In this document: piece by piece, positions 1 to 52,295 of the stretch
Layout: each line of letters begins with the position of its first letter
How positions within the stretch are numbered: position 1 is the stretch's first letter
Source: Macrostomum lignano
Lineage: Eukaryota
Reading direction: 5' to 3'
Assembly: GCA_002269645.1 (NCBI GenBank)
Contig: NIVC01001437.1
Location: forward strand, 1-52,295
DNA: 52,295 nt
Made by a program: the position numbers and the translations under genes
The notes under the pieces: model-generated
Told to the model about the DNA's origin: nothing
Databases searched by the model: none
The model's input: the letters and a program-made list of their open reading frames with translations, nothing else

Positions 1-228
1 TTAGCGCCGCAGGCTCTTATTTTAGCGCCGCAGGCTCTCATTTTAGCGCCGCAGGCTCTCATTTTAGCCGCGCCGCAGGCACTCATTTTAGCGCCGCAGG
101 CTCTCATTTTAGCGACGCAGGCTCTCATTTTAGCGCCGCAGGCTCTCATTTTAGCGCCGCAGGCACTCATTTTAGCGCCGCAGGCTCTCATTTTAGCGCC
201 GCAGGCACTCATTTCAGCGCCGCAGGCG
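1..228. repeat. 21-bp minisatellite (TTTTAGCGCCGCAGGCTCTCA)n, about 10 copies, truncated by the window start
   Basis: Unit repeated directly from base 1. Confidence 0.95.
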
Positions 229-279
229 CTTTTTTTTGTCGCCCAGCTGCAAAATTATTGATTTCCATAACGGATCACA

Positions 280-368
280 AGGTGGGGGGGGGACAAAGCA
301 ATGGCATGTCCCCCTCAAATCTTTTACTGGGGGGACATGTCCCTGTCCCCCCGTTGGCGACGCCCCTG
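280..368. mobile_element. Possible right terminus of a non-autonomous hAT-like element (end reads CAGGGGCGTCGCC on the minus strand)
   Basis: Ends ...GGCGACGCCCCTG at 368, with GGGGGGACATGTCCC palindromic subterminal motifs. CAGGGG ends are typical of hAT MITEs. The other end and TSD lie outside the window, so they are unverified. Confidence 0.35.
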
Positions 369-1220
369 GTTGTGCTGGCGCTTAACTTTCCGCTAACCGA
401 GTAGACTAGTTAGTGCAATTTGAGTTCAATAGGCTCAAACTGAGTGTTTATTGCCCGATGAAAACGGCACCCAGGCCAAGAAGCGTCCCGGAGTCACTTG
501 CGTCGCCCCAGAGTCGATTCAGACGCGTTCGGATGACAGTTTAAATAGGAAAGAAGTGATTCTAACGACTCTGAACCATGAGGATGCACAGGCCAAGAGG
601 CGAACAAAGCGCAGCGAGGCGGCAACAGCGCAACGAAGCATTAAAGGGGGAGCGGCAAACGAACTCTCCACAAGTTGCGAGCAATTTTTTTTTCGTTTCA
701 AAAAATTGAGCGCAAAGAGTGGCGAGAGCGCAAAGACCGCGCGGCGGCATAAATAGGCAAGCCACTGAACGCGGCAGAGTAATGGACACATACAAGTCGT
801 CAAAAAAGTCGCAGAAGAAGCGTTTTAGCGTCATTTTAAAATCGTTAGTGCATCACTTCTGAGTTGATAAGCATGCATTTTCTATTTGCCCAGAAGTAAC
901 GATCCAGCAGGCTGTTTAAGGCTGGTAGTAACGACTCTGTGACGTGTCCAGAGCGCCTCAGAAGTGTTGCACTAACGATTCTGCAGTGACGCTAAAGCGC
1001 TTCTTCTGTGACGACTTTTCAGCGATTCCAGAACGCCGCTGAAACGCCGTAAATGTGACTCTGATTCATCGAGCGACGCAAATGCGCTTCAAACACAACT
1101 CAGTGACTCTAATGCGGCTCTACGGCTCCAGAATCGTTATACCGTCGCCCCAGAGTCGCTAGAGTCGCCCCAGAATCGTTTCAGAGTCGCAGAAAATAAA
1201 ACGCTTCAAAGTGATTCTGG

Positions 1221-1461
1221 GCACGCGAAGGCGTATTCAGCATGCCAGTGAAGTATGAGACAGACTAGGCCCATGGGCTAAGGTCTGCGATGCTTCACGC
1301 CTGCCCCTATCTTCAGCAGGTCAAGGCTGGTGGGAGGTCTGCACCCTCTATTTGCCTCTGGCAGCCGCAGACCCCCCCCCCCACGCTGTCTCGCAAGTCG
1401 ACCCAGGGTACTCGTCCCGCGTGTGTTCAAGGCAGTCCCTAGGGCTGCTGGACAGACTGGG
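1221..1461 (+). ncRNA. HDV-like self-cleaving ribozyme in the LINE 5' UTR (predicted)
   Basis: P1 GCACGC(G) 1221-1227 pairs with (C)GCGUGU 1418-1424, giving G-U at +1. P2 CCCAG 1402-1406 / CUGGG 1457-1461. P3 GG(G)/CC(C). L3 UACUCGU 1409-1415. P1.1 A1410-U1426 and C1411-G1425. P4 1431-1438/1442-1449. J4/2 C1453-AGA. Folded by eye, not tested. Confidence 0.78.
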
Positions 1462-1739
1462 CTCCGGCGCTGGCGACCCTATCCAGTGGCTTCGGCCGAA
1501 TTTGGGTATGCGGGTCTGGCTCGCCAACCTGCAGGCCGTGGTACTGCTCAACGTACTCTCTAATGCCTAAGGTGTTGACCGTGCCGATGGGCTGGAAGGC
1601 CGGGGAGTAGTCCGGTCGCAAGCGGTCCCCCTCCTGGTGTCGGGCCAGCCTTGAGGGTGCTATTGGCCTACTGCCCGGTCAGGTGGAGCGGCCGGGTGGG
1701 TACCGCGCCCCTTTGAGGGTAGCCCACCAACCTTTTATC

Positions 1740-3260
1740 ATGGCCTTCGAGCCGACTATGGATAAACAAGCTATTTCTAGGGATGGGGACCCTTCTAAAC
1801 CCCAACCTCAGTCCGAAGGACCGGCCGGCCCTGCTGGCAGATCCCAACCGACTGATTCAACTGTGGCAAAGGAAGGACCGGCTGGCTCTGCTGGCAGATC
1901 CGACCAGAGCTACCAAACTCAAAATACCCTAAGACCTGCCAGCTCCGCTGGTGGATCTAAGGGAACCGCGAGCTCTGAGCCTAAAGGACCGGCCAAATCT
2001 GGCAGATCCGATGAAGCTCAGCGGGCTCGGCTTGAGCGCAAACGCGCTAAACAACGCGCCAAAAGGCAGGCCAAGAAGGGAGCTGCGGGGGCCAAAGCGG
2101 CGGCGTCCACCATGGATGCTGAAGCGACTGGAGTCCCAAGGCAACCAGGCGGGCCGGCCGGTGGAAGCTCCAGTAGTTCAGCGGCGGCGCTCCCTGGAGC
2201 TGCTGCCGCGGCTGCTGAGGCCGAAACCACGGCGCAACAAATGGCCACTGCCAACAAGGAGGTTCCTTCGGGAGCTACCTTTGCGGCGAAGGCCAAGGCC
2301 AAAATCCCGGGAGTGATCATCCAAGGTCGCGACCAGGACTGGACCACTGATCAGCTTCAAAAAGTGTGGAGTGCTGTTGACTCCTATCTGATTGAGCTGA
2401 CTGTCGAGGAGGGAATCTCCATCGGCGTTGAGCGGATGGTGCTGCGAAGCACATTCGTTCTTATTGCTCCTAGCAGCGAGGAGGACGCTCGGCGGCTGCT
2501 CCAGCGGCTACCGACGGTCTCCTTGGATGCTGACCTTGGCGGAGCTCTTTTTCTTCGCGAGGGCCAGCGTCCAAAGACGATACCCTATGTGGTTTTCGTC
2601 CCTGCTAAGAGCACCGCAGCTGGACCAGACGTTATTCGCCGGGTCCTACTGCGTCTGAACCCCGACCTCCCTGCTAGTGGACTGGTGTATCACCGTAAAG
2701 TCCGCAGGGGGGAGACGGGCAACTCAATTGTCCTCGGCCTTTCCAGCACTTGGGCGAGTCGGTACCCTAATGGATCCTCTTTCCAGCTGGGTGCCCTCAA
2801 GCTCAAGTTGCGCCGAGGAAAGTCTGCCAAAGGGAAGGCTACTGCCAACCCCGGCATCTCCGGCAAGAGCGGGGCGCAGTCTAAGGCCCAAGGAAAGGCG
2901 CAAGCCGATCCCAAAGCCAAAGCTGCATCTCGCCCCTCTGCTAGCAGCAGTTCGGCGACCGCGGTAACGGCTCCGGCCGAGCCCCGGGAACCAAACCTGC
3001 CAGTCGGAGAAGGAGTTGAGGACGAGGCCGGGTCTTCGGAATCCGAGCTCTCCTCGGCCACCTTGGTGGGGTCTGAAGGTAAAGATGCAGGTGAGGAAGC
3101 TTCCTCCATCCTGTCATCGGAGCCTGAGGAGTCTGCTGGGGGGGCCGGTGGGGTGAGGAGGCCATGGACGTCGACCAACTCCCATCTCCCAGTCAAGCCC
3201 CAGCGGCCTGGGACGAGGACGATCTGTTGTCCAAGTCTCCTTGATGACCCTGGGCTCTAG
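1740..3260 (+). CDS. LINE ORF1 (gag-like nucleic-acid-binding protein; central domain resembles DUF4780-type ORF1s; no CCHC knuckle)
   Basis: First ATG at 1740 within the 525-aa track ORF, with an A/K/R-rich N-terminus (RARLERKRAKQRAKRQAKK). A missing G in the run at 3150-3153 would give an acidic end ...EEAMDVDQLPSPSQAPAAWDEDDLLSKSP* at 3244. Confidence 0.8.
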   Translation: MAFEPTMDKQAISRDGDPSKPQPQSEGPAGPAGRSQPTDSTVAKEGPAGSAGRSDQSYQTQNTLRPASSAGGSKGTASSEPKGPAKSGRSDEAQRARLERKRAKQRAKRQAKKGAAGAKAAASTMDAEATGVPRQPGGPAGGSSSSSAAALPGAAAAAAEAETTAQQMATANKEVPSGATFAAKAKAKIPGVIIQGRDQDWTTDQLQKVWSAVDSYLIELTVEEGISIGVERMVLRSTFVLIAPSSEEDARRLLQRLPTVSLDADLGGALFLREGQRPKTIPYVVFVPAKSTAAGPDVIRRVLLRLNPDLPASGLVYHRKVRRGETGNSIVLGLSSTWASRYPNGSSFQLGALKLKLRRGKSAKGKATANPGISGKSGAQSKAQGKAQADPKAKAASRPSASSSSATAVTAPAEPREPNLPVGEGVEDEAGSSESELSSATLVGSEGKDAGEEASSILSSEPEESAGGAGGVRRPWTSTNSHLPVKPQRPGTRTICCPSLLDDPGL

Positions 3261-3283
3261 CCAGATATTGCATTTAATACAGT

Positions 3284-6200
3284 ATGACTAAGCTCCACGC
3301 TGCCAAAGGAGCGACATTCTGTCTGCAAATAAATTTACAGCATTGCGTATCTGCGTCAGTAAATCTGATGAAGATTGCTGAGCTGTACAGGCCAGGCCTC
3401 ATCCTGATCCAGGAACCCTGGATGCGCAACGGTAAGTTGCCCAACATTCCCTCTGGCTACTCTGATTTTTATGTGTGTGGCCCGGGGAACAGCCGCCCTA
3501 GAGCGGCTATCCTCGCTGCTAGCCATCTCCAGGCTTGGCTGAGGACTGATCTCTCTGATGGAGACCTTTGCGTCATCCAATCTAATCATTTCTCTCCGCG
3601 TACGTGTCTTGTTGCCTCGGTTTATATCCCAGGCGACAGAGACCCTGCTCCCGAGAGTTTACTGCGCCTTGCGCAGTACTGCGAGTCCCAGAACGCTGAG
3701 CTGTGCTTAGGGGGCGACCTCAACGCGCACCACAAGCACTGGGGCAGCAAAGATACCAACACTAGAGGAGAGGAGCTTCTGGCCCTCATCTCTAACACAA
3801 ACCTCATGCTCTGCAACCGCGGCAGCACCCTACCTTTAATAATGGCAGATGGACCGAGGTCCTCGACGCCACACTCGTTACCCCAAGACTCTTTGACAGA
3901 GTCAAGGAGTGGAGAGTCTGGTCTGAGGAGCCCTCCCTGTCTGACCACTGCTTTATTGCCTTTAATATCGCGGACACTAAAACCCAGTCTCCGATCACTT
4001 GGAGACGCAATATCCGCAACACTGATTGGGCGGCCTACAAGGCTGCCCTTGATCTGCACCTGCAGGAACTCACGGACTTACGTCCGATTGAGACCTGCGA
4101 GGATGTGGATCATATGGCTGAGACGCTGACAGGTTGCATTATTGCAGCCTACGAAGCGGCTTGTCCTGCTCGCGCCTACAGAGGCAAGACCTCGGCGCCG
4201 TGGTGGAACCCGGAGCTGGGGAAACTCAGGCGGAAGGCCAAAAGCCTTCATCGCCGTGCCATGAAGACCGGAAACCCGGAGGACATGGAGCTTTTCCGGC
4301 AAGCCTCCCGCAATTTCAAATCTGAAGTGCGCAAGGCCAAGGAATGTAAGTGGCGCCAATTCTGCAATGAATTGGATCAAGACAGACCTACTTCTAGGCT
4401 TGTCAAGGCCCTTACAATGGACAAAATGTCCAAATTAGCCATGATCAAAAAAGATGATGGCTCTCTTACTAAAGACCCTGAAGAAGTGCTTCAGCATATG
4501 CTTAGCACATTCTTCCCGAGGGTACCTACTGCTAGACCGGAGCCCAACCATTCGATGGATGGAGCCACCCTAGCGGCGGGCATTGTCACTGAAGACCTAA
4601 TCGCTCGTGCGGTCAGAACCTTCAAACCCTTCAAATCTCCTGGACCTGATGGTATCTACCCTGTTCTCCTTCGTGAAGCAGCCAAGATACCCTCGTTCCT
4701 GAGACTCACCCGCAATCTTATGCGGGCCTCTATCCAGCTGGGATACGTTCCCAAAAGCTGGACTGAAGCTCGAGTAGTCTTTATTCCCAAACCTGGGAAG
4801 GGTGACTACCAAAGCGTCAAGGCCTTCCGGCCAATTAGCTTAACGTCAGCAATGCTTAAGCTCACTGAGAGGCTTATTCTCTGGCGGCTGCTCTCCTGCG
4901 AGCTGACAGCGATGCCCCTCAGCAATAATCAGCACGCCTTCCGTACCGGGAGGTCGACTGACAGCGCCCTGCATGCGATTGTCGAAAAGATTGAACGGGC
5001 GGTACTGGGTGACGGTTACGCCCTGGCTCTCTTTCTTGACATTGTTGGCGCCTTCGACAACGTTATCTTTGAAGCGTTTCAGAGGGCCCTTCAAAATCGC
5101 AAAGCTCATGCTACCCTCATACGGTGGATCATGTACATGATCTCCAACCGTACGGTCACTGCCCAACTTCTTGGGCAAACTGCCTCCACCAGAGTCTGTA
5201 AGGGTGGACCCCAAGGCGGAGTCCTCACCCCGACGCTCTGGAACCTGGTCATGGACGCTCTTCTGAGTGACTCCCGACCTGACCCCGTCTTCAAAGTCGG
5301 GTATGCTGATGACGTCACGGCCATTGTGGCAGGACCGTCTCCCAGCACGCTCAGGGATCTGATGCAGAGCTTTATCCGCAAAGCAGAATCCTGGGCCAAT
5401 GACAATGGTTTGGAACTCTCTGAGCCCAAAACCGTTGCCATTATGTTTACCAGCAGACTACGCTGGAACATACGTCCTCTGCAGCTCTACGGCAGAGATA
5501 TTGCCTTCGCGCACCAGACCAGATGTCTCGGGGTCACACTTGACCACCGGCTCAACTGGTCCTTCCACGTGAAAGCAAAAGCTAAGCGTGCCTCAGCCAT
5601 CCTGGCCCAGCTCCGACGAGCACTTGGCACTTCTTGGGGTCTATCCCCAAAGCGGCTTTGGTGGATCTATACTTCCGTAGTTAGACCTGCCATTACGTAC
5701 GCCTCTGTTGTCTGGGTTAGCGCTACCCAGGTCAAAAGCCATGCAGACCTGCTCAACACGATCCAAGGCAGAGCGTGTAGGCTCATCTGCAACGCCACCA
5801 GGTCCACGCCCTTTGCTGGCATGGGGGCCTTTCTTAATCTTCCGCCTCTTGACCTCTTCATCAGGGGTGAGGCGGCTAGAACGACGCGGCGTCTAATTGA
5901 TGCCGGCGTCAAATTCATTTACATGAGAGCACCTGCTAAGCGGAACCTTGTCCCGCATAGCGATCTGTGCCTCAACTTTCTCAACGAGTGTCAGGCCAAT
6001 CGCGTCTTCACCGATGGCATTGCCTCAACGCTCAACCTGAGACAGCGCTACTCCGTAGCTATCGACTCGCGCGATAACATCAATGACCATTGGAACCCTG
6101 GTGAGCTTCATTGCTACACCGACGGTTCTAAGCAGTCAGCCAACACCGGCTTTGGTGTTGGAATCTTTCTGAACGGGAGGGTCATCGCTACCCACGCTCA

Positions 6201-7022
6201 ATACACTGGGGTCAACTCCAGTGTTTTCCAAAATGAAGTTCTGGCCATCAGCTCCTGCACTGCAGAGCTTCTCGCCACTGGCGTTACTGGTAAGAACATC
6301 ATTTTCCATTCGGACAGCCAAGCTGCCTTGCACGCCATCAGTGGCTGCAGCACCAACTCTGCTACAGTCCTTGACTGTATCAAACTCCTCAATGTGTTGG
6401 GTTCCGCCAACAAAATTACCCTTAAGTGGGTTCCGGGGCATGTGGGGATCCGAGGAAATGAGTTGGCTGACACCCTTGCAAAAGTTGGTGCCTCCGGCTC
6501 CTCTCTCGGCCCCGAACCTCTTGTCCCGATTCCTGGCTGTGTCATCGACTCGCGCATCAAAGCGTGGATCAGGACTCAGCACCGCTCGACTTGGGCGAAC
6601 CGCACGAACTGCAGGCAATCCAGAGGCGCTGTCCCTCAGCCCTCTCACCAGCTCCGGAAGCTCCTCTTGCGCCTCTCGGCAGAGACATCCGGGCTGCCAC
6701 CATGACCCTCTCTGGTCACGGCTGCTTCTCCAGGCACCAGTACCTGCAGGGCAACGCCACCAACGCCACCTGTAGTTTCTGCAACTCAGGTGACGAAACC
6801 GCTGAGCATTTCGTCAGCATCTGTCCCGCCTTCACGCGGGCCAGACTCACTTACCTCGGGCCACACACATCTATTACTGAAGCGTGCAAACCCGAAAACT
6901 TTAATCAGCTCATGTGCTACCTTCGGGCCACCCGCAGGGCTGAACTCTCCTTTCCAGAGAGCACCATAGCTGCTGGCGACACTGGGGGACCTCCCTGGGC
7001 GGCGCCAACCCTCCGTCCATAG
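3284..7022 (+). CDS. LINE ORF2 polyprotein (APE endonuclease, reverse transcriptase, RNase H, CCHC), split into 3 frames by -1 shifts at ~3828 and ~6678
   Basis: APE: LQINLQH, LIQEPW, GGDLNAHH and (shifted frame) SLSDH. RT: KSPGPDG, FRPISLTS, QHAFR, FLDIVGAFD, PQGGVLTP, YADD. RNase H: YTDGSK, QNEVLAI, HSDSQAA, WVPGHVGIRGNELADTLAK. C-terminal CSFC...HFVSIC. Confidence 0.92.
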
Positions 7023-7395
7023 CGACGCGTCGGCCGTTCAGGGACTAGCGGAATGGGCGCCCGCGCCTTCCCGCTGTGTCCCCTCCGGGACAGCCCTGCA
7101 GCTAAGTCAAGTAAGTCAAGTCAAGATTCTGGGGCGACTCTTTGACGACTTTTTGGCGACTTGTACCGCGACATCTCGTCGTTTTAGAGGCGTTTAGAAT
7201 CACTTCTTTCCTATTTAACCTGTGTCGTCTGCAACGCGTCTAGAACGACTCTGGGGTGATGCAAGTGACTCCGGGCCGCTTCTTGTCCCAGGTACAGTTT
7301 TCATCGGGAATTCGCAAGAGATTGATAGAAAGTTGATAAGACGTTTCAAACCCATAAACTGAGACCCTCAGTTTGTGTATCCCCAACTGGAGATT

Positions 7396-7690
7396 GGGGT
7401 TTAGTCTAGTGATTAGAGCGTCGCACTCACGACTGAAAGGTCGGGGGTTCGATTCTCGACCTACTCAGAACAATTGTATCTTTGAGCAAAGCACTTAACT
7501 CTGCTTAAGTGCTTCAGTTCACCGAGCTGTAAAATGGGTACCAGCATTAGCTGGTGTAATTGAGGGTGTGGGCCCCCCCCTCAGTCCTTGGACTGAACAG
7601 CCGTACGCAGCCTTCAGATGCGCCGCACAATAGCTGCTGCTGAGCTGTCGTTTGTACATCTGCTCATTAGGGCAGGTGTAATCAATAATT
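7396..7690 (+). mobile_element. tRNA-derived SINE with CORE-like central domain (copy 1)
   Basis: A box TAGTCTAGTGATT and B box GGTTCGATTCT, then TCTTTGAGCAAAGCACTTAAC...GTGCTTCAGTT...CTGTAAAATGGG, and an AT-rich tail near 7685. A second copy lies at 24.3-24.5 kb. The 3' boundary is approximate. Confidence 0.85.
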
Positions 7691-8450
7691 ATTAATTAAT
7701 TGGCTATGGCTGCTGGTGTCAATGATCTTGTCTGTGGTCAAAGGCTTCTTATCTGGGTTTGCTCTCCTTCTGCCGCAATTGCACTCGACCTGGCCTGTGC
7801 AGAGCTACCTGTGTTATCTGCTTCTTCCGTGCTATGTGATGTTCCTGCTTCAGCCTTACAGAACTGAATCGTCAAGCTGCAGCAGCCAAACGATCTACAA
7901 TGATATGCTTTTCTTCTAAGGCATTTCAATTTTAATATGCGTTTAAGTGAAGCTAAAGTGATTCTATGAGTTAAAGACTAATTCAGGATTGTATCGCTTT
8001 TACAAAGCAATGGCAGTATTATTGTTTATTGATTGCCTTGTCATCTTCCTCATTCGCTGTTGAACTACACTTGTAGGACAATGGTTAGAATTTCTCGCCA
8101 AACTGTCCTATTCGAGCTAGCTACCTGTGGCTTCTCCACTGGGGCACAGCGAACCAGACAAAGTTCGCATGCTTACAGTTTCTGTCCTGATTGAGTTACA
8201 GAGTTGAGACTGTTTTGTATATTTAGACATAGAATAAGTCGATGAAGAATCGTGTCAAGTTTAAAGTCAATCGATTCACCTGTAGCAAACTTATGGCAGT
8301 CAAAAATTAGTTAATCTTTAAAACCCATTCGCACATCTGGCCTGTCAGTTATAATACGAGCTAAATCTCGAACGCAAACAGGGTATTCGAGATTTTACGG
8401 TACCAACATGAAACCTCAGGGCAGTTGTATTCTGGCTTGTGACATGTCTT

Positions 8451-8660
8451 TTATCGTTTTATGAAGTTCGCTAAAATTTCCATTATTTCGCTTGCTTCTT
8501 GGGTCATTAGCGAAAATATTCTATCCTCTGCAGAAAGGTTTTCAAAATTCCAAACATTATCCGAAATTTCCTGTTCGAATTTATCTGGGAGAACTAAACA
8601 AGCTCCAAATACACTTAAAGAGGAAATGGGCTTCACTTTCTACCTCTAAATGGCACTTTG
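8451..8660 (-). pseudogene. Degraded 3' fragment of a LINE ORF2 (C-terminal Cys/His region)
   Basis: The minus strand of 8658-8611 reads KCHLEVESEAHFLFKC. A shifted frame then gives ...RIFSLMTQEASEIMEILANFIKR*, typical of L2/CR1-group ORF2 C-termini. Confidence 0.6.
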
Positions 8661-9547
8661 AGAAATGGATTAGAATCAAAAATGTGTCAAATTATGTGAA
8701 AAGTTTTTGAGCCGTCAAGTACCATATTATGTAGTTGAACGACTGGTCACATCGCAGTAGTTCCATCGCCTCACCGGAAGCGCCATAGCAGAAAATTGCA
8801 GCCTTGACGTCATCTGGCATGTCTTCAGAGCTTCTCGTGCTTACTGCATGTACGAGTACAGTGTGGGTAGCACCAGGCCGTTGAGCCGCCTCTCCGGTTG
8901 GCATCGACCCACCGGACTGTACGTTACAAGACGCTTAGCTGGGACATCGATTGACCCAATGATGCATTGAAACAACAAACTCCTTCTTCCTACAGCACAC
9001 AGCCCTGGAGATAGCAGAAATTGAGTTCTGAAGTTGGTTGTTTGATGGAGAGCGCTTTCACGTGACTGCACAGCTCTATTTCAAAGCTTGATGTCTCAAT
9101 CGAAATGTTAATGCAGGGCGCGGTCAAAATGGTGTATGGTGGCGTCGATTTAAGTCATCTTTTGTCCCTTCAGTTATCTCAGAAGCTGAATTCGGTAAAA
9201 TGCTTTGAGAGCCATCCAATTTCGTTAATTTCCGCTAAAAGCATCGAACCACAGCTTTTGTCGTGTTAAAACGGCTGAACTAAACATGTATAAAAACAAA
9301 AAGCCGGCAAATGGAAATCGCCCAGTGTTGCACGCACCATCATTGACACGCGAAAATTGGGCGGGGCTACTGCTTGGGGCGATGAAAAAAGCGCTATTTA
9401 AACCCATAAAACTGACGTTCTCAATTGCAGGGCCGAGTGCTGGATAAGCAGACTATCAACTAGAGCTTCAAGTTGAAGACTATTGCTATCTTATTTTCCG
9501 ATGAGCGAAAGTGTCACAAGCTCTGTTAATCCTTGCTCAAAGTAGTC

Positions 9548-10636
9548 ATGAGTAACGCGTCAAGCGCTGTCAACTATATTTTTGTGGACTCTGTCGACTA
9601 TATAGTGTTGGATTGTCAAAGTGGGGACCCGAACAGAACGGCGACTTGCACTGTCAACACCGTCCTTGGCGCCATCACGGGACTGATTCTGCCTGTTTTC
9701 ATCGTCTCCGGTCTCGTGTTCAACGCTCTCATAGTGTACATCAACCTGGTCAAACAGTCGTGGACTCGACAGAATGTGTACATCAGCATAATTGCGGTCA
9801 CCGACAGCTGCAACATCATCGTGAACGGCTTCATGTGGATGTTCTTGGCCAAGGGTCTGCCCTGGTTAACCAACGGATCCGTCGGTTATGTACATCTTAA
9901 CGACGGAGACGTGCAGTGTAGATTTGCGAAATATTTTGAGCACCTGTGCCACCTAACATCGACTGCAATGTTTCTGCTAATGGTTACCGACAGGACTCTA
10001 AGCCTGTACTTTCCGTTCAAATTTCATAGCATCAGCGGAAAGGCTGCGATGAAGGCCGGGTTATTAGTGATCCTGGCCTGTATGGTTGTCACCCTTCCCA
10101 TCGCCTTCATTTTTCATTGGTTGATTTTTGATATCTACGTAGTCTGCTACTTCAGCTTCCACGAAATGTTACCATGGCAACAAACCATTCTATACTACTA
10201 TTCGGCTTTGCTTTACTACCCACCGGCCCTTTTACTGGCGATTATTTTCATTGAGAACTGCTTCCTGATTCACAAGGTACGAGAGATCACCGCCAATAGA
10301 AAGAGGCTGGGCTCTGCTAAGGAATCTGATGACGGGCTAGTAAACACAGTGATCTGCCTCGCTCTGTCGGCCTGTCTGCTTTTGTCTGCCTCGCTGACCT
10401 TCTTTGCCCGAACCAGTGAGTACGTTCTAACGCTGCTTTTAGGCGAAATCGAGAATGAAACCTCCATCGTGTTGTGGGGAATTCACGATATCGGCATCTC
10501 GACCATCATCATTGGCCAGTCCACCAACTGGATCCTGCTGGTGTGGAAAAATGCCAAGTTCCGTCGGCTTCTCTTGGAGACGGTAAAATTCTGGAAGCCG
10601 GTGGATCAGAAGACGGCTACCACCTCCACATATTGA
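9548..10636 (+). CDS. Intronless rhodopsin-like (class A) orphan GPCR, peptide-receptor/flatworm-expanded type
   Basis: Seven hydrophobic segments; TM1 GLVFN; TM2 IAVTD; ECL1-TM3 Cys (CRF); TM3 end TDRTLSLYFP; helix 8 NAKFRRLL; N-terminal NAS sequon. First ATG at 9548 (the track ORF starts at a TTG, 9533). Confidence 0.9.
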   Translation: MSNASSAVNYIFVDSVDYIVLDCQSGDPNRTATCTVNTVLGAITGLILPVFIVSGLVFNALIVYINLVKQSWTRQNVYISIIAVTDSCNIIVNGFMWMFLAKGLPWLTNGSVGYVHLNDGDVQCRFAKYFEHLCHLTSTAMFLLMVTDRTLSLYFPFKFHSISGKAAMKAGLLVILACMVVTLPIAFIFHWLIFDIYVVCYFSFHEMLPWQQTILYYYSALLYYPPALLLAIIFIENCFLIHKVREITANRKRLGSAKESDDGLVNTVICLALSACLLLSASLTFFARTSEYVLTLLLGEIENETSIVLWGIHDIGISTIIIGQSTNWILLVWKNAKFRRLLLETVKFWKPVDQKTATTSTY

Positions 10637-11109
10637 ATTTAATTCTTTCAAAATGAGAAAACTAAAGGAGATAAACTCCATGACATCTAGCAAAACTATT
10701 ATTTTAACTGTGACTTTTAACTCGAAGCATAAAGTTTTTTTAATACGCTACTTAATAAAGATTCGAAACGGATGAAGAAATAAAAGAGAACTAAAAAATC
10801 GCTTTCGGATCGAAGACGCGCATATTCGGAAAATTTTGTATTCATAAATTTGTTATCGGTGAATATCGATAATGCGTGTCTTTTTACACATTTTTATAAC
10901 TATAACAATAAATCAGACTGGATGCACCTCTGAATTTCATATCAAATGCACAAGGCTCTTCAACTGGTTGGCGCCTTTGTCTGGTGAGCCTACGGACATT
11001 AAATTTTAGTCTACCGTATGTTGGCTGAAAGCTTGGCCACAAAAATAGGCTCGTTTGTACACTTTTGCGCCACACAGATGTAACGATTAGCGCCACAGAA
11101 GCTATATAG

Positions 11110-11228
11110 TTTGGCGCCATTGACCTTCGATTTTGGCGCCACTGACCATCTATCTTGGCGCCACTGACTATCAATTTTGGCGTCATTGACCATCAATTTT
11201 GGCGCAACTGACCATCGTTCTTGGCGAA
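11110..11228. repeat. ~22-bp tandem motif TTTTGGCGCCACTGACCATC, about 6 copies
   Basis: TTGGCG(C/T/A)...TGACC units seen directly; the array ends just left of the MITE. Confidence 0.85.
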
Positions 11229-11246
11229 AATCAAATGCGCATTAAC

Positions 11247-12149
11247 ATCATGGATGAATAATATAACTGGATCGCCAGAAGCTCGATTTTTTTTGTCCTG
11301 GCCATAGACAAGCATCAGCATCACAAGAAGCTCAGAATGCCGTACTTTCACACATAGACAAATAGCCGCTGCAGAAGCTGCAAACCTTTATTTATAAGTA
11401 TACTTAGTAGGATAAATGAAAATATTTCAAATGTGAAGGCAAGCAAAGAAGAAAACGAATATGTAAAGGAATTAATACAAAACAGACACGAAAGTAGGTA
11501 AGTAAGCAAACAAGCACGTAGACAGACAGCAAACAAACAAACAATAAAAGGCGAAAACAAACAGCCAAATGAGTTGCCAAACGATTACTGTGCCCTTACT
11601 CAAGGCCGAGAGAAAAACTTCAGCACGACTGAGATGCCAAAATGATACTCTAAAACGGCAATGCGCCACTTCAAGTTTGACTGCTACCAGGCTTAGAAAT
11701 CTGGCCCAGCACAACTGCGTCTGTGCTCAGATCGCAAGCATGAGTGAAACGGCTTACGGCTTCCATCAAGAATGACGATTAGACGAAAAATCCAATTAGA
11801 CGAAAGCTGTCGCTACAGCTGCAAATATACAATCGGGACCTTCTGTCCATAAAAATGTTCCCCCTTGTGACTTTTTGTTCAGTCACAAAAAGGTGACTAC
11901 TTCTCAAATTTCAGTACTACTTATCTCTTCTTCACCTCAGGAGTAGTGTCTATGGTTTTATATTTCGGCTTTCGATTTGGAAGCTGATTGAGCATTCTGG
12001 TGTATTCTGTGGCTTGCAGCTTCTGCAGCGGCTATTTGTCTATGTGTGAAAGTACGGCATTCTGAGCTTCTTGTGATGCTGGTGCTTGTCTATGGCTAGG
12101 ACCAAAAAATCGAGCTTCTGGCGATCCAGTTATATTATTCATCCATGAT
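11247..12149. mobile_element. MITE (~903 bp) with ~140-bp TIRs and a 4-bp TSD
   Basis: 11247-~11387 (ATCATGGATGAATAATATAACTGGATCGCCAGAAGCTCG...GCAGAAGCTGCAA) is the near-perfect reverse complement of ~12012-12149. TAAC flanks both ends (11243-11246 and 12150-12153). Confidence 0.85.
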
Positions 12150-12174
12150 TAACACCAAATATATTAATGGTTAG

Positions 12175-12274
12175 TTGTGTCTATGGTTTTAGGCTTTGAT
12201 AATGCTCAAAGTCACGAGTGGCGAAGCCACGAGTGTCATTTGAGCATTATCAAAGCCTAAAACCATAGACACAA
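12175..12274. repeat. Perfect 36-bp inverted repeat with a 28-nt spacer containing GTGGCGAAGCCAC
   Basis: Arms 12175-12210 and 12239-12274 are exact reverse complements. Confidence 0.95.
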
Positions 12275-12519
12275 TATTATTGTCTCATGATTTCTACACA
12301 AAATAGGCGTTTAATAATCTTTCATTATCAAACGGTTGATAATGCATGACTAAATTTAGATACCGTCTATGGTAATTCGTCAGAAACTTTGGTCTTAAAT
12401 GTTCTAAGTTACAGCGAAGACTTCTCAGTTTTTCATTTTAAGCCGTCTTCGCTTGCCTGCCTTAAACATGACCGCTACGCATCTTATCAATTGGTCTCAT
12501 CTGCCGGTTGATAGTCTCG

Positions 12520-12657
12520 ATGGCGTTTCATCCAGTGAATACATCGTCAAGCACGATGGACGTGAGTAACCAGAACATTACACTTAGTAGGCAGAACGTC
12601 TCAACTATCTTCACGGATTGTCATTTCTCTGGCTGCACTTTCAACTTGAATGGTTAG
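12520..12657 (+). pseudogene. Possible remnant C-terminus of a Crypton-type tyrosine-recombinase transposon protein
   Basis: Reads MAFHPVNTSSSTMDVSNQNITLSRQNVSTIFTDCHFSGCTFNLNG*. The S/T/N-rich linker and FxxCxFxGCTFN tail recall Crypton protein tails. No catalytic residues are visible. Confidence 0.3.
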
Positions 12658-13075
12658 AGACATCTGCGTCATTGAGAATTGCAACTATAAACAACTAAAA
12701 ACTGTAAACTGTTCATTGCTTAACCATTGAAGCTGATTTCTCGTTGATATGAAAAATAAACTCGCAGTTCCACCATAGTCTATGGTAGATGTTGAAAAGT
12801 TGGCGTTTGATAATCACAAAATTACACAACGAGAAATAATAAGAGAAAGAATGTGACAATAAACCTTCAGCGACACTGCTGCTGCATCGATCTGAGAATA
12901 GTCAGTCAGTCGGTCAGGAGTAGTCTATGACTCAAACCACTATTTGAGCACTTGCTACCACCTCGAGTGAAAGCGTTCAATCTGAAGAAAATAAGCGAAA
13001 AAATTAACTGAAAAAAGACACGTAGAAAGCTTTTTTAGTCACCAGTCTGCTAACTCGATCCAACGCGCGGCTTCA

Positions 13076-21449
<8,374 letters not shown>

Positions 21450-21789
21450 TTGATTAATTATGGCTCAATTAAAAACGGACTTTTGACGACTGGCCACTGT
21501 AGACTTTCTGATTACTGTTGATTAAAGACAAAATAATTTAATCAAAACAATACACAATCTGTAGTTTTACAAATGGTTGATAACTATGCAAATTGCAACA
21601 GCAAAGAGACGCCTTCGGAAACCTTTATTGGAGTTCATTTTTCTTCGTAAGTTACGAGTTTTAATAGCAAGTTAATAATGGGTGTCTTTTGATAAATAAA
21701 ACTGTAGCAGGTGATTTCATTGAATTCGCAACACTGTGCTGATGGGTGAATGCCGATTCTTAGAAAGAAGCAGCGTTTTTTTCTAAAGC

Positions 21790-22300
21790 AATGTGATTCT
21801 AAGAACGGGAGTGATGATTCTTAGAAAGGGAATGGCAATTCTAAGAAAGGGAGGCGATTCTAAGAACGGGAGTGATGATTCTTAGAAAGGGAATGGCAAT
21901 TCTAAGAAAGGGAGGCGATTCTAAGAACGGGAGCGATGATTCTTAGAAAGGGAATGGCAATTCTAAGAAAGGGAGGCGATTCTAAGAACGGGAGCGATGA
22001 TTATTAGAAAGGGAATGGCAATTCTAAGAAAGGGAGGCGATTCTAAGAACGGGAGCGATGATTCTTAGAAAGGGAATGGTAATTCTAAGAAAGGGAGGCG
22101 ATTCTAAGAACGGGAGCGATGATTCTTAGAAAGGGAATGGCAATTCTAAGAAAGGGAGGCGATTCTAAGAACGGGAGCGATGATTCTTAGAAAGGGAATG
22201 GCAATTCTAAGAAAGGGAGGCGATTCTAAGAACGGGAGTTATGATTCTTAGAAAGGGAATGGCAATTCTAAGACAGGGAGGCGATTCTAAGAACGGGAGT
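21790..22300. repeat. 61-bp minisatellite built from three ~20-bp TTCTAAGAAAGGGA-like subunits, degenerating toward ~22570
   Basis: About 8 near-identical copies between the two convergent genes. Confidence 0.95.
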
Positions 22301-22938
22301 GGTGATTCTCAAAAAGATGTTGCCAGCTTATTCTAAGAAAATGAGCGATTATTTGAATAACTGGATAGGCCATTCTAAGAAAGGGAGTAGCCATTATAAG
22401 AAGGGGAGTGACCGTTATAAGAGAGTGACTATTAGAAATGAGTTGTCGATTTCTAAAAACGGAGTGACGATTCTAAGAAAGAAATGGCGTTTCTTAGAAC
22501 GGAGCAGCAATTCTTAAAAAAAATGATGCGACATTTCTAAGAAAAGACTGGGTATTCTAAGAAAGTGATCGGCCATTGAAGTTTCTTAGAATGCGAGCGG
22601 CCACTCTTACAAACGGAGATTACTCTTTCTGAGAAAGTATGCAACGATTCCTAAAAAAGGGTTGGTCAATTTGCAAATAACAATATGTGAACTAGTTGAT
22701 TAATTACGTAAGTGCAAATACACAGCTAGAGAAACAACTGCCAGTAATAGCTAATAGTAGCAGGTAATTAATGAGACACAGAGCGATTAAAAATTACAAC
22801 AGATAAACAGTATATTAGTATAATTGTAAGCGGATTGCAAAAAAATAAATACAAAAATAGCACAGTCAGACGATTGTATTATTGAGAGTTTCAGCTGCCT
22901 GTCACGTGAGCAGTAATAACTATGCTCAAGCCAACAGC

Positions 22939-25900
22939 TCAAGCCGTCAGCACGCTCGACTGCAGGTAGGCAGCATCGTCCACGGCGTCGGTGAGCTGCG
23001 CCTCGGAACTGGAAGCCGCCAGTGATGGACAGCCTGCAGGTTGTGGGGCCGAAGGGTCAGGCCATTCTTAAAGGGAATTCAGTCAGGCCATTCTTAAAGG
23101 GAATTCAGTCAGGCCATTCTTAAAGGGAATTCAGTCAGGCCATTCTTAAAGGGAATTCAGTCAGGCCATTCTCAAAGGGAATTCAGTCAGGCCATTCTTA
23201 AAGGGAATTCAGTCAGGCCATTCTCAGAGAGGGAATTCAGTCAGGCCATTCTCAGAGTCAGAGAGGGAATTCAGTCAGGCCATTCTCAGAGTCAGAGAGG
23301 GAATTCAGTCAGGCCATCCTCAGAGTCAGAGAGGGAATTCAGTCAGGCCATTATCAGAGTCAGAAAGGGAATTCAGTCAGGCCATTCTCAGAGTCAGAGA
23401 GGGAATTCAGTCAGGCCATTATCAGAGTCAGAAAGGGAATTCAGTCAGGCCATCCTCAGAGTCAGAGAGGGAATTCAGTCAGGCCATTATCAGAGTCAGA
23501 GAGGGAATTCAGTCAGGCCATTATCAGAAAGGGAATTCAGTCAGGCCATTCTCAGAAAGGGAATTCAGTCAGGCCATTCTCAGAGTCAGAGAGGGAATTC
23601 AGTCAGGCCATTATCAGAGTCAGAGAGGGAATTCAGTCAGGCCATTCTCAGAAAGGGAATTCAGTCAGGCCATTCTCAGAAAGGGAATTCAGTCAGGCCA
23701 TTCTCAGAAAGGGAATTCAGTCAGGTGATTCTCAGAAAGGGAATTCAGTCAGGTCATTCTCAAAGGCAATTTAGTCAGGCGATTCTCAAAATAAAATTAG
23801 CCGGGCGATTCATAAAGGCAATTCAGTCAGTCTCACTTAACAAAGGAGCCACGTTAACAAAGACCTTATTTAACATACCAGCCTGGAAGTGAGCCTCCAG
23901 CAGCATTCGGTCTTTGTAGCGGGCCTTGCAGCCGCCGCACTCATACAGGGTGTCACCGCCAGCGGCCACGGCGGCCGCAGTTGTCTCAACAATGAAAGCG
24001 GACATCGGCTTGGAGTGTACAGCGGTGTAGTGCTCGTACAGTTGCTCCGGCCCGGCGAACATGGCCGCCTCTTGGGCAGACTTGTTGCCAAGCTGTTGTA
24101 CTCTGGCAGACACGCAGAGACGACAGGGCACGGGACCTTCCGGCAATGATTTCGGATTGGTGTGAACCGACCAGATGTGAGTCTTGTTGAGCGACTCGGT
24201 CTTGCAGTTGAGCTGGCAGACTGGGCAGCACACGATCTGGGTGGAGTTGGCGATGGTGATGTACTGGATATAGGCTACTCAGTGGCACCCAGAGGGGGGG
24301 GGGGTCGTCGCCACACACCCCCTCAATCACCCCAGCTAATGCTGGCACCCATTTTACAGCTGGAATGAACTGAAGCAATGCAGAGTTTTAAGTGTCTTGC
24401 TCAAGGACACAAATTGTTCCAGTGGGGGGATCGGGAATCGAACCCCGACCTTCAAGTCGCAAGTCCGACGCTCTAACCACTAGGCTAAAAACCCTAGCTG
24501 AAGTAGAAGTTGAAACTAGCATAAAATTACCTTTTTATTCAGCTGTGTCAGCGTAAAACTTGGGATTAATGATGGGATGCATTTGACTAACTGACAATTT
24601 AGTTTTCAGCAGTGCATTTCTATTCCAATTCCCATTCCCCCCCCCCCCCGAGTCAACTACGACTACTAGAGCTTGCATATACCTGCCGCCACTCATTGGG
24701 ATGATTGCGCTGCAGATGCAGCTGGCCAGACATCAGCTGATCGAAGCTCTGTGAGCACAGGGTGCACGCGTACAGAATCTGCTGCTGCTGCTGCTGCAGC
24801 GGAGCGGTGGCCGCCGCTACCAATTCGTCTTGGGAGGCGAACTCCGGGTGCAGATCGGAGAAATGCTTCAGCAACAGAGGCAGGTCCGTATAGGTCTCGT
24901 TACAGAGGCCGCAGCAATAAGCGTAGCCTTCGCCAGCCGAGGCCTCCGCCTGCTCCTGTTGCTGTTTGGCGTCGCTGCTGCCAGAGTCGCCAGCGGTTCC
25001 GGCGGTGACAACGGCTCTGCTGCCATCCGAGCCGTGATTGGCGGTCACGTGTTCCTGGGAGAGGGAGGTGGGGCGGCGGGCGGACTGCACCTTTGATCAT
25101 TTATTGACCACTGCCTAAGCAGCTGGGAGGCTGGCCCAGAAACTGAGGATCTGGGAGGCTGGCCCAGCAACTGAGGATCTGGGAGGCTGACCCAGCAACT
25201 GATGATCTGGGAGGCTGACCCAGGAACTGAGGATCTGGGAGGCTGGCCCAGCAAGTGAGGATCTGGGAAGCTGACCCAGCAACTGAGGATCTGGGAGGCT
25301 GACCCAGCAACTGAGGATCTGGGTGGCTGGCCCAGCAACTGAGGGTTTGGGAGGCTGACCCAGCAACTGAGGATTTGGAAGGCTGGCCCAGCAACTGACA
25401 TTCTGGGAGGCTGGCCCAGCAACTGAGGATCTGGGCGGCTGGCCCAGCAACTGAGGATCTGGGCGGCTGGCCCAGCAACTGACACTGTGGGAGATTAGTG
25501 AACCAGTAAATGAGGACCCAATAGAGCTGTGGCTCTCTACTGTATTCTGTATCCAGAAAACTGCAAAGCGAACTAAGGCACTACAACCTCATGCACACAC
25601 ACACACCTGCAGCGTGTCAAAGTACACGAACAGAGCGCCACAGTGCGGGCAAGCGTGAGGCGGCTGGTCAAGGTGTTCAATGCGCAGGTGATCGGCCAGC
25701 CAGTTGCAGCAGCGAGCACCGGTGAACATCTTGCCGCAGGCGTTGCAAGCAACCCGACGCCTGTCGACTGGCGAACGCAGTGGAATGTCGGCGCGCAGCA
25801 GGCGGGTGTGATGCTGCTGCTGCTGCTGCGACACCACGGCACTGCGGACAGCGACACCACCGCCACCGCCAGCAGGGCTGACATTCTCGGCATCGCCGAT

Positions 25901-26203
25901 GCTCAAGTGTACAGCAGGCAGCGGCGGCGGCTGCTCCTGCTGATGGTCCCGCTGCTCTTCCTGCTGCTGCTGCTGGTCAGCCGCCTGCGGCGATGCAGCA
26001 ACTGTTGATTCTTCAACCGCCTGATCCACTTGCTGCTGAGCGGCCGCTGATCTGGCCACCTCGGCGACCTCCTCGTCTGGCATTCGCACTGACACGGTGA
26101 ATCGAGTCTTTTTACTACCCGCTGCGGTGCATTTTCTTTTGTGCTGATTGAGCAGCTTCTGGCTAAAGAAGGCCGAAGAGCAATCTGTGCAGCGGAGCGA
26201 CAT
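22939..26203 (-). CDS. C2H2/C2HC multi-zinc-finger protein (~473 aa, 4 coding exons)
   Basis: Exons: 26203-25607, 25054-24683, 24236-23879, 23033-22939 (1422 nt, canonical GT-AG). Splicing completes CPHC-x12-HVTANH and the final CGGC...HFQAGC finger. About 8 fingers, separated by Q/A-rich linkers. Confidence 0.85.
23057..23820. repeat. 26-35-bp minisatellite (CAGTCAGGCCATTCTCAGA(GTCAGAG)AGGGAATT) in the last intron of the ZF gene
   Basis: Direct repeats. Confidence 0.95.
24287..24494 (-). mobile_element. tRNA-derived CORE-like SINE (copy 2), inside a ZF-gene intron
   Basis: Minus strand: TAGCCTAGTGGTTAGAGCGTCG...GGTTCGATTCCCG...TGTGTCCTTGAGCAAGACACTTAA...GCTTCAGTTC...CTGTAAAATGGGTGCCAGCATTAGCTGG, colinear with 7396-7570. 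Confidence 0.88.
25121..25485. repeat. 28-bp minisatellite (GGCTGGCCCAGCAACTGAGGATCTGGGA), about 13 copies, in a ZF-gene intron
   Basis: Direct repeats; explains the ORFs at 25045-25485. Confidence 0.95.
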
Positions 26204-26302
26204 GATCTGCAAGGCAATAAATAATAAGCAAGGCGAGACTGATTATACTTAACACTTGGCTTGGATTCTTAATGAGATGGGATTAATGGGAATTAATGGG
26301 AT

Positions 26303-26812
26303 TCTTGCTATCTGGGGGATGCTTGCTATCTGGGAGATGCTTGCATGCTGTCTGGGGATGCTTGCTATCTGAGGGATGCTTGCTATCTGGGAGATGCTTG
26401 CTATCTGGGGGATTATTGCTATCTGGGGGATGCTTGCTATCTGGGGGATTCTTTCTATCTGGGGGATGCTTGCTATCTGGGGGATTCTTTCTATCTGGGG
26501 GATGCTTGCTATCTGGGGGATTCTTTCTATCTGGGGGATGCTTGCTATCTGGGGGATTCTTTCTATCTGGGGGATGCTTGCTATCTGGGAGATGCTTGCA
26601 TGCTTTCTGGGGATGCTTGCTATCTGGGGGATGCTTGCTATCTGGGAGATGCTTGCATGCTTTCTGGGGGATGCTTGCTATCTGGGGATGCTTAATATTT
26701 GGGAGGCAAGAGGCTTGCTCTCGGCGGGAGGGTACTTGCCATATTGAGGGGGAGGGGTTTTGCTATCTGGGGGGTGCTTGCTATCTGGGGAGATGCTTGC
26801 TGTCTTGGGATG
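26303..26812. repeat. ~18-bp minisatellite (GATGCTTGCTATCTGGGG)
   Basis: Direct repeats; explains the ORFs at 26296-26820. Confidence 0.95.
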
Positions 26813-29049
26813 TTTTTTAGATGGAATGTCTGTTGTCTTTGTGAAAGCTTTATTTCGCTGTGTTTTTATTACTTTTAGAGAACAGATATTCTATCTAGAT
26901 GTCCCCCATCGGGGGGCGAAAATTGCTAGTACTTCTACTATAAGTAGAGTAGTTTGTAGAAAGTTGTTATTTTTGTTCAATGGAATATTCTTTGAATATT
27001 ACATCCATATTGCAACAAAAAATGTGTAGAATGCATTAAAAATCGAAAGGCACATTGAACTTAAAGTATATTGATTACAGTCACAATTCTATTTATTTTC
27101 AAAATACTAAAAATCTAAAAAAAACATTGGCATTTGAATCTTGTGTTCTAATATATAATCATAAACATGCTTATCATGTCTTATACCAAAATGAATAAAA
27201 AATTTAAAGCCATCTTCATTGCATATCATTCTTTTTTTACTTTTTTATTTTATTTTGCAATCAATTTAGCCAAATATACATATTAAAAAATGATAGTCAT
27301 TACTACAAACAACAGCTTGCGAACTTTGTGTCTAAGTCTAACAATGGTAGATCCAGTTAGTCCTATCTTAATATGAAATAAACCAAGCCTTATTTCAATT
27401 TTTATACATAACTTCATAACCAACTACTGACTAACAAGGCTAATATGACTAGTATAAATTGTGGTAAACTAAGACAAATTTGCAATTAATAACCTTTTAT
27501 ATAATTTTGCTGGCTTTTTACTACTTTTTTCTATTTTTAGGCTTAATCATCAAACAAATGCTTATAAAATTAATAATAGTTTCTAGTTTAATCTTCATAA
27601 GAAATATTAATAAGCTCATGCCTCATTGCTAAATAAGATACATATATTGCATGACTAATATATCTTTGAATCTGAGAGTATAAATATACTATTGATTATA
27701 TAATATAATTGAAGTACTTGCTAATCTGCCATTTATATTTAATAGTGTATGCTATCTAGAATAAAATTTTTTTATGCTTAAATCCAAGCCAAACTTAAAT
27801 AAATGATTATTTCTATTGGAATAAGTAGACAAAAAGCATCTAACCATTTGCAACAATTTTGCTAAGGCCTATTTTCCAGTGTCACATTGTGATTAGAGTC
27901 AAGGCAAGTCGTGTTGTGGTATGGAAAAAAGTTAGTAAATACTAGTATTTTTAGTTATAGACATGTTACAAATTGTATAAACAATTTTCTAGACATGTCT
28001 AGGCCTAGAATTTTATAAATTGCAAGTCAGTGTGGAATATTTGTAGCCATGTTGCAGCATGACAGTGCAGCAATAGGAAAAGTAGAGTGGCACTAATTAG
28101 TATGGCAGGAAATGGCAAAATATTTATTAGACCCCTATGGCTATAGATAGGGCCCTAAATAGTAACTGAATAGGCCTATTTTGTATTTAGAAACTTTCTC
28201 AAACATTTTATACATTAGCCTTAGGCCTATAGGCCTACCTAACAAATTGAAATATGATAGTTTAGTTTGCAATGCAAAAAAATGTGGGAAAATAGGCAAA
28301 TAGCACATAGACATATCACCATTGTCAATGTCATATTAAGCAATGTTAAGATTATATTTGATAATTATATTAAATGCTAATATATATACACAGTCTATAT
28401 ATAGGGGCCTATATATATACATCAGTCTGATACGCAGTCTGAATTTCATTAGGGCATAAGGGCCTACAATCTATTCTTCTAATCCATTAGCATATAGGCC
28501 CTACTATTATAGATTTGTTTGACATCAGTAGGCCCCTATGCATTTGCTTGAAATTAGCATGCATTAGTAAATTTGATTTGGGGTATCCTGGTATAGGCAT
28601 AGGCCTACATTTAAAATTACAGTTACTTTGGTAATAGTCAGTTTGGTGACCACCTAACATATTCATTTCCCCAATGGGTCTCCCTAAAATATGCCCGGGA
28701 TACTGCCCCAAACCGCTATATATTAGTCCTATAACAAATTGGACTAAAACTGAAGACATTTCAAAGTAAGTTCTCTGTTAAGCTTTAAGTTTTTATTAAA
28801 TTTAGTTTTTTTATATGAAATATTAAATTAGGCAAATAATAAGTGATATTAATAATAATATTAATAATGTTAATTAAAGTTATTTATTCCTATTAATAAT
28901 TAATTAACTAATTAAATTAACATATTAAACTCAATCTCTACAAAAAAATCTGCAGGCCCAACCTTTTAGATTACTTTCCATGCACATTTAGAAACAAAAA
29001 ATTCCTAACAACCCTCCTAAAACTGAAATGCGAGATTACACCCAACATT

Positions 29050-29271
29050 TTTCTCAAGAAGCATGTAGACTGTGTGGAATGAGAAATGGTTCCGATATCC
29101 TACTTGACCGAATGTCCACAAACTGAAGAGATCAGAAAAAAATACTTCTGTCAATACCTCTTAAATGAAAAACAAATACACAAGATAGGATATGCTACAA
29201 ATGAAAAAAGAGTCAGAAAAGAGCTCACTGGTGTAGCTAAAATATATAAAGTCATGAATACTAGAGAATAG
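29050..29271 (+). pseudogene. Degraded 3' fragment of a LINE ORF2
   Basis: ACRLCG at ~29061, then in a shifted frame ISYLTECPQTEEIRKKYF: a CxxC...(H)xLxECPxxxxxR C-terminal motif. Confidence 0.5.
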
Positions 29272-31691
29272 CTAAAACAGTTATGCAAACTGAAACAGAT
29301 ACATCAGCTGTTTAATAAATCCGCTTTTCAGTTGTTTATTCGTTTACTGTCTTTTTTAATTTCCCATTTAAATCGTCGTTAATCGCTAGAAGTTTAAGTT
29401 CGTTCGAAGTGTGTTTATGCTCGTTCTTCACGCTTTGAAATATCACGCGCTTTCAAAAATACTATATCTTTTCACAAAAATCGCCTATTATTGAGAGCAA
29501 TCCTTTATTATACTCGATATTTGTTATATTGACAAAAGAATACTAAACCAGCTTTCCTAAATCGCATTTTAGAAGAATCGTTTTGCATTAAGGTCATAGA
29601 TAAACGACATCGATTTTTTATTTTTCCCTGCTTAGAATCTTGTCGTTCTGTCGTTAGTCGGCTGAAAAAAACCGTAAAAAATTCCAGACGCTCTTTCAAA
29701 TACCTTACTTATACAAATATTGTAGCTCGTTTTCAGCGATCGTGTAAAAATATTTAACTTGTGAACAAATACTAAATACATCGTATAATACTGGCAAAAC
29801 AGGCTCCTTGCCTGAGCCAAATTTACTACTACTACTACTATTCCATTACTCTTATAGCAGATATACTCAGCAGATTCCGCCTATAGCTGCTACTTCTGAG
29901 AGTGCAGGCAGGTAAAGTCTCTTAATCTTTGCAAGTGATACAACTTAGCCATGCCATGCGGCAGACTTGAGTTGAGGAATGAAGTGGGGGGGGCGGTGTG
30001 CGAAGGTTGCCCCTTATGCAAAATACGCCGCGGAAACGTCGCCAGTCCGTCACTCCGCGACAGTCGCGCAACGTCGAAAATGACCGTTACATTCTAGTCG
30101 CAGAAACGTCGCAAAAAAACTGATCAGCAACGCATATGCGACTGATCCACGACGATGTATTATTAGTAACCCTCTTTTTTGCATGATGCTTTTACTTGCA
30201 GATATTTTAATACATTTAGTTATGTTTACAGCATACAATTCAAAGTAAATATCTGCATACAACTGCTTAATGCTTCTAAGGAACGTTTTTCATTCCAAAA
30301 CTTATTGCTGTAACAATAAAAGTAATGAAAGGCTAACATTAGGTTATAAAAGGCCAATGCTTTTCGAGATATACCAAAGCCAACTGCAAGCAGTTATGTA
30401 ATAAAAATGCACATGGTGGTTTTTCAATCATTATATTAGGGACAATTACACAAAAAAATTCTTTTTTTTGAGAATAAAAAACTTCAAACACAAAACAAAA
30501 ATTCTAACAAAAATAAAGTGGTACTTGCTGCCTAAAATGGTTACAATCAAAGACAAAATATTTTTATTTTTTGCAGAAATAAATAATTTAATAAATACAA
30601 AGGAAATTATTTAAAAAATAATTGTAGCAAATGGGTGTACAAGCAGAAACAAAGTTTTAAATGCAATATAACTGTAAAAAGATAAATTTCCAATATGCCC
30701 AAGGTTACCTGTTTGTAACTAGTCTATAAATCCAAGGTAAATGATATTGAAGTCCATTTTGTCACTCTCCAGAAAACTGGCAGTCAGTCTGGCCACTCTG
30801 TTGTCTTGTGAACTCATTGATTGCCAGGGCTTCCAGATAGCCAGGTAGCAGCTTCTAGATAGCAGCCACTAAGAAGCTTAAAGTAGATATCTGAAATGAA
30901 AAACAAAAAATAAAGTAAGACAATTATTAATAATGAAACAATTTAATATTAGGCTTTTACATTTTAATGCTAATAAAATTAAATCACAATATACTAAATC
31001 TCTAATAAAATACTAATAACAGTAAATATTAGCCTAGCATATACAAATAAATTAGAATAGACTTTCTTTTTCTTGAATAGACTTAGTCACTAGTGTAGTC
31101 TTCAAAATTAATAAAGCTGACTTATTATACTACTATTATTAAAAAAGGGTCTAAAGTATTTTAATTTATGTTTTTTGCTTTTGTAAGTTTAACTAATATA
31201 TTTAAAAAATAGCAATACAATTTTATTTCATTTAAATAAATAATCTATTTGGTTAAAATGTTTAAGAGTTTTATCTAAAATTAATTATAATTAGATACTA
31301 GGCTAAGATTTAAAAGTCAAAAACAATTTAAGTCTAAAATAAAAGTCTAAAGTTTAAAAAATAGAATTTAAAATGCTAGGCTACTCTTTACTGCTACTCT
31401 CTATGACTAACTATGAACTATTTAGTTCTTAAAAGCCTAGCCTATTTATAAAGTCCTTCACTCTTTTGTTTAATTTTGGCTAGGAATATAATAAGACACA
31501 AATAAACTTAAAATTGAAATTCAATTGCAATAATACTGATAATAGGCATAAAATTCTAGCAATAATATTTTCTAATATACCTTACCATGGGTTGCCTCTA
31601 GATTTTAGTCTAAAATACACAAACAGTTATTGATTGCTTAAGCATAGCTATTTATTTTACAATTATATAAGGTTAGTCCCTTCGGATCCTA

Positions 31692-31850
31692 GTCATTTCG
31701 TCAACTGCCATTTCGTCAACTGGACACATCGTCAACCCGTTCCCCATATTGGTCGTTTCGTCAACCAACCAATAGGATACTTTCAAAGCTTGGTTATTTC
31801 GTCAACTGTTCAATGGGACGATGTCAACTTTTGGTCACTTCGTCAACTGC
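31692..31850. repeat. Cluster of six TCGTCAAC motifs plus one variant (CATTTCGTCAACTG-type)
   Basis: Motif recurs with variable spacers; the arrangement resembles subterminal motif arrays of non-autonomous Helentron-type elements. Confidence 0.75.
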
Positions 31851-33128
31851 CAATAATACACGCCCCGCATGCAGCCCTCCTCCTTTCTCATTCTGGGCTT
31901 GGGACCAGACAATGGCGGAGTTACTGCCACAAAGATGCAGTTTGTATGGTAAAAAAGGAAAATGCATTGCACAAAATCACAAAGATCACAAAGGCCACCA
32001 CAAAGGTCACAATCAAATATAAAGCTGAAGATATGCGCAGAGTGTACAGTACACTTATCCACTTCTACACTGTATACACTAATACCTATATACACTTTAG
32101 GTACTAGATTGAAGGTGTGCCACCTTAGCAGGTCGAAGTGCATTAATTGCTCAATATTTCGAAATTATTTTTGATTTCTTTGAGTACAGTTTTGCAACAC
32201 ATAAAACCCTAAAAATGTTAAACTATTGTAAACTACTTAGATGCTACGTATTTTAGTTACATATGTCCTATGTGACTAATTAATTATAATTTACCATTCA
32301 TTAATTTTTTAATCACAAAGTTCTATTAAATAGACTCAAAAAATCAAACTGAGACACATGAATTAACATCATATACTAAGGTCCAAGAAATAATACTCAT
32401 AATAAATATCTTGGACATTTGGACTTACGAAAAATAATCTTGCAATTAACAACGAAATTAGTTAAAAAAAATTTTCGCCGCTCCGATTCTGTTCACTGTA
32501 ATTTGAAATGAGATTTTCCTAGAAATTCAGCATTTCAAATGTACAGTTTAACGCCCACAGGTACGTGAAACCACCGGATGCGACTTTGCAGTGAAATGCT
32601 TTGCCATTTGATACAAGTTACCCAACATTAGGTAGCCTGATCATTTAGCTAAATCCATAATTAGGCACAGCAGCTTTCAAAACTCCGAAAAAACGAATTA
32701 ATCAATAAATATGTAAACTATTATATGAGAAAAATACTGCCGTGTCTAAAACAAAAAGCGTCGAGCATTTAACTAACCTCACACAGTGCAATGAGAATTA
32801 AAAACAAAGATATTTTTATGGAAACTTTACACCATTTTTTACACTGTAAATTTTTTTACACTGTGAAAGGTTAATCAATGCTACTCACACTTTTAGGGAC
32901 TTTCACTGCACATTTTGTGGGCGGTGCTGCGCGCAATAATAGTTTCGCAAATTTGTATCAAAACCGCCAAACGGCAAACATGCGCGCAGTACCCACTCAA
33001 TAGAGTGTTCGTTTTTGGAAAGAATATTTAAATTGTAACTCGAGCAGACATTAGCTTTTTAAGTGCTTTGCTTATGAGAATTCAGCAGCCACTGCAACGC
33101 AAATTACGCAATTTATCGTAAATAATTG

Positions 33129-36100
33129 GATGGTTGTTGACTGGACGTATGGTTGTGACTGGATTGTTGCTGACTGGATGGTTGCTGACTGGATGGACGG
33201 TTGCTGACTGGATGGTTGCTGACTGGACGTATGGTTGTGACTGGATTGTTGCTGACTGGAATGGTTGCTGACTGGACGGATGGTTGCTGACTGGATGGTT
33301 GCTGACTGGACGTATGGTTGTGACTGGATTGTTGCTGACTGGATGGTTGCTAACTGGATGGACGGTTGCTCACTGGATGGCTGCTGACTCGATGGCTGCT
33401 GACTAGATGGCTGCTGACTGGATGGTTGCTGACTGGATGTATGGTTGTGACTGGATTGTTGCTGACTGGATTGTTGCTGACTGGATGGACTGTTGTTGAC
33501 TGGATGGTTGCTGACTGGATGGATGTTTGCTGACTGGATGGTTGCTGACTGGATGGTTGCTGACTGGATGGTCGCTGACTGGATGGTTGTTGACTGGATG
33601 GGTGCTGACTGGATGGATGGTTGCTGACTGGATGGATGTTTGCTGACTGGATGGCTGCTGACAGGATGGCTGCTGACTGGATGGTTGCTGACTGGACGGT
33701 TGCTGACTCGATGGATGGTTGCTGACTAGATGGTTGCTGCCTGGATGGTTTCCGACTGGATGGATGTTTGCTGACTGGATGGTTGCTGACTGGACGGATG
33801 GTTGTGACTGGATTGTTGCTGACTGGATGGACGGTTGCTGACTGGATGGTTGCTGACTGGATGGTTGCTGACTGGATTGTTCCTGACTGGATTGTTGCTG
33901 ACTGGACGGACAGTTGCTGACTGGATGGTTGCTGACTGGATGTATGGTTGTGACTGGATTGTTGCTGACTGGATTGTTGCTGACTGGATGGACGGTTGCT
34001 GACTGGATGGTTGCTGACTGGATGTATGGTTGTGACTGGATTGTTGCTGACTGGATGGATGGTTGCTGACTGGATGGACTGTTGTTGACTGGATGGTTGC
34101 TGACTGGATGGATGTTTGCTGACGGATGGTTGCTGACTGGATGGTTGCTGACTGGATGGTTGCTGACTGGATGGTCGCTGACTGGATGGTTGTTGACTGG
34201 ATGGTTGCTGACTGGATGGACGGTTGTTGACTGGATGGTTGCTGACTGGATGGATGATTGCTGACTGGATGGTTGCTGACTGGACGGTTGCTGACTGGAT
34301 GGATGGTTGCTGACTGGATAGTTGCTGACTGGATGGACGGTTGCTGACTGGATTGTTGCTGACTGGATTGTTGCTGACTGGATGGACGGTTGCTGACTGG
34401 ATGGTTGCTGACTGGATGTATGGTTGTGACTGGATTGTTGCTGACTGGATTGTTGCTGACTGGATTGTTGCTGACTGGATGATTGGTTGCTGACTTGATG
34501 GACTGTTGTTGACTGGATGGTTGCTGACTGGATGGATGTTTGCTGACTGGATGGTTGCTGACTGGATGGTTGCTGACTGGATGGTCGCTGACTGGATGGT
34601 TGTTGACTGGATGGGTGCTGACTGGATGGACGGTTGCTGACTGGATGGCTGCTGACTGGATGGCTGCTGACAGGATGGCTGCTGACTGGATGGTTGCTGA
34701 CTGGACGGATAGTTGCTGACTGGATGGTTGCTAACTGGATGGACGGTTGCTCACTGGATGGCTGCTGACTCGATGGCTGCTGACTAGATGGCTGCTGACT
34801 GGATGGTTGCTGACTGGATGTATGGTTGTGACTGGATTGTTGCTGACTGGATTGTTGCTGACTGGATGGACTGTTGTTGACTGGATGGTTGCTGACTGGA
34901 TGGATGTTTGCTGACTGGATGGTTGCTGACTGGATGGTTGCTGACTGGATGGTCGCTGACTGGATGGTTGTTGACTGGATGGGTGCTGACTGGATGGATG
35001 GTTGCTGACTGGATGAATGTTTGCTGACTGGATGGCTGCTGACAGGATGGCTGCTGACAGGATGGTTGCTGACTGGACGGTTGCTGACTCGATGGATGGT
35101 TGCTGACTAGATGGTTGCTGCCTGGATGGTTTCCGACTGGATGGATGTTTGCTGACTGGATGGTTGCTGACTGGACGGATGGTTGTGACTGGATTGTTGC
35201 TGACTGGATGGACGGTTGCTGACTGGATGGTTGCTGACTGGATGGTTGCTGACTGGATTGTTCCTGACTGGATTGTTGCTGACTGGATGGACGGTTGCTG
35301 ACTGGATGGTTGCTGACTGGATGTATGGTTGTGACTGGATTGTTGCTGACTGGATTGTTGCTGACTGGATGGACGGTTGCTGACTGGATGGTTGCTGACT
35401 GGATGTATGGTTGTGACTGGATTGTTGCTGACTGGATGGATGGTTGCTGACTGGATGGACTGTTGTTGACTGGATGGTTGCTGACTGGATGGATGTTTGC
35501 TGACTGGATGGTTGCTGACTGGATGGTTGCTGACTGGATGGTTGCTGACTGGATGGTCGCTGACTGGATGGTTGTTGACTGGATGGTTGCTGACTGGATG
35601 GACGGTTGTTGACTGGATGGTTGCTGACTGGATGGATGATTGCTGACTGGATGGTTGCTGACTGGACGGTTGCTGACTGGATGGATGGTTGCTGACTGGA
35701 TAGTTGCTGACTGGATGGACGGTTGCTGACTGGATTGTTGCTGACTGGATTGTTGCTGACTGGATGGACGGTTGCTGACTGGATGGTTGCTGACTGGATG
35801 TATGGTTGTGACTGGATTGTTGCTGACTGGATTGTTGCTGACTGGATTGTTGCTGACTGGATGATTGGTTGCTGACTTGATGGACTGTTGTTGACTGGAT
35901 GGTTGCTGACTGGATGGATGTTTGCTGACTGGATGGTTGCTGACTGGATGGATGTTTGCTGACTGGATGGTTGCTGACTGGATGGTTGCTGACTGGATGG
36001 TCGCTGACTGGATGGTTGTTGACTGGATGGGTGCTGACTGGATGGATGGTTGCTGACTGGATGAATGTTTGCTGACTGGATGGCTGCTGACAGGATGGCT

Positions 36101-39100
36101 GCTGACTGGATGGTTGCTGACTGGACGGTTGCTGACTCGATGGATGGTTGCTGACTAGATGGTTGCTGCCTGGATGGTTTCCGACTGGATGGATGTTTGC
36201 TGACTGGATGGTTGCTGACTGGACGGATGGTTGTGACTGGATTGTTGCTGACTGGATGGACGGTTGCTGACTGGATGGTTGCTGACTGGATGGTTGCTGA
36301 CTGGATTGTTCCTGACTGGATTGTTGCTGACTGGATGGACGGTTGCTGACTGGATGGTTGCTGACTGGATGTATGGTTGTGACTGGATTGTTGCTGACTG
36401 GATTGTTGCTGACTGGATGGACGGTTGCTGACTGGATGGTTGCTGACTGGATGTATGGTTGTGACTGGATTGTTGCTGACTGGATGGATGGTTGCTGACT
36501 GGATGGACTGTTGTTGACTGGATGGTTGCTGACTGGATGGATGTTTGCTGACTGGATGGTTGCTGACTGGATGGTTGCTGACTGGATGGTTGCTGACTGG
36601 ATGGTCGCTGACTGGATGGTTGTTGACTGGATGGTTGCTGACTGGATGGACGGTTGTTGACTGGATGGTTGCTGACTGGATGGATGATTGCTGACTGGAT
36701 GGTTGCTGACTGGACGGTTGCTGACTGGATGGATGGTTGCTGACTGGATAGTTGCTGACTGGATGGACGGTTGCTGACTGGATTGTTGCTGACTGGATTG
36801 TTGCTGACTGGATGGACGGTTGCTGACTGGATGGTTGCTGACTGGATGTATGGTTGTGACTGGATTGTTGCTGACTGGATTGTTGCTGACTGGATTGTTG
36901 CTGACTGGATGATTGGTTGCTGACTTGATGGACTGTTGTTGACTGGATGGTTGCTGACTGGATGGATGTTTGCTGACTGGATGGTTGCTGACTGGATGGT
37001 TGCTGACTGGATGGTCGCTGACTGGATGGTTGTTGACTGGATGGGTGCTGACTGGATGGACGGTTGCTGACTGGATGGCTGCTGACTGGATGGCTGCTGA
37101 CAGGATGGCTGCTGACTGGATGGTTGCTGACTGGACGGATGGTTGCTGACTGGATGGTTGCTGACTGGATGTATGGTTGTGACTGGATTGTTGCTGACTG
37201 GATGGATGGTTGCTGACTGGATGGACTGTTGTTGACTGGATGGTTGCTGACTGGATGGATGTTTGCTGACTGGATGGACTGTTGTTGACTGGATGGTTGC
37301 TGACTGGATGGTGGTTGCTGACTGGATTGTTGCTGACTGGATGGACGGTTGCTGACTGGATTGTTGCTGACTGGATTGTTGCTGACTGGATGGACGGTTG
37401 CTGACTGGATTGTTGCTGACTGGATTGTTGCTGACTGGATGGACGGTTGCTGACTGGATGGTTGCTGACTGGATGTATGGTTGTGACTGGATTGTTGCTG
37501 ACTTGATGGACTGTTGTTGACTGGATGATTGGTTGCTGACTGATGGATGTTTGCTGACTGGATGGTTGCTGACTGGATGGTTGCTGACTGGATGGTCGCT
37601 GACTGGATGGTTGTTGACTGGATGGTGCTGACTGGATGGATGGTTGCTGACTGGATGGCTGCTGACTGGATGGCTGCTGACAGGATGGCTGCTGACTGGA
37701 TGGTTGCTGACTGGACGGATGGTTGCTGACTGGATGGTTGCTGACTGGATGTATGGTTGTGACTGGATTGTTGCTGACTGGATGGATGGTTGCTGACTGG
37801 ATGGACTGTTGTTGACTGGATGGTTGCTGACTGGATGGATGTTTGCTGACTGGATGGACTGTTGTTGACTGGATGGTTGCTGACTGGATGGTTGCTGACT
37901 GGATGGTCGCTGACTGGATGGTTGTTGACTGGATGGGTGCTGACTGGATGGACGGTTGCTGACTGGATGGCTGCTGACTGGATGGCTGCTGACAGGATGG
38001 CTGCTGACTGGATGGTTGCTGACTGGACGGATGGTTGCTGACTGGATGGTTGCTGACTGGATGGTTGCTGACTGGATTGTTGCTGACTGGATGGATGGTT
38101 GCTGGACGAATGGTTGCTGACTGGATGGTTGCTGACTGGATGGTTGCTGACTGGATGGTTGCTGAATGGATGGATGGTTGCTGACTGGATGGTTGCTGAC
38201 TGGATGGTTGCTGACTGGACGTATGGTTGTGACTGGATGGTTGCCGACTGGATGGTCGCTGACTGGACGGATGATTGCTGACTGGACGGATGGTTGCTGA
38301 CTGGACGGATGGTTGCTGACTGGATGACTGCTGACTGGATGGTTGTGACTGGATGGTTGCTGACTGGATGATTGCTGACTGGATTGTTGCTGACTGGATG
38401 GACGGTTGCTGACTGGATGGCTGCTGACTGGACGGATGCTGACTGGATGGTTGCTGACTGGATGGTTGCTGACTGGATGGATGCTGACTGGACGAATGGT
38501 TGCTGACTGGATGGATGTTTGCTGACTGGATGGTTGCTGACTGGATTGTTGCTGACTGGATGGATGGTTGCTGGACGAATGGTTGCTGACTGGATGGTTG
38601 CTGACTGGATGGTTGCTGACTGGATGGTTGCTGAATGGATGGATGGTTGCTGACTGGATGGTTGCTGACTGGATGGTTGCTGACTGGACGTATGGTTGTG
38701 ACTGGATGGTTGCCGACTGGATGGTCGCTGACTGGACGGATGATTGCTGACTGGACGGATGGTTGCTGACTGGACGGATGGTTGCTGACTGGATGACTGC
38801 TGACTGGATGGTTGTGACTGGATGGTTGCTGACTGGATGATTGCTGACTGGATTGTTGCTGACTGGATGGACGGTTGCTGACTGGATGGCTGCTGACTGG
38901 ACGGATGCTGACTGGATGGTTGCTGACTGGATGGTTGCTGACTGGATGGATGCTGACTGGACGAATGGTTGCTGACTGGATGGATGTTTGCTGACTGGAT
39001 GGTTGCTGACTGGATGGTTGCTGACTGGATTGTTGCTGACTGACGGCTGCTGACTGGACGGATGCTGACTGGATGGATAGTTGCTGACTAAATAGTTGCC

Positions 39101-39105
39101 GACTT
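33129..39105. repeat. ~6-kb satellite of a 15-bp core (GACTGGATGGTTGCT) with 19-bp variants and higher-order blocks
   Basis: Continuous array of roughly 350-400 units. Rare variants recur at 1381-bp spacing (33351/34732; 33751/35132) and 469-bp spacing (38099/38568). Confidence 0.98.
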
Positions 39106-39117
39106 TAGAATAGCAAG

Positions 39118-42100
39118 TTAGCGGCTATCAGAATTCGCGGATGAGCACATTCTCAGCAAACGCTTTTGCTCATGCAACTGCGTCTGCACTTTTTGTGCAG
39201 AAAAAAGGCTCACGAAATTGTTGTAATCGCAACTTGATACTCGCAAATCTGCAAATGCACGAACTCTACTCACCGCAGTATAAAATAATCCAGCTGGAAT
39301 AGCTTTCCTGGCGCCTCCTTTGCTAAACGCCACGTACGCTTTTGGAATTGTAAGTCCTTGGCTCTTGTGAATCGTACTAGCCCAAGCCAATCGTAGTGGA
39401 AATTGTTGACGCGACAATTGGGCTCCTCCTTTAAACTTTTCATTCGTTACTGACAGAATTGGCACTACACGAATTGCACGATTATCTTGTACAATTGCCC
39501 CCATTGCTGGGCCAGAATAATTGTCAAATTCAACCCAAATACAATCTGGCCAATCCTTTGGTGATTGCCTTCCAGGAGCGTAGCAAATTCCTCGTACAGT
39601 TCCAACTGATCCATTCACAAGTCCATTGCGTACTGACAGATTTCTAGTTAGCATTACTCGAGCACCAATACACAAATAGAGTCGCTTCTCCAGATTCGTA
39701 TCCGATTTTTTATGTTCCTTCTTTTTGCCACACAATTTTGCTTCGTCTCCTTTACAAATTGCGTTAATTTGCCGCACAGGATTCAATTCGGAAACCATCT
39801 TTCCCAATAGCATGTAGTTGCGATTTCTCACATCCTCGTTAGTGTGATATAAAAATGTACACCCGCTTTGGAAACCTTCAGGCAAAAGGTCGGGAGCATA
39901 GACGCGACAATTGTTCATCAACGAATTCCAGCAGGCTTCGTCGGCCTTGCCTTCGCGAAGTTTATCCAACAACTGGGCGAATTCCGTATCGTTTGCTTGT
40001 CGGACTTGTTCTGTCAGATGCACAACCTTTTTGAACTCCATGTACAATTTATAGCCTTCAGATTTCAATATATCGTGCTTCTTTTGATTTGGATTGTAAA
40101 CGTACAGTTGCGTGTCCAAAACTGGAGGCAATTGAAACACGTCGCCAATTAGGATTACAGATCGACCACCAAAACTCTGTTTACTGTGTTCTGGAAACAA
40201 TTCGCGCAAACGAGCATCCACCTTACGGAGTAACCTTTGGCCAAGCATGCTAAATTCGTCAATAAAAATGTAGCGCACATCTTTCCACTGCTCTTGCATC
40301 TCCATTAGGGATTTCTTGCCAACACCAGCACTAAAATTTACATTCAATTTCAAAGCCGAGTGCAAAGTTTCGCCTGCAATATTGAAAGCGGCTACGCCTG
40401 TTGATGCCATAATTCTGCATCTTGATTCTCCAATCAACCGACGCAATGTAGAAATCAAGTAGCTTTTTCCAGTTCCAGCGCTACCATACAAAATTGCTTT
40501 GAGAGGCTCCGGCTTTTCGCCTTGGTTTTCTTCGGCTAGTCTTGAAAGCTGCAAATGACTTTCAATTAGGTTGTACATTTCTCGCTGCCGAACATTAAGC
40601 GATTCAACACTGTTTATCGGCATGTCAGCGACCTCTCTTGCGCCAAGTTTTAGGTCGCTACTTAAAAACGCCTTTGCTTCTCCAACCGTTGGAAACTGGC
40701 CGCCACTAGCTGCGCTCCAGTCAAAATTTTCTGGCGGCTTTGGCAATTGATCTTCTGGACAGGCCAATAGATTTCTCTCGCGATGAAGTGCCCCCACTGC
40801 AACCATCCAATCTTCTTGCTCTTCGTGCTCATAAGTTGGCTGAGCAGCAGATTGCGCATTTGCGTTGGTCATTTCGGGTAGCTCCGCAACTGCTTCGACT
40901 TCTTCGTCAGCTTCGTCGTTGCGCAAATCGTCCAAATTGGGCAGCTGCAGCTCGCATCGATTCTCAGCAGGCATGGCTTCGTACGCTTGCTGCCAGCTTG
41001 TGTGCAAACCTTTGGCTTCTCGCTCATTTCGCCAACAACTGTACAACAAAACCTGCTGCCGATAATAGCCTTCGCGTCTTTCGTCTGATTGCTCATTCGG
41101 TCGAAAAAATGGACTGATTAGCAAAACTACTTGTTTCGGCCTTTTTGTGCACCTCCCATTAGGGCTGAGACAGTAGTCGGAAAAGAAACGAAACATTGTT
41201 ACATTTTCCAAATTCTTTGCACGCTTTGAATACTTGTCGCAACTATTCCTGCAAACACCCTTTTCCTCCACTGCGCGGGTTTCGCCAGTCTGAACAAAAA
41301 CAAATTCTCGCGAACCCTTGTACATTGACGTCTGCAATAGCAAATGCATTGCCTCTTGCGCCGAATAATCACGCGCTCCAACTTGCGCCATCAAGTGTTG
41401 TTGTACAACACGCCTTGCAGTGTTGCTACGCTGAAAATTGTTATCGGCATTCTGTTCTGCATTATCTTCCAACTCCTTATGAAGACGCTTTGTCAGCTCC
41501 GCCATATAATCCGACTCCTTTTCGCTTTTTGTCGCATACTTGATCAAATAGCGAATCAAATTCTTCACGGACGAAATCATTTGAACATCGACATTGGCTC
41601 TCCACATGCACAGCAACTGCGGACTGTGAGAAATCATTCGCTCGTCGTTGCGCTGCGTCTCAACTTGCCAATTTAAACGGGATACTCGCTTTGCAACAGT
41701 CTTTTCCTGCGGCTCGCGCGGATACTTGAATCGGCACTCTTGTTTGCCTTTTACTGTTCGCAAGCACTTTTTACTGCAAATAGTGTGCCTCTCTGTCAAA
41801 TGCGAAATTAACTGCAAATCTTGCTTGTCATTTTCAATCTCTTCCGGTTTCAGTTGAGCTGGATGACCTTGACCTGCTAAACTGCCATTCAAAACTTGAT
41901 TTCCATAATCCGATTCGTCCATGGCCAAATTCCAACTACAGATGTACTTGTCAACAAAGCTCGTCAATTCTTCTGCATTCAATGTATTCGATGTCACATC
42001 AACACCATCTGGCATCCAAATGCAACCGTGAACGTGTGGACTTCCGCGACTCTGATATTCTATGCGAAACCAATAATCGTTTACTTTCCAGTGCTCGACC

Positions 42101-45100
42101 AAAAAACGTTTCAAACATGTTTCAAATCGCAACCAAAACACAGTGTCTGCCATTCCGGGATCTTTTTGCAACTTTGACAACATTTCTGCTCTTAGTTCTA
42201 CATTGCTTTCATATTGCTCTGCATCGATTCCCCAGGCATGCTGCAACTCTGGCCAATGTACATCTGCTGCCGATAGTGTCACGAAAAAATGAGGAACACC
42301 AAGCGTTCGAATCATGGCTTCCAATTGCCGTCCTTTACTCTGCCAATAAGCGCTTGTGCCTCGCAAATCTGATGCTCGAACTGACACGCTAGCCAATACT
42401 GCCGGGTCATTTAGTGCTTCAATCATTTCCTTGGCACTTAATCCAGCATACTTGTTGTCGTGTACAAACACGCGACCAACTTCCAGCGCCCTCCAACGCA
42501 TCACCATATTTTCAATGTAAAATTTAAACCGCAAATCGGTACGAAATCTTGGACACCGGAATTGCATCAAATGCTTTGCATAGTCGCCCAAACTTAGTCC
42601 AAAATTACGTGGCGTACTATAATCTCCTGCTCCATCCGGAAAGAGATGAGGATAAGCCAATGTAAAATATCCTTCATCCTGAAATTCGTTTACCGGCTCG
42701 TTGCTTCTTGCTGGCCATTTCAATTTTTCACTCAAAAATTTGTCTCGTACTGCCGATTCCAATCGACGCAAAGGAGTCTCCAACAGCGAACTAATTGTTT
42801 CCTCGAGCTCGTTCGTCTCGTCCGCATTTTTTTCTACTTGTTGCTGCAATCGCTCAGCTCTGGCTGAGCCGCCTTCTTGCTGTGCCGCCTCGAAATTCAC
42901 TTCATTGTCAGACTGCATTTCGACAATCATACCTTCTACTTGATGAGCATAACCATCTTCAGGCAGATGTAGCAACGCATCATTATTCATTGAAACCTGA
43001 TACTGTCTAAAGTACTTGTTGTTTGCCATTAAATAGCGCATCGCATTAGTCACTTTGTCGCGTCGAACTCGCAAATTGTTCATTGTGCCGCTTTGCGCTT
43101 CTCCAGGCTGAACACGGGCTCTTTCGTCGTACATTAAAACAACTGGCAGAGATCGTCTTGGCAGCTCTCGCAAAACGTGCGACTGATCTTGAGGCAACAT
43201 GATTCCGTGTCCTCTCGATTTTGTTTGCTTTTGGGGAAAAATTTGTACCACAACAATAACCGACAAAACTGGCGAAATCAACATTTGCTCTGCTACACTC
43301 AAATCTTGCAAATCTTCTGGCTGCTCCAACATCGGAATCGCATTGTTTTCTTGGCTAAACGATTTCGGCTCATTGTCATCTCTGAAACAACGATCGCACA
43401 TGTCTTCAGAATCGATGCTAAAATATTTTCCAGGAAACTTTTCCCTACACACGTAGCACTGTTTCAAATGTGATACTTTTGTTATGTTTTCATTGAAAAA
43501 GTCTTGCCTCATCTTTTTGAACTGGTCTGTGAACGGATTGCGAAGGCACTTTGGCAGATTAGGATCTCCGATTTCATCTTCAACAATTGGAGCATCTTGA
43601 GCGCTCTCTTCTGAAGTGCTGCTCTGCGGAACATTTTCTTTAGCTGGCTGCTGCTCCATTGTAGGCCGCTTTCTGGGTGACGAACGGATCGCTTCATCAG
43701 GCTTCTCCTGAGTAGCACGTGTCTTTCGTGGTGATGAATACGTAGAAGTAGCTGGAATATTATCAGACTGACGTTTATCTTGCTGCTCCTGCTGCAAAGG
43801 TGCCGTCTTCCTAGGCGACGATCGAACGGGTTCGCAGATATGATTTTCTGCGTTTGTCAATCTCTGTTTCCGTGGTAAAGAATTTGCATAGTTGACCACT
43901 TGCTGCTGGTTTTTCAAACGCTCGCTGCGACGAGTAGGAGCACTTGGTACAACGTCGCTCTTCTTTTCTCGACCTCTTCCTTTTTCCAAATGGCAAGAAA
44001 CGCTTGAAACCGCCGAAACTGAGTCGCCACAACCGATGCAACTGCAACATGGTGCTCTCCGAGTGCGACTGCTTCTTCTCAATAAGCTCTGACCAGATAC
44101 ACTAGAGGCTGCAACAGACACAGACTCTAATGTGTTTGCTTTAGCGCTCAGTCGACTACTCCGACGCGTAGCGCAACTTGCCTTCCCAACATCCTTTTTA
44201 CGCCGACTGCGCCGCGGAACATTTGATGGCACGGACTCTGACACACGATCACTTTTAACTGACTCTGACACATGCTCAATTTCAACTGACTCTGCGCTAT
44301 CCTCCGCGTCAAGATCGACATTCCAATTCCAGACAGAGTTGTTCCGATCCCGAAGCACTTCATATGAATTCGGATGCGCAAACAAACTCGTATTATTTTC
44401 CAAGGACTTTGCTTGATTTCTACAACGTCCCTTCCAATGCCTACTTTGAACTCGGGTCCAGTCTGCAACCTTTTCAAAAGGCGTCATTGGTGGAGCTGGA
44501 GGTGGCATCATTACAACAGGATCTTCGACAACATGAACATTCTCGTTGAGAGGGGGCATTTCCACATTCTTGGCGCTCAAATCTCCTTGGCCAGTCGGCC
44601 GAACTGAGCTTGCTTCATTAACTTCCAAATCATTGACACGAACGATTTCGTAGTGTTGACTACCAGGATTAAACAACAATCGAATAGTAGCCAAACGTTC
44701 TCCAATATTCGGTCGGGAATAATGGCCAGGCCGCGCTAGATTAAGCATGTTTGACTGATAAATAAACACTTCTAGCCGCAACAGTTCACCAATTAGTTCT
44801 GGAACTCCGCATGGCACGTACATACGGGGACGCCTTGTATCGTCGCGCACTTTTTCCCAATTCAGTCCTGTTTGCATAATTCTTTCCTGATTATTGACAT
44901 CGCGATGCACCCATTGCTCGAATTCTGCAGCAACCGCATCTCGAAAATCTTCTACGCTTAGCGATTGATAGGCGGAAAAACCTGGCAGTTCTTGTAATTG
45001 TCTCAATATGGCCGTGAAAAAACAGTTGCCGTCACCTCGTACATTCTCAACGCGACACGAAGAAAAAGGAACCCATACAGGTTGGACTTGTACAGCAGCA

Positions 45101-46561
45101 GTTACATGACCTTCGGCAAAATCCATTGCAGTAGCACCTGTTTCATCTGTAAAAGAATACAACTCTTAAACAGTGAGGTATGATAATTTTAAGGAATTGA
45201 GCATTAATTGTATTTTGCACAAGTCGTAAACACTAAAATCTAATTTTCAATATTCGCAAGCAAAGTCAGATGTAAGAAAGAAAATTAACTTGTACTATGC
45301 ATAGAAATTCAATAAAAAATAAAACTCTCACCAGCACTCAAGTAGCCTATAAGTTGCTCATTGTAAGCAGCACCAGAATTGGGCACTTCAGCATCACCTT
45401 CGACCACGGGGTATTCCGAAGCAGCCAGAGCGTCGGCCAGAGCAGCATCATGTTCAGCTAGCAGGGCAGCCAGACCAGCCTCGTCCAGCTTAATCACAGA
45501 CTCAGTTTTAGCAGCAGCATCAGCAGAAGCACCAGCTTTAGTCCCAGCAGCGGCAATAGAAGAGGCAGCAGCAGCTTCCGGTTGTACATCTGGCTCTTGA
45601 ATCTGTTCTTCGCCAGCAGTTAAATCACCGACAGCAGCAACTTTAATATTATTCTTGGAGCGGCTCCAGTTTTTCTTCTTCGGCCGTCCGCACTTTTTCG
45701 CACCTGTTTAAAGTCACAGTAAAAAAGAAATTTATAAATCTACCTATATATATATATATATATATATGTCTGTCCATCTATTTCGCTCTAGAGCGTGCCA
45801 TTCTTGATCAATTTTGATAGCGTTTTTTCTAAACTATTGCAGATTTTGCACTGATTATACAGTGGTCAAAATTTCTTAAATCTGCTCAAATTCTAAGGGT
45901 GTTAAACATTCGAAAATAGAGTTTCTATAATTATTTTAATGATCTGTCAAACAAGGTCAGATTCCAATTGAATTTATTCCCTTTGTCGAAACTATTCAGT
46001 CGAAACTACTCAGTCGAAACTATTGAGTTCACACTATTCAGTCAAAACTACTCAGTCAAGATTATTAAGTCTAAACTATTCAGTTGTAACTATTCAGTTG
46101 AAATTATTCTGTCTGTCAAAACTATTCAGGCGAAACTATTCAATCTAAACTATTGAGTGTGAACTATTGATTTGAGCTGCGTCAGTTAAGAGTTTGAAAA
46201 ATTCACATTTTTAGACATCTGAAAAACACTTTTTTACAGAATTACCTGTGAACTATTCAGTGTGAGTTATAGTGTGAACAATTGAGATTTATTGTTTGGT
46301 AAATAAATTGTGTAGTGCAGGAACTTTTTAGTTTGTCTGTTGCCCAAATGGGCAGCCAAGAATGCTAGTAAAAGCTGGTTTCCTAAGGTGTGAATATTAA
46401 TAATAAAGGTAGGATTGCTTTGAAACTATTCCTGAAAGTAGCACCTATCACCTGCAAGTTGCAACAAATGTACAAAACTTACTATTGGCAGCAACAGAAG
46501 AAGCACTTGTATCCTTGTTAATGCTAGTGTTGTCCTTGATGCTGTTTTTGTCGTTGCCCAT
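39118..46561 (-). CDS. Helentron/Helitron2-type Rep-helicase with N-terminal OTU protease domain (~2159 aa, 3 coding exons)
   Basis: Exons: 46561-46483, 45703-45332, 45146-39118 (6480 nt, both introns phase 1, GT-AG). OTU: GDGNCFF...QHYE. Then CYVC...CDRC, a DUF6570-like region and a Helitron_like_N region (AYPHLFPDG). HUH Rep: FFVTLSA, EYQSRGSPHVH, YLIKYATK. PIF1: GSAGTGKS, FIDEFSM, GDVFQLPPV, QFPLRLAWASTIHKSQGLT. Confidence 0.92.
45975..46170. repeat. ~14-bp tandem motif (AAACTATTCAGTCG), about 13 copies, in intron 1 of the Rep-helicase gene
   Basis: Direct degenerate repeats. Confidence 0.9.
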
Positions 46562-48054
46562 CCTGTCTAAATAAACATGTTAGTAAATATTTCAGAATGA
46601 TAAAGAAACTAATTAGCTAAACACAGAAAACATGCTACTCTTTACCAAGTTAACTCAACTCTTTTCTGGTGGCAAATTTAGTTAAACTACGAACACTAGC
46701 ACTGCTACTGGATTGTGGATTAATATGCTGCAGCATAATATACTGGCATATAGGCGGTGTGTGCCATGTAGTTTTTGTGCTTTCAACATTTTTTCTTGGA
46801 TTTAGTGCATATTTTCTAGAGTTTTTTCAGGCATATTCCATGTTTTTGTACATGCTTCTAGGAATTCTATATCAGCAAAAAAACATCCCTTGGTAAAAAT
46901 TCACCATAAACTAAGTGTCTAGCACTTTCAAGCATTGCTTGATATAAGGAGCATTGGCATGTATATATTGTCTAGCAAAAATGCTAAATTTATAATAAAT
47001 TGAGCAGAATTTATAAAAAGTGTCCACAAACTTCTACCATTAAGCAGAGTACTACAGATATTTGTACTATGCTAAACATATGAAGAAATAAAAAGAATAC
47101 TTACTTCAAAACTAAAGTCTTAAGTCAAAATTATGCAAACAAAAGGAAAATTCAAGTTAAATTTGACTGATAACTACAAAATAAAATGTGAAAGGATGAG
47201 TACTTTTAAAAGATATATGTAAATATGACTATAATTTATAAAAATATGGAGCAAAAAGCAAAGCAGAGAAAAAAAACGTAAATATTTGGCAGAATACAAT
47301 TAATTAGCTATAAAATAATATTAAAGTACTATACTTCAGTTATATTTCAAATAAAATTTGAAGCTTACACTTACAGTGTAAAACTGATAACAATTGAATA
47401 TATTACAATTAAAACTTGTACTTGTAGAATATAATATATTGTACAATAATTATATATAATGTAGTAGGATACGAATAAATAGCGTAACAAAACCGAATAT
47501 TATAGCTACAGATTGAAGCTTGAAAATATTTCAGATTTAGATAGCGTTTGCTTAGATAAGTTGCTTTGAAAATTTGGGGTCAAATTTGTCCTACAGCAAT
47601 AAACTACTGTTAACATAACCGATTTAAATTTAAATTTTTGTAGAAATTATAAGGAACAGAACGACTGAAATGTACAGTTTAATTATTTCAAAATTAAATA
47701 ATTTCGAATTCTATTTTACCTTATTGCTTTCTTCAATTAAATTTTGTTATACAATTTATAAAATGCCTATTTTCAAAATATACCTCAAAAAGTAAGTTCA
47801 ACAGCTTTAAAAATGCGCACGTTTTTACACTTCACGGCTCCAAAAAGTCACCATAGAAGATTTTTGCAGGACGCAAGACTTTTTACGTTACAAAATAGCA
47901 CTTTTATGTGCATTTTTTATTCAGTTTCAAAAGGCTTTTTAGTTACCTATTTGGTATTTTTTGTTTTAAAGATTTTTGCGAAATCAGGTCATTTTAACTT
48001 GTTACGAAACTGTGGACCCACACTTTTACGCAACGCAATGCGCATGATGTCATC

Positions 48055-49140
48055 TTAAAGCACTTGCTAAATGCTATTTATTGACACTACACTGAAGGCC
48101 TGGCGTAGGATAGTTAATAAATGGCAGCGTGAAATATAGCAAAAAAACGCATAGTACCGGAACCTCGTAATTCGGTAAAATGTTAATAGCGTCAAAATAC
48201 GAATTTTCGCACACTAACGAAGATGGCAGTCATCTGTACGTGTTTACTGGGCACAATAGTGCTCTTGGAAGCTAAGAACCTCATAGCGAAAATTAATATA
48301 TTTTCCGCCCTATGTAGTGCTCAAATGGGTTGTTTTTGCACAAAATCACGTTTTTCGATTTTGAGAGTCAATTAAAAATTTTTTTTGCAACTGACAGACG
48401 TGAATGTCACTTTTTCTGAGAGTATTCATCTAGATGTTTCTAATAAGTACTAATATGGGTCATTCTTATGCTTCACCTATCCTTAGTATAGGTACAAAGT
48501 CATTATTTCATTTCCAGCAAGTCACGTGACCTGGCCTGAGGTGTACAACGCATCGTGCAATGCCAGCGAACATACACTCAAATTAAAGCACTTTTTAAAT
48601 GCTAACTATTGACACCACACTGAAGGCCTGGCGTAGCATCGTTAATAAATGGCAGCGTGAAATATAGCAAAAAAACGCATAACACCGGAACCTCGTAATT
48701 CGGTAAATGTTATTAGCGTAAAAATACGAATTTTCGCACACTAACGAAGATAGCAGTCATCTGTACGTGTTTACTGGGCACAATAGTGCTCTTGGAAGCT
48801 AAGAACCTCATAGCGAAAATCAATAAATTTTTCACCCTATGTGTGCTCATATAGGTTGTTTTTGCACAAAATCACGTTTTTCGATTTTAAAAGTCAATTA
48901 TAACAAAATTTTGCAACTGACAGACGTGAATATCATTTTTTCTGACAGTAGTCATCTAGGTGTTTCTAATAAGTACAAATTTTGGTTCATTCTTACGCTT
49001 CACCTATCCTTAGTATAGGTACAAAGTCATTATTTCATTTCCAGCAAGTCACGTGACCTGACCTGAGGTGTACAACGCATCGTGCAATGACAGCGAACAT
49101 ACATTCAAATTAAAGTACATCTAAAATGTAGTTCAATGAC
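48055..49140. repeat. ~528-bp diverged direct repeats (units start at 48055 and 48583, partial at 49110), each beginning TTAAAG
   Basis: Shared blocks such as ACACTGAAGGCCTGGCGTAG and AAGTCACGTGACCTG recur at 527-528-bp spacing. Confidence 0.92.
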
Positions 49141-49668
49141 ACCAAGCGCGTCGCGCTCCGGTAATCCGCTCAAAAGTTACAGGCTAAAAAGTATGTTCGA
49201 TATGCAAGCCCCCCGTACCGTCGTTAAAGTACATTTCTGTACCGGCAGCGACTTCAATAAACTAAGACGAAATTTCAAAATATACATATTGTGCGCAATT
49301 TAGTTGTGCACCTTGCCTAAAAAGTCTGATTTTCCTAGCATGTCGTCGTTTCTTATTTTTTGTACATTTGTATCATGAAAAATACATAAAAATAGCCTAA
49401 ATCACGTTTATCGACTTTAGCAGTGTATGGCTCAGAGTCAGTGCAACGAAACGGCTCAAAATGTATTATAAACATGTAGATCTTACCTAAATGACCGCAT
49501 TCATGTACTTTTTAGAGTCTCGCAACAAGGTTGAATTTCCTTTATTTCGGTTCGAATACCTACCCGTCGAATATTCGAATGTAATTAACAGGTGCGAATG
49601 TACAGTTAAAGTGAGTATCTTGGTTAAAGTCGTGCGTCATGTAAGAGTCCCAGGTGCCATTGTTAGAA

Positions 49669-49716
49669 TGACGCAGCTCAAAGGTCGCGCTGACGCGCGA
49701 CCTTTGAGCTGCGTCA
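49669..49716. other. Perfect GC-rich hairpin, 22-bp stem with 4-nt loop
   Basis: TGACGCAGCTCAAAGGTCGCGC-TGAC-GCGCGACCTTTGAGCTGCGTCA. Confidence 0.95.
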
Positions 49717-49935
49717 GTTGAAAGTTGATAAAAATGCGCATTTTTTGACACTTAAAAAACACACTTTTACAGAATTACCTATCAAGGTAAGCATTTAGCG
49801 GAAAATAACCAATCAGTGTCTTGAAGGTCTGAAAATTCGCCAAAAGTTGGGTTCAATCAATTTTTGACTCCATATTGTGAATCCTTATTTTTTGAGATTC
49901 AAGATTTGGACGGGTCTAAAAAAAGTCACTTTTTT

Positions 49936-49970
49936 GTTGCCATGGCAACCAAGACGCGTTGCTATGGAAC
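49936..49970. promoter_or_regulatory. Tandem RFX X-box-like sites
   Basis: Perfect palindrome GTTGCCATGGCAAC at 49936-49949 and GTTGCTATGGAAC at 49958-49970. Motif match only. Confidence 0.35.
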
Positions 49971-52295
49971 TTTCACGTCACACATCTTGTAGCCCTAAAT
50001 GTTTTACGTCCATAGAGGGGTCACACATGGTTTCATCTCAAGTGGTTTTAACTCTGCATCAATTTTATTTTCTAAAACGTTGATTTTACGTTGGGGGAGT
50101 CTCCGGGACATCTTATCTCGGTCTCGTTTGTTAGAAAAAAAAATTTTCTAGAGTTTTTTCAGGCATATTCCATGTTTTTGTACATGCTTCTAGGAATTCT
50201 ATATCAGCAAAAAAACATCCCTTGGTAAAAATTCACCATAAACTAAGTGTCTAGCACTTTCAAGCATTGCTTGATATAAGGAGCATTGGCATGTATATAT
50301 TGTCTAGCAAAAATGCTAAATTTATAATAAATTGAGCAGAATTTATAAAAAGTGTCCACAAACTTCTACCATTAAGCAGAGTACTACAGATATTTGTACT
50401 ATGCTAAACATATGAAGAAATAAAAAGAATACTTACTTCAAAACTAAAGTCTTAAGTCAAAATTATGCAAACAAAAGGAAAATTCAAGTTAAATTTGACT
50501 GATAACTACAAAATAAAATGTGAAAGGATGAGTACTTTTAAAAGATATATGTAAATATGACTATAATTTATAAAAATATGGAGCAAAAAGCAAAGCAGAG
50601 AAAAAAAACGTAAATATTTGGCAGAATACAATTAATTAGCTATAAAATAATATTAAAGTACTATACTTCAGTTATATTTCAAATAAAATTTGAAGCTTAC
50701 ACTTACAGTGTAAAACTGATAACAATTGAATATATTACAATTAAAACTTGTACTTGTAGAATATAATATATTGTACAATAATTATATATAATGTAGTAGG
50801 ATACGAATAAATAGCGTAACAAAACCGAATATTATAGCTACAGATTGAAGCTTGAAAATATTTCAGATTTAGATAGCGTTTGCTTAGATAAGTTGCTTTG
50901 AAAATTTGGGGTCAAATTTGTCCTACAGCAATAAACTACTGTTAACATAACCGATTTAAATTTAAATTTTTGTAGAAATTATAAGGAACAGAACGACTGA
51001 AATGTACAGTTTAATTATTTCAAAATTAAATAATTTCGAATTCTATTTTACCTTATTGCTTTCTTCAATTAAATTTTGTTATACAATTTATAAAATGCCT
51101 ATTTTCAAAATATACCTCAAAAAGTAAGTTCAACAGCTTTAAAAATGCGCACGTTTTTACACTTCACGGCTCCAAAAAGTCACCATAGAAGATTTTTGCA
51201 GGACGCAAGACTTTTTACGTTACAAAATAGCACTTTTATGTGCATTTTTTATTCAGTTTCAAAAGGCTTTTTAGTTACCTATTTGGTATTTTTTGTTTTA
51301 AAGATTTTTGCGAAATCAGGTCATTTTAACTTGTTACGAAACTGTGGACCCACACTTTTACGCAACGCAATGCGCATGATGTCATCTTAAAGCACTTGCT
51401 AAATGCTATTTATTGACACTACACTGAAGGCCTGGCGTAGGATAGTTAATAAATGGCAGCGTGAAATATAGCAAAAAAACGCATAGTACCGGAACCTCGT
51501 AATTCGGTAAAATGTTAATAGCGTCAAAATACGAATTTTCGCACACTAACGAAGATGGCAGTCATCTGTACGTGTTTACTGGGCACAATAGTGCTCTTGG
51601 AAGCTAAGAACCTCATAGCGAAAATTAATATATTTTCCGCCCTATGTAGTGCTCAAATGGGTTGTTTTTGCACAAAATCACGTTTTTCGATTTTGAGAGT
51701 CAATTAAAAATTTTTTTTGCAACTGACAGACGTGAATGTCACTTTTTCTGAGAGTATTCATCTAGATGTTTCTAATAAGTACTAATATGGGTCATTCTTA
51801 TGCTTCACCTATCCTTAGTATAGGTACAAAGTCATTATTTCATTTCCAGCAAGTCACGTGACCTGGCCTGAGGTGTACAACGCATCGTGCAATGCCAGCG
51901 AACATACACTCAAATTAAAGCACTTTTTAAATGCTAACTATTGACACCACACTGAAGGCCTGGCGTAGCATCGTTAATAAATGGCAGCGTGAAATATAGC
52001 AAAAAAACGCATAACACCGGAACCGTAATCGTAATTCGGTAAATGTTATTAGCGTAAAAATACGAATTTTCGCACACTAACGAGATAGCAGTCATCTGTA
52101 CGTGTTTACTGGCAAATAGTGCTCTTGGAAGCTAAGAACCTCATAGACGAAAATCAATAAATTTTTCCCCTATTGTGTGCTCATATAGGTTGTTTTTGCA
52201 CAAATCACGTTTTTCGATTTTAAAGTCAATTATAACAAAATTTTTGCAACTGACAGACGTGAATATCATTTTTTCTGACAGTAGTCATCTAGTGT

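What the first reader, a model, noticed from the sequence alone, without database searches (positions are those of the whole stretch)
1221..1461. HDV-like ribozyme whose predicted cleavage G is exactly the LINE's 5' junction
Seen: all HDV-fold elements occur in order, and the +1 G(-U) of P1 is base 1221, the first base after (or last base of) the TSD. L3 UACUCGU fits UNCNCGY. The usual C-G of P1.1 is replaced by a compensating A1410-U1426 next to C1411-G1425, and C1453 sits in a CAGA J4/2. The ~175-nt J1/2 holds its own hairpins (GUGAAGUAU/AUGCUUCAC, CCUGC/GCAGG, GGUCUGC/GCAGACC). Known: HDV-like ribozymes process 5' ends of R2, RTE, L1Tc and Loa-clade Baggins elements. Inference: this element self-cleaves out of read-through host transcripts. 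Caveat: G1406/C1418 are shared between P2/P3/P1, so either P3 is 2 bp, J4/2 is 5 nt, or a homopolymer base is missing.
Basis: partly seen in the sequence, partly recalled or inferred. Interest (0 to 1): 0.85.

Follow-up and report, generated by a model that had tools for sequence, protein, structure and literature searches.

The report
HDV-like ribozyme at a flatworm LINE start
The first ~240 bases of a flatworm (Macrostomum-type) LINE retrotransposon fold into a hepatitis-delta-virus-like self-cleaving RNA whose predicted cut site is the element's first base; this is a well-supported new example of a known trick that lets such elements trim themselves out of longer host transcripts.

Summary
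G1221, the +1 base of P1, lies at the boundary of a 7-9 bp target-site duplication around a 5.9-kb APE/RT/RNase H LINE (1221-7125).

It is more than chance. A loose HDV descriptor anchored on base 1 of the 5'UTR hits 5 of 20,000 dinucleotide shuffles.

The only close relative whose 5' end I could fetch is L001 (ORF2 58% identical, ribozyme region 52% identical). It has the same fold, and its contig starts exactly at the homologous G. All 15 core pairs (P1, P1.1, P2, P3) are kept in both sequences. Five show changes on both sides, including both P1.1 pairs. Slid controls give 0-1.

The 175-nt J1/2 is a conserved peripheral domain with a closing helix (P1.2) and three hairpins.

Against: no Rfam HDV model matches. 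More distant relatives (35-45% identical) show no such motif. This copy has two ORF2 frameshifts and a J4/2 one base longer than canonical. Cleavage is untested.

Verdict: a new member of a known kind, of moderate interest.

The parts
1214..1220 (.). Left copy of the target-site duplication, ATTCTGG. G1213 and G1221 may also belong to it.
   Evidence: the same ATTCTGG follows the 3' tail at 7126-7132.
1221..7125 (+). Full-length non-LTR retrotransposon (LINE). 5'UTR 1221-1739; ORF1 1740-3260; ORF2 (APE, RT, RNase H) 3284 to about 6980 in three frames, with frameshifts near 3829 and 6679; 3' tail of AAGTCAAGT-like repeats 7100-7125.
   Evidence: Pfam Exo_endo_phos_2, RVT_1, RNase_H; tblastn frames 2, 1, 3 against P0002.
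1221..1461 (+). The whole HDV-like ribozyme. The predicted scissile bond is 5' of G1221.
1221..1226 (+). P1 5' strand, GCACGC. Pairs with 1419-1424, with G1221•U1424 at the cleavage site.
   Evidence: 6 of 6 pairs kept in L001 (GCCUGC/GCAGGC), two with changes on both sides.
1227..1401 (+). J1/2 peripheral domain. P1.2-like closing helices 1231-1233/1392-1394 and 1238-1241/1385-1388. Hairpin Ha 1248-1256/1290-1298, with inner stems 1261-1266/1282-1287 and 1268-1271/1276-1279. Hairpin Hb 1299-1304/1316-1321. Hairpin Hc 1332-1342/1367-1376, with tip 1352-1356/1360-1364.
   Evidence: L001 has a 9-bp P1.2 (11-19/154-162) and the same three hairpins with compensatory changes.
1231..1234 (+). Partner of an alternative 5'-terminal hairpin (1223-1226/1231-1234, loop GAAG) that competes with P1.
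   Evidence: RNAalifold picks it, with the same two compensatory changes (L001 3-6/11-14).
1402..1405 (+). P2 5' strand, CCCA. Pairs with 1458-1461. G1406-C1457 is a possible fifth pair.
1406..1418 (+). P3 (GGG 1406-1408 with CCC 1416-1418) enclosing L3 UACUCGU (1409-1415). A1410 and C1411 form P1.1.
   Evidence: P3 is invariant in L001. L3 positions U1, C5, G6 and U7 are conserved.
1419..1424 (+). P1 3' strand, GCGUGU.
1425..1426 (+). P1.1 3' strand (G1425-C1411, U1426-A1410).
   Evidence: both pairs changed on both sides in L001 (U181-A195, C180-G196).
1427..1452 (+). UCAA junction (1427-1430; GCAA in L001 and, from my memory of the sequence, in genomic HDV), then the P4 hairpin (1431-1449), then GGA.
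   Evidence: P4 differs in sequence and length in L001 (201-226) but is a hairpin in both.
1453..1457 (+). J4/2, CAGAC, with the candidate catalytic cytosine C1453.
   Evidence: L001 has C228 in CUGC at the equivalent place.
1458..1461 (+). P2 3' strand, UGGG.
7126..7132 (.). Right copy of the target-site duplication, ATTCTGG.

Best explanation

Shown:
- The sequence can form the nested double pseudoknot.
- The pseudoknot is anchored on the element's first base.
- The pairings are maintained by compensatory change in a diverged relative.

Inferred:
- When the element is transcribed as part of a longer RNA, the first six bases pair with 1419-1424 (P1).
- The 175-nt J1/2 domain folds on itself (P1.2 plus three hairpins) and brings P1 next to P2/P3.
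- C1453 in J4/2 and a Mg2+ held by the L3/G•U pocket catalyse attack of the 2'-OH of base 1220 on the phosphate 5' of G1221.
- The upstream RNA leaves with a 2',3'-cyclic phosphate. The element RNA starts at G1221 with a 5'-OH, so each copy is templated from exactly unit-length RNA whatever promoter drove it.
- A short hairpin (1223-1226/1231-1234) competes with P1 and may slow cleavage or cap the processed 5' end.

This particular copy has two ORF2 frameshifts, so it is probably no longer autonomous.
For: - All helices are present in canonical order.
- The descriptor anchored on base 1 hits 5 of 20,000 shuffles of the window UTR and 8 of 20,000 for L001.
- All 15 core pairs are paired in both sequences. 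Five have changes on both sides, against 0-1 in slid controls.
- Of 81 possible 6-bp stems in the window RNA, only 4 stay paired in L001, and P1 is one of the two with two compensations.
- Overall identity of the region is only 52%, while the L3 bases U/C/G/U, the CAA junction and the J4/2 cytosine are kept.
- The unconstrained minimum-energy fold of L001 1-237 already contains P1, P1.2, P3 and P4.
- The target-site duplication puts the junction at 1220/1221, and the L001 contig starts at the homologous G.
- Large structured J1/2 domains that 'pinch' P1 and P2 are known to activate HDV-like ribozymes (PMC4908430).
- 5'-terminal HDV-like ribozymes are known in other LINE clades (PMC3774820, PMC6765202).
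Against: - No Rfam HDV-type model matches the window or L001, even at E<=10.
- Covariation rests on only two sequences.
- In the window the nested part of the HDV fold is 4.6 kcal/mol above the unconstrained minimum, before counting P2 and P1.1.
- P2 is only 4-5 bp. J4/2 is one base longer than in L001 and (from memory) genomic HDV.
- L001 has G-C instead of G•U at the cleavage site and no adenines in J4/2.
- A competing 5' hairpin covaries equally well.
- Relatives at 35-45% ORF2 identity show no such motif upstream of ORF1.
- No cleavage or 5'-end data exist.
Confidence: 0.75

Rival explanations
1. The family does carry an HDV-like ribozyme, but this copy's version is catalytically weak or dead. 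It would be a relic in a decayed insertion: a longer J4/2, a weak P1.2, a short P2 and two ORF2 frameshifts.
For: - Frameshifts near 3829 and 6679.
- The window P1.2 is 3+4 bp against 9 bp in L001.
- J4/2 is CAGAC against CUGC.
- The HDV-compatible fold is 4.6 kcal/mol above the minimum in the window but equals the minimum in L001.
Against: - All core pairs and the candidate catalytic bases are intact.
- The window keeps the G•U wobble and the A-rich J4/2 that L001 lacks.
- The frameshifts could be assembly indels.
Confidence: 0.2
2. The conserved pseudoknotted 5' RNA is structural rather than catalytic. It could be a binding site for the element's proteins, a translation-initiation structure, or the RNA image of an internal promoter that starts transcription at G1221. 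The resemblance to HDV would then be topological only.
For: - The J1/2 hairpin tip is 88% identical between elements that are 52% identical overall, which suggests sequence-specific recognition.
- An exact start at base 1 fits an internal promoter just as well.
- R2's 5' pseudoknot also binds R2 protein, and L1Tc's first 77 nt are both promoter and ribozyme (PMC6765202, PMC3383444).
- No Rfam match.
Against: - The features kept are the ones needed for catalysis: P1 starting at base 1, a 2-bp P1.1, U...CG in L3, and a C right after P4.
- In the known cases, binding and promoter roles coexist with cleavage rather than replace it.
Confidence: 0.15
3. The match is chance: a GC-rich structured 5'UTR happens to satisfy a permissive descriptor.
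For: - Loose cores are frequent: 29 in 104 kb, and in 8.6-12.5% of shuffled UTRs.
- A second P1 partner exists at 1240.
- Whole-region folding energy is not exceptional for the window (z = -1.0).
Against: - The terminal anchoring has p about 2.5e-4 and 4e-4 in two diverged sequences.
- Five compensated pairs with none broken.
- P1 is a rare survivor among the possible stems.
Confidence: 0.05

Closest known systems
HDV-like ribozymes at the 5' end of non-LTR retrotransposons: Drosophila R2; R4/Dong; RTE (drz-Agam-2 family); baggins (PMC3774820, PMC6765202)
   Same: - The ribozyme occupies the first ~200 nt of the element.
- The first base of P1 is the element's first base, so cleavage removes all upstream co-transcript.
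- The junction shows 1-nt microhomology with the target (G of GGGG). This is as expected when cleavage is at the element end and second-strand priming uses chance microhomology (model in PMC3774820).
   Different: - The host is a free-living flatworm.
- The element has APE, RT and RNase H plus a separate ORF1. R2 has a single ORF with a restriction-like endonuclease, and RTE has no RNase H.
- It is not site-specific.
- No sequence similarity to the Rfam drz/HDV models.
drz-Agam-2-1 and other 'large' HDV-like ribozymes with a P1.2 peripheral domain (PMC4908430)
   Same: A long J1/2 closed by a helix (P1.2) next to P1 and P2, which can pinch the two stacks together. L001 has a 9-bp P1.2.
   Different: - Here J1/2 is 163-175 nt with three hairpins, one of which is nearly invariant in sequence.
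- The window's P1.2 is interrupted (3+4 bp).
L1TcRz / Pr77 of Trypanosoma cruzi L1Tc (PMC3185411, PMC3383444, PMC4035085)
   Same: [quoted passage not shown]
- The same bases may also act as an internal promoter.
- Flanking sequence causes conformational switching.
   Different: - L1TcRz is a minimal 77-nt ribozyme that starts with C.
- The present one is about 240 nt, starts with G•U, and no promoter activity is known.
Genomic HDV ribozyme and the mammalian CPEB3 ribozyme
   Same: Comparison with the genomic HDV ribozyme is made from my memory of its sequence:
- Same helix order.
- G•U at the cleavage site.
- 3-bp P3.
- L3 of the form U-N-N-N-C-G-Y.
- 2-bp P1.1.
- (G/U)CAA before P4.
- C-N-R-A after P4.
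   Different: - P1 is 6 bp, not 7.
- One P1.1 pair is A-U (U-A in L001) instead of C-G.
- J1/2 is 175 nt instead of 2 nt.
- There is one extra base between the catalytic C and P2.

Membership tests
HDV-like self-cleaving ribozymes (structure-defined family) | Nested double pseudoknot with elements in the order P1, J1/2, P2, P3, L3, P3', P1', P1.1, P4, J4/2, P2' | tested here: met
   Also met in relative L001.
HDV-like self-cleaving ribozymes (structure-defined family) | The cleavage-site nucleotide is the first base of P1, typically a G•U wobble | tested here: met
   G1221•U1424. L001 has G1-C194 instead. L1Tc-type members start with C (PMC4035085).
HDV-like self-cleaving ribozymes (structure-defined family) | Catalytic cytosine in J4/2 just 3' of P4, about 3 nt before the P2 3' strand | tested here: inconclusive
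   C1453 and L001 C228 are present. Spacing to P2 is 3 nt in L001. In the window it is 4 nt, or 3 nt if G1406 pairs with C1457 and P3 shrinks to 2 bp.
HDV-like self-cleaving ribozymes (structure-defined family) | 3-bp P3 closing a 7-8 nt L3 whose 2nd and 3rd bases form a 2-bp P1.1 with the bases after P1; U and C-G kept in L3 | tested here: met
   both P1.1 pairs are compensated. L3 is UACUCGU in the window and UCUCCGU in L001.
HDV-like self-cleaving ribozymes (structure-defined family) | Helices supported by covariation among homologues | tested here: met
   15 of 15 pairs kept, 5 changed on both sides, slid controls 0-1.. Only two sequences are available.
HDV-like self-cleaving ribozymes (structure-defined family) | Mg2+-dependent site-specific self-scission giving a 5'-OH and a 2',3'-cyclic phosphate | not testable with these tools
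   Needs an in vitro transcription and cleavage assay.
Rfam HDV-type families (HDV ribozyme, CPEB3, drz-Agam and F. prausnitzii models among the 4227 in Rfam 15) | A covariance-model match at or near the gathering score | tested here: not met
   No HDV-type hit at gathering score or at E<=10 in window 1100-1800, window 1390-1475 or L001 1-300. These models cannot encode the pseudoknot, and the 175-nt insert is penalised. The family is described as having only about five conserved nucleotides (PMC4870747).
LINEs that process their 5' end with a terminal ribozyme (R2 / RTE / L1Tc / baggins type) | Ribozyme +1 coincides with the element's 5' junction | tested here: met
   The target-site duplication ends at 1220/1221. 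The L001 contig begins at the homologous G.
LINEs that process their 5' end with a terminal ribozyme (R2 / RTE / L1Tc / baggins type) | Ribozyme conserved across copies and relatives of the element | tested here: inconclusive
   Present in L001 (58% ORF2 identity). No other copy in the window. Not detected upstream of ORF1 in relatives at 35-45% identity (L011, L013, L014, L163-L165).
LOA clade (baggins) | Phylogenetic placement of the RT with LOA reference elements | not tested
   No reference LINE sequences were on hand. The APE-RT-RNase H architecture and a best solved-structure match of the endonuclease to TRAS1, which I know to be an R1-clade element, fit the I/R1/LOA group only broadly.

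The most novel reading that the evidence does not exclude
The ribozyme may be a regulated or dual-function 5' module. A nearly invariant J1/2 hairpin (1253-1293) and a covarying alternative 5' hairpin (1223-1226/1231-1234) would then form a switch or protein-docking site. This would couple self-cleavage to binding of the element's own proteins, or to internal-promoter activity as in L1Tc Pr77. It would be the first such case described in a flatworm LINE of the RNase H-bearing group.
Probability: 0.2. Interest if true: 0.6.

Novelty: new member of a known kind. Interest (0 to 1): 0.45.

Why it matters
- It adds a flatworm APE/RT/RNase H LINE lineage to the short list of retrotransposon groups that define their 5' end by an HDV-like ribozyme. 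This supports the idea that the strategy is widespread, or repeatedly acquired, among LINEs.
- Macrostomum lignano is a transgenic regeneration model, so the ribozyme could be tested in vivo. Its large conserved J1/2 domain is a natural case for studying how peripheral domains tune HDV-like catalysis.
- For genome annotation, it gives a precise 5' boundary marker for this repeat family.

Tried and rejected
- Rfam scans: the whole window at gathering score, and three short stretches at E<=10. No HDV-type hit.
- Other copies in the window by blastn: none.
- Exact look-up of the window's ORF1: not on record.
- ORF1 homology searches with a single sequence and with a 5-member profile: only chimeric M. 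lignano gene models without DNA, plus one distant JGI protein.
- Pattern scan of JGI metagenomes with the conserved J1/2 motif: 8 hits, all unrelated contigs that look bacterial.
- Core-pattern scans of GTDB genomes and IMG/VR: GTDB matches all in records titled as bacteria or archaea, taken as chance without reading the loci; IMG/VR hits not examined.
- tblastn-confirmed scan of IMG/VR with P0002: nothing.
- The contig of the other 58%-identical relative, P0001, had no retrievable DNA.
- Contigs L010 and L012 lack 5' ends.
- The L011/L013 family has a defined 5' end (GGGCATGC...) but no terminal-anchored HDV fold.
- L014 and L163-L165 gave no full descriptor hit.
- The alternative P1 strand at 1240 was rejected because it is not conserved in L001.
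- A hidden coding explanation for the 5'UTR conservation was rejected: all three frames carry 3-7 stops in both elements.
- Ruminski et al. 2011 and Webb & Luptak 2011 could not be read because they are not held.

Full report
**What is at the locus**

Window 1221-7125 (+) is a full-length non-LTR retrotransposon.
- ORF1 runs 1740-3260 and has no Pfam hit.
- ORF2 starts at 3284 and carries an apurinic-type endonuclease, a reverse transcriptase and RNase H.
- ORF2 is read in three frames, with shifts near 3829 and 6679 relative to its closest intact relative P0002. This copy is therefore broken, or the assembly has indels.
- The 3' end is a short AAGTCAAGT-like repeat tail ending at 7125.
- The element is flanked by (G)ATTCTGG(G) at 1213/4-1220/1 and 7125/6-7132/3.
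- It sits inside a ~950-bp inverted-repeat element, with arms 454-565 and 7194-7308.
- The best protein matches are Macrostomum lignano models at 79-98% identity, so the window is from that flatworm or a very close relative.

**Checking the observation**

- P1: GCACGC 1221-1226 with GCGUGU 1419-1424, with G1221•U1424 at the base.
- P2: CCCA 1402-1405 with UGGG 1458-1461.
- P3: GGG 1406-1408 with CCC 1416-1418.
- L3: UACUCGU.
- P1.1: A1410-U1426 and C1411-G1425.
- P4: a hairpin at 1431-1449.
- C1453 lies in CAGA(C).
- The three J1/2 hairpins appear in unconstrained folds.

**Is it more than chance?**

I wrote a deliberately loose descriptor: 3-bp P3, 7-8 nt L3, 2-bp P1.1, at least 4-bp P2, a P4 stem, and a C 3-5 nt before the P2 3' strand.
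- The core alone is common: 29 sites on both strands of the window, and in 8.6% of dinucleotide shuffles of this 5'UTR. The core by itself proves nothing.
- Requiring that the six bases after P3 also pair with the first six bases of the element leaves 5 of 20,000 shuffles.
- Of the 29 loose cores, only this one has the U...CG signature in L3.

**Related sequences**

No second copy lies in the window. The one close relative whose 5' end could be fetched is L001.
- L001 is a 6.5-kb Logan contig from run ERR14788467.
- Its ORF2 is 58% identical and its ORF1 central domain 34% identical.
- Its first 240 nt align with window 1221-1461 at only 52% identity, yet it has the same architecture:
  - P1: GCCUGC 1-6 with GCAGGC 189-194.
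  - P1.2: a 9-bp closing helix, 11-19 with 154-162.
  - P2: CUCAGA with UCUGAG.
  - P3: GGG with CCC.
  - L3: UCUCCGU.
  - P1.1: C180-G196 and U181-A195.
  - GCAA, then an 11-bp P4.
  - G227, then C228 in CUGC.
- It passes the same descriptor, with 8 of 20,000 shuffles.
- The contig begins exactly at the G homologous to 1221. That fits either an RNA 5' end or a repeat boundary in the assembly graph. Either way it marks this G as the first base of the element, which resolves the one-base ambiguity of the target-site duplication.

**Covariation**

- On the MAFFT alignment, all 15 pairs of P1, P1.1, P2 and P3 are standard pairs in both sequences.
- Five pairs changed on both sides: two in P1, both in P1.1 and one in P2. 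One pair changed G•U to G-C. None is broken.
- Sliding the 3' partners by 1-3 columns gives 20-55% pairing and 0-1 compensated pairs.
- As a control for deriving the structure from one sequence, I listed all 81 possible 6-bp stems in the window RNA. Only four stay paired in L001, and P1 is one of two with two compensations.
- The single-stranded positions expected to matter are conserved: U, C, G and U of L3, the CAA before P4, and the C after P4.
Its A7 cannot pair with C188, so P1 is 6 bp and P3 is 3 bp. The window then has a 5-nt J4/2 (CAGAC) against CUGC in L001.

**The J1/2 domain**

RNAalifold and single-sequence folds give the same three hairpins in both elements, with further compensated pairs.
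- For L001 1-237, the unconstrained minimum-energy structure is already P1 + P1.2 + P3 + P4 (-127.2 kcal/mol).
- In the window, the same nested part costs 4.6 kcal/mol over the minimum, before P2 and P1.1 are counted.
- A closing helix that pinches P1 against P2 is known to accelerate large HDV-like ribozymes by up to about 1000-fold (PMC4908430).

Two features remain unexplained:
- The tip of the first hairpin (1253-1293) is 88% identical between the two elements.
- A short 5'-terminal hairpin (1223-1226/1231-1234; L001 3-6/11-14, possibly extending to C2-G15) covaries just as P1 does and competes with it.

**Evidence against**

- No Rfam HDV-type model matches either sequence at any threshold tried. 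This is expected for a pseudoknotted family said to have only about five conserved nucleotides (PMC4870747), and with a 175-nt insert. It is still a failed test.
- More distant relatives show no such motif. The L011/L013 family (45% identical) has a mapped 5' end but no terminal HDV fold. Four others at 35-38% gave no descriptor hit.
- All pattern scans of public collections returned only unrelated hits.
- The covariation rests on two sequences, and cleavage has not been measured.

**Mechanism (inferred)**

- Transcription reads in from upstream. The element's own start could also serve as a promoter, as in L1Tc (PMC3383444).
- The RNA folds, and C1453 with a bound Mg2+ catalyses scission 5' of G1221.
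- The element RNA is released with a 5'-OH and no flanking sequence.
- The one-base overlap between the element's G and the target's GGGG is the kind of microhomology junction predicted when cleavage is at the element end (PMC3774820).

**Comparison and verdict**

This works like the 5' ribozymes of R2, R4/Dong, RTE, baggins and L1Tc (PMC3774820, PMC6765202). It meets the structural definition of an HDV-like ribozyme. It is not a member of any Rfam sequence family.

I found no report of ribozymes in Macrostomum LINEs in the held literature. In another flatworm, Schistosoma mansoni, no ribozyme had been linked to its non-LTR elements until twister variants were reported (PMC8501958).

It is a new member of a known kind: solidly supported computationally, of moderate interest, and readily testable.

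Noticed in passing
window 1-227: Tandem array of a 21-nt unit, TTAGCGCCGCAGGCTCTCATT: 10.7 copies at 92% match.
   Followed up: no
window 454-1220 and 7126-7308: The LINE is nested in a ~950-bp inverted-repeat (MITE/foldback-like) element. Arms 454-565 and 7194-7308 are 86-97% complementary. There is an internal palindrome at 808-863/957-1012 and a 20-nt repeat at 1128-1190.
   Followed up: partly
window 1253-1293 (L001 33-73): The tip of the first J1/2 hairpin (UAUGAGA...AGGCCCAUGGGCUAAGGUCUGCGAUGC) is 88% identical to L001, while the ribozyme as a whole is 52% identical. This suggests a sequence-specific partner, such as a protein, a tertiary contact or a promoter element. There is no Rfam match.
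   Followed up: partly
window 1223-1234 (L001 2-15): An alternative 5'-terminal hairpin uses the P1 5' strand (ACGC-GAAG-GCGU). It covaries between the two elements exactly as P1 does. It may be an inactive conformer or a cap for the processed 5' end.
   Followed up: partly
window 1462-1739: Further conserved blocks in the 5'UTR downstream of the ribozyme: GGGGAGTA.TCCGG near 1613-1627, TTGGC.TACTGCC near 1663-1676, and GGTGGGTAC near 1695-1703. They are not coding, since all frames carry stops.
   Followed up: no
window 3829 and 6679: Two frameshifts in ORF2 relative to intact P0002 (frames 2, 1, 3). Neither lies in an obvious homopolymer.
   Followed up: partly
window 7395-7470 (+) and 24424-24494 (-): tRNA-like sequences. 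The second scores 29.4 bits against Rfam tRNA, but ARAGORN calls neither. They are probably heads of tRNA-derived SINEs.
   Followed up: no
window 39118-45162 (-): An uninterrupted 2014-aa ORF with Helitron_like_N, PIF1 helicase and DUF6570 domains. This is an apparently intact Helitron Rep/Hel gene.
   Followed up: no
window 9533-10636 (+): A 367-aa ORF with a borderline rhodopsin-family 7TM match (30.4 bits, cut-off 30.5). One M. lignano UniRef model (P0122) fuses a GPCR domain with this LINE's ORF1, probably a gene-model chimera.
   Followed up: no
L164 1619-3400; L165 770-2086: ORF1 of relatives at 35-38% identity carries Pfam DUF4780. Two members of the ORF1 alignment of closer relatives match it weakly (E = 0.003). 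DUF4780 may therefore be the ORF1 domain of this LINE group.
   Followed up: partly
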